From assembly GCA_963666275.2 (NCBI GenBank), contig CAXXOA010000001.1:2336001-2400000 (forward strand): a stretch of 64,000 nucleotides of DNA, given 5' to 3'. The position numbers and the translations under genes were made by a program. The notes beneath the pieces were generated by a model. It did no database searches, was not told the DNA's origin, and saw only the letters and a program-made list of their open reading frames with translations. Of the stretch, positions 1-64,000 are shown in pieces; position 1 is the stretch's first letter, and the number at the start of each line of letters is the position of its first letter. The DNA comes from Oceanispirochaeta sp. Its GTDB lineage: Bacteria; Spirochaetota; Spirochaetia; DSM-2461.

Positions 1-2323
1 AGATACCATTGGTTGTCTGGGTAAGATCATTTGTTCCGAAACTGAAGAAATCCGCATATCGGGCGATCTTATCTGCCTGCAGGGCAGCACCGGGCAGTTC
101 AATCATGGTTCCCACGCGATAGGGAATCGGTTCGGAAACGTCAAACTTCTGCCTTACAGCCAGTTCCACATCCCGGATTCCCAGAATCTCCGTTCCTTCG
201 ATCCTTTTACCGAAGCGCATAGATTTCACTTCCCGTTCGGACATGACTACAGGGAGCATTATCTCGGGCGAGGTGACAATACCGTCTTCTTTCAGAAGCT
301 TGTAGGCCGCTTCAAAAATAGACCGTACCTGCATGGCATAGATCTCGGGAGTGGAAATACCGACCCTGATACCTCTATGCCCCAGCATGGGATTCACTTC
401 TCCCATCATATCACAGCGCAGACGGATATCCGCATCACTCACATCGGGATGATCCTTTTTATAGAACTCTATAAAATCATTCATACTGTCCCTGGTATGA
501 GGCAGAAACTCATGAAGAGGAGCATCAAGGAGACGGATTGTCACCGGATGGCCTTCCATAATTTTAAAGAGATTATAGAAGTCGGAAGTCTGCATGGCTC
601 CCAGTTTCTCAAGGATCTTAAAACGGTCCTCTTTCTCTTCCGCAATGATCATAGAACGGAAAAGCGGGATCCTCTCTTCATCGAAGAACATATGCTCAGT
701 CCGGCACAGACCTATCCCATCAGCTTTGAACAATTTGGCAAGCTGAGCGTCTTTCGGCTGATCCGCATTGGCATGAACATCAAAATCCCCGATGAACTTC
801 TGAATGATTTCCAGAAACTCAAGAATACCGCTCTCTTCAATGACAGGTTTGATAAGTTTGACCTGATCAAAATAGATTGTCGGTTTATCATAGGAGGGAA
901 CATCAAGACTGATATAGTCTCCCTCTTTGATCACATGATCCCCTACCTTCACGGAGGATTTAAGGAATTTGATATCCGGGTTGACCATGGCGACCTTTCC
1001 CAGACTTCTGGCGACAACCGGTGCATGGGAAGCATAGCCCCCATCCATGGTCAGTACACCCTGGGAGACCTCAATGGCTTTGACATCTTCCGCATAGGTG
1101 GAGGGCATACAGAGGATAAAATTGGAATCCAGTCCCCTCTGTGTTGCTATACGATGCTCCTGCATCAGTTTTTCAGTAGAAAAATAGACTTTTCCCACAG
1201 CGGCGCCAACAGATCCGGAAATTCCCCCGTAATAGGAAGGCATCTTCTCTGCAGAAGCCTTATCAATCACAGGATGGAGTATTTCCGCCAGTCTTCCCGG
1301 CTGAATGGCGTTCACCACATATTCATCACTGACAACTTTTTTCTGATTCAGATCCAGAAGAGTCCTTATATGGGCCTGGGTGGATTTATTGTCCGCCGCA
1401 TTCTGGTCAATAACCCAGAGTCGTCCGTCTTCTACGGTGAATTTGATGGACCGGATCTCTTTATAGTGGGTTTCAAGCTGATTGGCTATGGATCTCAGTT
1501 CTTCAAAATACTCATTTTTTATTTCAGTGACGGGATTTCCCTCGGACTGGGTTGCATCGAAAGAGTTGATAAAAAACTTTCCGGAAATGACATTTTCCCC
1601 GTCAACAATATTGCGGGTATAGTAACTTCCGAAAAAACTCTCTTTTCCGTAATTTCCAAAGGTCATTGCCTGAATCAGAAGAGCTGAATCATTCAGGGTT
1701 TCGCTTTCTTTGAGGTACCTTGTATAGAGAGACTGGACGTAACTCAGCTGCGCCCAGGCATCGGAAAAGATTTCCTGAGGGTATACCCCTTCTACTTCGA
1801 CAAGTACATCTTTGGTCTTTTTTGCGGTTTTACACTTTTCCAGAGAATCCGCAAGCTTCTGAAGGACCTTCCTTCTGTTCCCATCCGATTCAATCTCCAG
1901 GTCAAGAGTAATGATTCTCCGAAGCATATTCCTGTATTCGTGGTAGGCAAATTCCTCACCGACGAATTTGGCAAAACCATCTATGGTATTTTTGCAAAGT
2001 CCAATGTTATGAAGACTTGAAAAGGTATCAATCAAATTCAGCTGAGGACTGAGGACACATTTGACAAGAAGAGGATTTTCGCTGTCTCCGTACTGTTTTT
2101 CCACCACATTTCCCATGGACTCGATAGATTCATGGATTTTGCTGCTGAAAGAACCGGGATCTGCCAGTTCAGCCAGTAGAGAGTCGTTGGAAAGGACGTA
2201 TCCCGGTAGAATGGGAATACCCAGTCCTGCAAGATGCATCAGCCTCCGGCCTCTGTATCCCAGCACATCGAGAACATCTTTATCTTCGGTATAAGCTGTA
2301 CTGCTGAATGAATAAATATCCAT
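1..2323 (-). CDS. PPDK-family PEP-utilising protein with degenerate N-terminal ATP-grasp domain (C-terminus runs off the window start)
   Basis: Not in the ORF track; translated by hand from ATG 2323 (AAGGA upstream). Contains GGYASHAPVVAR (His433), GIGLCRTEHMFF, TIRLLDAPLHEF, NPMLGHRG, GTMIELP, FSFGTNDLTQ. Confidence 0.9.
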   Translation of the reverse strand, partial: MDIYSFSSTAYTEDKDVLDVLGYRGRRLMHLAGLGIPILPGYVLSNDSLLAELADPGSFSSKIHESIESMGNVVEKQYGDSENPLLVKCVLSPQLNLIDTFSSLHNIGLCKNTIDGFAKFVGEEFAYHEYRNMLRRIITLDLEIESDGNRRKVLQKLADSLEKCKTAKKTKDVLVEVEGVYPQEIFSDAWAQLSYVQSLYTRYLKESETLNDSALLIQAMTFGNYGKESFFGSYYTRNIVDGENVISGKFFINSFDATQSEGNPVTEIKNEYFEELRSIANQLETHYKEIRSIKFTVEDGRLWVIDQNAADNKSTQAHIRTLLDLNQKKVVSDEYVVNAIQPGRLAEILHPVIDKASAEKMPSYYGGISGSVGAAVGKVYFSTEKLMQEHRIATQRGLDSNFILCMPSTYAEDVKAIEVSQGVLTMDGGYASHAPVVARSLGKVAMVNPDIKFLKSSVKVGDHVIKEGDYISLDVPSYDKPTIYFDQVKLIKPVIEESGILEFLEIIQKFIGDFDVHANADQPKDAQLAKLFKADGIGLCRTEHMFFDEERIPLFRSMIIAEEKEDRFKILEKLGAMQTSDFYNLFKIMEGHPVTIRLLDAPLHEFLPHTRDSMNDFIEFYKKDHPDVSDADIRLRCDMMGEVNPMLGHRGIRVGISTPEIYAMQVRSIFEAAYKLLKEDGIVTSPEIMLPVVMSEREVKSMRFGKRIEGTEILGIRDVELAVRQKFDVSEPIPYRVGTMIELPGAALQADKIARYADFFSFGTNDLTQTTNGI

Positions 2324-2354
2324 ATAGATTAATCCTTTTTAAAGAACTGAGCAC

Positions 2355-3305
2355 CTAGAACAGATCAAGAACGCTGTTCACTGCTCCTCTTAAAAATACT
2401 TCAAACCGGGGACTGGCCCCTTCAAAAAGGTACTTTCTCAATTTGGAAACATCTTTGATATCATCACCGGCAACACTGAACATAATGGGATTTCCGTGTT
2501 TTACCTTTCCCCATTTGAAAAGGGCATTGATATCATTGATTCTCTCTCCATCGTACCATATCAGAACATCCAGTCCGGGATGCTTGTTTTTATAACTTTC
2601 AATAATTTTTTTCCAGGCTTCCACATTTCCATTGTGGAACAGCTCATTGGTAACCAGAACCGCATATTTGGTAGACACTTTTCGTGATCCTCCGGCAGCA
2701 GGACTAGCAGGAGCAGCCGTTGTTTCGGGTTCGGGAGAGGCTGCAGGCTGAGCAGTTTCTTCAGGTTTCACATCAGGATCAACATAGGCTTTTTTAGTCC
2801 TGATCTTCTTTCCTTCCAGCAGGGAAAATATGTCATTGCAGGCCGAATTCTCAGTTTCCTGATCATCCTCTCTGGCGCTTTTTACAAAACATACCATCAG
2901 TTCATCCTGATAGAGGGGAAGAAGGGCATCCCATTGCTCGCTCTTTGTCGGATTGAGAACAGAAAGATCGCCGTTGGAATCATAAAAAGCAAGAACAATA
3001 TCGAGGAGTGTCCATTCTGAAACAGTTTCAACAAGCTTCTCAACAGACTCTATAGACTTGGTAAGATTCACCGAACGGCAGGTATATCCGAACTTATCGA
3101 CAAGTAAAAGATTGAGTACAGGCCTCAGCTGCTGAGGAGAGATTTCTCTCTCCTCAATAGCTTCAGTCAGTACATCAGCCAGATTAACCCCGTCCTCCAC
3201 ATCACCTGAGAAGGACAGAGCTTTTTTAAAATGCCCCAGAGCAAGGTTAAAACCTGCTCTGGTGGATAACAAATTGAATTTATTATCACTGATGTTTTGA
3301 GTCAT
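2355..3305 (-). CDS. Conserved spirochaete hypothetical protein with a C-terminal HPr-like domain after a Pro/Ala linker
   Basis: 316 aa ORF starting 1 nt after the cfpA stop; residues ~210-300 resemble the HPr pattern (VTNELFH...DVLIWYDGERIN...VKHGNPIMFSVAGDD). Confidence 0.75.
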   Translation of the reverse strand: MTQNISDNKFNLLSTRAGFNLALGHFKKALSFSGDVEDGVNLADVLTEAIEEREISPQQLRPVLNLLLVDKFGYTCRSVNLTKSIESVEKLVETVSEWTLLDIVLAFYDSNGDLSVLNPTKSEQWDALLPLYQDELMVCFVKSAREDDQETENSACNDIFSLLEGKKIRTKKAYVDPDVKPEETAQPAASPEPETTAAPASPAAGGSRKVSTKYAVLVTNELFHNGNVEAWKKIIESYKNKHPGLDVLIWYDGERINDINALFKWGKVKHGNPIMFSVAGDDIKDVSKLRKYLFEGASPRFEVFLRGAVNSVLDLF

Positions 3306-3306
3306 A

Positions 3307-5262
3307 TCAGATCTCGCTTAATTCATCCAGATTGACTTTCTTCCTTTTGGAAGGAGTTACGTCAGCTTGCCCCTTAGGTGCATCATTTTTGCTTTTGATG
3401 GCGGCAGCATACTCAGAAGAGGAAGCTTCAGCCATTGGCTCAGCAGCAAAGCTCTGGTTAATATCCTCACGAACAGTGGACCGTCTCCGTTTGAAGGAAG
3501 CGAATGCCGCATCCTGGAATCCTTTGGAAACACCATTGAGGAACTCATTCATGACGTTAGCCATGCTGTTCAGTGTGAATTTTTTCCGTTTGATACTGCA
3601 GATATCCATATCCAGAACCAGACCGGGCTGAACATGGTAGGGGTTGATCATATAATCAAACTCATTGAACTGGGATTCCAGGAAGTCGATTCTCTGATCC
3701 ATAACCACTCTGGTTTTGGGATTTTCATAACCGAAAGTTGTAGAAACTTTTTCCCTTGTCCGACGCAGCATTTTCAGCATCAGTTCTTTTTCATACAGAT
3801 AGGTCTGATTGAGACGTTCAACATCGGTGTCTTCCACTCTCAGTTTCATGATCTCATTCCAGTTTTTCTCCTGTTCTTCATAGATAGGATCACCGGAAAC
3901 TTCCTTGATCTGTTTTTTGATCTGGGGAGCAACTTTTTTGGCCAGGTCATCAAAGTCATTGATTCCTCTGGCTTTTTTGCCCTGGTAGACAACTTCTGCT
4001 ACATCCCAGATGTGAAGAACTTCCCTATGGAATTCATCCATCTGATCATCATAGTTCTTTCTCAGTTTTTCCAACTGATCATTATCATAGAACTTCAGCA
4101 TGATTTTGTAGCGTTCATCAGGCAGGTTGAGAGGATCTGTATCTTCGTACTCCCTGACAATCAGCTCACGGGCATTTTTAAGGTTTTCAATATACTGATA
4201 TCCCATTTTACTGGTATCCAGAATTGAAGTCAGATTGTTGACTGCAGTATTGAAACCTCTGTTTCTGATGTTTTCATTGTCAATAATCTTTTTGATATTC
4301 TCACGGATATTCTGGGGATCGAATTCATCCTTTGAAATTTCCGCTCTCAGACCTTCGATTTTTTCTACCAGATTTTTTGCCATGAAAGCATATCTTCTGG
4401 AGTTTTCATCTTCTTTCTCGTCATCGGTAAAGTCGGGAACTTTTTTGATCCGTTCGAACATCAGTTCGGTATCGGTTAGTTCTTCTTTTCCTTCATCAAC
4501 AAGCTGATCCTGAAGGACTTCAATTTCCTTATCAATCATGTCCATAACTGTTTTGGAAATCTGATCTTTGATGATGTACTCAACAGAAGCCTGATACTGG
4601 AAGATCGGGCTTATAAGTTCAGATTCCAGGATATTTATGGAAAGTTTAACATCAGTTACAGTTTTGGGCTTGTAGGCATTGTCTTTGAATGCACACTTGA
4701 TGATGGAGTAGGCATTTTCACCACGTATAAATGCACCAACATCAGTTTTCTGACGCAGCAGAGCATTTGTCTCATTTTCAAGGTCATTCAAACCACGCTG
4801 TACATGTCCCTGCAGATGTCCGTACATATTAACGATGGATTTTTCAATCTCACCTGTATTGAACTTGTCTGCACCACCGATCTGATCGAGCATTTCCGCA
4901 ATTTCTTTCGGGGTATACCGGGCAAGGGATTTCTGTTCTTCCTTGTCGATGAAACCACGAATTTTTTTAACCATTTCATCTTCAGTGGTAACAACGTACC
5001 TGTTGAACATGTTCTGGTAGTTCTGGTTGTAGTAATTGTAGAGCTTCTGTTTCAGACCACCCATAACGTCGAGCTGTTTAAGCACTTCAGGGGGCAGTTT
5101 TGTCTGCAGCTCATTTAGAATCTTATCTGATTCTTCCTGTACTACACGTTCGAATTCTTCATTCTGAGAACGTCCTTCCTGAGCAAGACTGTTTCTTGAA
5201 CCGACTGCTGAAGGTTTAGTTGGATGAAATACATTAGGACTTCTGGGAAGATCGCCAGCCAT
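3307..5262 (-). CDS. cfpA: Cytoplasmic filament protein A
   Basis: 651 aa, coiled-coil rich; N-terminus [25 protein letters not shown] matches the treponemal CfpA N-terminus as I recall it; GAGGAG RBS. Confidence 0.9.
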
Positions 5263-5328
5263 ATTACTCTCCTCTAATAAATATTATTTTGTATAAATCA
5301 CAAAAATTTAGCTATAAGGTTATTATAG

Positions 5329-5356
5329 ATTATAGTACATCGTTTCTCTTTTCCAA
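5329..5356 (-). promoter_or_regulatory. Putative sigma70 promoter of the cfpA operon
   Basis: TTGGAA-16 nt-TATAAT on the minus strand in an AT-rich intergenic region; a second TATAAT lies at 5322-5327. Confidence 0.5.
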
Positions 5357-5452
5357 ATACATTTTTCTTTTTTCCCTCTGATTCTAAAAGAAAAACCTGA
5401 TTTTTTTTCCTACCCTATAAAAAATCATACGTTTTTTCAAGCAATTCCAGGA

Positions 5453-8299
5453 TCAATCGATCAGGGAAAGGATCTTTCTCCGCAGCTGTTCACTCATGGA
5501 ACCTTCGGCGAGGGTTTCCATTCGGCCGGAAACGGAGCTCTTTTCTGCAGGAGTGACTGCCCTGTCCAGTTCTCTTTTCAGTTCCTCCAGTGTCTCCAGC
5601 CTCTGTTCCATATCTCGTCTTATCAGACGGGAGGCTATGAACCAGATAGTATCCCCCCGGACAACTTCATATTCACTTCCGTCGGGAAGTTCAAGAAGAT
5701 TCCCGGCCCAGATCCAGTCAGGGTTCTTCCCTTCGAAGACCCTGTAATCCAGATCCCGATAGCCGTTGCGCACCGCAATGTCATTGGAAACAAGATGGAT
5801 ATCCACAAGGGTTATCTGCAGATCATCCATTTTCAGATAGGCCCGGGCCTCCTCTACTGTAACAGGACGCCGTTCGGTTTCAACCACTGGAGGAAGAGAT
5901 GCGGGCTCCTCGGAAGCACTCTCTTCAGATGCGCTCATACTGGTACCGGAGTCACTCTCACCAGGAGCCCCTTCGGTTTCAGACTGAACAGGAAAAGCTG
6001 CGCTTTGATCTTCTGAGGCTTCATTCGCATCAGCCGTTTCAACTCGGGAATCTCCGGAAACCTCGCCGTCGTTCTGACTGACGGCAGCTGAAACACCACC
6101 GTCTTCTCCCGCCATTCCGGGTGTGACCTCCCCGGAACTTCCGGTGCCGTCAATGGCTCCGGATTCACTGACTGTTTCGGCCCCGGAGGCCTTAGTCCCG
6201 GTAGATTCAGCTTCCATCTGCCGGGAGGAATTTCCTTCACTTCCTGACGATTCTGCGGCTCCGTTTTCCTTATCTGACTGGTCTGAATCTGTATTTTCTC
6301 CGGCCGAACCGGCCCCTGAGGATTGAGCAGAACTGTTTTCACCTGAAGATGCCACAGCAGGATTTTCCTGCCGGCCAGCTGCCATGGCTCTTTCACCTTC
6401 AGAATTCGTTATTCTGAAGAAAGCAAAAGTACCGCTTCCCAGCAGGAGGAGGACAAGGAGAATTGCCAGGGGAAGGAGAGATCTCCGTTTTTTTGCCGGA
6501 GCTTTTCTTCCACCGCTTCCCAGAGAGCCTGATTTCCCCAAAGGTCCTGATGAGGAGGGAGAGGACAGGGAGCCCTTCCCTGAAGGAGGAGTCGTCTTAT
6601 TCACCGCTCCCTGATTTGCTGCAGCTGATGCAGCCGTTTTTACCGGTTCGGATTGTCTTTCCGGGCGCCGGGAGTCTGATAGGGAAGCTGCCGCTGAAAG
6701 GGAACTTCCTGTCAGTGAATTGAGCAGACTTTCCAGACGGGCTCTTTCACTCTGATAGAATTTCAGGTCGGGCATCTCAAGATCAGACATACCCTCGGAA
6801 ATTTCTTCCGCCTTTCTCAGATTATAGGGGTTCAGCTTGTGAGTAGATATCCGGTAGAGAACAAAAGGATCTCTGTAACCATGATAAAGGTCTCCCAGAA
6901 CCGGGAGGTAGACGGAGGGAAAATCCCAGGAGGACAGGATTTCCACAAGGGATTCCACGGCACTGCTGTAATCCCCTTTTGCCAATTTCAGAAGCTCCAC
7001 CGCATTGCTGAGGAACAGGTATTCCAGCCCCGGAGTGGATGGTTTGAGGCGGGAAAAAGCTGAGAGGTCAATCTCAGCATCGCTGCCGCTGAGGGCCATC
7101 TCTATTTTTGTTTCCAGAGCGTAGAATGGCTCCCATCGGTCCCGGCTGTCCCAGGCTTCAAGATAGGAGTGCAGAAAACCCAGATACTTGGATGCCATAC
7201 CGACAAGGTCCGGGAGCTTTTTTTCAAGAAGGAGCGGGTATCCCCTGAGAGGAGTAATTTCAATATCCTCCCCTTCTTTGCTCCGCCATACAAGAGTTGT
7301 TCTGTCGGAACTGACATGCCATCCGGATTTTCGGGAAACCTGGGGATCAGATGATCCGAAAGGAATGAAGAGCGCATTGTCCTCACCGAACTGAACCTTG
7401 AGGATCTCCCCTTCAATGGAGGATTTCATATTTCCCTGGGTCCAGTCGGAACCGGACTTCAGAAGCACAGGTTTTACAGGAGAGGAATTTCCAGAACCTC
7501 CATCGGGAAAAAGTCTGACAAGGTGGTCCGGAATTTCCGGGCTGGTTGTCAGAATGGTCAGATCCTTTTTCCGCAAAGCCCTTCTTTTTATATGCTGTAC
7601 AAGGGATTCCCGATGATCATAGCTCATCTGTTCCTGAGGAAGATGGGTAAATACAGAACAGACTTCATCGGGGTCTATCCCCAGAGACGCCAGTTCGGCA
7701 AAAAAATGATTTTCAAGATCCAGAGCCATCCACTCTTTATTGTAAAGATAGAATTTCCCCTTGCCGCTGACAAAAAATCCCGGCTTGTTCAGTTCTTCCC
7801 GGGAGTAGCGCAGAGGGTTATTAACAAGGAGTTTTTTGATTTCATCGCATCGCTGCAGACAGTGTCTGTCCGCGACTTCCCGCTTCTGAAGATCAAAAAG
7901 GAGGTTACCGTCAAAATTGAGATGGATATTCCCGTTGTTGTAAAAATACAGTGTATGCCTGTTACCGCCATCTTTGACCTGTCTGTAATCGGTCAGATCC
8001 CGGGCCGGAAGATTGAGGCTTTGAAAGAATTTGCGGAAATGTTCAATAACGTCCACATCCCCCAGGTAGGATAGTTTGTGACGCCTGGCATATTCGACTT
8101 CCTGGAATGGATTCCCTGTAAAACTGGAAGTTATTATGATGCGTGAGGTAATTTTATGAAGAGCTTCCGGAATATCCGGAATGTTTCCGATTCTCAGGAA
8201 GGGATTTTCATCATCCCGATCGCTGCCGAGATAGATAACATAACACTCCTGGCCCAGTTGAAAAACTCTCTGACTGATATCTCTGCTGCCTGGAATCAT
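5453..8299 (-). CDS. Large bitopic membrane protein: cytoplasmic N-domain, one TM helix, acidic S/G/E low-complexity linker, C-terminal LysM-like motif
   Basis: 948 aa; KKRR followed by LLPLAILLVLLLLGSGTFAFF; C-terminal NPDWIWAGNLLELP and YEVVRGDTIWFIA. Confidence 0.75.
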   Translation of the reverse strand: MIPGSRDISQRVFQLGQECYVIYLGSDRDDENPFLRIGNIPDIPEALHKITSRIIITSSFTGNPFQEVEYARRHKLSYLGDVDVIEHFRKFFQSLNLPARDLTDYRQVKDGGNRHTLYFYNNGNIHLNFDGNLLFDLQKREVADRHCLQRCDEIKKLLVNNPLRYSREELNKPGFFVSGKGKFYLYNKEWMALDLENHFFAELASLGIDPDEVCSVFTHLPQEQMSYDHRESLVQHIKRRALRKKDLTILTTSPEIPDHLVRLFPDGGSGNSSPVKPVLLKSGSDWTQGNMKSSIEGEILKVQFGEDNALFIPFGSSDPQVSRKSGWHVSSDRTTLVWRSKEGEDIEITPLRGYPLLLEKKLPDLVGMASKYLGFLHSYLEAWDSRDRWEPFYALETKIEMALSGSDAEIDLSAFSRLKPSTPGLEYLFLSNAVELLKLAKGDYSSAVESLVEILSSWDFPSVYLPVLGDLYHGYRDPFVLYRISTHKLNPYNLRKAEEISEGMSDLEMPDLKFYQSERARLESLLNSLTGSSLSAAASLSDSRRPERQSEPVKTAASAAANQGAVNKTTPPSGKGSLSSPSSSGPLGKSGSLGSGGRKAPAKKRRSLLPLAILLVLLLLGSGTFAFFRITNSEGERAMAAGRQENPAVASSGENSSAQSSGAGSAGENTDSDQSDKENGAAESSGSEGNSSRQMEAESTGTKASGAETVSESGAIDGTGSSGEVTPGMAGEDGGVSAAVSQNDGEVSGDSRVETADANEASEDQSAAFPVQSETEGAPGESDSGTSMSASEESASEEPASLPPVVETERRPVTVEEARAYLKMDDLQITLVDIHLVSNDIAVRNGYRDLDYRVFEGKNPDWIWAGNLLELPDGSEYEVVRGDTIWFIASRLIRRDMEQRLETLEELKRELDRAVTPAEKSSVSGRMETLAEGSMSEQLRRKILSLID

Positions 8300-8383
8300 A
8301 AGGACCTCCTACCTTATATCATACAACATAATGAAGCAGAATTATTATTTAGTATACAAGTTTTTTCTATTTGCAAGTTTTTC

Positions 8384-9865
8384 TTACAATTCTGTATTTA
8401 TAAAATTGTAAAGTGGACGGGGAAAATCCCAGGAAGGATCCTGGAATTCATTCCTTTCATGAAGGACTCCCAGATAGAGGATCACATGCCGCAGGACAGA
8501 ATACAGCGTGAGGGTTTTCTCTCTGAGATCGGAGACCTCCATAATGGCGGAACCATTTTTCAGGGGGTGAGACAGCTCCCTGTAGGTACTGTAGAGAAAG
8601 CTCAGACTGCCTGTCATGGCGTCCTGAAAAAGATCATATACCGCATGGAATGCGGGAGAGCGGGTTTCTTCCCAGACCGGCCGGATCTTGCCCCTGTCGT
8701 GAAAGTATTCCATCAGAGTTTCACTCCCCGGGATCCTGCGGTCCCAGAAAATCTCAAGATACTCTTTCACGGCTCCCCAGAGGGACCAGCCGTGAAGGAA
8801 GGCATTCCGCAGAAGATAGTACTCCATGGTTCCCGGTGCGTATCCGGCGACTCCCGGTTTATTCCCTCCCGGATCGGCATAATCGCGGCCGTCGGTATGG
8901 GTAATACCGTCGATAAGCAGAAACCGCCCGGTCCTGTAGAGTTCGGAAAGTCTTCCGAAAGAGACAGAGAGAGATATATAGCGCTTTTTCTGCTGGGGAT
9001 GGATAGTCAGGCTGCCGCTGCTGAACCGGGCCCGGTCTCCGGCGGCGAAATCGCATTTCCGGCAGAATCCGCAGAGATTCAGATAGAGGCTGTGCCGCAG
9101 ACTGAACATGGTGTACTCATGTTCCTGTTCGGAATTGGTAACGATGCTGTGCCGGGGATACTCCTCCTCGGCCTCCAGGAATTCCCGGTCCCTATGAAGT
9201 TCCAGTATTTTTTTGCGGAGGACTAGCCCTTCCTGGGCGGCATCTTCCCCTTCATCTATCCTGTAAGTCAGATGCCAGGCCTCTTTCAGCAGCTCCCGGG
9301 TATTGGAGCCGTTCAGTCTGGCGTAGGCAGTCATAAGCCGGATTTTTTCTGTCAGGACTTCCGGATCATCAGGTTTATACTTCAATGCGGCCTGATAGTG
9401 CCCCAGAGCCTCTATCCCTCTTCCGGAAATGTGGAGGATCCGCCCCAGCCCCAGACGGATTCTATAGGCCAGATGGTCACTCAGATTTTCATAGGAGAGG
9501 GCTTTTTCATAGCACTCACGGGCGCGGAGGAGTTCTTTCCTCTGGTAATATCCGAAATATTCATTGCTGTAGGAGGAAAGGGTGACCATATTGACAAGCT
9601 GATTTGCCAGATTCAGAAAATAGAACGGCGCGAGATCTTCAACTTCAAGAACCTCACTGCCGTGTTTATCCAGGAGATAGAGACCGTACTTCAGAATCTT
9701 CTCATCCCTCAGGATAAAACCGATATCAATAAGGCATTCAATTTTTTTCAGCAGGGACGAAAGATTCTGGACTTCCTGATCAACGATGAGATCAAATGCC
9801 TCCTGATACTGACCGGAGGACATCCTGCTTCGTGCTTTCTGTAACTGAAGGGCAAACTGGTCCAC
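8384..9865 (-). CDS. TPR protein with a C-terminal LA2681-like HEPN-type helical domain (probably degenerate)
   Basis: TPR motifs (ARECYEKAL, LGLGRILHISGRGIEALGHYQAAL); C-half resembles the LA2681-family pattern; GTG 9865 start chosen from promoter position. Confidence 0.55.
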   Translation of the reverse strand: MDQFALQLQKARSRMSSGQYQEAFDLIVDQEVQNLSSLLKKIECLIDIGFILRDEKILKYGLYLLDKHGSEVLEVEDLAPFYFLNLANQLVNMVTLSSYSNEYFGYYQRKELLRARECYEKALSYENLSDHLAYRIRLGLGRILHISGRGIEALGHYQAALKYKPDDPEVLTEKIRLMTAYARLNGSNTRELLKEAWHLTYRIDEGEDAAQEGLVLRKKILELHRDREFLEAEEEYPRHSIVTNSEQEHEYTMFSLRHSLYLNLCGFCRKCDFAAGDRARFSSGSLTIHPQQKKRYISLSVSFGRLSELYRTGRFLLIDGITHTDGRDYADPGGNKPGVAGYAPGTMEYYLLRNAFLHGWSLWGAVKEYLEIFWDRRIPGSETLMEYFHDRGKIRPVWEETRSPAFHAVYDLFQDAMTGSLSFLYSTYRELSHPLKNGSAIMEVSDLREKTLTLYSVLRHVILYLGVLHERNEFQDPSWDFPRPLYNFINTEL

Positions 9866-9944
9866 AGGAACAGTATACAGAAAAAGATCAGAAATGTCAC
9901 AAAGAACCTTTGGCAGAAAGCTAAGGAACTGTATACTCTTGGGT

Positions 9945-10790
9945 ATGAAAAAATGCACAATACTTTTTGAATTACTCCTTGCTCTCATTCTGATCCTATC
10001 CTGTACCCCCGGTCAGGAGACAGCCGGTCAGACAGAAGAGCCTGCAGCCTCTGTACTGCCTCTGATTCATCCCGATTTTCTATTAACCCTTCCTGATCTG
10101 AAAGAGCTGATTCAGGATCAGCCCGAAGAGATCATCCGGGCCATAATGAACAGGCCCCAGTATTTTCTGGAACTTACAGGCAGACTCCTTGATCTTCCAG
10201 GAAAGACCCTGGTTCTTGTCAATAAAACAGAAGGGATAACAGCCGAAGACAATCCCGGGGATCTGCTGGAACTGGATGACTATAAAGACACTCTTATTCT
10301 GTCGAGACCGGGACACAGTCTGAGACGCCAGGTTCTTCCCAATCTGCTGGCCATGAATGAAGCCGCCCGACAGGAGGGGTTGAGTCTTATGATATCCTCC
10401 ACCTACAGGCCCTATGAATATCAGGAATTCCTTTATAACAGATATGTTGAGCAGGATGGACAGGAAGAGGCGGACCGATATTCCGCCAGACCAGGCCATT
10501 CCCAGCACCAGCTGGGAACCGTCATTGATTTCGGCACCATCGATGAGAGCTTTGCCAAAACTCCTGAAGGGAAATGGCTCTTCGAGCATGCCCGGGAGTA
10601 CGGATTTTCTCTGACCTACCCGAAAGGGCTGGAAGACCTGACCGGTTATATGTGGGAAAGCTGGCATTACAGGTACATAACACCTGTGGGAACAGAGATG
10701 GAAAAGGAGTTTTTCCTGGGAATCCAGGAGTACATGCTCCGGTTCTTTCATGAAAAAAGGGACGAACTGGAAAAGAGCCGGAAAGGCTGA
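9945..10790 (+). CDS. D-alanyl-D-alanine carboxypeptidase (M15B/VanY-like) lipoprotein
   Basis: Lipobox ILSC; motifs SSTYR, SARPGHSQHQLG..D, ESWHYRY. Confidence 0.9.
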   Translation: MKKCTILFELLLALILILSCTPGQETAGQTEEPAASVLPLIHPDFLLTLPDLKELIQDQPEEIIRAIMNRPQYFLELTGRLLDLPGKTLVLVNKTEGITAEDNPGDLLELDDYKDTLILSRPGHSLRRQVLPNLLAMNEAARQEGLSLMISSTYRPYEYQEFLYNRYVEQDGQEEADRYSARPGHSQHQLGTVIDFGTIDESFAKTPEGKWLFEHAREYGFSLTYPKGLEDLTGYMWESWHYRYITPVGTEMEKEFFLGIQEYMLRFFHEKRDELEKSRKG

Positions 10791-10825
10791 AAAAAAAGGA
10801 CGGTTTTCTAAACCGTCCTTTTTTT
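10791..10825. terminator. Bidirectional intrinsic terminator
   Basis: A7-GGACGGTTT-TCT-AAACCGTCC-T7 between convergent genes. Confidence 0.9.
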
Positions 10826-10841
10826 ATATCTTCAGTTTGAT

Positions 10842-11891
10842 TTACTGAATGGTAAAAGTCTTTACTTCTTCATCATATACTTTCAGAACGTAGGTAGTGC
10901 CGGCTTCTTCAAGATAGGGAAAACTGAAAGTACCTCCTGGATGCTTCATGTCCAGAATCGTTTCTGTTTTACCACCGCTCATCATTTTTTCCACTCTCAG
11001 ATCTACTGAGATGGGATACTCGGGCAGAGACACTTCAAAGAGTCCGAACCTTTCATCGTCATCCAGACGGGATGGCGCATTGACAGTCAGAACAATGGGG
11101 GTCCCCGAAAGGATAACTTCGCCTGCACCGGGGGTCTGTTCCACCACAAGGGATTCTGTCTGATCTGATTCTTCTGTGCTTATGACAAATTCAAAGGGCT
11201 GATTGGATCGGACAAGCCTGTTCAGAGCATCTTCCCATTTGAGGCTTGTATAATCATCCAGCTTGTAGGACTCCCCTATGGGACCGCGGCTGACAACCAT
11301 TTCAATTTCAGTCAGCCCTGTAATCTGGGTTCCCCCTTCGGGTTTCTGAGCCAGAATTGTCCCGGCGGGAGATTCATCAAAAATATAGGTGACAGGTTCT
11401 TTTATGATCAAAAGAGGTTTATACGAGGCAAATAGAGTCTGCAGCTGGGTTTTTACATCCCGGAGATCCTTTCCCAGATAGTCGCCGACCTTGTCGACCA
11501 CAGCCCCTTTGCTTATGGTGAGTTTGACTCGCCGGCCCGCTTTGACAAGACTGCCCGGCTGGGGATCCTGTGAGATAATTCTGTCTTTCTCCATGGGATC
11601 TTCGGTAAACCTGACCTGCACCCTCGGATAGAGTTCCTTTTCCTGAAGGAGGACAAGTCCGTCCACCAGAAGCTCATTGGTCACATCGGGAACCAGTGTT
11701 TTTTCCGCCCCTCTGACTGCTATGAAAAAAGAGAGCATGAACGTCAGAAGCAGCAGCACCATAAGGGCCAGAATTATATAGAGGGTTTTCCGGAAAAAGA
11801 CTTTCTCATCCGGAGACTCGGAGGCTTCCCTGTTGGCAAGAGAATCTTTGACAGGATTATTTTTGAAGGAAAAGTTCCACTTAGGACTCAT
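10842..11891 (-). CDS. PASTA domain membrane protein
   Basis: One TM helix, then repeats of the VPDV / ISQDPQPG / VEQTPGAG type; follows fmt. Confidence 0.85.
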   Translation of the reverse strand: MSPKWNFSFKNNPVKDSLANREASESPDEKVFFRKTLYIILALMVLLLLTFMLSFFIAVRGAEKTLVPDVTNELLVDGLVLLQEKELYPRVQVRFTEDPMEKDRIISQDPQPGSLVKAGRRVKLTISKGAVVDKVGDYLGKDLRDVKTQLQTLFASYKPLLIIKEPVTYIFDESPAGTILAQKPEGGTQITGLTEIEMVVSRGPIGESYKLDDYTSLKWEDALNRLVRSNQPFEFVISTEESDQTESLVVEQTPGAGEVILSGTPIVLTVNAPSRLDDDERFGLFEVSLPEYPISVDLRVEKMMSGGKTETILDMKHPGGTFSFPYLEEAGTTYVLKVYDEEVKTFTIQ

Positions 11892-12825
11892 CAGCATCTC
11901 CCAGAACTGAACCGATAAAATCTTTCGAACCATTAAGGAACGATTTGAAGTCCAGTGGTTTTTTTGACTGCAGTTGCAGACGGGTTACCGCCAGCAGTCC
12001 TTGTCCAGTTTTTATCAGAATTCCCTGACCCTTGTCCACCCCCAGAACTTTTCCGACCGGTTCGTCAGAGCTGTCATCTTCCAGATTATGGGCTTCCAGG
12101 ATATTCAGTCTCTGGCCTTTCCAGCTTGTAAAGCCATGAGGCCAGGGGGTATAGGCCCGGATCAGTCGATCCAGAACCGGAGCAGGTTCACTCCAGTTTA
12201 TAAGACCGTCATTTTTTCCGATGAGAGAACAGAAAGTAGCCTTATTATGATCCTGGGGGACCGGAGTAAGACCATTCCGCTCCATCTTATTCACAACATC
12301 CACAAGATACTCCGCACCCAGTTCCGCGACTCGGGCTGTCAGAGAATCACAGGTCTCTCTTTCATGGATTGCAAGAGGTTTCTGCAGAAGGATATCACCG
12401 CTGTCCATCTCCAGAGCCAGGGTCTGTACGGTAACGGCGGTTTCCCGGTCTCCTCTGAGAATGATGCTGTTCAGCGGAGAGGGGCCTCTCAGATCGGGCA
12501 GCTTCGAGGGATGAAGATTTACCCCTCCCCGGGGGAACAGATCCAGAAAGACCTGTCTGAAGATTTTCCCGTAGGCAATACAGACAAGCAGTTCCGGTTT
12601 CAGCGCCTTCACCTGTTCCCGGAGTTCATGATCCAGCTTATGAGGCTGAAGAACCGGAAGATTCAGGGCTTCCCCGGCTTCCTTCACAGGAGAGGGGGCA
12701 ACCTTGCGCCCCCGGCCTTTGGTTTTATCCGGATTGGTAAGAACCCCTACCACTTCATGATGCTCCGCCAGAGCCTTCAGGGAGGGAACAGCGATTTCAG
12801 GTGTACCCGCGAAGAGTATTCTCAT
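11881..12825 (-). CDS. fmt: Methionyl-tRNA formyltransferase
   Basis: MRILFAGTPEIA, NLHPSKLPDLRGPSP, MDSGDI. Confidence 0.95.
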   Translation of the reverse strand: MRILFAGTPEIAVPSLKALAEHHEVVGVLTNPDKTKGRGRKVAPSPVKEAGEALNLPVLQPHKLDHELREQVKALKPELLVCIAYGKIFRQVFLDLFPRGGVNLHPSKLPDLRGPSPLNSIILRGDRETAVTVQTLALEMDSGDILLQKPLAIHERETCDSLTARVAELGAEYLVDVVNKMERNGLTPVPQDHNKATFCSLIGKNDGLINWSEPAPVLDRLIRAYTPWPHGFTSWKGQRLNILEAHNLEDDSSDEPVGKVLGVDKGQGILIKTGQGLLAVTRLQLQSKKPLDFKSFLNGSKDFIGSVLGDADES

Positions 12826-13319
12826 TTGGGCTCCAGAGATTTCATATATTTCCTGACCAGTTTTTCCCTTTTTCTGTCGGAAAGATGATCCACAAACATG
12901 ACGCCGTTCAGATGATCATACTCATGCTGAATAACCGTAGCCATCAGTCCGTCAGCTTCCATGGTGAAGGGACGGCCCCGTCTGTTCCAGGCCTGAATCT
13001 GAATGGCCGCCGGTCTTTTGACATCCCCGTACATACCGGGAATACTCAGACAGCCCTCTTCATAGGAGGATAATTCTTCGCTTGTGCCAATAATCTCCGG
13101 ATTGATAAAGAAAAAAGGATTGCCCTTTTCTATCTGCACAACAAAGAATCTCTCATTCCTGCCCACCTGAGGAGCCGCCAGTCCGATACCGACGCCTTCA
13201 ATAGCCTGAACCATCCTGTCCATATATTCGATCAGTTCCTGATCGATCTCTTTCACTTTCTCTGATTTATTTCTAAGAACATTCAGCTGTTCTTCAATAT
13301 CAATTGTGTATATATCCAT
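12822..13319 (-). CDS. def: Peptide deformylase
   Basis: GIGLAAPQVG, EGCLS, QHEYDHLNG. Confidence 0.97.
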   Translation of the reverse strand: MDIYTIDIEEQLNVLRNKSEKVKEIDQELIEYMDRMVQAIEGVGIGLAAPQVGRNERFFVVQIEKGNPFFFINPEIIGTSEELSSYEEGCLSIPGMYGDVKRPAAIQIQAWNRRGRPFTMEADGLMATVIQHEYDHLNGVMFVDHLSDRKREKLVRKYMKSLEPK

Positions 13320-13403
13320 ATGCCGTTCCTTTCCCGGAGGGAAAAACCCCTTCCTGATTCATTACCAATAGTACTAAAACACTCCCTGTAAAGTCAATTC
13401 TGA

Positions 13404-15386
13404 TTACAGGAGCTGTACCGGATCCACATCGATCTCCCTGTAGACCCCGGAAGGAACCGGGCACATTTCAAGCTGCCTGGCCACCAGATTATGATCCCGG
13501 GAAAATTCATGGGACCGGATCAGCGTATGGAATCTGTAATTCCCGGCAATGACACCCAGGGGACATTCCGCAGGGCCCATGCACTCGGTCACCCCGGCCT
13601 TCCTCAGACGGTCCGTACACTCCTCCAGGCTCTGTAGCACCTTATTCCTCTGTTTTCCCCTATGCACAATTCTGATGAGCCTGGAAAAAGGCGGAAAACC
13701 CAGAACTTCTCTGGCATCCCTTTCATAGCGGTAGAAGGTCTCCCACTCCCCTTCCGCCGCCAGGGCTATTGCCGGATTTTCCGGCCGGAAGGTCTGGATC
13801 AGAACTTCTCCGTCACTGCTGTAGCGTCCGGCCCGGCCGGCGACCTGAACAATCAGTGAAAAAGCCCGTTCCCCCGCCCTGAAATCCGGCAGAGAAAGCC
13901 CCGTATCGGCCAAGACGATCCCCACCAGACGGACACCGGGAAAGTTCAGTCCCTTAGCAACCATCTGAGTTCCCAGGAGGATATCAATACTGCCTTCCCG
14001 GAAGGCGCTGATTGTATCCTGAAGAACACCTTTTTTCCGGGCGGCATCTGTATCCAGCCTGGCAATACGGGCATCGGGAAAGTACCGGGCGACCTCCTCT
14101 TCCACATGTTCCGTACCGAATCCGGCATACCCGACATCGATGGAACCGCAGGAAGGGCAGACTTTCAGAGGATTTTCCTGATAGCCGCAGTAGTGGCAGA
14201 CCATCCTGTTTCTGTTTTTATGATAGGTCATGGGAATACTGCACTGACGGCACTGCATCTCGTACCCGCAGCTCCTACAGTGAAAAAAATAGGAGTGTCC
14301 CCGCCTGTTCAGAAAAAGGATAACCTGCTTCCGGTCCTTAAGGACCTGTTCCATCGCAAGCATCAGTTCATGGGAAAGGAGGCTTTTTGACTGCTTCATA
14401 TCCACGACAGTGACAGTCGGAAGGGATCCTCCGGCCGGTCTGGTTGTCAGCTTGAGAGAGCGGACAGCCCCGGTTTCCATTAGATGCCAGGCTTCCACCG
14501 AGGGTGTGGCGCTTCCCATCACCAGAACAGCCCCTTCCTGGCGGCATCGCTTCATGGCCACCTGCCGGCCGTGATACCGGGGAGTAGAACCGGATTTATA
14601 GGAGTTTTCATGCTCCTCATCAAGAATGATCAGCCCCAGATTTTTCAGGGGGGCGAAAACGGCACTCCTGGCACCGATGACCATCCTGGCCTCTCCGCTC
14701 TGGATCCGTCTCCACTCCTTGAGCTTCTGGGAGGGAGTCAGATGGGAGTGAAGCACAGCCACAGGCACGGGAATCCGGCTTTTCAGAGAGTCCACAAGCT
14801 GATGGGTCAGGGAGATCTCCGGCACCAGATAGAGAATGGTCTTCCCTTCTTCCAGCAGGGCTGAAGCGGCCTGGAGAAAAACCTCGGTCTTGCCTGAACC
14901 TGTGATTCCATGGAGATAGTAGAAGGAGCTTTCTCTTTTCAGGATCTCCTGAAGAGCCTCTTCCTGTTCACCGCTCAAAACGATGGCGGAACCGTCAGCG
15001 ACGGGAGCATCTCCTCCCAGACCCAGAGGGGGAAGATCCTTCTCCTTCCTTCCGCCGGGGAGCATTATGCTCAGAGCCTCTCCCTGAGTGCACAGATAAA
15101 AGAGGCTAATCCACTGGGCCAGATCCAGGAGGGAGTCATCAAACAGGGGCTGATCGTCTACCACCCGTCGGACAGGTTTGACTTCAGAAAGGCCTTCCGG
15201 CAGGGAGTCTGTCTCGCCGGTAATCCATCCGGTCAGCTCCCGCCGGCCGAAAGGAGCTGTGACGCGGCATCCTATGAGTTCCCGGGATTCTCTGTTGAAG
15301 TCTTCGGGAAGAGAATAGGTATACACGCCGTCCAGAGGCAGATTGAAGACAACTTCAATATACCGGGGAGTTTCAGTTCCGGGCAT
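13404..15386 (-). CDS. priA: Primosomal protein N' helicase
   Basis: GITGSGKTE, DEEHE, MGSATP, four CxxC pairs, QVAGRAGR. Confidence 0.97.
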   Translation of the reverse strand: MPGTETPRYIEVVFNLPLDGVYTYSLPEDFNRESRELIGCRVTAPFGRRELTGWITGETDSLPEGLSEVKPVRRVVDDQPLFDDSLLDLAQWISLFYLCTQGEALSIMLPGGRKEKDLPPLGLGGDAPVADGSAIVLSGEQEEALQEILKRESSFYYLHGITGSGKTEVFLQAASALLEEGKTILYLVPEISLTHQLVDSLKSRIPVPVAVLHSHLTPSQKLKEWRRIQSGEARMVIGARSAVFAPLKNLGLIILDEEHENSYKSGSTPRYHGRQVAMKRCRQEGAVLVMGSATPSVEAWHLMETGAVRSLKLTTRPAGGSLPTVTVVDMKQSKSLLSHELMLAMEQVLKDRKQVILFLNRRGHSYFFHCRSCGYEMQCRQCSIPMTYHKNRNRMVCHYCGYQENPLKVCPSCGSIDVGYAGFGTEHVEEEVARYFPDARIARLDTDAARKKGVLQDTISAFREGSIDILLGTQMVAKGLNFPGVRLVGIVLADTGLSLPDFRAGERAFSLIVQVAGRAGRYSSDGEVLIQTFRPENPAIALAAEGEWETFYRYERDAREVLGFPPFSRLIRIVHRGKQRNKVLQSLEECTDRLRKAGVTECMGPAECPLGVIAGNYRFHTLIRSHEFSRDHNLVARQLEMCPVPSGVYREIDVDPVQLL

Positions 15387-16122
15387 TTAAAAGATCCCGC
15401 ACTTTTTTCAGATCTTCCCAGACGGGACGTTTGAGTTCGTCAAAATTCAGGACCTGATCGGGACTGAAAGTGGCCAGCACGGGTATTCCCTTCCAGGCTC
15501 CTGCCATGCCTCTGAGTTCACTGACTTTTCTGCCCGGCGCATCAAGAAAATACGCCGATGAAACAGGACCCAGAGTCAGGATTCCCGCCGGAGCAAGATC
15601 AGATACGGAGGCTTCGATACTGCCGGCGCAGCGGCTCATCTCTTCAGGAAAGGGAGGTCTGTTTCCGGGCATTCTGCACCGGGGAAAATTCATAAGGAGA
15701 ACATCTTTTTCCATATCCAGATCAATGGCAGCCATCCATTTGAGAAAGTAGTCCATCTCCTCTGCAGCCAGAGGCACATGATTCTCCTCGGCTCTGACCG
15801 AAGGGGGCCCGCAAAGGACAAGGAGTTTAGGCTTTGCCGCCCCGATAGCTGGGACAGCGGTTTTCCCCATTCTGGCCACAGGACATCTGCTGCAGGCTTC
15901 CCGTGTATCCAGGTGGACCAGTGGATGATCCGTATTGGGCCTGGGAGCAACGGGGGATTCTGATTTGCTTTGAATGTCCGGCCCTGCCGGAGGAGCGGTT
16001 TGATGCTTCGGATCCTGCCACTGGGGAGGAGAATACTCTCCCGAACGCTTTCCGAAACGGACATAGTCCTCTGCCAGGGAAAGGACTTTCCAGAACTCAG
16101 TATATAATTGTTTCTGACTCAT
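15373..16122 (-). CDS. Uracil-DNA glycosylase family 4-like protein
   Basis: CSRCPV, RCRMPGNRPPFPEEMSRC, ATFSP; the usual GEAP and HP motifs appear altered. Confidence 0.75.
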   Translation of the reverse strand: MSQKQLYTEFWKVLSLAEDYVRFGKRSGEYSPPQWQDPKHQTAPPAGPDIQSKSESPVAPRPNTDHPLVHLDTREACSRCPVARMGKTAVPAIGAAKPKLLVLCGPPSVRAEENHVPLAAEEMDYFLKWMAAIDLDMEKDVLLMNFPRCRMPGNRPPFPEEMSRCAGSIEASVSDLAPAGILTLGPVSSAYFLDAPGRKVSELRGMAGAWKGIPVLATFSPDQVLNFDELKRPVWEDLKKVRDLLNARN

Positions 16123-16870
16123 ATAGCACCTTATAGAGAAAAAGTCCTCTGGCCGGAGCGGAGGGCCCGGCCAGGGCTCTGTTTTTTTCCTCCAGAATCT
16201 CTTTCATTCGGGAGGGATCCGCTTTTTCCTGATCAAGCTGAAGGAACGTACCCACCAGGGTTCTGACCATCCTCCATAAAAAGGCATTCCCCGCTATCCG
16301 GAAGACGATGAACGGCCCCTCTCTCAGAAAACAGGCACTGTAAATCTGACGGGTCTTGTTTTCATTCTGATCTCTCAGAGCGGCAAACGAGGTAAAATCA
16401 TGGACACCGGTAATGACATCCGCCAGGGCATTCAGCCTGACAAGGTCCAGAGGGGGTCTCGTGAGATAACAGAAATCCCTGTAGTGAGCAGCCCCCGCAT
16501 CGGCATTGAGGATATAGTATTTATAGACCCGGCAGCGGGCGTCAAAACGGGAATGAAAATCCTGATGCACTCCAGAGCTTTTGAGAATCCTGATATCCCG
16601 GGGAAGATGGGAGTTCAGAGCGTCCCGGAAGCGTTCATCCGGAATGGATTGATGATCCGAATAGAAATTGGCCACCTGTCCGGTGGCATGGACCCCCGAG
16701 TCAGTCCTTCCCGACCCTGTCAGATTCACAGGATGATCGTGCAGAGCCTTGAGGGCCTTTTCAATCTCTCCCTGAACACTGGGCCCGTTCTTCTGAATCT
16801 GCCAGCCCTGATAGGCTGTGCCGTCATAGGATATATCCAGACGGATATTACGATTCGAATCCGATTTCAC
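16097..16870 (-). CDS. truA: tRNA pseudouridine(38-40) synthase
   Basis: YDGTAYQGWQ, GRTDSGVHA, AFLWRMVR. Confidence 0.97.
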   Translation of the reverse strand: MKSDSNRNIRLDISYDGTAYQGWQIQKNGPSVQGEIEKALKALHDHPVNLTGSGRTDSGVHATGQVANFYSDHQSIPDERFRDALNSHLPRDIRILKSSGVHQDFHSRFDARCRVYKYYILNADAGAAHYRDFCYLTRPPLDLVRLNALADVITGVHDFTSFAALRDQNENKTRQIYSACFLREGPFIVFRIAGNAFLWRMVRTLVGTFLQLDQEKADPSRMKEILEEKNRALAGPSAPARGLFLYKVLYESETIIY

Positions 16871-17711
16871 TTATCTCATCCTTGATCTCTTTGTGAAGGT
16901 CCCTTGCCAGATCCAGAAGAGCGGAGGGTTTGGATTTGGAAGATTTACCCATTCCTACAATCCGGGAAACCGTAGAGCGGGCTTTCTTGAGCTGAGCTCC
17001 TCTCCGTTCGGGGTTATTCCTCTGGCCGTATTTATACTCCAGATAACCTGCCAGGTAAAGGGCGCCGTCAAAACCGTAATTGTTATCCAGATCCGGCCCG
17101 AGATGGGAGATTCCCTCCACAGTCTCTGTGCCTTTCTGTTCCAATTCCACCACCCGGCTGTAGAAATAGGCGGCTTTCCTGTAAAAAACCTGGGCCAGGT
17201 AGTCGTAATTGCCCGATGGATCCTCTTTGTGAAAATCCATGGAGAGCCAGGCGGCCCGGATGCAGCAGAGAGCCTGCTTCATGGTGGGAGCCTGATCCTT
17301 CGGAGAAGAGTCATAACACATCATGGCCAGGATGTAGGAGGAGATGCCCTCAGCCAGTCCCCGGTTTACCTGAAAATCCAGATCGGGAAAGAGTTTTTTC
17401 ACCTCTCCCTTTCTCTGTCCTATTCTCCCTTTGAGATCCGCCAGACGCTCTCCCTGAGGTTTATCAAAATCACTGGGATAGGCTGCGTAATAGCAGGAGG
17501 GACAGACTGTCACAGGATAGAGGAGAGGATAGACAGCTCCGAATTTCGCCGTTGGTCTATACTGCCTGTGAAGTTCTTTTGTCAGATCTCCCGCGTTCAT
17601 CCTTCCCCCTCCCGAGAGAAGTTCCTCTTTGCGGAAGGTATTGTCACATACCGGGCAGGCGGTTTCCTGCTTCTGAAAGAATGTGAGTTTTACTTTTTTA
17701 TCTTCAGCCAT
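16848..17711 (-). CDS. DUF2225-like Zn-ribbon/helical protein
   Basis: CPVC...VTVCPSCYYA pattern. Confidence 0.75.
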   Translation of the reverse strand: MAEDKKVKLTFFQKQETACPVCDNTFRKEELLSGGGRMNAGDLTKELHRQYRPTAKFGAVYPLLYPVTVCPSCYYAAYPSDFDKPQGERLADLKGRIGQRKGEVKKLFPDLDFQVNRGLAEGISSYILAMMCYDSSPKDQAPTMKQALCCIRAAWLSMDFHKEDPSGNYDYLAQVFYRKAAYFYSRVVELEQKGTETVEGISHLGPDLDNNYGFDGALYLAGYLEYKYGQRNNPERRGAQLKKARSTVSRIVGMGKSSKSKPSALLDLARDLHKEIKDEISEIGFES

Positions 17712-18087
17712 GGGATTCCCCTTCTATCAAGACCTGTGCGACAGCCAGATTTCCTTCGTGAGAGAGAGAAAGATGGACCCGCTCCCCTCCGGCCCGCTGC
17801 AGCGCTTTTAACGCGGTACCCTCCACCGCGAGATCCGGTTTTCCGTCGGCGTTTCTCTTCACCATGATGTCTTTGAGGACAATCCCGCTGAGCCCGCTGC
17901 CCAGGGCTTTGCCGAAGGCTTCCTTGGCGGCGAATCTGGCAGCCAGGGAGGGAGCGGCTCCTTTGCCCCGGTTGTTGATATATTCTACTTCTTCGGCGGA
18001 GAAAAAACGGTTCATCAGTGCCTGATCCTGCAGCCAGGATTCGATCCTTCCTATATCCACCATATCAATCCCTATTCCCAGGATCAT
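17704..18087 (-). CDS. acpS: Holo-ACP synthase
   Basis: GIGIDMV, ARFAAKEAFGKA, SLSHE. Confidence 0.95.
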   Translation of the reverse strand: MILGIGIDMVDIGRIESWLQDQALMNRFFSAEEVEYINNRGKGAAPSLAARFAAKEAFGKALGSGLSGIVLKDIMVKRNADGKPDLAVEGTALKALQRAGGERVHLSLSHEGNLAVAQVLIEGESHG

Positions 18088-19043
18088 GGCCGGGTCTCCC
18101 TGTTCAAATCAAAGGAAACGGAGATTTCCCGGGGAGAGTATTTGAGAACAGTGACTCCCGAAGGCACATCGGCCCTGATGGGAAGAGTATATGTTCCGGG
18201 AGTCCTTATATCCGAGCAGTCCAGAAAAAAATGAAAATCCCGGGGCCTGAGAGTTTCAAGGAGGAGCTGACTCCCCTGCATTGTCAGGGAGATCTCGGGA
18301 AGGGCATCGGTAATCACAAGGTTTTCAGCCATGTCCACCGTAATGATCGGCTGATTTGTCATTGTCTGAACAATAACAGACTCATCCACCACGCCGCGGA
18401 TCTCAACAATATCCCCTCCGGGGAAATAGACATTCTCACCCGGAGAAACCAGGCGCGTGGAGAGTGAAAAATCATCGTACCTGTTGGTCAGGTCCACCTC
18501 TTCGGTACTGATGGACTGAATCGATTCCATCTGACTCCGGGGGCCCTGAACCATGATGGTGGAGGGTGAGATAAAATACTGAACCAGTTCATACCCGTTG
18601 GGGGGAAATCCCACCATAACAGGCACAACTTCCAGGCTTTTTATAATCTTCTCCTCCTGGTAGATGGTGATCTCTTCAGGCTCTACACGGATCTCTATGG
18701 TATCTTCCGACAGGGGCAGCCGGGAATCGAAACGGATCTCCACAGGCTGCCGGAAAGTCCCCTCGGATGCGGCGTCACTGAAATTGGCCACAGCGCTTAT
18801 CTCGTTGTCCAGCACTGAGAAGATCTGTTCCTGAGACCCCCGGAGAGAGATCCTCACATTCCGGGGATAGTTTCCTGTGACCGTGAAGTTATCATCCGTC
18901 ACAATGGTCAGGGGAATGCTCAGAGACCGTTCTTCGAGAGTATTGATCTGATACATCAGGGCCAGAAGGACCGCGGCCAGAATGGAAATAATCTTTGCCA
19001 TCCAGTTATCGAAGATCGACCGGAAGAAGTGACTTCTGCTCAA
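18084..19043 (-). CDS. cdaR: CdaR/YbbR-like diadenylate cyclase regulator
   Basis: NWMAKIISILAAVLL TM followed by YbbR-like repeats; directly after cdaA. Confidence 0.85.
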   Translation of the reverse strand: MSRSHFFRSIFDNWMAKIISILAAVLLALMYQINTLEERSLSIPLTIVTDDNFTVTGNYPRNVRISLRGSQEQIFSVLDNEISAVANFSDAASEGTFRQPVEIRFDSRLPLSEDTIEIRVEPEEITIYQEEKIIKSLEVVPVMVGFPPNGYELVQYFISPSTIMVQGPRSQMESIQSISTEEVDLTNRYDDFSLSTRLVSPGENVYFPGGDIVEIRGVVDESVIVQTMTNQPIITVDMAENLVITDALPEISLTMQGSQLLLETLRPRDFHFFLDCSDIRTPGTYTLPIRADVPSGVTVLKYSPREISVSFDLNRETRP

Positions 19044-19838
19044 CTATAGACCTCCTGGTTCGTCAATAGAGTCTTCACGGAGATTCAGAAGCTGCCTCAG
19101 CCTGTGCCTGACCTCTTCTGCGGAAAGAGCATAGAAGATATGGGAGTCATAGGCCAGAGAGAGGGCTCCCGTCTCTTCGGAAACCACAAGGATCACCGCA
19201 TCAGTCTCTTCGGCCAGTCCCAGGGCAGCCCTGTGGCGTGTTCCGAAACTCCTGCGGATATCGGGCTGCCGGGAAAGGGGGAGGAAACATCCCGCTGCGG
19301 CAATTCTTCCATTCTGCACCACCACAGCTCCGTCATGAAGCGGAGTATCATGTCCGAAGATCGTGATCAGCAGACTGGAGGACATATCCGCATTCAGTTT
19401 GGTTCCTGTATCTACAATATTTTTCAGTCCCACATTACGGGAAAAGACAATAAGGGCTCCCCGTCTTTTCCCCGAAAGAACCTCTCCCGCCCCAATAATG
19501 GCGTCCATCTGGAGCGTCCTGTTGCGGGACTGGATTTTAAACAGATCCCGCTGGCCGATCCGGGTGAAGATACTCCTCAGTTCGGGCTGGAAGACGATAG
19601 CCACACCGATAAAGATTCCCGGAGCCAGCATATTGAGGATCCACAGAAGTGTATTCAGCTGAAGGAGCCAGGCCGCCAGATAGACCAGGGCGAGAATGGA
19701 GGCTCCCTTGAGGAGCTGTATCGCCTGGGTCTCCTCCATAATGCTGTAGGCTTTATAGAGGAGAAACGCCAGGAGGGCTATATCGATAAAAGGACGGATA
19801 ACCTCTTCCAGTATCCAGGTATTCATCAGCCAGTCCAT
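19044..19838 (-). CDS. cdaA: Diadenylate cyclase CdaA
   Basis: Three TM helices, VFQPELR, PLHDGA, GTRHRAA, VSEETG. Confidence 0.95.
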   Translation of the reverse strand: MDWLMNTWILEEVIRPFIDIALLAFLLYKAYSIMEETQAIQLLKGASILALVYLAAWLLQLNTLLWILNMLAPGIFIGVAIVFQPELRSIFTRIGQRDLFKIQSRNRTLQMDAIIGAGEVLSGKRRGALIVFSRNVGLKNIVDTGTKLNADMSSSLLITIFGHDTPLHDGAVVVQNGRIAAAGCFLPLSRQPDIRRSFGTRHRAALGLAEETDAVILVVSEETGALSLAYDSHIFYALSAEEVRHRLRQLLNLREDSIDEPGGL

Positions 19839-20653
19839 TGGATCTCCTTCAGAATACGCACCATGTCGACGGTTTCTCTCACATCATGGACCCGGAGTAT
19901 ATCCGCACCGTGAAGAGCACACCAGGCATTGGCAGCCAGAGAACCGATGAGCCTCTCTTCCGGAGGGGCTCCTCCCAGGATATTTCCTATAAAGGTTTTG
20001 CGGGAAAGCCCCATCAGGACGGGATACCCCTCCCTGCCGAACTCTTCAAGATGCTTCAGCAGCGCCAGGTTGTCCTCCTGCCTCTTGCCGAAACCGATGC
20101 CCGGATCCAGTATGAGATTCTCCTTTCTGACTCCTGCGGCGATGGCTTTCTCCGCAATATCCAGAAGGAAGCTTTTCACTTCCCCCACCACATCGCTGTA
20201 GACGGGGTGTTTCTGCATTTTATCGGGAGTTCCCTGCATATGCATGATACAGACGGGACACTGCCTTTCCGCAGCCAGCGAAACCATAGCCGGATCATCC
20301 CGGAGGGCGGATATATCGTTAATAATGTCGGCCCCCGCATCCAGGGCCTGTTCGGCCACAGCGCTTTTTCTTGTATCTACGGAAATCAGGATCCCCTCGG
20401 ATTCGGGGAGTGCCCGGATAGCTCTGACAACAGGAATGACCCGTTCCAGCTCTTCCTCTCTATCCACATAGGAGGACCCGGGACGGGTGGATTCTCCTCC
20501 CACATCCAGAATGACAGCCCCCTGGTGTATCATGGTCAAAGCGGTCTGAGCCGCTTCCCGGGGAAGGCTTTTCCGGCTGCCTGAGAAGAAGGAATCGGGA
20601 GTACAGTTTATAATTCCCATTACATGGGGAACAGGAGTTTTCAGTTCAATCAT
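19826..20653 (-). CDS. folP: Dihydropteroate synthase
   Basis: MGIINCTPDSF, DVGGESTRPG, DPGIGFGK, SRK, RVHDV. Confidence 0.97.
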   Translation of the reverse strand: MIELKTPVPHVMGIINCTPDSFFSGSRKSLPREAAQTALTMIHQGAVILDVGGESTRPGSSYVDREEELERVIPVVRAIRALPESEGILISVDTRKSAVAEQALDAGADIINDISALRDDPAMVSLAAERQCPVCIMHMQGTPDKMQKHPVYSDVVGEVKSFLLDIAEKAIAAGVRKENLILDPGIGFGKRQEDNLALLKHLEEFGREGYPVLMGLSRKTFIGNILGGAPPEERLIGSLAANAWCALHGADILRVHDVRETVDMVRILKEIQWTG

Positions 20654-20724
20654 GGTCAGTTAAAGGATACACCATACCCTATATTTTTAAAAGCAGTAGG
20701 ATTTTTCTTTTTTCGGGAGCCTGA

Positions 20725-22113
20725 TCAATCCTCCAGGATGATGATCTCTACCCGGCGGTTCATCCTGCGGCCCTGATCGGTCGCGTTATCCCCCAGAGGT
20801 TCCAGACCTCCCACACCGGAATACAGGAACCGTTCCGGATCGATCCCTCTTGAAGAGAGTTCATCCACAATGGTCTTAGCCCGCACCTGGGAGAGATCAA
20901 TCTGAGACTCCAGAGATCCTACATCGGCCGTATGGCCTTTCACAAGAAATGTTCTGTCGGGAACTTTCTGAAGGATTTCCGCCAGAGTATCGAGAAGAGG
21001 AATATCTTCTGAGAGCAGGACGGCCTGATCCGGAAGGAAATGGAGATCCTTCAGGTTCAAAGCCAGTCCTTCCGGCTTCTGCTCCACAGAGACCTGTTCC
21101 TGCCATCCCCCGGACTCACCCGGTGCTCCCAGAGCGGCAATGGAGTCCTCCAGAGAGCCGCGATCTCCCCGGGGATCCCCGGATTCAGCGGATGATCCTG
21201 CAGATTGACCCTCCTCCTGGGGAACCTCTCCTCCCAGAGCATCCGCCAGAGCGGTCTGTACCTCCCTGGAGAGTCCTGATCTGTCCAGCAGAGTAATCCC
21301 TTTATAGAAGGTCAGAAGAAACCCCTTTTCCCGCAGGGTCGTGCCGTCTGAAAAAAGGTACTCCTCCTCCATGATATCTTTCATGAGGAGAAACTCCCGG
21401 GTCTCCTGATCGATCATCAGGGCCACCACATGTTTTCCTGTCAGATTCCTGAGAAAACTGTCCGCTTCGGGAGAACGTCCGGGACGGTATCGTGCCGCGT
21501 ACTGGGCTTTGATCACATAGACTGGCCGGCCTTCCCAGCTGTCTGTCCCTTCGAAGGTATATTCACAGTAAAGGGGAAGAACCGCACGGGAACGGCCGTC
21601 AGGGGAGGTTACGACCATCTCCAGACCGGCTTCCCATTTATCTCCCGGAAACACAGGTTCTTCGGGAAAGGTGGGAAAGGAACGAAGCCTCGGCCACTGT
21701 TGGCCGGACACAAGCATAAATCCCCTGTCACTGGCTGTAAAAACGGTGTCGGCTTCGCCTTTGAGGGCCGCCGCGACTTTAAACCCGTTTTTTGAGGTCT
21801 CTTCCAGGTCATAGACACGGCCGGTGATCCTGTAAAGCCCCTCTCCCTGGGGAACCGCTTCGTAAAGGGCCCGGTTCTCCCTGTAGACATGCCCCCGGTA
21901 ACTGCCGTTGACGTACTGACTCAGATTGAATTTCTCGATGACCCTGTATTTGTCTGCCGGTTCAAATGAGAACTGAACCCCCTGCCCCTCCTGAGCCGGA
22001 AGCGGGGAGAGACAGGACAGGAGAAAAAAAAAGACTTTATGACTCTTTTTTCTCAAGAGTCGACGTTTTGATAAAACGGGCACTTGTAAATTCCTTTGGT
22101 TTAATCCGGACAC
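20725..22113 (-). CDS. OmpA-like peptidoglycan-binding domain protein (start uncertain)
   Basis: C-terminal GHTAD...LSQVRA...NRRVEI. Confidence 0.85.
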   Translation of the reverse strand: MSGLNQRNLQVPVLSKRRLLRKKSHKVFFFLLSCLSPLPAQEGQGVQFSFEPADKYRVIEKFNLSQYVNGSYRGHVYRENRALYEAVPQGEGLYRITGRVYDLEETSKNGFKVAAALKGEADTVFTASDRGFMLVSGQQWPRLRSFPTFPEEPVFPGDKWEAGLEMVVTSPDGRSRAVLPLYCEYTFEGTDSWEGRPVYVIKAQYAARYRPGRSPEADSFLRNLTGKHVVALMIDQETREFLLMKDIMEEEYLFSDGTTLREKGFLLTFYKGITLLDRSGLSREVQTALADALGGEVPQEEGQSAGSSAESGDPRGDRGSLEDSIAALGAPGESGGWQEQVSVEQKPEGLALNLKDLHFLPDQAVLLSEDIPLLDTLAEILQKVPDRTFLVKGHTADVGSLESQIDLSQVRAKTIVDELSSRGIDPERFLYSGVGGLEPLGDNATDQGRRMNRRVEIIILED

Positions 22114-23971
22114 CTCTGGCTTTGACGCCTTTTACAAGATAGTCTTCCACCGGGAAGGAATCCCCTCCGGTCCGGATAAGGGTCTTCTGGACAAAATCCA
22201 CCACAACGGACACATCGGTTTTCGTGGTGAAACGGACAAACTCAGCCTCTTCGGGCAGAAGATCATATACTTTATTCAGAATATACTGGGTTATTTTACA
22301 CCGTTTTATATAGGGATAGTTGTTCTCTTTATTCCTGTAGACCACAGAGAAAACAGTGGACTCCAGGGTTTCCTTGTCTGTCAGACCGCAGTAGAGAAGC
22401 CCTTTTCCGATAAATAGCTTATCCGGTACATCGATGATCTGATAGGTACAGTCCTTCCGGATAATCAGAAGTCTGTCGTACACAGAAGCATCGCACATGA
22501 CTGTCCCGGAGGAGAGATCCGAACCGAGATAACCGGTGTCTTTATTATAGCGGATCTTAAGGTTTTTCTGAGCCGCATCCCGGATATCCACTTTTTCGAT
22601 GGTCATGATCTCGGTTTTTCTCTTCTGGGATTTTTTATGCTTGGCGATAAAACCATCCAGAGTGGAGATCGCATATTCCACGATATTTTTAAGGTGTCCA
22701 CGGATTTCCTTCAGCCGTGCATTGATCTCTTCCACCTCTTTTTTCATCTTGTTGATGTCATAGAGAGAGATACGGCGGATGGGAATTTTAAGGAGTCTTT
22801 CTATATCCTCTTCCAGAATATCCCGTTTGATCTCCTTCATAAATGGAGCGAATCCGTCCCGGACAGCCAGGAAGATGGATTCGGGTGTTTTCATCTGTTC
22901 GATCCGTTTGTAAATTCTCTCTTCGATAAAAATCCTTTCCAGAGTCCGGGCATGAAGCTTATCCAGCAGCTGCCCTTCCTCCAGTTTCAGTTCCTGTTTG
23001 AGGATAACCACCAGCTGTTCCGCATGATGGCCGATAACCTCGGGAATAGTCATCACTTCGGGATTATTATCTTTTATGAGCAGAAGATTCACAGAGATGG
23101 AAACTTCGCAGTCCGTAAAGGCATAAAGTCCTTCCAGAACATCCGCTGTGTGGACTCCCCGGGGGAGCTTTATCTCGATCTCAACATGATCAGTGGTAAA
23201 ATCATTGATACTTCCGATCTTGATCTTATTTTTCCGGGCGGCATTTTCCACCGAGGCTATCAGAGACTCTGTGGTAGAACCGAAAGGGAGCTCCCTGATT
23301 GTTATCTTTTTCGGGTCTGAAGTATCCAGCCTGGCTCTGGAGAGAACCTTTCCATTCCCCTGCCTGTATTCGGAAACATCCACCAGCCCTCCCGTGGGAA
23401 AGTCGGGATACAATTCGTATGCCTCCCCTCGGAGACAGGATTTTTCCGCTTCCAGGACCTCAATCAGATTATGGGGCAGAATCCTTGTAGACATTCCCAC
23501 AGCAATTCCCTCGGCTCCCAGAATCAGGGGCATGGGGATTTTACTGGGCAGGGTGACAGGCTCTTTCCTTCTGCCGTCATAGGAGTCTTCAAACTCCGTA
23601 ATCTCCGGATTGAACAGGACCTCCCTGGCAAAAGGCAGCATCCGGCACTCAATGTACCTGGCGGCAGATGCGGGGTCTCCTGTAAAGATATTACCGAAGT
23701 TTCCCTGTTTGTCTATGAACAGTTCCTTGTTGGCAAGATTGACTAGAGCTCCGTATATGGAGGCGTCCCCATGGGGATGGTACTGCATACAGTGACCGAC
23801 CACATTGGCTACTTTGTGAAATTTCCCGTCGTCCACATCAAACAGGGACTGCAGTATCCGGCGCTGTACCGGCTTCAGACCGTCTTTCAAATGGGGAATG
23901 GCCCTGTCCTTGATAACATAGGAGGCGTACTCTATAAAATTGGTATCAAAAAGTCCGTTGATATATGCCAT
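22037..23971 (-). CDS. parC: DNA topoisomerase IV subunit A
   Basis: DGLKPVQRRIL, YHPHGD, AARYIE; short C-terminus, no GyrA box seen. Confidence 0.9.
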   Translation of the reverse strand: MAYINGLFDTNFIEYASYVIKDRAIPHLKDGLKPVQRRILQSLFDVDDGKFHKVANVVGHCMQYHPHGDASIYGALVNLANKELFIDKQGNFGNIFTGDPASAARYIECRMLPFAREVLFNPEITEFEDSYDGRRKEPVTLPSKIPMPLILGAEGIAVGMSTRILPHNLIEVLEAEKSCLRGEAYELYPDFPTGGLVDVSEYRQGNGKVLSRARLDTSDPKKITIRELPFGSTTESLIASVENAARKNKIKIGSINDFTTDHVEIEIKLPRGVHTADVLEGLYAFTDCEVSISVNLLLIKDNNPEVMTIPEVIGHHAEQLVVILKQELKLEEGQLLDKLHARTLERIFIEERIYKRIEQMKTPESIFLAVRDGFAPFMKEIKRDILEEDIERLLKIPIRRISLYDINKMKKEVEEINARLKEIRGHLKNIVEYAISTLDGFIAKHKKSQKRKTEIMTIEKVDIRDAAQKNLKIRYNKDTGYLGSDLSSGTVMCDASVYDRLLIIRKDCTYQIIDVPDKLFIGKGLLYCGLTDKETLESTVFSVVYRNKENNYPYIKRCKITQYILNKVYDLLPEEAEFVRFTTKTDVSVVVDFVQKTLIRTGGDSFPVEDYLVKGVKARGVRIKPKEFTSARFIKTSTLEKKES

Positions 23972-25767
23972 CAGACAAGATTCTCCATAATGTATTTCCG
24001 TCTGTCCGGAGTGTTTTTACCCATGTAGAATTCCAGCAGTCCCGGAACCTCTTTCATGGATTTGATATTGACCGGGACGATCCTGATATCCTCACCGATA
24101 AACTGCCCGAACTCTTTGGGTGAAATCTCTCCCAGACCTTTAAACCGGGTCACTTCAGGCCCCCGCAGCGAGGCCATGGCTTTATCCCGCTCTTTTTCAT
24201 TATAGCAGTAAATAGTCTTCTGCTTGTTCCGGACCCGGAACAGGGGCGTTTCCAGAATATAGACATGATCGGCAAGTACAAGCTCTTCAAAATAGTTCAG
24301 GAAGAATGTCAGCAGCAGATTCCGGATATGGAATCCATCCGTATCCGCATCCGTGGCAAGAACAATCCGTTCATACCTCAGATCATCTATGGAGTTTTCT
24401 ATTCCCAGAGCCATCATGAGATTGTAAAGCTCTTCATTCCGGTAGATTTCGGTCTGCTTCTTACCAAAGGTATTCCAGGGTTTACCCCGGAGAGAATAGA
24501 TAGCCTGCAGATACACATCCCGGCAGGAGACCATAGACCCCGTTGCGGACTGTCCCTCGGTAATAAAGATGGTAGACCCCTCCCCTTTGGGACCGTCCTG
24601 CCTGTGGTACTTGCAGTCCTTCAGCTTGGGGATGTTCAATGAGATCTTCTTGGATGCGGCTTTGGCCTCTTTCTTGACAGCATTGAGTTCTTTCCGGAGT
24701 TTCTCATTGGTAATGATCTTGTTTTCCATCGCACGGGCGGCTTCCTGATTTTTATGAAGGAAGTCTACAATTCCGGCTTTCGTTTCATTCACAATCCAGC
24801 TGCGGATATCAGAGTTCCCCAGCTTGTTCTTTGTCTGGCTTTCAAAGACAGGATCTTTTATTTTAACTGCAATGGCACCTGCCATCCCCTCCCGGACATC
24901 CGTTCCGGAGTAGTTCTTCTTGAAAAAGTCGTTCACTCCTTTGAGGAGCCCTTCGCGGAAAGCGCTGAGATGAGTCCCTCCGTCGGAGGTATACTGACCG
25001 TTTACAAAGGAGAAATAGCTCTCACCGTAGGTTCTGGTGTGGGTAAAGGCGCATTCTATTTTATCATTCTGGCTATAGCCGATATCGTAGAGGGTGTCCT
25101 CACCGACCTCGGCATGGAGGAGGTCCCACAAACCTTTTTTGGATTCAAATTTCTGTTTGTTGAAGTAGAGTCGAAGCCCCTTGTTCAGACAGGCATAGTT
25201 CCAGCATCTCTGTTCCAGGAACTCGTGATTGAAGATGTATTCACCGAAGATCTCCACATCGGGAATGAACTCTACAAAGGTTCCGTTCGGTTCATCCGGA
25301 GCAGACCCCTTCTTCTCTTTGATGAGACGGCCCTGCTGGAAGTAGGCCTCCGCATACTTTCCGTCCCGGAAGGCTCTTACCAGAAAATGGGATGACAGGG
25401 CATTTACGGCTTTGGTTCCCACACCGTTAAGGCCCACACTGAACTGAAAAACATCATCGTTGTATTTGGCACCGGTGTTGATGATAGAGACACAATCGAC
25501 AATCTTGCCCAGAGGAATTCCCCGCCCCTGGTCTCTAACCTGGACTTTATTATCTTCCAGAGTTATATCAACCCGGTTTCCGAAGCCCATGATGAACTCA
25601 TCAATGGCATTGTCCACAACTTCTTTGATTAATATATATATACCGTCGTCCGGATTAGATCCGTTACCCAGACGGCCGATATACATACCTGACCTCAAAC
25701 GGATATGTTCCAGGGAACTGAGGGTTTTTATCTTACTTTCATCATAAACACTCTTTTTGGCACTCAT
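23971..25767 (-). CDS. parE: DNA topoisomerase IV subunit B
   Basis: EHIRLRSGMYIG, EVVDNAIDE, GLNGVG, TEGQSA, TDADTDG, RFKGLGE; ATG 25767 preferred. Confidence 0.9.
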   Translation of the reverse strand: MSAKKSVYDESKIKTLSSLEHIRLRSGMYIGRLGNGSNPDDGIYILIKEVVDNAIDEFIMGFGNRVDITLEDNKVQVRDQGRGIPLGKIVDCVSIINTGAKYNDDVFQFSVGLNGVGTKAVNALSSHFLVRAFRDGKYAEAYFQQGRLIKEKKGSAPDEPNGTFVEFIPDVEIFGEYIFNHEFLEQRCWNYACLNKGLRLYFNKQKFESKKGLWDLLHAEVGEDTLYDIGYSQNDKIECAFTHTRTYGESYFSFVNGQYTSDGGTHLSAFREGLLKGVNDFFKKNYSGTDVREGMAGAIAVKIKDPVFESQTKNKLGNSDIRSWIVNETKAGIVDFLHKNQEAARAMENKIITNEKLRKELNAVKKEAKAASKKISLNIPKLKDCKYHRQDGPKGEGSTIFITEGQSATGSMVSCRDVYLQAIYSLRGKPWNTFGKKQTEIYRNEELYNLMMALGIENSIDDLRYERIVLATDADTDGFHIRNLLLTFFLNYFEELVLADHVYILETPLFRVRNKQKTIYCYNEKERDKAMASLRGPEVTRFKGLGEISPKEFGQFIGEDIRIVPVNIKSMKEVPGLLEFYMGKNTPDRRKYIMENLV

Positions 25768-25828
25768 AGCCAGGAATGATAAAAGCTGTCCAGACTTTTG
25801 TAAAGTAGAGAGATAAATGAATGATCTT

Positions 25829-26455
25829 TCACGAGGCAATCAAACCCTTCAGCTGACTGGCAAGGGGTGCAAAGAATCTGTCCATCATCTCTTTTTCAGA
25901 GGGGAAGGTTTCCCGGGGATCCTGGAAGACAGCGCAGCAGCATCTGCCCAGTTCAGACAGGTACATTTTCAGAACCTCTTCAAGCATAAAGAAAATAAGG
26001 TCTTCCAGAGTATCTTCTCCGGATATATGACCTTTTCTGACAGCCTGATTCTTCAGCAGACATATGATGTTGCTGTTCAGAGTTCCGAGCCCCTTCAGGA
26101 CATCTTCCGTACTCTGTCCTTCCATCTCCAGTAAATCCATCAGATATGCCACTGTACCGGTATTGCTGCGGCAGTAACGGTAGAACATGATGAGAACCAT
26201 TTTCATGGAATGCAGAAAATCCCTGTCCGAACGGTCCAGATTGACAAGAGTATTTTCCGCTGAAATTAAAATGGCTGAAATGAGTTCCGCGGGAACCGGC
26301 AGGTCATTGCTGTTTTTTTTCACAAAAAACACAGCCGGACGAAAGTTTAGCGCCGATCGCGGCTGCTGCAGAAAGATATTCCTGTCGTAGTCCTGCATAC
26401 CTGCTTTATCAGCATCCGGAAACATCCTGTAAATTTTAGCCTGCATACGCCCCAC
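25829..26455 (-). CDS. Hypothetical protein
   Basis: 208 aa ORF filling the gap between parE and fprA; no recognised motif. Confidence 0.55.
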   Translation of the reverse strand: MGRMQAKIYRMFPDADKAGMQDYDRNIFLQQPRSALNFRPAVFFVKKNSNDLPVPAELISAILISAENTLVNLDRSDRDFLHSMKMVLIMFYRYCRSNTGTVAYLMDLLEMEGQSTEDVLKGLGTLNSNIICLLKNQAVRKGHISGEDTLEDLIFFMLEEVLKMYLSELGRCCCAVFQDPRETFPSEKEMMDRFFAPLASQLKGLIAS

Positions 26456-26640
26456 TCCCCTTTTCTGTTATTAATAGTATGCCGTCATCTTCACACAATT
26501 TCCACATAAAACACACGTATTCTTTTATTTTCACATAACTTCTTCACATAAAAGGAGAAAAAAAAGGAGAAATCCCGGATTTACCGTGAATTTCTCCTAT
26601 TATCAATCAAAAGATTACTGATGAATCAGGGGGTGCCCTT

Positions 26641-27873
26641 TCAGTCGCACTCTCCGCCGGCAAACTGTTTCACAAGCCGGGCCAGTTCCTGACCTCTTTC
26701 AAAAGCCTTTTTCTTCTCTTCCTCTCCGGGAGCGCCCTGCCATTCCACAGACTCAAGGAATTCCCAGTTCAGTTTCTCTGTAGAAACACCCAGTTCCTTT
26801 TCCGCCCCTCCGGACCATCCGAAGGAACCGAACCGGAAGGCCTTCTTGTTCTGAACCTTCTTTCTGTTGAAGTCATCGATCACATGAGCCATAGGAGGAA
26901 ACATCTGGTACTCATAGGTGGGCATCCCCAGGACAATACCTGCAGAACGCCAGGCATCGGCAAGGATGAAGCCGATATCGTCTTCAGGAACCCGGTACTG
27001 ATGGACAGGAACTTTTTCGCTCCTGATCCCTTTGATTACCTCTGTAACCACCTGCTGGGTATTCCCGTACATGCTTCCCCAGATCACGGTTATTTCAGGA
27101 CAGGCCGGCCCTTTCAGATAAGAGGCATACCTGGCATATCGCTCAACAATGATGGAAGGATTTTCCCGCCAGATGATTCCGTGAGAGGGGGCTATCATCT
27201 TGATTTCCAGTCCCTCAAGCTTTTTCAGACCCCGTTCAACAAAGACAGAAAAGGAAGCCACAATATTGGCATAGTAGCGCAGCGCTTCCTTTTCAAAAAA
27301 GGCATGTTCATCATCCGAAAGCTGATCATCAAAAACAGCGTCATTCACGCTTCCGTAGGAACCGAAAGCATCGCAGGAAAACAGAATTTTCTGACTCTGT
27401 TCATAGGTCATCATTGTTTCAGGCCAGTGAATATTGGGGGTTTCAAAAAACTGAAGGACCTTGCCGCCTCCCAGATCCAGGGTTTCCCCGTCTTCGATGG
27501 CATGGACATTCTCCTCCACGCCGGAAAACTCTTTTACAAGAGGAACAGCTTTTTTGGAACAGTACACTTCCATATGGGGATTTTTCTTTCTGAAATCCCT
27601 GAGCCAGCCCGAATGGTCCGGTTCCATATGGTTTACAATAATATAGTCAATGTTCTCAAAGCTCACATCCAGTTCTTCCATCTGGGCTGTGATACTCCCG
27701 GGAAAATCATCTTTATCCTGGGTAAGATCAATGACAGCGGTCTTGTCACCCTTCACTACATACGAGTTAATAGACGTTCCGTCGGGTATGGACCAGATTC
27801 CTTCAAAGAGATTTCCCGGTTCAATATTTACACCCAAGCGGTATATGCCATCGGCCATTTTTACTGATTTCAT
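26641..27873 (-). CDS. fprA: Flavodiiron protein (A-type flavoprotein)
   Basis: NHMEPDH, HWPE, SCDAFG, APSHG; flavodoxin SMYGNT and FGSFGWSG. Confidence 0.93.
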   Translation of the reverse strand: MKSVKMADGIYRLGVNIEPGNLFEGIWSIPDGTSINSYVVKGDKTAVIDLTQDKDDFPGSITAQMEELDVSFENIDYIIVNHMEPDHSGWLRDFRKKNPHMEVYCSKKAVPLVKEFSGVEENVHAIEDGETLDLGGGKVLQFFETPNIHWPETMMTYEQSQKILFSCDAFGSYGSVNDAVFDDQLSDDEHAFFEKEALRYYANIVASFSVFVERGLKKLEGLEIKMIAPSHGIIWRENPSIIVERYARYASYLKGPACPEITVIWGSMYGNTQQVVTEVIKGIRSEKVPVHQYRVPEDDIGFILADAWRSAGIVLGMPTYEYQMFPPMAHVIDDFNRKKVQNKKAFRFGSFGWSGGAEKELGVSTEKLNWEFLESVEWQGAPGEEEKKKAFERGQELARLVKQFAGGECD

Positions 27874-27945
27874 CGCATCACTCCTTCCTGAGATTCAAAT
27901 CTATTATTTAATACTTCACCACTATAATATAGGAGAATATTTTAC

Positions 27946-28440
27946 TCAATTCAATTTATCACCTGCTTTTGCTTTACGGAACTGCTCTTCGACCATCATC
28001 TGACGGAGAGTCCTGTCAAAGGCATTGGCAAAAGCTTTTGTCTCCCGGGGGCCGAAATTGCCTGATTTTTCATCACCCAGCCCCGCCTCACGAAGCATCT
28101 GGTTGAAATCTCTCTCAGCCAGTCTTTCCCGGACATTTTCCCTGTTATAGACGACGCCCCGGTCGTTCAGAACCGGGATATTCCTGTCGACCAGTTCTGC
28201 CGCCAGGGGAATATCCCTTGTAATGACCAGATCATGGATATCAGCATTTTCAATGATATACCGGTCAGCACTCCCTTCCTCCCGGGAGGTTATGATCTGA
28301 CGGATCCGGTCTGCTTTCCTGTTCAGGGGGAGGCTCCGGTTGGCCACAAAGTTTAAAAGGATGCCCTCCCGTATGCAGGCCCGGCAGAGGATATCCCGGA
28401 CCGGCCGGGGACAGGAGTCTCCGTCAACCCAGACTGTCAC
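27946..28440 (-). CDS. YaiI/YqxD (DUF188) family protein
   Basis: WVDGDSCP, ADRYI, VITRDIPLA. Confidence 0.9.
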   Translation of the reverse strand: MTVWVDGDSCPRPVRDILCRACIREGILLNFVANRSLPLNRKADRIRQIITSREEGSADRYIIENADIHDLVITRDIPLAAELVDRNIPVLNDRGVVYNRENVRERLAERDFNQMLREAGLGDEKSGNFGPRETKAFANAFDRTLRQMMVEEQFRKAKAGDKLN

Positions 28441-29633
28441 TCGGGCACCGCCCGGGCTATAAAAGCTTCAGCCTCGCCCTCCCGGGAACTGAGATTGATG
28501 CCCCTCCCGCCGGAAGGGATGAAACATGACTCCCCTTTTGACAGCTCCAGAACCGATTCATGATCCCGGACGGTCAGGGATCCTCTGACCACCACAAGAA
28601 TGGAAACAGGATACCCTGCCTCCAGATGGAGAGCGGAAACTTTCCTGTCCAGCTTTACCGATACAAGCTGAAACTCTCCGGATGGAGTGGGATACAGGGA
28701 TGTTCCGTCGGGAAGTATCCGGGAGCGGAGAATTTCCGGAGCCCCTGAAGAGAAGGTCAGGGTCTTCATAAGTTCGTCCACATCCATATATTTGGGAGTG
28801 AGTCCTCCTCTGAGAACATTGTCAGAGTTCGCCATAAGTTCCACACCGAATCCCTTCAGATAGGCATGAAGCTCCCCTGCCGGCAGAAACAGGGCTTCTC
28901 CCGGCTGAAGGCAGAGTGTATTCAGATACAGAGGCGCCAGGATCCCGATATCCCCGGGATACTTCTCCTGAAGAGCCAGGACCCATCGGGCAGCGTCGTC
29001 TTCCTGTCCATCACACCAGCTCAGAGCAGCAGTCAGCAGGGGCACTTTCTCCCTCTCTTCCAGGTTCATGAGGGAACTGAAAAAGGTCCTGAGAAACCCT
29101 TCGTTATTTTCACTGTCCTCAGGAAGAAGAGCCGCAGAAAGAGAAGACGGCAGCCAGGGAAGGAAGAAATTCCGGATTTCTTCGGGATCCCGGAACCCTT
29201 TCATTGCCCAGTAGGGGGTGAGTGCACAGATAATCTCTGGTTTATGGTTATCGTCCTTGTAGTTTCTGTTGAATCCGTCCAGAGGAATTCCCATGGCATT
29301 TTCCCTGGCAAATCCCTCTTCCGCCTGCTCTTTGCTGGGATGGGCCTGAATGGAGAGAGGCTCTCCCGCAGCCAGCAGTTTAAAGAGAAAGGGAAGGTTG
29401 CCGAATTTCCTGTTCAGGGATTTTCCGATGAATCTCTCCGGATCAGCCTGAATGAGATCCGACAGAGGGGTCTGTTTCCCTCCGGAAAGATCAACGATAG
29501 ACCCTCCCCGGGGATGAACTCCCATCCATAATTCTGCCAGAGGGCCTTTCTGATCAGTTCCGATAAGCTCCTGGAGATACTCTTTTGATCCCCAGGCGTA
29601 GTCCTGTATGGTATTGAACATTTTCAGTATCAT
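28437..29633 (-). CDS. manA: Mannose-6-phosphate isomerase class I
   Basis: YAWGS, AELWMGVHP, LSIQAHP, DDNHKPE, HAY, MANSDNVLRGGLT. Confidence 0.96.
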   Translation of the reverse strand: MILKMFNTIQDYAWGSKEYLQELIGTDQKGPLAELWMGVHPRGGSIVDLSGGKQTPLSDLIQADPERFIGKSLNRKFGNLPFLFKLLAAGEPLSIQAHPSKEQAEEGFARENAMGIPLDGFNRNYKDDNHKPEIICALTPYWAMKGFRDPEEIRNFFLPWLPSSLSAALLPEDSENNEGFLRTFFSSLMNLEEREKVPLLTAALSWCDGQEDDAARWVLALQEKYPGDIGILAPLYLNTLCLQPGEALFLPAGELHAYLKGFGVELMANSDNVLRGGLTPKYMDVDELMKTLTFSSGAPEILRSRILPDGTSLYPTPSGEFQLVSVKLDRKVSALHLEAGYPVSILVVVRGSLTVRDHESVLELSKGESCFIPSGGRGINLSSREGEAEAFIARAVPE

Positions 29634-29714
29634 ACTTTCTATTATAATCAAATGTGAGATTCTGACAAACCGTCGGTAATTTCGCTCCGCAGATAGCCTG
29701 AGTATCCTAAAAAA

Positions 29715-30737
29715 TCAGACAGAGTCCCCTTCCACAAGCCGGGGAAGAATCGTCCGGCTTCTGGGATCCCCCTCTTGGCCGTCGCTTTTCAGTATTTCAA
29801 GCAGCATACTTACACATTCCCTGTACAGAACCGCCGGCCTGAGATCAACAGAGGCCAGGCTAAAGGGCAGCACATAGTTGAAAGGCATGTTGTCGTAGCC
29901 GATAAGTCCCACATCCCGTCCTGGCTTTATTCCCCGGTCCAGGAGGCACTGGATCACACCAACCGCAGTCATATCATTGACAATTCCCAGAGAGTCCACC
30001 TCTCCCTTCCGGATAGAATCGATAAGGGTCTCCGCGGCTTCATACCCCCCCTTCTTACCGGGTTCACTCAATAGAAGGGGAACCTCCCGTGAATCACCAT
30101 AGGCATTCTGAAACCCCTCATAGCGCTGCCTGCTTGAAAGGATAAGCTCCGGCAGGTATGAGATATAAACAGGTTTTTCATACCCCTCTGACTTCAGATA
30201 GGCACCAGCCAGCTCCCCGCCGGCGGTGTTGTCGGTTGAACAGCGGTTGCAACCCCTATAGTCCATTGTGTGGTGACCGATTACAGTGGGGACTGAACAG
30301 GAGGCCACAGCTTCGGCTTCCCGGGGATCATCAATATCAAAGAAAATAATCCCGTCACACTCTTTCTCCCAGGAGACGGAAGAGATTTCCTCTGCCGAAT
30401 GGAGAGATTTCAGATTCAGACGGTACATGGAATCTTCCACCACATCCAGTATGCCCTGCAGAACATCTGTAAAGAACCATTTGGCTCCGGGAAAATCTCC
30501 CCAGTACCAGGGGCGGTCCTTTTTTCTGATGCTCACCAGAGAGATCTGCCCGGTCCCCTTCCGTCTGAGGGCACTGGCCGATTTGTCCGGAGAGTACCCC
30601 AGCTGCCTGGCAGCTTTCAGTACCGCCTCTCTTCTGGCGGGAGAGACTTTTTCCGGCGTGTTATAGACCCTTGAAACCGTTGCGCTTGAGACACCGGCCA
30701 GACTGGCCACCCGGTCCCGGGTATTTTTACTGCTCAT
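29715..30737 (-). CDS. LacI family transcriptional regulator (probable gal repressor)
   Basis: VASLAGVSSATVSRV HTH; divergent from galTK. Confidence 0.92.
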   Translation of the reverse strand: MSSKNTRDRVASLAGVSSATVSRVYNTPEKVSPARREAVLKAARQLGYSPDKSASALRRKGTGQISLVSIRKKDRPWYWGDFPGAKWFFTDVLQGILDVVEDSMYRLNLKSLHSAEEISSVSWEKECDGIIFFDIDDPREAEAVASCSVPTVIGHHTMDYRGCNRCSTDNTAGGELAGAYLKSEGYEKPVYISYLPELILSSRQRYEGFQNAYGDSREVPLLLSEPGKKGGYEAAETLIDSIRKGEVDSLGIVNDMTAVGVIQCLLDRGIKPGRDVGLIGYDNMPFNYVLPFSLASVDLRPAVLYRECVSMLLEILKSDGQEGDPRSRTILPRLVEGDSV

Positions 30738-30751
30738 ACCTTATTCTATCC

Positions 30752-30791
30752 TTGACAAACCTGATTGCCAATAGTATTGTACTCGTGTACA
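30752..30791 (+). promoter_or_regulatory. galT promoter with overlapping LacI-type operator
   Basis: TTGACA-17-TATTGT, then near-palindrome TGTACTCGTGTACA (30778-30791) with a central CG. Confidence 0.7.
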
Positions 30792-30894
30792 TATTTATAT
30801 TCAACTACCTGTTTCCTCAGCAGGTTGCAAGTTCTTAACAATAAAGCTTTCAATGCCGGGGAAAATTCATAAAGCTTTTAGATGGAGGAAGAAA

Positions 30895-31956
30895 ATGGAA
30901 AAAACCGATCTGCAGGAACACCCCCATAGAAGATACAATCCCCTGACGGGAGAATGGATTAAAGTCTCTCCCCACAGGACAAAACGCCCCTGGAACGGCC
31001 AGGTGGAAAAACCCATGCTGGAAAAGAAGCCCCCCTACGATCCGGGATGCTATCTCTGTCCGGAAAATGAAAGAGCCGGAGGGCATAAAAACCCCGGTTA
31101 TACAGGAACATTTGTCTTTGACAATGATTTTGCCGCCCTTCTGGAGGACACTCCGGAAGGAAGTTTCAAAGAGGGTGATCTCTTTCAGGCCAGAAGCGAA
31201 CGGGGGATCTGCCGGGTGATCTGCTTCTCTCCCCGTCATGACCTGACCCTGTCCCTGATGGAAGTCCCTCAGATAGAAGGAGTTGTGAAAACCTGGCAGC
31301 AGGAGTACAGCGATCTGGGAAGCCGGGATTTCATCAATCATGTCCAGATTTTTGAAAACAGGGGCGCTGTGATGGGCTGTTCCAATCCCCATCCCCACGG
31401 CCAGATCTGGGCGGAGGAGATTATTCCTGATATCCCCGCAGCGGAAGGCGGCAATCAGAAAAAATATCTTGAAAAAAACGGCATTCCTCTTCTGGAGGAG
31501 TATGTGAAAAAAGAGATGGAATCCGGTGAAAGGATTATTTTTTCCAACGACAGTTTTGCCGCACTTGTTCCCTTCTGGGCGGTCTGGCCCTATGAGGCGA
31601 TGATCCTCCCCCTCTCCCCCCTCAGCTCAATCGATAGGATGAATGCCAAACAGGTCACAGATCTGGCGGATGCCCTGAAACGGATGGGAACCCGATTCGA
31701 CAATCTTTTCCAGACCAGCTTTCCCTACTCCATGGGAATTCATCAGGCCCCTACGGACGGAAAGGAGCACCCGGAGTGGACAATGCATATTCACTACTAC
31801 CCGCCTCTGCTCCGCAGCGCCACTGTCAAAAAATTTATGGTGGGATATGAAATGCTGGGTATGCCCCAGAGGGATATTACAGCCGAAGGAAGTGCTCAAA
31901 GCCTGAGGAACTGCCCGGAAGAGCACTACACCACAACTCTGGAGAACAGCAAATGA
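30895..31956 (+). CDS. galT: Galactose-1-phosphate uridylyltransferase
   Basis: HRRYNPLTGEW, GCSNPHPHGQ, LLRSATVKKFMVGYE; GGAGG RBS. Confidence 0.97.
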   Translation: MEKTDLQEHPHRRYNPLTGEWIKVSPHRTKRPWNGQVEKPMLEKKPPYDPGCYLCPENERAGGHKNPGYTGTFVFDNDFAALLEDTPEGSFKEGDLFQARSERGICRVICFSPRHDLTLSLMEVPQIEGVVKTWQQEYSDLGSRDFINHVQIFENRGAVMGCSNPHPHGQIWAEEIIPDIPAAEGGNQKKYLEKNGIPLLEEYVKKEMESGERIIFSNDSFAALVPFWAVWPYEAMILPLSPLSSIDRMNAKQVTDLADALKRMGTRFDNLFQTSFPYSMGIHQAPTDGKEHPEWTMHIHYYPPLLRSATVKKFMVGYEMLGMPQRDITAEGSAQSLRNCPEEHYTTTLENSK

Positions 31957-33230
31957 AGAGCACTCAGATAATAAGCCGTCTGAATGAGGGCAAACTCAAT
32001 TCCCTTTTTGAAGAACTATACGGAGAAAAGGGCCTGAGAGGACAGAACCGCCGATGGACAGAGCTTGTACAACGGCATGAAGCCCTCTTCGGCGATCAGG
32101 ATATATCTCTTTTCAGCACTCCCGGACGGACCGAACTGGGAGGAAACCATACGGATCACAATCACGGAAGAGTGCTGGCAGGGTCCATAAACCTGGACAC
32201 CATAGCAGCTGTATCCCTCACAAATGATACAAAAGTCATACTGGACTCGGAAGGATACCCCCCTGTGGAAATCGATATTTCCCTTCAGGATAAGGTTTCC
32301 GGAGAGGAAGGGAAAACTGAGTCCCTGATCCGGGGGATTGCCGCCCGGTTCACCCAGCTGGGCTACAGAACCGGCGGCTTCAGAGCCAATACCACAAGCA
32401 GCGTCCTGAAAGGTTCAGGTCTGAGTTCTTCGGCGGCCCTGGAGGTTCTGGTAGGGACCATATTCAGTGCTCTTTTCAATGGGAACATGGTGACAAGCAC
32501 GGAGATTGCCCAGATCGGGCAGTATGCGGAAAACGAATACTTCGGCAAACCCTGCGGTCTGATGGATCAGGTTGCCTGCGCCAACGGAGGAATCGTCGCT
32601 ATTGATTTCAGAAACCCCGATGCCCCGAAAATAACACCTGTGGTTTACAACTTCCAGAAAGCCGGATACACCCTGATGGTGGTGGACACCGGAGGCAACC
32701 ATGCGGATCTGACACCGGAATATTCTGCCATTCCCGCTGAAATGCGATCGGTGGCCGCCTTTTTCGACAAAGAGAACTGCCGGGAAGTGGCCGAAACGGA
32801 GATTCTGGGAGCCCTGCAGGAGCTGAGAAAGAAAACCGGAGACAGAGCCATCCTGAGAGCGCTGCATTTTCTGCATGACAACGCCAGGGTGGAAGCTCAG
32901 GTGGAGTCTCTGCGGGAAAATGATATAGAAACATTCCTCCATCAGGTGAACAGTTCGGGAAAATCCTCCTTTTGTTATCTTCAGAATGTCTACCCCGGGA
33001 AAGAACCGCAAGAACAGGGCATCAGCCTGGCTCTGAACCTGACAGAGAGTTTCCTCCACGGAGAGGGCGCCTGCCGGGTCCACGGCGGTGGATTTGCCGG
33101 AACCATTCAGGTGTATATCCCTAACGAACGGGCTGTAGAGTATCAGAAATACATGAGCCTTTTCTTCGGCGAAGGTTCTGTAACGCCTCTGAGAATCCGG
33201 CCTCTTTCCTCCATGATGGTACTCTCATAA
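31953..33230 (+). CDS. galK: Galactokinase
   Basis: PGRTELGGNHTDH, GSGLSSSAA, CGLMDQ, HGGGFAG. Confidence 0.93.
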   Translation: MKSTQIISRLNEGKLNSLFEELYGEKGLRGQNRRWTELVQRHEALFGDQDISLFSTPGRTELGGNHTDHNHGRVLAGSINLDTIAAVSLTNDTKVILDSEGYPPVEIDISLQDKVSGEEGKTESLIRGIAARFTQLGYRTGGFRANTTSSVLKGSGLSSSAALEVLVGTIFSALFNGNMVTSTEIAQIGQYAENEYFGKPCGLMDQVACANGGIVAIDFRNPDAPKITPVVYNFQKAGYTLMVVDTGGNHADLTPEYSAIPAEMRSVAAFFDKENCREVAETEILGALQELRKKTGDRAILRALHFLHDNARVEAQVESLRENDIETFLHQVNSSGKSSFCYLQNVYPGKEPQEQGISLALNLTESFLHGEGACRVHGGGFAGTIQVYIPNERAVEYQKYMSLFFGEGSVTPLRIRPLSSMMVLS

Positions 33231-33238
33231 CCTTCAGT

Positions 33239-33334
33239 GGGCTTTGGCGAGCTCAAACCTGACCTGGACCAGCACACAGGATAAATCAGGGCTTCGGCGG
33301 GTGACTGATTTGCCTGAAAGTCTCCCGGCAGCCC
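33239..33334 (+). ncRNA. Candidate structured RNA of unknown class
   Basis: Terminal stem GGGCT/AGCCC; inner stem CAGGATAAATCAG/CTGATTTGCCTG; apical GC-UUCG-GC tetraloop. Confidence 0.35.
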
Positions 33335-33478
33335 TCCCGAAAAAGTTCAGAATATCTCTATAGTGCAGAAATTTACATCTATCAGGAAAGACATTCATAC
33401 TGGATAGAAAGTCTTTGGAAAGGCCTCTGGGAATCCTTTTTTTTGTAACCAGCCGATTAGTGAAGTATATTCCAGTAT

Positions 33479-34663
33479 ATGACAAGAAACAGATGCTCAT
33501 TGAAAACACGCGCCCTGCTATATGGCGTTTTTGCCATTGCGGCCATTTTCCTTTTTGTTGTTACCGCCTGCAGCTCCGGTGTATACCAGAAACAGGACAG
33601 CTATGGCGGAGTCCCGGCTGAGAATGAAGCCCCCGCTCCCATGCTTCTTCGCAGTGAGTCCGTTGCAGCGGACAGCGTCATGGCGGTGGAAGATGAGTTT
33701 ATCATGGAATCAGACACATCTTCCGAACCGGTCCCGGAGAATTCGGACATGCGGAAAAGGATATACAACGGTTCGGCAGGACTAGTCGTGGAGGATCTGG
33801 AGAAAACCCGGAAATCCCTGGAAGATCTGACGACCCGATCGAACGGGTATGTGGAGCAGTCCTACAGGGATTACCTGGTTCTGCGGATACCGGCAGAACA
33901 GTTTGACACAATTTTTGCCCGGATCCTGGGTATGGGATCAGTCAAATACCAGTCCGTGGAAACCTGGGACGTGACAGATCAGTATGCTGATATACAGGCC
34001 AGACTGACCACAGCCGAAGCCACAAGAGAGAGGCTCTATACCCTACTGGAAAGGAGCACCGATCCGGAAGAGAGAGCCAGGATACTCCGGGAAATCGGCA
34101 GGCTCACAGAAGAGATTGAATCTATCAAGCAGCAGGTTCAGATCCTGGACAGCCGGATTGCCTTTTCCAGGATCACAGTGGAACTGATTCCCCGGCTTCA
34201 GGAAGACAGAACGGGACAGGATATTCCCTTCGGCTGGATTGAATCCCTGAATCCCTTAAGCCCGGTTTCCGACAAGCTCAAAGCAAGGATGGATCTGAAC
34301 CCGGGAGAGGATTTTGCCGTTTTTGCCAGAGAGGATATCTACCTGGCCGAAGATGCCTCAGGAACCAGCATATCCGTGAGTTCTGTGGAAAACTCCCCCC
34401 GTGGCGACAGCCTGTTCTGGCAGAAAGCTCTGGTTCACTATCTGAGCGGCTACTACGCCTCCTACACGGAAAAAGAGCTTTCCTTCGGTGATAAAGAACT
34501 AAAGGGTGTGGAGTTTGTCAGCAAAGACACAGCCCCCTACCGCTATTTCGTGGGAGTTGCGGTTGATAAGGATGATCTTCATATTGTGGAGATATTCTCT
34601 CCCCGGAGTGATCGGGATTTCAGCGATCTCTACAAAGCCCTGAAAGAAGGAGAATGCAGATGA
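33479..34663 (+). CDS. DUF4349-domain lipoprotein
   Basis: VTAC lipobox; LVLRIP, DVTDQYAD, coiled coil, FSRITV. Confidence 0.8.
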   Translation: MTRNRCSLKTRALLYGVFAIAAIFLFVVTACSSGVYQKQDSYGGVPAENEAPAPMLLRSESVAADSVMAVEDEFIMESDTSSEPVPENSDMRKRIYNGSAGLVVEDLEKTRKSLEDLTTRSNGYVEQSYRDYLVLRIPAEQFDTIFARILGMGSVKYQSVETWDVTDQYADIQARLTTAEATRERLYTLLERSTDPEERARILREIGRLTEEIESIKQQVQILDSRIAFSRITVELIPRLQEDRTGQDIPFGWIESLNPLSPVSDKLKARMDLNPGEDFAVFAREDIYLAEDASGTSISVSSVENSPRGDSLFWQKALVHYLSGYYASYTEKELSFGDKELKGVEFVSKDTAPYRYFVGVAVDKDDLHIVEIFSPRSDRDFSDLYKALKEGECR

Positions 34664-35655
34664 GTACCCTGAAAAAGAAAATCCTGCTCCTTCTGTCTCT
34701 AACCACTCTTCTCTCTTCTTTCCTAACAGCCCAGGAAGAGGACACCCTCGCTTTTGAAGTCCATGCCCGGCTCCTGGTGCAGAACAGGCAGACAGCCTCT
34801 GACGAACTGGCCCGATGGGCCGAATCCCGGGGAGGATACTTCACCCGGAAAACTGATGAAATCATCGATTTCCGCGTTCCCGATGAGCAGATAGTCTCCC
34901 TTGTCTCCTATCTGGAAGAGATTAGCCTTGAGGTTGTGGAATACAGTCAGAGTACTTCCGATCTGAGGGAACAGCTCCTCAGCAGCCGCTCCGCTCTGGA
35001 AGCCCGGGAGGAAATTCTGGCCAAGAACATCTCCTATATAGACTCTTCCGATGTAGAGGGAACCCTGACCCTGGAAAAGGAGATCCGCCGGCTGATGAAT
35101 GAAATAGACAGCTACAGAGGCCGTCTGCGGAGGATGCAGAATGACAGGCAATTCGCCCGGGTGGAAGTTCTTCTCACCTTTCAGAGTCAGAGCATCCCCG
35201 ACTCCCGTCCCTCCCGGTTCGACTGGATCAATCAGGTGGATTTCTACTCCTTTATGAACTCCTCCATCCTCACCCCCCGAAGCGGATGGGGCGGACCGGA
35301 AATAACCCTGCCCGAAGGTTTCGCCCTGGTGGATGACAAACCCCGCTTCCTGGCGGTTTCACCGGAAGGGGTCAGGATACGGGTATCCCGGAGAGAGAAC
35401 TATCCCCAGCAGTCCCGGGATTTCTGGAAGGATGCGCTTTTTACTAATATGGAAGACCGGGGTTATATTTCCCTGGACAGCTCCTCATCGATCAACCTGG
35501 GAGGAGAGGATTTTGCCGTCCGCTGGTGGGGCGTTCCCTACGGAAATGAGGACTACAGCTATATTACAGGGCTGCGGCTCAGCAAGGGGAAAATCGAGGT
35601 TCTTGAGATTGCCGGACCCGCAGTTTTTGTAAAGGAATACTTCCAAAATCATTAA
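34660..35655 (+). CDS. DUF4349-domain exported protein (paralogue of the preceding gene)
   Basis: Signal peptide; FRVP, DLREQ, coiled coil, FARVEV; ATGA overlap with the upstream gene. Confidence 0.75.
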   Translation: MSTLKKKILLLLSLTTLLSSFLTAQEEDTLAFEVHARLLVQNRQTASDELARWAESRGGYFTRKTDEIIDFRVPDEQIVSLVSYLEEISLEVVEYSQSTSDLREQLLSSRSALEAREEILAKNISYIDSSDVEGTLTLEKEIRRLMNEIDSYRGRLRRMQNDRQFARVEVLLTFQSQSIPDSRPSRFDWINQVDFYSFMNSSILTPRSGWGGPEITLPEGFALVDDKPRFLAVSPEGVRIRVSRRENYPQQSRDFWKDALFTNMEDRGYISLDSSSSINLGGEDFAVRWWGVPYGNEDYSYITGLRLSKGKIEVLEIAGPAVFVKEYFQNH

Positions 35656-35794
35656 TTATTCATGAATTATTGATTTTTTTTGTAATATCTCACTCATTTT
35701 TCATGTTTTACTTATTGAAAAAATGAACACAAGGATTATACTTTATGGTAGTGTGTTTTTTTACACGGAAACTATAATTTAAAGGAAAGGTATT

Positions 35795-37306
35795 ATGAAA
35801 AAACTTTTAATCCTTATGATGATCCTGCTGGTCAGCACCGGCATGATCTTCGCTACGGACATTGATGGATTTGAATCTCTGTCCAGCCAGGCTACCTATG
35901 GTCTGTTCGGAAATGTTATGGATGATGCATCCAGTGTAGGTTCAGGATTCAGTGAAATCGAAGATAATTATCTCTTTGGAGGTATTATTGCTAACCCCGA
36001 ACAGCAGACTGATGCAGGATCAAATAGCACATTTGTATCCGGATACTACAATACAGGAGAAAAACCCTGGTCAGTATTCGGTTATTTTGATTTTTCAGGA
36101 GCTGACAGAGGAACCAGTTCAACACCAGTAAATGATACAGAAGAAACAGTTGTATATAATGTAGCTGGTGAAAAAACAACAACAACTTATGATGTACCCG
36201 GATACGACACGATCAATACACAACTTCAGTTTCTAAAGACTTTTGCTGTTAAAGATCTTGATTTCGATACCGGTTTACGACTTTCTATTAGTATGGTAGA
36301 TGGTAGATTAGCTGCAGATAACTATACTATAGATAGTAAAGTAACTGGTTCAGTTTACAAAGATACTTTCACTCAGGAATACCAGGATCCGAATGGATCA
36401 ATCATGGCAGGATCAGGACCTGATGGTGATGAAACTCCTTCATCATTGACTTTTGGTGCCAATTTACCATTTTATATGGAACTGAATGGATTGGAACATT
36501 CTGGTGCAGTTTCTTTTTCAAGAACATCCAATGATTATTCTTACACAATAGACCAGAAAAACACTACAGCGAACACTTCCTATAGTGAGTCTCTTGATGC
36601 TAAAACAGGTACCAGTACAATTAGTGCATGGTACCAGTTAACTAAAGAATTGGGTCCCGGAGATCTTTCTCCATATGTTAGCATAGCAAGAACTAAGGGC
36701 TTTTATGATTATACCTACAAAGATGATAACGGAACAGTGACAACTAAAACAACTTATGAAGGTGAATATGAACCCGGATTTACTTTTGTGATTGGTTCTG
36801 AATACAGCATGGAATTTCAACCTGCAGGAGACTGGCTTCAGTTTAAAATGAAACCTGGAGCCTTTTACATGAGAGCAACAGATTCTTATCTATCTGGCTC
36901 TAAAACATCATCAACTTCTGGAGGAATAACAAGTACTACAGAAGAAGAAAAGGCTATTGATAAAACCATCACAAATACTCTCGAGGCAAGTCTTAAATCC
37001 GCAGTTGAGATGAAACCTGAAAACTGGTTTTTCGGTTTCCAGATGGGAAGCATGATTACTATGGGATGGGAAAAGCAAACGAATGAGTTAAAAGCAGCTG
37101 ATACTGTAGACAACGCAGGTAATGTTACAGCTAACAAAGATACCACTAATACTGTTAACTATATTGACTGGACCTCTACGGTTGATATGGAATACGGTTT
37201 CTTTGTTCCTTTACCCGATGACTACAGACTGGATTTCAAACTCTTTACAAATGAATTAACAGATTTTGAACAGATAGCTGTCGAACTGATTGTTCCCCTC
37301 AAATAA
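35795..37306 (+). CDS. Secreted, probably outer-membrane beta-barrel / outer sheath protein
   Basis: Signal peptide; T/Y/G/D-rich alternating strands; own promoter (TTGAAA-16-TATACT, 35715-35742), strong RBS and terminator. Confidence 0.7.
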   Translation: MKKLLILMMILLVSTGMIFATDIDGFESLSSQATYGLFGNVMDDASSVGSGFSEIEDNYLFGGIIANPEQQTDAGSNSTFVSGYYNTGEKPWSVFGYFDFSGADRGTSSTPVNDTEETVVYNVAGEKTTTTYDVPGYDTINTQLQFLKTFAVKDLDFDTGLRLSISMVDGRLAADNYTIDSKVTGSVYKDTFTQEYQDPNGSIMAGSGPDGDETPSSLTFGANLPFYMELNGLEHSGAVSFSRTSNDYSYTIDQKNTTANTSYSESLDAKTGTSTISAWYQLTKELGPGDLSPYVSIARTKGFYDYTYKDDNGTVTTKTTYEGEYEPGFTFVIGSEYSMEFQPAGDWLQFKMKPGAFYMRATDSYLSGSKTSSTSGGITSTTEEEKAIDKTITNTLEASLKSAVEMKPENWFFGFQMGSMITMGWEKQTNELKAADTVDNAGNVTANKDTTNTVNYIDWTSTVDMEYGFFVPLPDDYRLDFKLFTNELTDFEQIAVELIVPLK

Positions 37307-37347
37307 TTACGCGCTCTAAGTTGTTAGTCACAATGTAATTTATACTT

Positions 37348-37378
37348 ACCCCGGGTTCTCCTGAATCCGGGGTTTTTT
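37348..37378 (+). terminator. Intrinsic terminator
   Basis: ACCCCGGGTTC-TCCT-GAATCCGGGGT followed by a T run. Confidence 0.85.
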
Positions 37379-37554
37379 CATGGGTATGGAATTATCCTTT
37401 CCCTTGACCTTCCCCCCCAATCTCTTTATAAACATAGATAGCATCAACAATACCGGGAATTTGAATCTACCCTTCATAGGTTGGATTTTCCTGACCCGGG
37501 TCAAAATATCATTCGTCCCTGCGGGGACACATCCAATACAAGGAGTTTTACCTT

Positions 37555-39210
37555 ATGAGTGAATTATCACCACTTCAGAAAGCCCGGTACGAGTACCAGC
37601 CCAAACTGCCCGCTGTACTTCAGGGAGATATCAAAAACATTACCTGCGAACTGGGAGAACCCACTGAATCTGTAGCGGATCAGGCGGCTGTAAAAGATCT
37701 TTTTGAAAAGACTTACGGAAATCCCGTTGCCCGCTTTGTTAAGGGTACCAACGAGAACGCCGGAAAGAAAATGAACCTGGGAGTCATCCTTTCAGGCGGT
37801 CAGGCCCCTGGCGGACACAATGTAATTGCCGGTATCTACGACGGACTGAAAAACTCCAATCCCGAGTCCAAACTCTATGGATTTCTGGGCGGCCCCGCCG
37901 GTATCATGAACGGAAAACTGGTGGAAATCGATGACGCCATGATGGATGCCTACAGAAACACCGGAGGATTCGACATCATCGGTTCGGGCCGGGACAAACT
38001 GGAAACGGAAGAACAGTTTGAAATGTCCCTGGCTACCTGCCGGAAATACGACATTACCGGTGTGGTTATCATCGGCGGTGACGACTCCAATACCAACGGA
38101 GCGATCCTGGCAGAGTACTTTGCCAAGAAAGAGACAGGGATTACCGTAGTGGGAGCTCCCAAAACCATCGACGGCGACCTGAAAAACGAATACATTGAAA
38201 CCTCTTTCGGTTTTGATACTGCTACAAAAACCTATTCCGAGCTGATCGGAAACATCGAAAAAGACTCCAACTCCGCCAAAAAATACTGGCACTTCATCAA
38301 GCTCATGGGAAGAAGCGCTTCTCACATCGCTCTGGAATGTGCCCTACAGACCCAGCCTAATGTCTGTATCATCTCTGAAGAAGTGGAACAGAAAAAAATG
38401 ACCCTGGCCCAGGTTGTAGACCAGATCACGGCTGTGGTTGCCAAAAGAGCGGAAAAAGGTCTGAATTTCGGTGTTGCCCTGATTCCCGAAGGACTGATTG
38501 AGTTTATCCCTGAAGTGGGAAAACTGATCGGCCAGCTGAATGACCTGATGGCTCACCACGAAGCGGAATTCAACGCTCTGGACTTTGGGGCTCAGCAGAA
38601 ATGGCTGGGTGAAAAACTGGATGCTGCCGCAGCAGCTGTTTTCGCTTCCCTGCCTGTATCCATCCAGCAGCAGCTTCTCATGGACAGAGACCCCCACGGA
38701 AACGTACAGGTATCACGGATCGAGACAGAAAAGCTTCTGATCGAGATGGTAGATACCAGACTGAAAGAGATGAAAGCCGCTGGTACTTTCTCCGGCAAGT
38801 TCAATGCTCTGGCTCACTTCTTCGGTTATGAAGGCCGCTGTGCATTCCCCTCCAACTTTGATGCAGACTACTGCTACTCACTGGGTTACTCAGCCTTTAT
38901 CCTGATGTCTCACGGTCTGACCGGTTACATTTCCAATGTAGCAGATCTTCAGAAACCTGCTGCAGAGTGGGTTCCCGGCGGTTGTCCTCTGACAATGATG
39001 ATGAATATGGAACAGAGACACGGTTCACAGAAACCGGTTATCAGAAAAGCACTGGTAGAACTGGATGGCAAACCTTTTAAAGCTTTTGCCGCCAAAAGAG
39101 ATGAATGGGCAGTGGAAACCGCCTTCACCTTTCCCGGAGCGATTCAGTACTATGGTCCCGATTCTGTTTGTAATCAGCCTACTGAAACTCTGAAATACGA
39201 AAAAGCCTGA
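37555..39210 (+). CDS. pfp: PPi-dependent phosphofructokinase
   Basis: [34 protein letters not shown]. Confidence 0.96.
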
Positions 39211-39230
39211 CTTTTTTAACTGATCATATC

Positions 39231-39255
39231 AAGCCGCCTCGGGGCGGCTTTTTTT
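39231..39255 (+). terminator. Intrinsic terminator
   Basis: AAGCCGCC-TCGG-GGCGGCTT followed by a T run. Confidence 0.9.
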
Positions 39256-39372
39256 CTGCCCTGCTCCCAGGCCCTCCTGTCCATCTTAATAAACTCTCAC
39301 ATCTCCGAATAGGATAAAATTCCTTGACTAATCAATTAGGAACCCATAACTTTCTTTGTAAAGGAGACAACC

Positions 39373-40200
39373 ATGCAGTCACTGAAAGGAAAAACAGCCC
39401 TGGTAACAGGAGCCTCATCCGGAATTGGCAAGGAAACGGTTCTGGCTCTTCTGAAGGATGGCGTAAAAGTATATGCCGCGGCCAGAAGGGAATCCCATAT
39501 GGAAGATCTTGTAGAAAAAGGCGCCATTGTGATCCCCATGGACATTACCAGTAAAGATTCGATAGAACAGGGGATTGGTAAAATCTTCCAGGAGAGCGGA
39601 TCCCTGGATATTCTGATAAACAATGCCGGTTACGGTTCCTACGGAGCCATTGAAGATGTGCCCATTGAAGAAGGTATCAGACAGTTCGATGTGAATATTT
39701 TCGGTCTGGCCCGGCTGACTCAGCTAGTCCTGCCGGGAATGAGAAAAAACAGGTCCGGTAAAATAGTGAATATATCCTCCATGGGGGGAAAGATGTACAC
39801 TCCCTTCGGAGGCTGGTACCATGCGACCAAACATGCCCTGGAAGGGTTCACGGACTGCCTCCGTCTGGAAGTGGCTCCTTTCGGTATTGATGCCATACTG
39901 ATTGAACCAGGCGGAATCACAACACCCTGGGGTACAATTGCAGCGGACAATCTTGAAAAAATGTCAGGATCAGGAGCCTATGCAGAAAGAGCTAAACAGT
40001 CTGCTGAGGGGATCAGAAACAGATATGAAAGCGGTAAAATGACCGAGCCCGGGGTGATAGCCCGGGTTATTCTAAAATCCCTGAAAGCCAAAAAGCCCAA
40101 AACCCGATATGCTGCCGGATATATGGCAAAGCCGTCTCTGTTTCTCAGAAAAATACTTCCTGATAGAGTTTTCGACAAACTCATCCAGTCTATGGTATAG
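39373..40200 (+). CDS. Short-chain dehydrogenase/reductase
   Basis: TGASSGIG, NNAG, YHATK. Confidence 0.93.
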   Translation: MQSLKGKTALVTGASSGIGKETVLALLKDGVKVYAAARRESHMEDLVEKGAIVIPMDITSKDSIEQGIGKIFQESGSLDILINNAGYGSYGAIEDVPIEEGIRQFDVNIFGLARLTQLVLPGMRKNRSGKIVNISSMGGKMYTPFGGWYHATKHALEGFTDCLRLEVAPFGIDAILIEPGGITTPWGTIAADNLEKMSGSGAYAERAKQSAEGIRNRYESGKMTEPGVIARVILKSLKAKKPKTRYAAGYMAKPSLFLRKILPDRVFDKLIQSMV

Positions 40201-40239
40201 ATGCCCTTAAACTCTGACAGGATAGTTAAAAAAATGATG

Positions 40240-40268
40240 CCTCCGGAAAATCCATTCCGGAGGTTTTT
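40240..40268. terminator. Terminator hairpin between convergent genes
   Basis: CCTCCGGAA-loop-TTCCGGAGG followed by a T run. Confidence 0.75.
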
Positions 40269-40275
40269 AAAATAA

Positions 40276-40764
40276 TCAGTAGTAATCTTCCCCCATGGGA
40301 TTGAACTCTGCATTTTCGACCCACCATTCGGGTTTTTGAACCATTTCGATCAGATTATCCACTGTCTCATAGTGATACTCTTCCTGCCTGGAAAGGAGTT
40401 TAAAAAGCTTCTGCCCCTCTTCCGTATCGACTGAGCTCAGTTTTTCCTTGTAATACTGCTGTCCTTTTTTTTCAATTTCCAGCGCTCTTTTCAGCTCGGG
40501 AAGGATACTGTCGTTAAGAGACTCGGTTTGGCTGTTCTTTTGAATCTCTTTGAAAATCGTAGTTACAGCTTTTATGGACGACTCATTTTTTTCATGGGGA
40601 AGTTTTTTCTGAAGGACTTCAATTGCCCTGGCATGTTTTTCCTCATCCTCTGCCAGCTTGGAAAAAACATTCTTTATTCCCGGATGATCCGTTTTGGACG
40701 CCAGTTCCCTGTAAAGATTCTCTGCATCGTGTTCCATTTCAAGAGCAAAATCAAATATATCCAC
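40276..40764 (-). CDS. Rubrerythrin/ferritin-like diiron protein
   Basis: ALEME..Y, EEKH, ALEIE..Y, EEYH; GTG start with GGAGG RBS. Confidence 0.88.
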   Translation of the reverse strand: MDIFDFALEMEHDAENLYRELASKTDHPGIKNVFSKLAEDEEKHARAIEVLQKKLPHEKNESSIKAVTTIFKEIQKNSQTESLNDSILPELKRALEIEKKGQQYYKEKLSSVDTEEGQKLFKLLSRQEEYHYETVDNLIEMVQKPEWWVENAEFNPMGEDYY

Positions 40765-40938
40765 TGTATTCCTCCCTTTGTAAGGTTGTAAGTTGTTATA
40801 TAAATTAAAATAGAAATACAGGAAGAAAACAAATTTGAAGTGCAAAGACTTTAAAAAATCCCGTAACAAAAGAGAACAATCTTGTAGAAATCCCGATTTA
40901 CCTTTAAGGTAGGAAAGATTTTAAGAGGAGAAAAAAGT

Positions 40939-42117
40939 ATGAAGACAACCCATTCAGATGAAAATAACGAGAATTTTGCCGAACTTTTTGAAAGCAGCAT
41001 ATCCGGAATGGAGCGGCTTGAACCGGGCCAGCAGATTGAAACTGAAATAGTCTCTATAGCAGGAGATACCATATTCCTCCAGCTCAGCGGAAAGAGCGAA
41101 GGTGTCCTTGAAAGAGAAGAACTGACTGACAAGGACGGGAACTGCACCGTCAGCGAAGGCGAAACCATAAAAGTATATTTTCTGGAAGCCAAAAACGGTG
41201 AAATGCGGTTTACAACCAGGATCAGCGGTGAAAAAGCCGGCAATGCCATGATGGAAAGTGCCTTTGATAACGGCATTCCCGTAGAAGGGGTGGTGGAAAA
41301 AGAGATTAAAGGCGGTTTTGAAGTCAAAATCGGCGGTACCAGAGCATTCTGTCCCTATTCCCAGATGGGAGAGAAACGGGTGGACGATGCCTCTCAGTAT
41401 GTTGGCAAGCATCTGACTTTTAAAATTACTGAATATAAAGAGAACGGCCGGAATGTTCTTGTTTCGAACAGGGCTATTCTGGAAGAGGAAAACAGAAAAA
41501 AAGTTGAAGATCTCAAAAAAGATCTCTCAGAAGGGATGACCATAACAGGTACGGTCGCCTCTATAAGAAACTTCGGTGCTTTTATTGAGCTGGGAGGAGC
41601 CCAGGCTCTGCTCCCTATCTCTGAAATCAGCAGAAGCCGGGTGGAGGATATCAATAAGGTACTCTCCGTAGGGCAGGAAGTAACAGCAAAGATCCTGAGC
41701 CTGGACTGGCAGAACAGCAAACTTTCAGTCAGTATGAAAGCTCTGGAAGCGGATCCCTGGGAAGAAGCGAAAAAGAAATATCCCGAAGGATCCAAACACA
41801 CAGGTAAAGTTGTCCGTATTACCGATTTCGGCGCATTCGTCGAACTGGAACCCGGACTGGACGGCCTCCTTCATGTGTCTGAACTGAAAGAGGACCCCAG
41901 AGAAAACAACCCGCAGTATAAGCTCCAGCAGAACCAGGAGCTGACAGTCATGATAGGCAGTGTGGATGCCCAGCGTCAGAGGATCTCACTGAAAAGAGGG
42001 GACAAAAAACCCGAAGAGGATTTCTCCTCCTTTATTGACGGCGGCAGCGATGACGGGGAAACCTATAACCCCTTTGCAGCTCTGCTGAAAGACAAAGTGG
42101 AAAAAAAGAAAAAATAA
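40939..42117 (+). CDS. Ribosomal protein S1-like protein (four S1 domains)
   Basis: Repeated FGAFIEL/FGAFVEL, RAFCPYSQ, GLLHVSEL. Confidence 0.88.
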   Translation: MKTTHSDENNENFAELFESSISGMERLEPGQQIETEIVSIAGDTIFLQLSGKSEGVLEREELTDKDGNCTVSEGETIKVYFLEAKNGEMRFTTRISGEKAGNAMMESAFDNGIPVEGVVEKEIKGGFEVKIGGTRAFCPYSQMGEKRVDDASQYVGKHLTFKITEYKENGRNVLVSNRAILEEENRKKVEDLKKDLSEGMTITGTVASIRNFGAFIELGGAQALLPISEISRSRVEDINKVLSVGQEVTAKILSLDWQNSKLSVSMKALEADPWEEAKKKYPEGSKHTGKVVRITDFGAFVELEPGLDGLLHVSELKEDPRENNPQYKLQQNQELTVMIGSVDAQRQRISLKRGDKKPEEDFSSFIDGGSDDGETYNPFAALLKDKVEKKKK

Positions 42118-42120
42118 TCC

Positions 42121-44133
42121 TCATCCATCATCTCTAATATGCTGCAAAGCCTCCTCTGCCTTCCCGTAAGGGAGGCTGCAGCTTTTATCCCGGCAGATAT
42201 AGATAAGTGTTTCATCCTCACAGAATCTTCCTTTGAAAAGAAGATGATCATCCTGGGGAGAGTCAGTTTGAGCCGTAACTGTACCGGGGAGAAAATCCTG
42301 TCGGAAACGGTCTCCCAGAACCTGCGCTTCCCTGCCTGTAATGACAACTTCATAGAATGGTTCACTTTGCAGGAGTGCTACTGCGGCCCAATGGGCGTGG
42401 TACATCGGATTTTCCTCCACCAGCGTCATCATAACTCCCCCGGCCTCCTCAGCCAGAGACGCATAGTCATCTTTTCCAAGGAGCCTTGAAAGAAGAAAGA
42501 GGTTTTCTGCCATTACGGCGTTGGGAGATGGGATGACACTGTCAGTAAGCTCCACTTCTCTGCCGAGAGCCTCCTGTTCCCCATGGACATTCGTATAGAA
42601 TCCTTTCCGTTCTGAGGGGAATTTTGTTAATACCCGGGCTGTCAGTTCTTCCGCTTTGACAAGATATTCCGGGCCGCCTGATACCTCATAGAGGCTGATC
42701 AGACTTCGGATCAGAAAGGCATAGTCCTCAAGGAAAGCGGATTCATAGAAAGCCCCGCCCTTCCAGGCATGATTGAGAGTTCCCTGATCTGAATGATCAA
42801 GTATGATTTTCGCCGCAATCCGGGCGTGCTGAAGATCCTCTCTCCTGCCGAAGGCTTTATAGGCATCGCAGCAGGCACTGATCATCAGTCCATTCCAGGA
42901 GATGAGGGCTTTCTCATCCTTTCCGGGGGAAACCCTTTTCTGCCGGGCCTCCATAAGACGGGTTTTAATCCTCTCCTGCCGGATCTGAAGCTCCCCGCTG
43001 CTAAGACCGAAGGTTTCCGCAAGAACCTGATCCTTCCGGGCTTCCAGCAGAATATTGTGTCCCATCTCCCATAAACCGTCCCCGTCTACACCGAACCAGT
43101 CCCGGGCCAGGGAATAATCCTGCCCCAGAATCTGTGCCAGATCCCGGCTCTCCCATGTGTAGAAAAGGCCTTCCCGGCCGCTGCTGTCTGCATCCAGGGC
43201 CGAGAAAAACAAGCCTTCCTCCGAGGTCATCTCCCGGTAGAGGAAGTCCAGGGATTCCAGTGCGACCTGCCTGAATTTTCTCTCTTTCGTCACACGGTAG
43301 GCTTCGCTGTAGAGGCTCACAAGCTGGGCATTATCATAAAGCATCTTTTCAAAGTGAGGCACCTTCCAGTATCGATCAGTGGAATACCGGGCAAAACCGC
43401 CTCCGATCCTGTCATAGAGCCCTCCTGCGGCCATTTTCTGCAGCGTATGGAGTACTAGTTCCATTACATTCTGATCCCTTCTGAGGACGCTCCAGGCAAG
43501 GAGAAAACGGAATAGAACAGGCATGGGAAACTTCGGAGCTCCCTTCACACCTCCCTCCTGCCGGTCAAGATTGTCGATAATTGTTTTCACAACGTCCCGG
43601 AGGTCCGGTCTCTCCTGTTTCCACCCGGATAGACGGAGGATCTTTCTGCCGTATTCTTCAATGCCCTTCTCGACCGCATCTGCCGAATCTGTCAGCTCAT
43701 CGGGAGAGTCCCTGTATTTGTCTCTCACTGCTGCGAGGATCTGATGCCAGGAATCACGGGGAAAATAGGTTCCCCCGTAGAAGGGCCTTCTATCAGGAAA
43801 GGCAAAGACTGTGAGTGGCCATCCTCCCCTTCCTGTTATCATCTGTACGGCCTTCATGTAATAGCTGTCCAGGTCGGGCCTCTCTTCCCTGTCAATTTTA
43901 ATACTCACGAAGGATGCATTCATCAGCTCGGCCGTATGGGGATCTTCAAATGATTCATGAGCCATGACATGACACCAGTGACAGGAGGAATATCCAATGC
44001 TGATGATGACAGGCTTGTTCTCCTCTGCGGCTTTTTTAAAAGCCTCGTCGCCCCAGGGATACCAGTTCACAGGATTTTCCGCGTGCTGGAGCAGATAGGG
44101 GCTCCTGGCATCTTTCAAATGATTCTGACTCAT
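42121..44133 (-). CDS. YyaL/DUF255 thioredoxin-domain protein
   Basis: [39 protein letters not shown]. Confidence 0.93.
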
Positions 44134-44220
44134 AATTGGGACCTCCCCGTATTTCTCATTCTAATATATTAGAATACTTGTAATGCATTTTTCTTTTCAT
44201 ATGTATTATACTTTCAAAAT

Positions 44221-44844
44221 ATGGAAAAACTGATTAATGGCGTTGTAGAGTTCCGGCGCGGAGACTTTGAAGAACATAAAGAGCTCTTTTCCTCTCTGGG
44301 CAGAAAACAGAAGCCCCATACTCTGTTTATAGGCTGCTCAGATTCCCGGGTAGTCCCCACAATGATCACCAAAGCCCTGCCCGGTGAACTTTTTATAATA
44401 CGGAATGTGGCCAATATGGTTCCCAAATACCGCCTGGCCGATGAATACCTGGCTACCACTTCAGCCATTGAATATGCGGTTCAGGTTCTGGATGTGGAAA
44501 ACATCATAATCTGCGGACACAGCAATTGCGGAGGATGTGCCGCTCTGCATCAGACCGAAGAGGAGTTTGAAAAGCTCCCCCATACCCACAAGTGGCTCGA
44601 ACTGGCGGGCAATGTGAAAAAAAGGGTGGAAGAGCAGCTTCCCGAAGACGATCCGGCGGCCCGGGAGTGGCTGACGGAACAGACAAATATAGTTGAGCAG
44701 ATGAAACACCTTCTGAGTTATCCCTATATCGCCGAGCGCTATCAGACAGGGAAACTGGCTATTATGGGATGGTACTATATCATCGAAACCGGAGAAGTAT
44801 TCAGCTACAACAAGGAGACAGGTTTTTTTGATCCTGTGAATTAA
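44221..44844 (+). CDS. Beta-class carbonic anhydrase
   Basis: CSDSRV, RNVAN, GHSNCGG. Confidence 0.95.
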   Translation: MEKLINGVVEFRRGDFEEHKELFSSLGRKQKPHTLFIGCSDSRVVPTMITKALPGELFIIRNVANMVPKYRLADEYLATTSAIEYAVQVLDVENIIICGHSNCGGCAALHQTEEEFEKLPHTHKWLELAGNVKKRVEEQLPEDDPAAREWLTEQTNIVEQMKHLLSYPYIAERYQTGKLAIMGWYYIIETGEVFSYNKETGFFDPVN

Positions 44845-44846
44845 TT

Positions 44847-46103
44847 ATGAAACAGATACACAGCCCCATGATCCTTCTTTTCCTATTCCTGACAGCCTTT
44901 CAGAGTCTGGCCTCCCGGGAAATGGAGCGTTCCATCAATACGATTACAATCCAGGGAAATGTACGGACCAGAGAGGATGTTATCCGGCGGATCCTCCCTG
45001 TCAGAGAGGGAGATCTCTACGGGGAAGACACAAAAGAGGAGATCATCCAGAAACTGAGAAGTACGGGCCTATTCAATCCAGAAATTGAGGTTATGGCCAG
45101 GGAGACTGACGGGAAGACCGATATTCTTATTACCCTGAAAGACAAATGGACCCTGATCCCCATCCCGATCGTGTCAGTGGCAGATCAGGGATCCTGGCGG
45201 GCCGGAGCCCTTGTGATAGAGGGAAACCTTCTGGGGTTCTATAAAACCCTGGGACTGGGATTTTTCTATGGTTCCGATGGTTATTCTCTTCTCAGTTTCT
45301 TCTCCAGTCCCCTCTTGCTGAATACAGATATGACTCTCACAGCAGGATTTTCCGCAGGATTCGATGAAACAGAGGATCTGACTATGGAAGAGGATCTCCT
45401 GCGGGAGTATCAGGCCGATACCTTATCAGGCAGCCTGGGGCTCGAATACCCTCTGGGGCAGGCACTGTTCTTTACAGGCGGATGGGAGTACGACCGTTCG
45501 GCACTCAAAGAGAAGAGCCGGGAACAAACGGGTATCCCCGACATGGAGTTTACAGGGCTCTCTGCCGAACTGAAATGGAAAGATCTCTATTATGATATTC
45601 CCTATGAGACAGGTCTTCTTTTAAAAGGAGTCTATTCCTGGAACTGGGGTCTTGCTGAGACTGAAAACTTCCCGGTCATAGAAGGAAAGATCCGGGGCGC
45701 CCTCACTCCCTGGGCAGGCCACCTGATACGCCTTGACGGACAGTACGGCTCGGGAGACCTTCCGGTTCAGAAAGAGTTCCGTCTGGGAGGACTGCCCGGG
45801 ACTCAGGTGCTTCCCATGGACAGAATTACCGCTGATGAATACCTTGCGACGTCCCTCTCCTACAATGTTCCGGTCTGGACCTTTTCTGGAGGAACGATCT
45901 CAGCGAAAGCTTTCTACGAAGTCGGATTCTATTCTACCGAAACTATTGAAAGGACATTTTTCGACGGCCCCGGGGCGGGACTGGAACTCTTTATCAATGA
46001 TCTTGCCATACCGGCTGTAACGATGAATTTCGGCTGGAACCGGAAGACCGAAAGCCTACAGTTCTCAGCCGGGATCGGAATGGGCGGAAGCAATCCGGAC
46101 TGA
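44847..46103 (+). CDS. Omp85-superfamily-like protein with a single POTRA domain
   Basis: Signal peptide; ITIQGNVRTREDVIRR..LRSTGLF POTRA; EGNLLGFYKTL barrel start. Confidence 0.75.
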   Translation: MKQIHSPMILLFLFLTAFQSLASREMERSINTITIQGNVRTREDVIRRILPVREGDLYGEDTKEEIIQKLRSTGLFNPEIEVMARETDGKTDILITLKDKWTLIPIPIVSVADQGSWRAGALVIEGNLLGFYKTLGLGFFYGSDGYSLLSFFSSPLLLNTDMTLTAGFSAGFDETEDLTMEEDLLREYQADTLSGSLGLEYPLGQALFFTGGWEYDRSALKEKSREQTGIPDMEFTGLSAELKWKDLYYDIPYETGLLLKGVYSWNWGLAETENFPVIEGKIRGALTPWAGHLIRLDGQYGSGDLPVQKEFRLGGLPGTQVLPMDRITADEYLATSLSYNVPVWTFSGGTISAKAFYEVGFYSTETIERTFFDGPGAGLELFINDLAIPAVTMNFGWNRKTESLQFSAGIGMGGSNPD

Positions 46104-46113
46104 AAAAGATCTG

Positions 46114-46479
46114 TCAGTGAAAGACTCCGGCTGAAACGACAAGCTGCATCACATAGGTAACCACATCCATGTCCATATCCAGGGCCCAGGAATTGACAAG
46201 ATCCTTCAGATAGATCCAGTCCTCCCTTTTCAGAGTATCCACATTTTCATCATATTCCATGTTGAAAATATCAACCATATCTGCCAGTTTATCGAAGTAC
46301 TTGTCATCCACTTCGCTGCCGGGAAAACAGTATTCCATCAGTTCCGAGGAAAAATCTTCGGGCATACCGAGGGCTTTTATAAAAAGCTCCTCCAGATCTT
46401 TCATAAATTCTTCTGTACATTCGTACTGGTATTTTTTTCTCAGATGCTTACAGCTTCTGTTAAATTCATTGCTATTCAT
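46114..46479 (-). CDS. Hypothetical acidic helical protein
   Basis: 121 aa ORF with AGGAG RBS. Confidence 0.75.
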   Translation of the reverse strand: MNSNEFNRSCKHLRKKYQYECTEEFMKDLEELFIKALGMPEDFSSELMEYCFPGSEVDDKYFDKLADMVDIFNMEYDENVDTLKREDWIYLKDLVNSWALDMDMDVVTYVMQLVVSAGVFH

Positions 46480-46606
46480 ATTCTAAGCTCCTGTTTCTAT
46501 TTTAATCCTTCTCTGAGTATCTGGAAAAGGGGAAATTGTGAATTCTGTTTGACCATGCAGGTATTCTTACTATAATGGAGAGAAACCTGTCTACTGGAGG
46601 AACATC

Positions 46607-47092
46607 ATGGGAGACTACATCCGCCCGAGCTGGGATGAATACTTTATGGAAGTCTGCGAAGCCATCTCGAAAAGGGCTACCTGCGACCGGGGAAGAAGCG
46701 GATGCGTCATAGCCAGAGACAAACAGATCCTTGCCACCGGATACGTGGGAGCGCCTCCGGGGCTTCCCCACTGCGACGAGGCCGGCCATCAGTTCAAAAC
46801 CACAGTTCACGAGGACGGTTCCAAAAGCCAGCACTGCGTGAGAACAGTCCATGCCGAACAGAATGCAATATGCCAGGCTGCCAGGAGAGGAATACCTCTG
46901 GAAGGTGCAACCCTCTACTGCCGTATGACCCCCTGCAGAACCTGTGCCATGCTGATTATAAGCAGCGGCATAATCCGTGTTGTCTGTGAAAGGAAGTACC
47001 ATGCCGGGGCCGAATCCGAGGCGATGTTCAGCCAGGTCGGCATAGAACTGGAATACAGACACGAAGAAGTCCAGCAGTACGAAAAACAGTAG
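46607..47092 (+). CDS. dCMP deaminase family protein
   Basis: RPSWDEYFM, HAEQNA, PCRTC. Confidence 0.93.
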   Translation: MGDYIRPSWDEYFMEVCEAISKRATCDRGRSGCVIARDKQILATGYVGAPPGLPHCDEAGHQFKTTVHEDGSKSQHCVRTVHAEQNAICQAARRGIPLEGATLYCRMTPCRTCAMLIISSGIIRVVCERKYHAGAESEAMFSQVGIELEYRHEEVQQYEKQ

Positions 47093-47287
47093 CAACGCGA
47101 TTTATCGCGTTGATCCTGTTTTCGGTAATCGCGTTGATCCTGTTTTCGGTAATCGCGCTGATCCTGTTTTCGGTAATCGCGCTGATCCTTTTGATATAAG
47201 ACGCGATGAATCTCGTCTTTACGGGGTAGGGATTGGCCTTGGCTGTCGGCATTTTCCCAGAGGAGACGCGATGAATCGCGTCTTTAC
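47089..47287. repeat. REP-like palindrome cluster with a 24-nt tandem repeat
   Basis: GTAG-CAACGCGAT-TT-ATCGCGTTG (47089-47112); about 3.6 copies of ATCGCGYTGATCCTGTTTTCGGTA (47104-47189); two AGACGCGATGAATCKCGTCTTTAC copies (47199-47222, 47264-47287). Confidence 0.85.
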
Positions 47288-47332
47288 CCGGGAGGGAGCT
47301 AGCGTGGACAGTGCCCCGACGCAGTCCTGCGT

Positions 47333-47641
47333 CTATCTGGATTTGGGTACGTGATAGATCCTTTTATCATGATCGCTCTGGTAGCGATAGAGTATGGCCA
47401 TATTACCAATAACCCGTACAAGATGGGCATCGGTTTTTTCCGCCAGCTGACGGGACAGATCTTTTCTGTCTTCCTTATAGTCCACAAATTTCACTTTTAT
47501 CATCTCATGATTCTCAAGTTCCTGGTCTACCGCAGTTTCAATGGCTTCGGTCAGGCCGTTTCCTCCGATCATAACAACCGGTTTAAGAGCATGGGCTTTT
47601 TTAGTCAGATAACTTCTCTGAAATCCCTTTAATGGTTCCAT
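47333..47641 (-). CDS. yhbY: YhbY/CRM-domain RNA-binding protein
   Basis: AHALKPVVMIGGNGL, HEMIKVK, IGNMAILYR. Confidence 0.93.
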   Translation of the reverse strand: MEPLKGFQRSYLTKKAHALKPVVMIGGNGLTEAIETAVDQELENHEMIKVKFVDYKEDRKDLSRQLAEKTDAHLVRVIGNMAILYRYQSDHDKRIYHVPKSR

Positions 47642-47763
47642 ATATTCTTTCTATCTCCTGTTAACAGAAGGGACTATCTCATATTTCCCTATAAAATCAA
47701 AGCCCCCTGACGGATTGATTTGTGAAATTTACAAATCCCCCGGGGATGTATATACTTTGCCTC

Positions 47764-48483
47764 ATGAATCTACTTATATTTCAAAGCAATGAATGGCTCT
47801 CTCCCCTGTCCGGCAATGACCCGAGAGTGCAGCATATAAAAAAAATCCTCAGAGCCGGGGAGGGAGAGATCCTGGATGCAGGCGTTATCGGAGGTCCCAT
47901 AGGCAAAGCGGTGATCCGGAAAATCGAAACAGACGGCTCCATGTCTTTTTCCTTTCAGGGAGAGAAATCCCCGCCCCATCCGGATCCTGTTACCATGATC
48001 ATAGGCACTCCCCGGCCCCCTACAGCCCGGAGACTTATGAAAGATCTCACCACAGCCGGTGTGGGTAGAATGATTTTCTGTGCCACTGACCTGGGAGAGA
48101 AATCCTATCTGACAAGCAGTCTCTGGATGAAAGAGGAGTACAAAACAGCACTTCTGGAGGGAATTTCCCAGGGGGAAACCACCATTCTGCCGGAGCTTGT
48201 CAAACTCTACTCCCTCTTCAAAGCCATCGATCTGATTGATGAAAATACGGACCGTCTGGCCCTGGATAATATGTCTCCCGATGTGCCCCTGAAATCCTAT
48301 TTACCAGAGAAAGGCGCTACCTGTCTGGCTATCGGACCGGAACGGGGCTGGAGTGACAGGGAGAGAGGAATGCTCCGGGAGAGAGGGTTTCAGATCTGCT
48401 CCATGGGAGACCGGGTACTGAGAACCGAAACAGCCTGCCATATGGGGCTGGCCCTGATTCAGGGGGCCAGAGGTTTTATCTGA
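47764..48483 (+). CDS. rsmE: 16S rRNA m3U1498 methyltransferase
   Basis: HIKKILR, AIGPERGWS, MGDRVLRTETA. Confidence 0.9.
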   Translation: MNLLIFQSNEWLSPLSGNDPRVQHIKKILRAGEGEILDAGVIGGPIGKAVIRKIETDGSMSFSFQGEKSPPHPDPVTMIIGTPRPPTARRLMKDLTTAGVGRMIFCATDLGEKSYLTSSLWMKEEYKTALLEGISQGETTILPELVKLYSLFKAIDLIDENTDRLALDNMSPDVPLKSYLPEKGATCLAIGPERGWSDRERGMLRERGFQICSMGDRVLRTETACHMGLALIQGARGFI

Positions 48484-48493
48484 TCGCTGCCTT

Positions 48494-48844
48494 TTAAACC
48501 CAGGGATGCGATTCCTGCTCATCCCCCGGGAGGGTCACTTTATAAAACTCGAAAGCCGGTGTTTCATAGGGATGGGTCTTTTCCAGAGCTTCAATACAAT
48601 CAGGAATAAGATCCTCACCTACAAGCATTTCCACACGGAACTCCCGGACTCTCTCCAGAGTCCCTGTGCTGCCTATAAAGGGATCAGATCCCTCAAGTGG
48701 TTTAAACTGACCTGTACCTTCACACTCCCAGCAGCAGGACCCGTAGGAGCCCTGAGTCCCGGCCCCCAGAGCGAAAAGAGCCTCTTTCACATCCTCTTTG
48801 TGGCTTTCCGGAACAAAAAATACAAGCTTATGCATCACATTCAC
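48494..48844 (-). CDS. NIF3/YqfO-like small protein
   Basis: KLVFFVPESH, GTGQFKPLEGSDPFIG, HPYETPA. Confidence 0.88.
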   Translation of the reverse strand: MNVMHKLVFFVPESHKEDVKEALFALGAGTQGSYGSCCWECEGTGQFKPLEGSDPFIGSTGTLERVREFRVEMLVGEDLIPDCIEALEKTHPYETPAFEFYKVTLPGDEQESHPWV

Positions 48845-48920
48845 CCTCTTAGTTATCTGCGGGAAATATTAGCATATTCCCTATGGAATAAACAGATGAC
48901 AGATTTTTTTTCCTCCTTGC

Positions 48921-48949
48921 TTGACAGGAATTCCATGAATCTATATGAT
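48921..48949 (+). promoter_or_regulatory. tRNA promoter
   Basis: TTGACA-17-TATGAT. Confidence 0.8.
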
Positions 48950-48963
48950 ACAGCACATCAGTT

Positions 48964-49036
<73 letters not shown>

Positions 49037-49045
49037 CATCATTAT

Positions 49046-49072
49046 CCCATCCTTTACGGATGGGTTTTTTTT
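49046..49072 (+). terminator. Intrinsic terminator
   Basis: CCCATCC-TTTAC-GGATGGG followed by a T run. Confidence 0.88.
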
Positions 49073-49209
49073 GTCATTTTCCTTTCCATTTTACAGGATT
49101 ATACCTGATATCATTCAAAAACAATGCAAAGTAACTTACTCACAGAATTCTATTATCATTGATAAATACAATGTCATTTCCAGTCCGGAGAAAAAAAACT
49201 GTCATCTTA

Positions 49210-49238
49210 TTGACAGAAATCCGGCAGACGTATATATT
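49210..49238 (+). promoter_or_regulatory. tRNA promoter
   Basis: TTGACA-17-TATATT. Confidence 0.8.
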
Positions 49239-49251
49239 CTTTCAAGAAGTT

Positions 49252-49324
<73 letters not shown>

Positions 49325-49330
49325 CATAAT

Positions 49331-49359
49331 ACCCATCCTTTTTCGGATGGGTTTTTTTT
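49331..49359 (+). terminator. Intrinsic terminator
   Basis: ACCCATCC-TTTTC-GGATGGGT followed by a T run. Confidence 0.88.
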
Positions 49360-49498
49360 AATATCAGCCAAGCTGCAAATTATTGCAGCTCCCATCACCA
49401 AACTGCTGTTTTTTCCATCAAAACATGGTATTGTTAAAAACAAAACATAAAAGATATGCGGGTGATTCAACCTGGAACTATAAAAAGGACAATAAAGA

Positions 49499-50506
49499 AT
49501 GACTGAAAATGTAGCGATTCTCTGGGATATAGAGAATGTAACACCCTCCAGTAATGACAACTTACTGATTCAGGGTATGTGGGATTATGCGGAATCTAAA
49601 GGACGCGTGGTCACATCCTATGCTTATGCGGACTGGAGCAAACCAGGCTTCCGTTCTCTGGGACCGGTCCTGGCGGGCCTCCATTTCTATATGGTGCACA
49701 TACCCTACCAGCGGGTCAGAAGAAACAAAAACGGTTCGGATATGCAGCTTGTAACGGATGCTCTGGAACTTCTGAGATACCATGACCATATTGATACTTT
49801 TATTCTGATTACAGGAGACAGCGACTTTCGTCCCCTCCTCCTCACTCTAAGAAAATCAGGAAAAAAGATACACATTATCTGTGATATCAAAACGGCCGCC
49901 CAGGATCTTCTGATTCTGGCTGACAGCTTTACAGACTATAGAGAACTGATCCCCGACAGCGATGACGATGACGATTCATCCGATTCAGACAACGATGATC
50001 AGTCTCCTGCCAGAAACAAGCACGATAAGCAGTACTGGTTTGAAAGGCTTGCCGAAACGGCCAGTATCCTCCAGAAGGATGGAAAGTCAGGCAACATGGG
50101 ATCGGTTAAGATAAAAATGAAGATGCTCAACCGGGATTTTGACGAGAAGAATCTCGGATACAAACGGTGGAGCAGCTTTATCACAGCCGCAGTGAAAGCG
50201 GGCTTTGTCAGCCTTGAAGAGGAAGACAGCCAGACCTATATCCTCCCGGGCAAAGGGTATATGCAGGAAGTCAGCTCCCTGCAGACAGCCTTGAGAACCC
50301 TTGTGAGCACTCTGGAGGAACTTGATGGTAAAAAAGGTCCCCAGTTTCATCCCTACTCTATTCTAAGCTCAGCATTGAAAGAGAAAGGGGTTGTGATGAA
50401 GAATCTGGGATTCAGCAAATTCAAGAAATTCATATCCTCAGCCGAAGCCAGAGGCCTGGTGGAAACAAAGGTGGAGAATCTGAGAAGCTACGTTAAGCTT
50501 CAGTAG
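49499..50506 (+). CDS. NYN (LabA/DUF88) nuclease-fold protein with two OST-HTH/LOTUS domains
   Basis: WDIEN, KNGSDMQL..D, TGDSDF; FDEKNLGYKRWSSFI and LGFSKFKKFI. Confidence 0.9.
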   Translation: MTENVAILWDIENVTPSSNDNLLIQGMWDYAESKGRVVTSYAYADWSKPGFRSLGPVLAGLHFYMVHIPYQRVRRNKNGSDMQLVTDALELLRYHDHIDTFILITGDSDFRPLLLTLRKSGKKIHIICDIKTAAQDLLILADSFTDYRELIPDSDDDDDSSDSDNDDQSPARNKHDKQYWFERLAETASILQKDGKSGNMGSVKIKMKMLNRDFDEKNLGYKRWSSFITAAVKAGFVSLEEEDSQTYILPGKGYMQEVSSLQTALRTLVSTLEELDGKKGPQFHPYSILSSALKEKGVVMKNLGFSKFKKFISSAEARGLVETKVENLRSYVKLQ

Positions 50507-51215
50507 AATCTTCCAGTATCAGATGGTAGAGCCTGTGTTCCAGATCATAGAACGCCTGGTTCTCCATATGTCGGGCCCCGGGAGAACAGGGATTGAGAAA
50601 ATCCTCCCTGACCTTCAGGGGCGGTCCCTGAAGCAGGATAATCCTGTCCCCCATCAGAATAGCCTCTCTCACATCATGGGTTACCAGAATGGTTCTTGTC
50701 TGCCTCTGTTTCAGTATTTTCAGAATCAGCTGAATCAGTGGAATTTTCATCTTAAGATCCAATCCCTTGAAAGGTTCATCCATCAGGAGCAGCTCCGCTT
50801 CACTGACAAAGGACCTGGCCAGGGACACCCGCTGCTCCATTCCTCCGCTGAGCTCACCGGGCAGGGCTCTCTCAAACTCTTTCAAACCCACAAGATCCAG
50901 AATCCGGGAGGTCCTTCCGGCTTTTTCTTCTCCATCCATTCCGGAGGGAAGAGCAAAGGCGACATTTTCATGAACACTCTTCCAGGGAAGAAGCCGGGGC
51001 TTCTGAAACAGGTAGCTCTGATTGTCACTGTAGGGATTGAGAACTTGTCCCTTCCCGGGGGACCTAAGCCCAGCCGCCAGGTTCAGCAGAGAGGTTTTGC
51101 CGCAGCCTGAAGGCCCCAGGAACACTGTAATTCCCGGCGTATCCAGCTGAAGGGAAAAATCCTCTACAACGGTCAGATCCCCGTAGGAAAAAGAGAGATT
51201 CTTCCACTCAACCAC
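50493..51215 (-). CDS. ABC transporter ATP-binding protein (NitT/TauT family)
   Basis: GPSGCGKT, LSGGMEQR, MDEPF, VTHD. Confidence 0.93.
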   Translation of the reverse strand: MVEWKNLSFSYGDLTVVEDFSLQLDTPGITVFLGPSGCGKTSLLNLAAGLRSPGKGQVLNPYSDNQSYLFQKPRLLPWKSVHENVAFALPSGMDGEEKAGRTSRILDLVGLKEFERALPGELSGGMEQRVSLARSFVSEAELLLMDEPFKGLDLKMKIPLIQLILKILKQRQTRTILVTHDVREAILMGDRIILLQGPPLKVREDFLNPCSPGARHMENQAFYDLEHRLYHLILEDSTEA

Positions 51216-51960
51216 GATGGTGGACTCCTTTTTTTTCAAGAATGCCCAGAATCCCTTCAAACAGGGCGGACAGAAGAACAATAAGAATCGTCCAGGCAAA
51301 AAGCACTGGCGTATCCAGCTGGAACTGAGCGGCCTGCATGGATGTGCCCATACCCTTCTCAGGCATACTGAGGATTTCCGCAGCCACCACAGATTTCCAG
51401 GTCAGCCCCAGACCTGTGGACATGGCGTTTCCCACATAGGGAAGCATCGAGGGAAGATAGATCATTTTAAAGATCTCCCCCGGCGTCTTCCTGTAGATAC
51501 GGGCCATTTCAAGCAGGTCCCGGTCTATCCGGGAGACCCCTGATGCCACACTGCCTGTGAGCAGGGGAAAGACCACAAGAAAACAGATAAAAACAGGAAC
51601 AAGCTCTGTTCTGAACCAGATGATCGCCAGGAGTATAAGGGAGAGAACCGGAATCGAACGGATACTAATAAGGAGAGGATTTAAAAACCATCGGAACCGT
51701 CTGCTGAGCCCCGCTGCCACGCCGCAGAGGACTCCCAGGATAAAGGAGAGGGCAAACCCGGAAAGGCCTCTTACAAGGGTGGGAATAACCTGAGGAAAAA
51801 CCTCTCTGCCCCTGAACAGCAGGAGCACCTGCAGAAAAACCTCTTCCGGCGGCGGAAGGATAATCTGCCGTCCGATCAGAAGAGAGAGGACTTTCCAGAC
51901 CGCCAGATACAGCAGTATGGAAATCGCCGTAGTTTTGAGACGGTCTTTTGATTCAGGCAT
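51208..51960 (-). CDS. ABC transporter permease (NitT/TauT family)
   Basis: LPPP, EMARIY loop, WKSVVAAE. Confidence 0.92.
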   Translation of the reverse strand: MPESKDRLKTTAISILLYLAVWKVLSLLIGRQIILPPPEEVFLQVLLLFRGREVFPQVIPTLVRGLSGFALSFILGVLCGVAAGLSRRFRWFLNPLLISIRSIPVLSLILLAIIWFRTELVPVFICFLVVFPLLTGSVASGVSRIDRDLLEMARIYRKTPGEIFKMIYLPSMLPYVGNAMSTGLGLTWKSVVAAEILSMPEKGMGTSMQAAQFQLDTPVLFAWTILIVLLSALFEGILGILEKKGVHHRG

Positions 51961-52937
51961 TATTTCAGATAGAGTGTCTCATCGGGCAGAGATCCGCCCA
52001 GAGCCGCAGGATTGATCCTGAACACCTCGGAAAAATAGGGATCTGCTGATTCCATGGCTTCCATTCCAGTCAGAAAAGTATAGTTGCTGTTGGGGATAGC
52101 CTTCTCCACAACCGGCTGGGGCAGGAGGAATCCGTGCTCTCCGATCAGGACAGAAGCTTCAGAGGGGTTCTCTTTAACCCAGTTGATAGAGTCTTCCATG
52201 GCCATCATGATCTCATCGGTCAAAACAGGATTCGCCTCTTCAAAGGCTGAGTTCACAACCATTACGGTGATGGGGAAAATATCTTTTTCAGGATAGGTCT
52301 CTTCCCAGAGAAGCTGAAGATCCGCCGCAAAGTGGAGATCGCTGTTTTTTGTCACAGCCATGGTTGCCAGAGGCTCGGGAAGAACAGCCACGTCAACGAC
52401 TCCACCGATCAGGGCTTTTGCCAGATCACTGGGATTAAAACTGTAATCCATATCAATCTTAAGATCATTGGTATCAGAAAGGAGCTGCATAATAAGATCG
52501 GGAGTGGTATTCTTTCCCGGGATATGGAGAGTCCTGTTTTCAAGCTGCTTCAGGGTCAGAGTTCCCGCTGATCTGGGGGCTACCAGATAGAGATTTCCCA
52601 GTCCGGTTACAGCGGCAAGCTTGTAGGGAATCCCTTTATTGTGAAGGATAGCAGCCATATTCGCCGGAAGGGCGGCAAAGTCCCACTCTTCATTGATAAG
52701 CTGTCCCAGAAGAACCTTCGGAGCCCCGACGGCCAGGGTTTCCACCGTAATATCTCTGTCCTGAAGGGGAGGATTTTCCATAAGCTGAATCATTCCGATT
52801 CCGGAGGGGCCGTTCAGTACAGCAACTTTTACAGGGCGGCCGGGATTTTCCGGCTGTGCCGGTTCTTTACTTCCCGAGGCGGCAAGGGATGCAGCGGTCA
52901 AAGCCAGTACCATCAGTATGAGGATTGTTTTTTTCAT
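51960..52937 (-). CDS. ABC transporter substrate-binding protein (NMT1/SsuA-like)
   Basis: Signal peptide; GPSGIGM, TPD, AVLPEP. Confidence 0.88.
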   Translation of the reverse strand: MKKTILILMVLALTAASLAASGSKEPAQPENPGRPVKVAVLNGPSGIGMIQLMENPPLQDRDITVETLAVGAPKVLLGQLINEEWDFAALPANMAAILHNKGIPYKLAAVTGLGNLYLVAPRSAGTLTLKQLENRTLHIPGKNTTPDLIMQLLSDTNDLKIDMDYSFNPSDLAKALIGGVVDVAVLPEPLATMAVTKNSDLHFAADLQLLWEETYPEKDIFPITVMVVNSAFEEANPVLTDEIMMAMEDSINWVKENPSEASVLIGEHGFLLPQPVVEKAIPNSNYTFLTGMEAMESADPYFSEVFRINPAALGGSLPDETLYLK

Positions 52938-53107
52938 TTTTGCAACTCCTTCCCGTCAGATCACTACCCGTCTTCAAGCAGAAACATGGTGATACATCCT
53001 CAGGGGTAGATAATTTTTTATCAATTTATGCTGAATGGCCCAATAAGTCAAGATTTGTCAAACACTGCAGCAGCTGTTATACTCCCTTTTACAGGGAGTA
53101 ATCCGCC

Positions 53108-53725
53108 ATGTTCCTAACCTATAGCCTCTACAGAATTCTTATAGATCCCATGCTCAAAACCCTGCGGAAGGGCATGAAAGAGAGGATCTCTCCTCAAAAG
53201 GATATCATTGATTTTGCCTGCGGTACAGGGGATTTTCTCTTCACCCTAAGCGGGATATGCCGCCGCTGTACAGGAGTGGATCTCAACAGTTCAATGATTG
53301 AAAAGATAAGGAAAAAGAAAAACAACGGGCCCTATGAACATCTTGAATTTTATGCCGCCCACGGGGAAGATCTGTCTTTTATCAAAGATCAGGAGTACGA
53401 TTATGCCACGATCTCCCTGGCCCTCCACGAGATGCCCCTGTCCATGCGGCTGCCCGTACTGAATGAGATGAAAAGGACAGCCCGGACCCTGATCATTGCG
53501 GACTATTCCCATCCTCTTCCTCGCAATACAGAGGGCACTATTATAAGAATCATCGAAAGGCTTGCCGGAAAAGACCATTTTGCCGGGTTTCAATCCTTTC
53601 ATAGAAACAGAGGTTTAAAGCCCCTGACGGATCAGGCGGGGCTTATTGTAGAAAAAGAGATCCCCCTGATGGGCGGAACAATCACGATCATGGAGTGCCG
53701 CGCCTCATCTGCTAGTCAAAATTGA
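53108..53725 (+). CDS. Class I SAM-dependent methyltransferase
   Basis: IDFACGTG, GVDLN, LALHEM. Confidence 0.88.
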   Translation: MFLTYSLYRILIDPMLKTLRKGMKERISPQKDIIDFACGTGDFLFTLSGICRRCTGVDLNSSMIEKIRKKKNNGPYEHLEFYAAHGEDLSFIKDQEYDYATISLALHEMPLSMRLPVLNEMKRTARTLIIADYSHPLPRNTEGTIIRIIERLAGKDHFAGFQSFHRNRGLKPLTDQAGLIVEKEIPLMGGTITIMECRASSASQN

Positions 53726-53779
53726 AAGGCTTTTCTATAATAGCCCTGATTGATCTAAACAACCCACAGGAGATGAACA

Positions 53780-54055
53780 ATGGAGTGGAGAGCCAGCCAT
53801 ATTCTTGTAAAAGATAGAAATTTAGCCAATGAACTTCTGAAAAGATGCAAACAGGGAGGAAACTTTGCCGCACTTGCCAAAGAGTTCTCCACCTGCCCCA
53901 GCAAATCCAAGGGAGGAGATCTGGGCTGGTTCGGTCCGGGCAAGATGGTCCCTGCATTTGAAGATGCCTGTAAAAGGATGTCGCCGGGAAGCTACAGCCA
54001 GGTTGTCCAGACTCAGTTCGGTTACCATATAATAAAATTGACAGGACGCCGATAG
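53780..54055 (+). CDS. ppiC: Parvulin peptidyl-prolyl isomerase
   Basis: ASHILV, FAALAKEFSTCPS..KGGDLGWF, TQFGYHII. Confidence 0.95.
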   Translation: MEWRASHILVKDRNLANELLKRCKQGGNFAALAKEFSTCPSKSKGGDLGWFGPGKMVPAFEDACKRMSPGSYSQVVQTQFGYHIIKLTGRR

Positions 54056-54059
54056 TTTT

Positions 54060-56081
<2,022 letters not shown>

Positions 56082-56137
56082 TTAAGTTCATTATAGCAAA
56101 GATTGCTTTCATATTATAAATAAAAAACAATGACTTC

Positions 56138-57022
56138 CTATTTTTTTTCTTTCAGAGAGTTGATAAAACCGCCTGCCAGTACAAGAGCGAGGGCAATCCC
56201 GTAGGAAGGTCTGAAGGCCTCATTAAAAAAGAGGACAAGATAGACCGAGGAGAGGACCGGAGAAATATAGATAAAAGGTGCGGCAAAGGAGGGGGAAGTC
56301 TCTCTGAGGGCCACGATCCAGAAATAATAGGAAATACCATTTACAAGAATCCCGTTAAGCAGTACGGGCAGCAGTTCGCTTCCATAGGGAACTTCCCATC
56401 CCGAAAAGAAGATCATGGAAAAAAAAGCGGAAACAGCCGCTGTGAGAAAATACACTGTATTGGCAGCCAGAGGATCCAGGGCCACCCTTCCTCCCAGAAC
56501 GGAAAAAAGGGCAAAACAGAGCGCTCCCAGAGCCACAAGGAGAAACACTGTGATATTATCAAAACGGATGCTACCGATCTTACCGCCTGTCAGTACGATG
56601 ATGACACCCAGAAATCCCAGAACCAGGGAAGCCGCTTTTTTCACTGTCATTTTCTCTCTGCCAATAAAGAGAGAAAGCAGGACGATAAGAATCGGCCAGG
56701 TATACTGAATAACCAGGACTTCCATCCCCCGGCCGACGGCATATCCCAGATAGAGGAACAGGTAGTAGATATAGGTTCCCAGAAGGCCCAGGAAGACAAG
56801 GTACAGCCAGTCTTTTATCCTTAATCCGGCCAGTTCCGATAAAGTCCCTTTCCCCAGAGAAGAGAAAAGCAGGACGAAAAATGAAACAAGGCTGGACCAG
56901 AAAAGGAATTGATGATTGTCCAGATGGGATTGCCCCAGTTTTGAAACCACCGGAATGAGAGCCCAGGCTCCTACGCATAAAAAAATGAATATTGTCCCTT
57001 TGAGACGGTTTTTATAGATCAT
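56138..57022 (-). CDS. DMT/EamA family transporter
   Basis: About ten hydrophobic helices; YTWP motif. Confidence 0.88.
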   Translation of the reverse strand: MIYKNRLKGTIFIFLCVGAWALIPVVSKLGQSHLDNHQFLFWSSLVSFFVLLFSSLGKGTLSELAGLRIKDWLYLVFLGLLGTYIYYLFLYLGYAVGRGMEVLVIQYTWPILIVLLSLFIGREKMTVKKAASLVLGFLGVIIVLTGGKIGSIRFDNITVFLLVALGALCFALFSVLGGRVALDPLAANTVYFLTAAVSAFFSMIFFSGWEVPYGSELLPVLLNGILVNGISYYFWIVALRETSPSFAAPFIYISPVLSSVYLVLFFNEAFRPSYGIALALVLAGGFINSLKEKK

Positions 57023-57065
57023 GAGACTCCAGTCCTGCTTTTATTCTGATGAGAGATCTGTAGGG

Positions 57066-58049
57066 TTACCGGGAAAGTCCATCCACAATCCGTCGGGTGT
57101 TATACCTCAGAAAATCAATGTAATTATCCGCAGATCCTCCGGCCTCTGTCAATGAACCGGTCAGGAGGGTTTCTACATAGATGTCATCCCCGATTTCCTT
57201 TTCCAGAGCATTTGTAAGCTTCCTTATATCTGCCCCGGCGGTAGAACCGATGAATATGGTCCTGATATGTCTCTCCTTCAGCAGATGCACAAGATCAGAG
57301 AGATGGCGGGCGGAGGTTTCAGAACTGGTGCTCAGATTGGGCATAATTGTTCCGGCCACTTCAAAGCCATAGAGGTCGGCATAGTATCCCAGGGCATCAT
57401 GGTCTGTGATCAGCACCTTTTTCCCCCGGGGAAGGGTTTCCAGACTGTCTTCGATTTCATTGTGAAGGGAACGGAGTTTTTCTGCATAAAGAGCGCCGTT
57501 TCGCTGATACACAGAGGCATGGGAAGGATCCGCTTCCGACAGGACTTCCACAATAACCTGAGTCCACTGGATAACATTGAACGGAGACATCCAGGTATGG
57601 GGATCAACACCTCCATGGTCATGACCGTTATGCTCCTCATCATCCCCTTCTCCGGCATGTTCATCTTCCTCTTCCATTTCATGGGAATCCTGATGTTCCA
57701 GATCTATATGCTCTGAAATTTCGATGATCTGTCCAGTGCTTACATTTTCAAGGATCCTGACCAGTCCTTCTTCCAGATCAAATCCGTTAAGGAAAAGGAT
57801 ATCCGCTTTTTCCACCGCCGCCATATCCCGGGGAGTGGGTTCATAGCTATGGGGGTCCTGACCCGGTATAATCAGCCCTTTCACATCAGCCGCATCTCCC
57901 GATACCTGCTGTACAACATCATTAATAATGGAAGTGGATGTCACAATAGAGAGTCTCTCTGTATCCGCTTTTTCACTCTGTCCCGCTGCTGAAAGGATTG
58001 CGCCGCTCAAGAGCAGTCCTGTCAGAATATTTACAACTATTTTTTTCAT
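57066..58049 (-). CDS. znuA: Zn ABC transporter substrate-binding protein (ZnuA/AdcA-like)
   Basis: DPHSYEP, His/Glu-rich loop, DPHTW, HDALGY. Confidence 0.88.
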   Translation of the reverse strand: MKKIVVNILTGLLLSGAILSAAGQSEKADTERLSIVTSTSIINDVVQQVSGDAADVKGLIIPGQDPHSYEPTPRDMAAVEKADILFLNGFDLEEGLVRILENVSTGQIIEISEHIDLEHQDSHEMEEEDEHAGEGDDEEHNGHDHGGVDPHTWMSPFNVIQWTQVIVEVLSEADPSHASVYQRNGALYAEKLRSLHNEIEDSLETLPRGKKVLITDHDALGYYADLYGFEVAGTIMPNLSTSSETSARHLSDLVHLLKERHIRTIFIGSTAGADIRKLTNALEKEIGDDIYVETLLTGSLTEAGGSADNYIDFLRYNTRRIVDGLSR

Positions 58050-58439
58050 CTATAACTCTCCCTGAGTATTTCTGCAGTCACTGCAGAGTCCTTTTAAAAT
58101 AAGCTGGTGCTCCAGCACCAGAAATCCTGTCTCTTTTTCAAGAGATTCCACAGACTTGTCCACGGGACAGAGGCCTGCGGAGAAAAATGAATGACACTCC
58201 TGACAGTGCAGATAGGATTCATGATTCGCCTTTTTCAGATAGAAGTACCTCTCAATTCCTCTTTTGTCACATTCAAAAACAAAAGATTCAATAAATCCAT
58301 TCTGTTCCAGATAGTCCAGCCCCCTGTATACGGTTGCCAGATCCATGGGATGTTCCAGCTCCCTATATATCTGCGAGGCATTCAGGGGAACTGAAGATGT
58401 ATCAATCAACTTCAGAAGTTCTTTTCGTTTTTCTGTCAT
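58050..58439 (-). CDS. zur: Fur-family regulator, probably Zur
   Basis: ATVYRGL, HESYLHCQEC, GLCSDC; adjacent to znuA. Confidence 0.85.
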   Translation of the reverse strand: MTEKRKELLKLIDTSSVPLNASQIYRELEHPMDLATVYRGLDYLEQNGFIESFVFECDKRGIERYFYLKKANHESYLHCQECHSFFSAGLCPVDKSVESLEKETGFLVLEHQLILKGLCSDCRNTQGEL

Positions 58440-58470
58440 AGTTACCAATATAATCATAGAAGAGTAAAAA

Positions 58471-58485
58471 TGCAAATGGTTTGCA
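58471..58485. promoter_or_regulatory. Putative Zur box overlapping the zur -35 element
   Basis: Inverted repeat TGCAAA-TGG-TTTGCA overlapping TTGCAT of TTGCAT-17-TATATT. Confidence 0.6.
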
Positions 58486-58610
58486 GAAATATTTAATAGT
58501 TTTTTTGTATTATTTAAAAGAGGAACTATAATTGTAAATAGAGGATCTCAGATGTGGCAGACAGGCTATTTATATCATACACAATAAGATGGGATCCCCG
58601 GGAGATTAAA

Positions 58611-59291
58611 ATGTTAACAAATCAAACAGCTTTAAAGACAGCTTACATCCTTTTTTTCCTAGCGATCCTGACCGGTTTTATCCTTCAGGCGGAAAACAGT
58701 ATTACCTATCTGGAAGGAGATGTGTTCATAATCAGAGAAAATGAAGAGATTTTTGCTGATTTCGGTACAGAACTTCTTGAAAAAGACAGCATTCAAACCG
58801 GAGAGGACGGCCTTGTCATTATTGATCTGGACGGAAGCAGAACACTGAAAATGAAGGAAAACTCCTTTATGGTACTCACTGAAACCGGCAATACAACAAG
58901 CTTGGATCTGAACAGGGGGAGCCTTTTCAGCAAAGTCAGTAAATTAGGGGGAACCTCCTCATTTTCCGTACGGACCGAATCGGTTGTCGCCGGAGTAAGG
59001 GGCACAGAATTTTTTATTGCTTTCGGCAATACTGTTGAGGAGAATCCGGACATATGGCTCTGTGTGAACGAGGGGACAGTGGAAGTGGCCCTGACTGAAA
59101 CGGATGAGTCGGTCCTTGTCAATCAGGGTGAGGGAATAACTATTCCCGGAGGCAGCAGGCTGACCGATCCCCGGTACTATGAATGGACAGAGGATCTGAA
59201 CTGGAATACCGACCCGGACTCCGGCCCGGTGGAAGACAGAACCAGCCTGGAAGGGCTCTACAGTGATCTTCTTGATCAGGACTATTTCTAA
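58611..59291 (+). CDS. FecR-domain exported protein
   Basis: DSIQTG, VRTESVVAGVRGTEF, VNEGTVEV. Confidence 0.85.
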   Translation: MLTNQTALKTAYILFFLAILTGFILQAENSITYLEGDVFIIRENEEIFADFGTELLEKDSIQTGEDGLVIIDLDGSRTLKMKENSFMVLTETGNTTSLDLNRGSLFSKVSKLGGTSSFSVRTESVVAGVRGTEFFIAFGNTVEENPDIWLCVNEGTVEVALTETDESVLVNQGEGITIPGGSRLTDPRYYEWTEDLNWNTDPDSGPVEDRTSLEGLYSDLLDQDYF

Positions 59292-60058
59292 TGAAAAAAT
59301 CTTTTTTCTTTCTGACCATAGCTGTTTTGTGGAATCTTTCCCTATCAGCGGATCATCATACAGCAGGGTCCCTGGAGGAATCCCCTTTCAATACGGGTAC
59401 ACGGCTGATGTTTCTGGGAGATCTGGGAAAAGTCGATCTGACAGCGGAAGTCCTGGGTTCCTACAGAGGAGACGACCCTTTCCGGCTCTCCCTCACTACG
59501 GGCGGCTATTACAGGATTCATAAAAATCTGAAAGCCGGCGTATTCCACACCCTTCAGCAAGGGGTTCTCCATGATGAAGACTGGGAAGTTTCCGATGGAG
59601 AATGGTCCTGGGCTGATATTTCCGGCCGCTATGAACAGGTCCTGACGGCTGATTTGACTCCCCGCTTCCTACTCCCCGGAATCCCGGGAAGGAACTGGGT
59701 GTTTGCCCTGAAAAACAGATACGGCTACAATTTCTACAATGAACAGCAGACCTATCTTCTCCAGCCCGGACTCACCTGGTTCCTTATGAAAAACCGTTCC
59801 CCTCTTATCAGTGCGAACGGATCCTACGGATTCTATTTCCCTTTAAATTTTTCAGAAAGCATTCTTTACAAACAGGGGCCATGGGTTAGTATCATATACC
59901 ATATGAACCCCACCCTAAAGCTGGAGCTCCGGGGAAGCTATCTCCGGACCAACTGGACAGTCCGGAAGCCCGATGGGACGGAATGGGAAAAAATAAGTGT
60001 GGAAACAGACTCATGGGAGGTTCTTCTGGGGCTGATATGGACCCCTTTCCCCGGATAG
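59291..60058 (+). CDS. Putative outer-membrane beta-barrel protein
   Basis: Signal peptide; aromatic alternating strands; overlaps the stop of the FecR gene. Confidence 0.6.
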   Translation: MKKSFFFLTIAVLWNLSLSADHHTAGSLEESPFNTGTRLMFLGDLGKVDLTAEVLGSYRGDDPFRLSLTTGGYYRIHKNLKAGVFHTLQQGVLHDEDWEVSDGEWSWADISGRYEQVLTADLTPRFLLPGIPGRNWVFALKNRYGYNFYNEQQTYLLQPGLTWFLMKNRSPLISANGSYGFYFPLNFSESILYKQGPWVSIIYHMNPTLKLELRGSYLRTNWTVRKPDGTEWEKISVETDSWEVLLGLIWTPFPG

Positions 60059-60072
60059 ATTAAAATACAGGG

Positions 60073-61116
60073 ATGAATCAAGGAACACTCCTGGTTATAG
60101 GAAACCAGGCAGGAGATCTGGACAGTACGGTATGCACTTTCTGCGAAGCGGTTCTCCAGTCCCGGCTCCATCCTGAAATGGAAACAATAGCTCTGTATGC
60201 CAGACCCTCATCCCAATGGTATCTGACACCCGAAATTCAGGCTGTTTTCCATTATGTCCGTATAAATACAGAGGCTTTCCAGTCTCTCTCCAGTTCTGAA
60301 GGACAGCAACTGATCCGAAAATCCTCCAGCCGTTTTTTTCTGGTGGATCATAACCGGCCCGAATGGGAGATATCCGAACAGGATGTAGCGGGAATGATCG
60401 ATCATCATCAGGACAGCAGTTTCGCACCCGATGCAAGCCCCCGGATTGTCCGGGAGACAGGATCCTGTGCCAGCCTCATCTGCCGCCAATTCCGGAGTGC
60501 CGGACTGGAAATGACAAGAACCGAGGCCCTCCTTCTGGGGGCTGCCATTATTATTGATACAGGAGATTTCAATCCGGAATGGGATAAAACCAGAGATATA
60601 GACAGGGAGGAATTCCGGAGCCTCCAGAAGTATATTTCAGAAAAAGATCTGAAATTCCTGAAATCCCTCTCAGCCATTAAACAGGATCTTTCGGACCTGT
60701 CATTCCGGGATCTGCTGATCCGGGACTATAAGGAAATCCCCGCGGATTCTCTGAAAGCAGGGATCTGCTCGATCCCGGTTGATCAGAAAAAGCTCTTTGA
60801 CCGGAACCTGTACTCCCGCAAAGACCTTGAGAGTTTTTTTAAAGAGAAATCACTGGATCTCCTTATCATTATGCACTCCCGTCAGCATCCTTTCAGACGG
60901 GAATTATCACTCTACTGTCCGGATGATCCGGCCTTACTGAATGCGCTGGAAGCGGCCTTTCCTGAAATAAAAGAGATGGACTGCGCTCCCGGTATCAGAA
61001 AAAAGGACAGGCCCGGTTGGGTTTTTTTCCCGGGAATGGCCCCCTTTTGTTCCCGGAAAAAAGCTTTACCTCTAATTCATGGATTTCTTAACCGTCATGA
61101 ATTGAAAAAAACATAG
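60073..61116 (+). CDS. DHH/DHHA2 phosphoesterase (exopolyphosphatase/prune-like)
   Basis: GNQAGDLDS, LVDHN, IDHH, GSCASL, RDYK, SRK. Confidence 0.85.
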   Translation: MNQGTLLVIGNQAGDLDSTVCTFCEAVLQSRLHPEMETIALYARPSSQWYLTPEIQAVFHYVRINTEAFQSLSSSEGQQLIRKSSSRFFLVDHNRPEWEISEQDVAGMIDHHQDSSFAPDASPRIVRETGSCASLICRQFRSAGLEMTRTEALLLGAAIIIDTGDFNPEWDKTRDIDREEFRSLQKYISEKDLKFLKSLSAIKQDLSDLSFRDLLIRDYKEIPADSLKAGICSIPVDQKKLFDRNLYSRKDLESFFKEKSLDLLIIMHSRQHPFRRELSLYCPDDPALLNALEAAFPEIKEMDCAPGIRKKDRPGWVFFPGMAPFCSRKKALPLIHGFLNRHELKKT

Positions 61117-61125
61117 TTCGCGTCT

Positions 61126-61740
61126 ATGATAGTTCAGGTGAATAAAGCCAAAGACCAAGCATATAAAAAACTTATCAGCAGTTCAGATCCAACTGAATAT
61201 ATAGACCTCTCTCTCACCCTGCCCCTTTCGGCCTATGAGAAAAGTCTGGCTGCCAGAGAGTGGATGAAGGAGACAGGATACACCCTGAAGGATATTCAGT
61301 ATGCCCGTAACCGCCATCCCTACTGGAAGAAGCGCAAATGCGCCGGAGCCGGGATAAGATCCCGCAGAAGAAACGCCCAATACACCAAGAATACCAAGAC
61401 AAGACTCGGTGAAAAAGAGATTATTGAATTTGTAGAGCTCAATAAAAAAGACAGAAGCGGTCAGTACATGAAAAAGGATTATGAACTGGCCAGACATTTC
61501 AAACTGTCCATTTACGGAGTCCAGCATCTCAGAAGGAAGCTCAATAAAATCTACAGAATATTCAATCTTATGAAAGTCAAACCCGAGAAAAAGATCATAT
61601 TTGAATATATGGCCTATTCGGAAAAACGATTGCATACCCTGTACCTCAAGGAAAAGGGACTTCAGACAAATCAGCAATCTGAGAATCCCCGGAAAAAGAT
61701 AAAGGAAATACCCACATGGGACCAACTCTGGAAAGAATAA
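61126..61740 (+). CDS. Highly basic hypothetical protein with possible HTH
   Basis: K/R-rich; DYELARHFKLSIYGVQHLRRK. Confidence 0.7.
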   Translation: MIVQVNKAKDQAYKKLISSSDPTEYIDLSLTLPLSAYEKSLAAREWMKETGYTLKDIQYARNRHPYWKKRKCAGAGIRSRRRNAQYTKNTKTRLGEKEIIEFVELNKKDRSGQYMKKDYELARHFKLSIYGVQHLRRKLNKIYRIFNLMKVKPEKKIIFEYMAYSEKRLHTLYLKEKGLQTNQQSENPRKKIKEIPTWDQLWKE

Positions 61741-62921
61741 AAGACGCAGCAGCGGCACTCAAGGGTATCACCATGCCGACCCACCTTATTAAAAGTCCCA
61801 TTTTCAGCAGGGAAACCGGGAATGATATCTATCTCAAACCGGAAAATCTGCAGTTGACCGGGGCTTTTAAGATCCGGGGTGCCTATTTCAAAATATCGAC
61901 CCTGTCAGAGGAACAGAAAAAGCAGGGACTGATAGCCTCCTCCGCCGGGAATCATGCTCAGGGTGTAGCCCTGGCAGCTCAGATGCTGGGGGTGAAAGCG
62001 ACCATCGTGATGCCCCGCAATACGCCTCTTATTAAAGTAGAGGCCACCAGGAACTACGGTGCCAGAGTCATCCTGGAAGGTGACTATTACGATGACGCCT
62101 ATCTCTATGCCAGGGAACTGGAAAAACAGGAAGACCTTGTCTTTATTCATCCCTTTGATGATGAAGAGGTTATGGCGGGTCAGGGAACCATCGGTCTTGA
62201 AATACTCGAGGAACTGGCCGATGTGGATACGATTGTGGTTCCCATCGGCGGCGGCGGTCTGATGGCAGGAATCGCAGTGGCTGTGAAATCCCTGAAACCG
62301 GATGTGAGGGTTGTGGGTGTGGAACCCGACGGTGCCATGGCTATGAGTGACTCTGTTTTCCGGAACAAAATACAAACTCTGGACAAGGTGGATACCATCG
62401 CCGACGGCGTGGCAGTCAGAACTCCCGGTGAAAAGACCTTCGGTGTGATAAAAGACCTTGTGGATGAAATCATCACGGTCAGTGATGCGGAACTGATGGA
62501 GTCCTTTCTTCTGCTGCTGGAGCGTCATAAGCTCATTGCCGAAAATTCCGGAGTCCTCTCTCTGGCAGCCCTTTACAAGCTGCGGGAAAAGGGAAAAAAG
62601 ATCGTCCCGGTTATCAGCGGAGGCAATATCGACGTTGTAACCATCTCTTCGATGATTGATACCGGTCTGGTTAAAAGGGGCAGAATCTTCTGCTTTTCCG
62701 CCGATATGCCCGATGAACCCGGTCAGCTTCTGAAAATATCACAGATTCTGGCTGAAGAAAATGCCAATATTATCAAACTGGATCACAACCAGTTCAAAAC
62801 TCTGGACAGGCTTAAAGAGGTTCAGCTCGAAGTCACAGTGGAAACCAACGGCCATGAGCATGTTAAAAACATTATCCGGGCGCTGGAAAAGGGCGGATAC
62901 TCTGTGGAAAGAATCTATTAA
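61716..62921 (+). CDS. ilvA: Threonine ammonia-lyase with C-terminal ACT domain
   Basis: ENLQLTGAFKIRGA, SAGNHAQG, GGGGL, SGGN. Confidence 0.93.
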   Translation: MGPTLERIKDAAAALKGITMPTHLIKSPIFSRETGNDIYLKPENLQLTGAFKIRGAYFKISTLSEEQKKQGLIASSAGNHAQGVALAAQMLGVKATIVMPRNTPLIKVEATRNYGARVILEGDYYDDAYLYARELEKQEDLVFIHPFDDEEVMAGQGTIGLEILEELADVDTIVVPIGGGGLMAGIAVAVKSLKPDVRVVGVEPDGAMAMSDSVFRNKIQTLDKVDTIADGVAVRTPGEKTFGVIKDLVDEIITVSDAELMESFLLLLERHKLIAENSGVLSLAALYKLREKGKKIVPVISGGNIDVVTISSMIDTGLVKRGRIFCFSADMPDEPGQLLKISQILAEENANIIKLDHNQFKTLDRLKEVQLEVTVETNGHEHVKNIIRALEKGGYSVERIY

Positions 62922-62929
62922 ACGGGTTT

Positions 62930-63379
62930 TTACGCCTCTCTGATCAGGTCCATCACAGCATCAGGATTCTCAGCAGCTTTCAGCTGACGGCAGAGATCTT
63001 CATTCCGGGCGATACCGGCGATCTGGGAGAGTGCCTGAATGTGCTGAGAGCTCTGCTCCGGACGGGATATGATCATAAAAAAGAGATGCGAATCCTGACC
63101 GTCCAGGGCTTCAAAATCCACCCCTCCGGGAGAGATGCCCAGAATTATGCACAGATCCTGTATCTGTTCTGTTTTGGCATGGGGTACGGCGATGCCTTTA
63201 TCCAGTCCGGTGCTTCCCAGACTCTCCCTCTCTACAAGAGCATTCAGAAGGGAGTCGGAATCGTTGATAATGCCCTTATTTTTAAGTACCGCCACCAGTT
63301 CCGAGAGCACCCCCTCTTTATCTCCTGATTCCAGAGGAACCTGAATGAGATTTCTGTCAAGTAAGTCCTGTAAAGCCAT
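62930..63379 (-). CDS. PTS EIIA protein (Fru/Ntr type)
   Basis: ERESLGSTG..GIAVPHA, DFEALDG. Confidence 0.92.
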   Translation of the reverse strand: MALQDLLDRNLIQVPLESGDKEGVLSELVAVLKNKGIINDSDSLLNALVERESLGSTGLDKGIAVPHAKTEQIQDLCIILGISPGGVDFEALDGQDSHLFFMIISRPEQSSQHIQALSQIAGIARNEDLCRQLKAAENPDAVMDLIREA

Positions 63380-63397
63380 AAAATCCTCTTATTAAAT

Positions 63398-64000
63398 TCA
63401 ACCGATAATAGATGGTGACAGATACATGAAATCTGCTTTATTTTCTCCCACTTTAACATCATAGAGAAATGGTTCTTTCTGTTCTCCCAGAAAAAACTGG
63501 TCCCGGGGCACATCCTTTTCAATCACAAGGTCATCTACGGGCATAACCGCTTTCCTCCCCTGATGCTGCAGGATCAGGACATAGGGGGTCGAAAAACCGG
63601 TTCTCCGGCTGCTGATCATTCCCCGCAAGTTAAAAAGGGGCAGATAATCCGCTCCCACCTTATAGTAAAGCAGGTTATGCTCTTTCTGATGGATATCTCT
63701 GGAATCGGTCGGAAAAACTCCCCCTACATTCCTTTTGGGCAGGGCCATAAGACGCCCTTCCACCTGAAAGATCATCATGGGTATATAATCCCTCTCACCG
63801 GGGAGCGTCACCGTAAATACAGTTTCCTTTCCCGGTACAGTTTCAAGCGACAGAACCCCGCCCAGAGCATTTTCAATGTCGTGAGCAACCAGATCCAGGC
63901 CGATCCCTCTTCCGGACATCCTGTCTACCTGATCATTTGTGGAAAAACCCGGTTTTGTCAGGATCTGGAGGAGATTATTCTCCAGATCTGCGGCTATGCC
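63398..64000 (-). CDS. cheA: CheA-like chemotaxis kinase, C-terminal part (N-terminus outside the window)
   Basis: Frame open to the window edge: PGFST..MSGRGIGLD, followed by a CheW-like domain. Confidence 0.82.
   Translation of the reverse strand, partial: GIAADLENNLLQILTKPGFSTNDQVDRMSGRGIGLDLVAHDIENALGGVLSLETVPGKETVFTVTLPGERDYIPMMIFQVEGRLMALPKRNVGGVFPTDSRDIHQKEHNLLYYKVGADYLPLFNLRGMISSRRTGFSTPYVLILQHQGRKAVMPVDDLVIEKDVPRDQFFLGEQKEPFLYDVKVGENKADFMYLSPSIIG

Follow-up and report, generated by a model that had tools for sequence, protein, structure and literature searches.

The PPDK-like gene at the left edge of the window (the whole stretch of 64,000 nucleotides of Oceanispirochaeta sp. DNA that was analyzed) encodes a member of a distinct PPDK paralog clade of Spirochaetota, and the residue pattern of that clade indicates that its change of function is real and clade-wide. 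Since the ATP residues are lost, the PEP half is kept and the gene is linked with cfpA and with a gene for a predicted phosphate-carrier-like protein, a signaling relay appears probable. On balance, and with modest confidence, we favor the view that a PPDK paralog has turned into an Enzyme-I-like PEP phosphotransferase, which would bind a dedicated partner, pass phosphate to it and serve the CfpA filament.

A PPDK-like protein with a remodeled nucleotide-binding domain

The gene, the orthologue of TP0746, occupies positions 1..2323 of the minus strand, and its reading frame, which the sequence-only reading of this DNA had called open, continues uninterrupted for 290 nt beyond the left window edge to give a protein of 870 aa (genome coordinates G000:C1:2335711-2338323). 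The region 1381..2323 discussed in that reading corresponds to the first 314 codons of this minus-strand ORF, which starts at window position 2323. Residues 17-867 align with PPDK 1DIK (E 9e-142), a full-length three-domain homology. With TIGR01828, the 774-aa part of the protein lying within the window scored 528 bits, the value of a truncated protein, against a cut-off of 843, and the full-length proteins of five clade members reached 587-677 bits versus 1291-1398 bits for canonical PPDKs. In a quick tree built from the His and PEP regions, 27 clade members fell on one side of a branch of length 1.12 (SH-aLRT 100) and 21 canonical enzymes on the other. Clade members at seven loci (L018, L021, L023, L037, L041, L043 and L051) have ~965 aa and a ~95-residue insertion in the N-terminal domain.

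Residues were numbered after C. symbiosum, as read off an alignment to PDB PPDK sequences, and we take K22, R92, the G101 loop, D321, E323, Q335 and R337 to be the residues that serve ATP, AMP, Pi and Mg. The ATP-grasp (nucleotide-binding) domain, residues 1-345 (1289..2323, minus strand), is remodeled according to the residue table, the dN/dS values and the alignment, and Pfam PPDK_N matches the source protein with only 19.6 bits (cut-off 27). In this protein K22 is replaced by R24, R92 by V90, D321 by S292, E323 by K294 and R337 by A309, and the G101 loop is altered. All ten altered and scaffold motifs quoted in the sequence-only reading were found on the minus strand, among them GYRG at residue 22 (window 2260-2249), PLLVKCVLS at 84, SFDATQSEG at 254, RSIKFT at 291 and WVIDQN at 303 for the altered sites, and QAMTFGN at 218, TRN at 236 and FTVEDG at 295 for the scaffold; SMPGMMDT, reported there as lost, is indeed absent from the source protein. 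The PEP motifs described as intact were likewise all located in the translated ORF (CRTEHM at residue 540, TIRLLD at 595, GHRG at 648, MIE at 740 and GTNDL at 763). They lie in the intact PEP/pyruvate domain, residue 501 onward (1..823, minus strand; PF02896), whose site residues are R541, R597, E742 and GTND 763-766, the C831 equivalent (Cys827) being present outside the window. The domain layout and the swivel mechanism of PPDK are confirmed by PMC5371819 and PMC4844700. In the PPDK-like protein, the swivel-domain motif GGYASHA (1022..1042, minus strand; PF00391 and clade residue table) carries the phosphocarrier His433, equivalent to H455, and the equivalent of T453 is Ala. The intact His433, the replacement of T453 by Ala/Ser and the partner genes, which hint at the new function, had no place in the earlier reading. 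Escape from the PPDK regulatory kinase explains little of the T453 change, since PF03618 was found in none of the five genomes searched.

The residue table set 131 clade members against 21 canonical spirochaete PPDKs, in all of which K22, R92, T253, E279, D280, D321, E323, Q335, R337, G101 and R135 are kept. The clade members comprise six unlinked copies and 125 of the 128 non-redundant paired loci, three proteins of <800 aa having been left out. Only Q335 survives in the clade from the nucleotide and Mg set listed above (as Q307, in 130/131); the sequence-only reading had scored both Q335 and R337 as lost, which is right for R337 but wrong for Q335, where a one-residue insertion shifts the register. 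The loss of R92 stated there extends to the whole clade, with R in 0/131 and V/A/L/I in 131/131, and that of the Mg ligands to all or nearly all of it, D321 being D in 7/131 and the E323 column holding K or R in 121/131 and E in none. K22 is replaced, as had been claimed, but conservatively, by Arg, in 130/131. G101 and R135 are lost in 131/131. On the other half of the protein, the His455 equivalent is His in 130/131, with one X, and the equivalents of R561, R617, E745, N768, D769 and C831 are kept in 131/131. Columns invariant in the 21 canonical enzymes are retained by the clade very unevenly (17/103 in the nucleotide domain, 15/31 in the His region and 68/83 in the PEP domain), which argues that the pattern is neither chance nor alignment noise.

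The per-domain dN/dS comparison that had been suggested gave a median of 0.051 in the nucleotide domain against 0.052 in the PEP domain (28 disjoint pairs, those with usable dS among 48 disjoint close pairs; the boundary of the His domain failed in 2 of the 28), and all domains evolve under purifying selection. With the same substitutions fixed in 131 members, these equal values bear out the proposal that the protein changed its function instead of decaying. The clade has conserved pocket residues of its own (R24, K88, H105, R291, K/R294 and Q307), so that the nucleotide pocket, as far as its geometry can be judged from sequence register, appears to be rebuilt rather than emptied, and it probably still binds something anionic.

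The TP_0747-family neighbor and the proposed relay

The adjoining gene (2355..3305, minus strand) encodes a 316-aa TP_0747-family protein (PF27497, TP_0747_N), for which the AlphaFold model shows a helical N-terminus, a middle domain, a low-confidence Pro/Ala linker and a C-terminal domain. Both domains are predicted to adopt the HPr fold. The model of the middle domain, residues 74-166 (2808..3086, minus strand), aligned in VIA-align with E. coli HPr at Z 9.9 and rmsd 2.0 over 80 residues, the top 5 rows all being HPr/NPr, and its column profile shows that the position of His15 in HPr lacks a conserved His here. For the C-terminal domain, residues 206-316 (2358..2690, minus strand; model pLDDT 92.5), which was folded alone, HPr filled the top 4 VIA rows with Z 7.0-6.5, below the tool's caution line of 8 (rmsd 2.4-2.7, 78-81 aligned), and the next non-HPr row had Z 5.9. 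Its His224 (codon 2636-2634; residue 19 of the model) belongs to the motif NELFHNGNVEAW and marks the beginning of helix 1, modeled as residues 20-36 (alignment range 6..95 versus HPr 1..84). This is presumably also the position of His15 in HPr, and His224 is a candidate phospho-acceptor. The HARP motif of HPr reads HNGN in the neighbor (FHNGN versus GxHARP), whereas G13, H15, A16, R17 and P18 are invariant in 30 HPr controls.

Sequence-based searches did not link the neighbor to HPr. Neither PF00381 nor any other Pfam family matched its predicted HPr-fold region, and profile comparisons with HPr and between its two domains were not significant (E 0.074, 0.015 and 0.091, probabilities <=3%). 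The C-domain profile, searched against PDB sequences, gave 7 weak unrelated rows and no HPr. Foldseek gave no match at E 0.001 with the neighbor domains, the ESM Atlas returned only the neighbor's own family and unnamed clusters, and a Pfam scan of 19 distant homologues revealed no bridge to HPr. In clusters P0253, P0257 and P0252, short stand-alone homologues of the C-domain without the His occur in SAR324 and Deltaproteobacteria bins, and Ca. Lambdaproteobacteria have 233-262-aa forms with it. A complex prediction for residues 1-497 of the PPDK-like protein with the 316-aa neighbor (128-row alignments) scored 0.23 and 0.16 against a mark of 0.32, which is indecisive either way.

In the mechanism that we favor, PEP would very probably phosphorylate His433 with release of pyruvate, the ATP/AMP half-reaction presumably being gone. 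The swivel domain would then, with only somewhat better than even likelihood, bring the phosphate to the remodeled N-terminal domain, whose conserved basic residues would receive the C-domain of the neighbor, and His224 would be phosphorylated. The alternative that survives best, in itself unlikely, is that of a PEP/pyruvate sensor and scaffold, in which phosphorylated His433 would transfer nothing onward, the position of the swivel domain would switch binding to the neighbor or to CfpA, and the HPr-like domains would be interaction modules only. The His-less middle domain and the missing HARP motif fit such a role, HPr-fold proteins often work by binding, as PDB titles indicate, and His224 is missing in some full-length relatives (P0228, P0238, P0245 and P0273) as well as in the short stand-alone homologues. 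Against it, His224 is kept in 61/61 genome loci from the whole-protein search (and in 97/108 aligned representatives of the profile search), at the helix start where it would be expected and within the most constrained part of the module, the C-domain having a dN/dS of 0.019. Among 251 genomes, none held a His-less neighbor closer than ~50% in which a matching change of the PPDK-like protein could be sought.

PEP enzymes in the source genome and in treponemes

The sequence-only reading had raised the question of a separate canonical ppdK or ptsI, and the source genome has both: a canonical 888-aa PPDK with all motifs and PtsI, besides three further Enzyme-I-like proteins, an HPr adjoining a gene judged by eye to be HprK-like from its motifs, and two pyruvate kinases, so that it has no need of the PPDK-like gene as a PPDK. 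The three extra Enzyme-I-like proteins carry N-terminal additions (G000:C2:1563586-1565835, C2:160550-162826 and C1:884847-887396), one of them appearing by eye to be GGDEF-fused. The same genome encodes a PPDK-derived protein of 781 aa that has the His and PEP domains and a C-terminal extension but lacks the ATP-grasp domain (G000:C2:2208702-2211125, minus strand), and ~15 kb away a stand-alone 330-aa PPDK_N ORF (G000:C2:2193040-2193936, plus strand), which possibly form a split PPDK-like system.

Treponemes present another situation. At locus L006, genome G102 carries a clade member identical to PPDK_TREPA, and the member at L002 has a name in T. denticola. In G102 (99% complete) we found no pyruvate kinase, no PPDK_N domain and no canonical PPDK, only two PEP-utilizer domains; it does encode GTP-PEP carboxykinase and oxaloacetate decarboxylase beta. 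TP0746 is treated as a glycolytic, ATP-forming PPDK in the relevant parts of PMC10013896 and PMC8525777, and the current RefSeq name of the T. pallidum/T. denticola orthologue is 'putative PEP-binding protein'. In the portions of its main text considered, PMC12097511, which presents a metabolic model of T. pallidum, does not name a PEP-to-pyruvate step.

These data bear on a second alternative, ranked next and also unlikely, in which the protein would still act in metabolism, its second site having been rebuilt, and would pass the PEP phosphate to a small acceptor (e.g. a nucleotide, or Pi with formation of PPi), K88, R291 and K/R294 taking the place of R92 and the Mg ligands; we include here residual PPDK activity, which the present annotation presupposes. 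The residues conserved in the rebuilt pocket speak for it, and the basic ones could bind a small phosphate compound; the enzyme content of G102 implies a need for some PEP-to-pyruvate route, and ppdK is among the most expressed T. pallidum genes in the data cited from PMC8525777. Such a role would have to be reconciled with the loss of R92, G101, R135 and E323 throughout the clade and of D321 in all but seven members, residues that every canonical control retains. Moreover, the carboxykinase and decarboxylase of G102 would provide a bypass, a canonical PPDK is kept beside the clade gene in the source genome and in G015, G110 and G146, and the distribution of the clade follows cfpA.

Linkage and co-occurrence with cfpA

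The PPDK-like gene is the last of a same-strand cluster in the order cfpA, TP_0747-family gene and PPDK-like gene, with gaps of 1 and 31 nt. The first gene, cfpA (3307..5262, minus strand), encodes the cytoplasmic filament protein (NF040882, 1058.9 bits, cut-off 500). A sigma-70-like promoter motif match lies directly upstream of it (5329..5356, minus strand) and a terminator-like hairpin 17 nt past the PPDK-like stop, outside the window; these matches are suggestive by their positions alone, the counts of promoter and terminator sites across the region showing no excess over shuffles. Also directly upstream of cfpA is a gene for a 948-aa protein (window 5453-8299, minus strand) that matches no family above cut-off and contains an extended stretch of low complexity; an 888-aa ORF before cfpA at locus L231 resembles it by eye.

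Among 251 genomes of the phylum, the TP_0747-family neighbor was found in 91, cfpA in 90 and the PPDK-like clade in 89 (told from canonical PPDK by the gap between E 4e-38 and 1e-31), the cfpA and clade genomes being nested within the same 91 neighbor-bearing genomes, unlinked cases included; these counts run across related genomes, which cannot be taken as independent. Exceptions are G048, where the contig runs out, and two genomes, G078 and G105, in which the adjacent PPDK-like copy is divergent. That of G105 (L231:7371-9489) is very divergent, its sequence showing an X and a break in frame directly after the CRTE motif, and is possibly an assembly error or a decayed gene. In six genomes of family f44 the three genes are all retained but lie on separate contigs, and genome G005 has three full-length cfpA matches (C97, C69 and C102) versus a single neighbor gene. 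Where at least 1 kb of flank was available, the PPDK-like gene adjoins the neighbor in 194/198 loci and cfpA does so in 183/196, a few contigs being counted in two sets; 60 of the 90 neighbor loci in other genomes were taken, chosen for contig room, and further loci were picked by motif patterns, some of them repeated. In T. denticola, TDE0842-0844 are repressed together according to Table 5 of PMC3914990.

The least secure step of the favored mechanism is that the phosphorylation state of the neighbor, set by the PEP/pyruvate ratio, might act through the other domains of that protein to control how the CfpA filament is assembled, anchored or positioned, the link to the filament being suggested by gene context and co-regulation alone. 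Strict co-occurrence with cfpA would also suit a catalytically silent structural part of the filament ribbon, a bridge or an anchor, and bridging and anchoring filament components are reported in a title cited in PMC3398590; this reading is nevertheless very improbable, as such a part would have no need of the six invariant PEP-site residues or of the nearly invariant phosphocarrier His. Finally, a decaying duplicate of ppdK, to which one could relate the possibly broken copy in G105 and the weaker conservation of the nucleotide domain among clade members (42%, as opposed to 64% among canonical PPDKs), can be dismissed with near certainty, being refuted by the dN/dS of 0.05, with an open frame and the same substitutions across many families.

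Significance for filament-bearing spirochaetes

The evidence leaves room for a bolder, tentative proposal, to which we give slightly less than even weight: spirochaetes with filaments, among them the syphilis and periodontal treponemes, may have a third type of PEP phosphorelay. Made of a PPDK and a tandem HPr-fold protein, it would link an intermediate-filament-like cytoskeleton, which division requires, to the PEP/pyruvate ratio. Loss of the CfpA filament in T. denticola leads to filamentous cells, condensed chromosomes and lost infectivity, as stated in the parts of PMC3398590 cited here. The relay would offer testable candidates for control of this filament, namely two proteins and two histidines. 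The clade-wide residue loss also challenges the PPDK label of TP0746. If the proposal is true, T. pallidum would lack both pyruvate kinase and a working PPDK, and PEP would be routed through PEP carboxykinase and oxaloacetate decarboxylase; given that neither a pyruvate kinase nor a canonical PPDK was found in G102, the final glycolytic step would have to be assigned anew. In the literature consulted we found no description of the degenerate site or of the HPr-like neighbor, and the original cfpA papers may already describe the genes downstream.

Comparison with known systems

The clade resembles PPDK (EC 2.7.9.1; C. symbiosum 1DIK/1KBL; TIGR01828) in its three-domain homology, swivel His and PEP/pyruvate site, and differs from it in the replaced nucleotide and Mg residues, in scores below the TIGR01828 cut-off and in forming a separate clade on a long branch. 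With the Enzyme I/HPr relay of the PTS, regulatory PTS branches included, it would share the proposed chemistry, in which phosphate passes from PEP via one His onto that of an HPr-fold protein, and the PEP and His domains are homologous. However, a remodeled PPDK ATP-grasp replaces the helical HPr-binding domain of Enzyme I, for which no Pfam match was found in the window part of the protein, the N-terminus being of the PPDK type, and that same part scored 86.6 bits with TIGR01417, far from the cut-off of 341.7. The partner differs too, with predicted tandem HPr folds, no HARP motif and linkage to a cytoskeletal gene, canonical PtsI and HPr being encoded by separate genes. Despite failing the sequence tests for PPDK, Enzyme I and HPr, the PPDK-like protein and its neighbor plausibly work like an Enzyme I/HPr pair. 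If this is true, an Enzyme-I-like relay would have arisen again, from PPDK, as the mirror image of VadK (Rv1127c) of M. tuberculosis, which is presented in the sections cited from PMC13400623 as a PPDK-derived regulatory His phosphotransfer protein: VadK keeps the ATP side without the PEP domain, whereas the clade keeps the PEP side without the ATP chemistry. T. pallidum TP0746 (PPDK_TREPA, AAC65714.1) and T. denticola TDE0844 are orthologues from which nothing essential differs, as they belong to the same clade and have the same substitutions and the same gene order.
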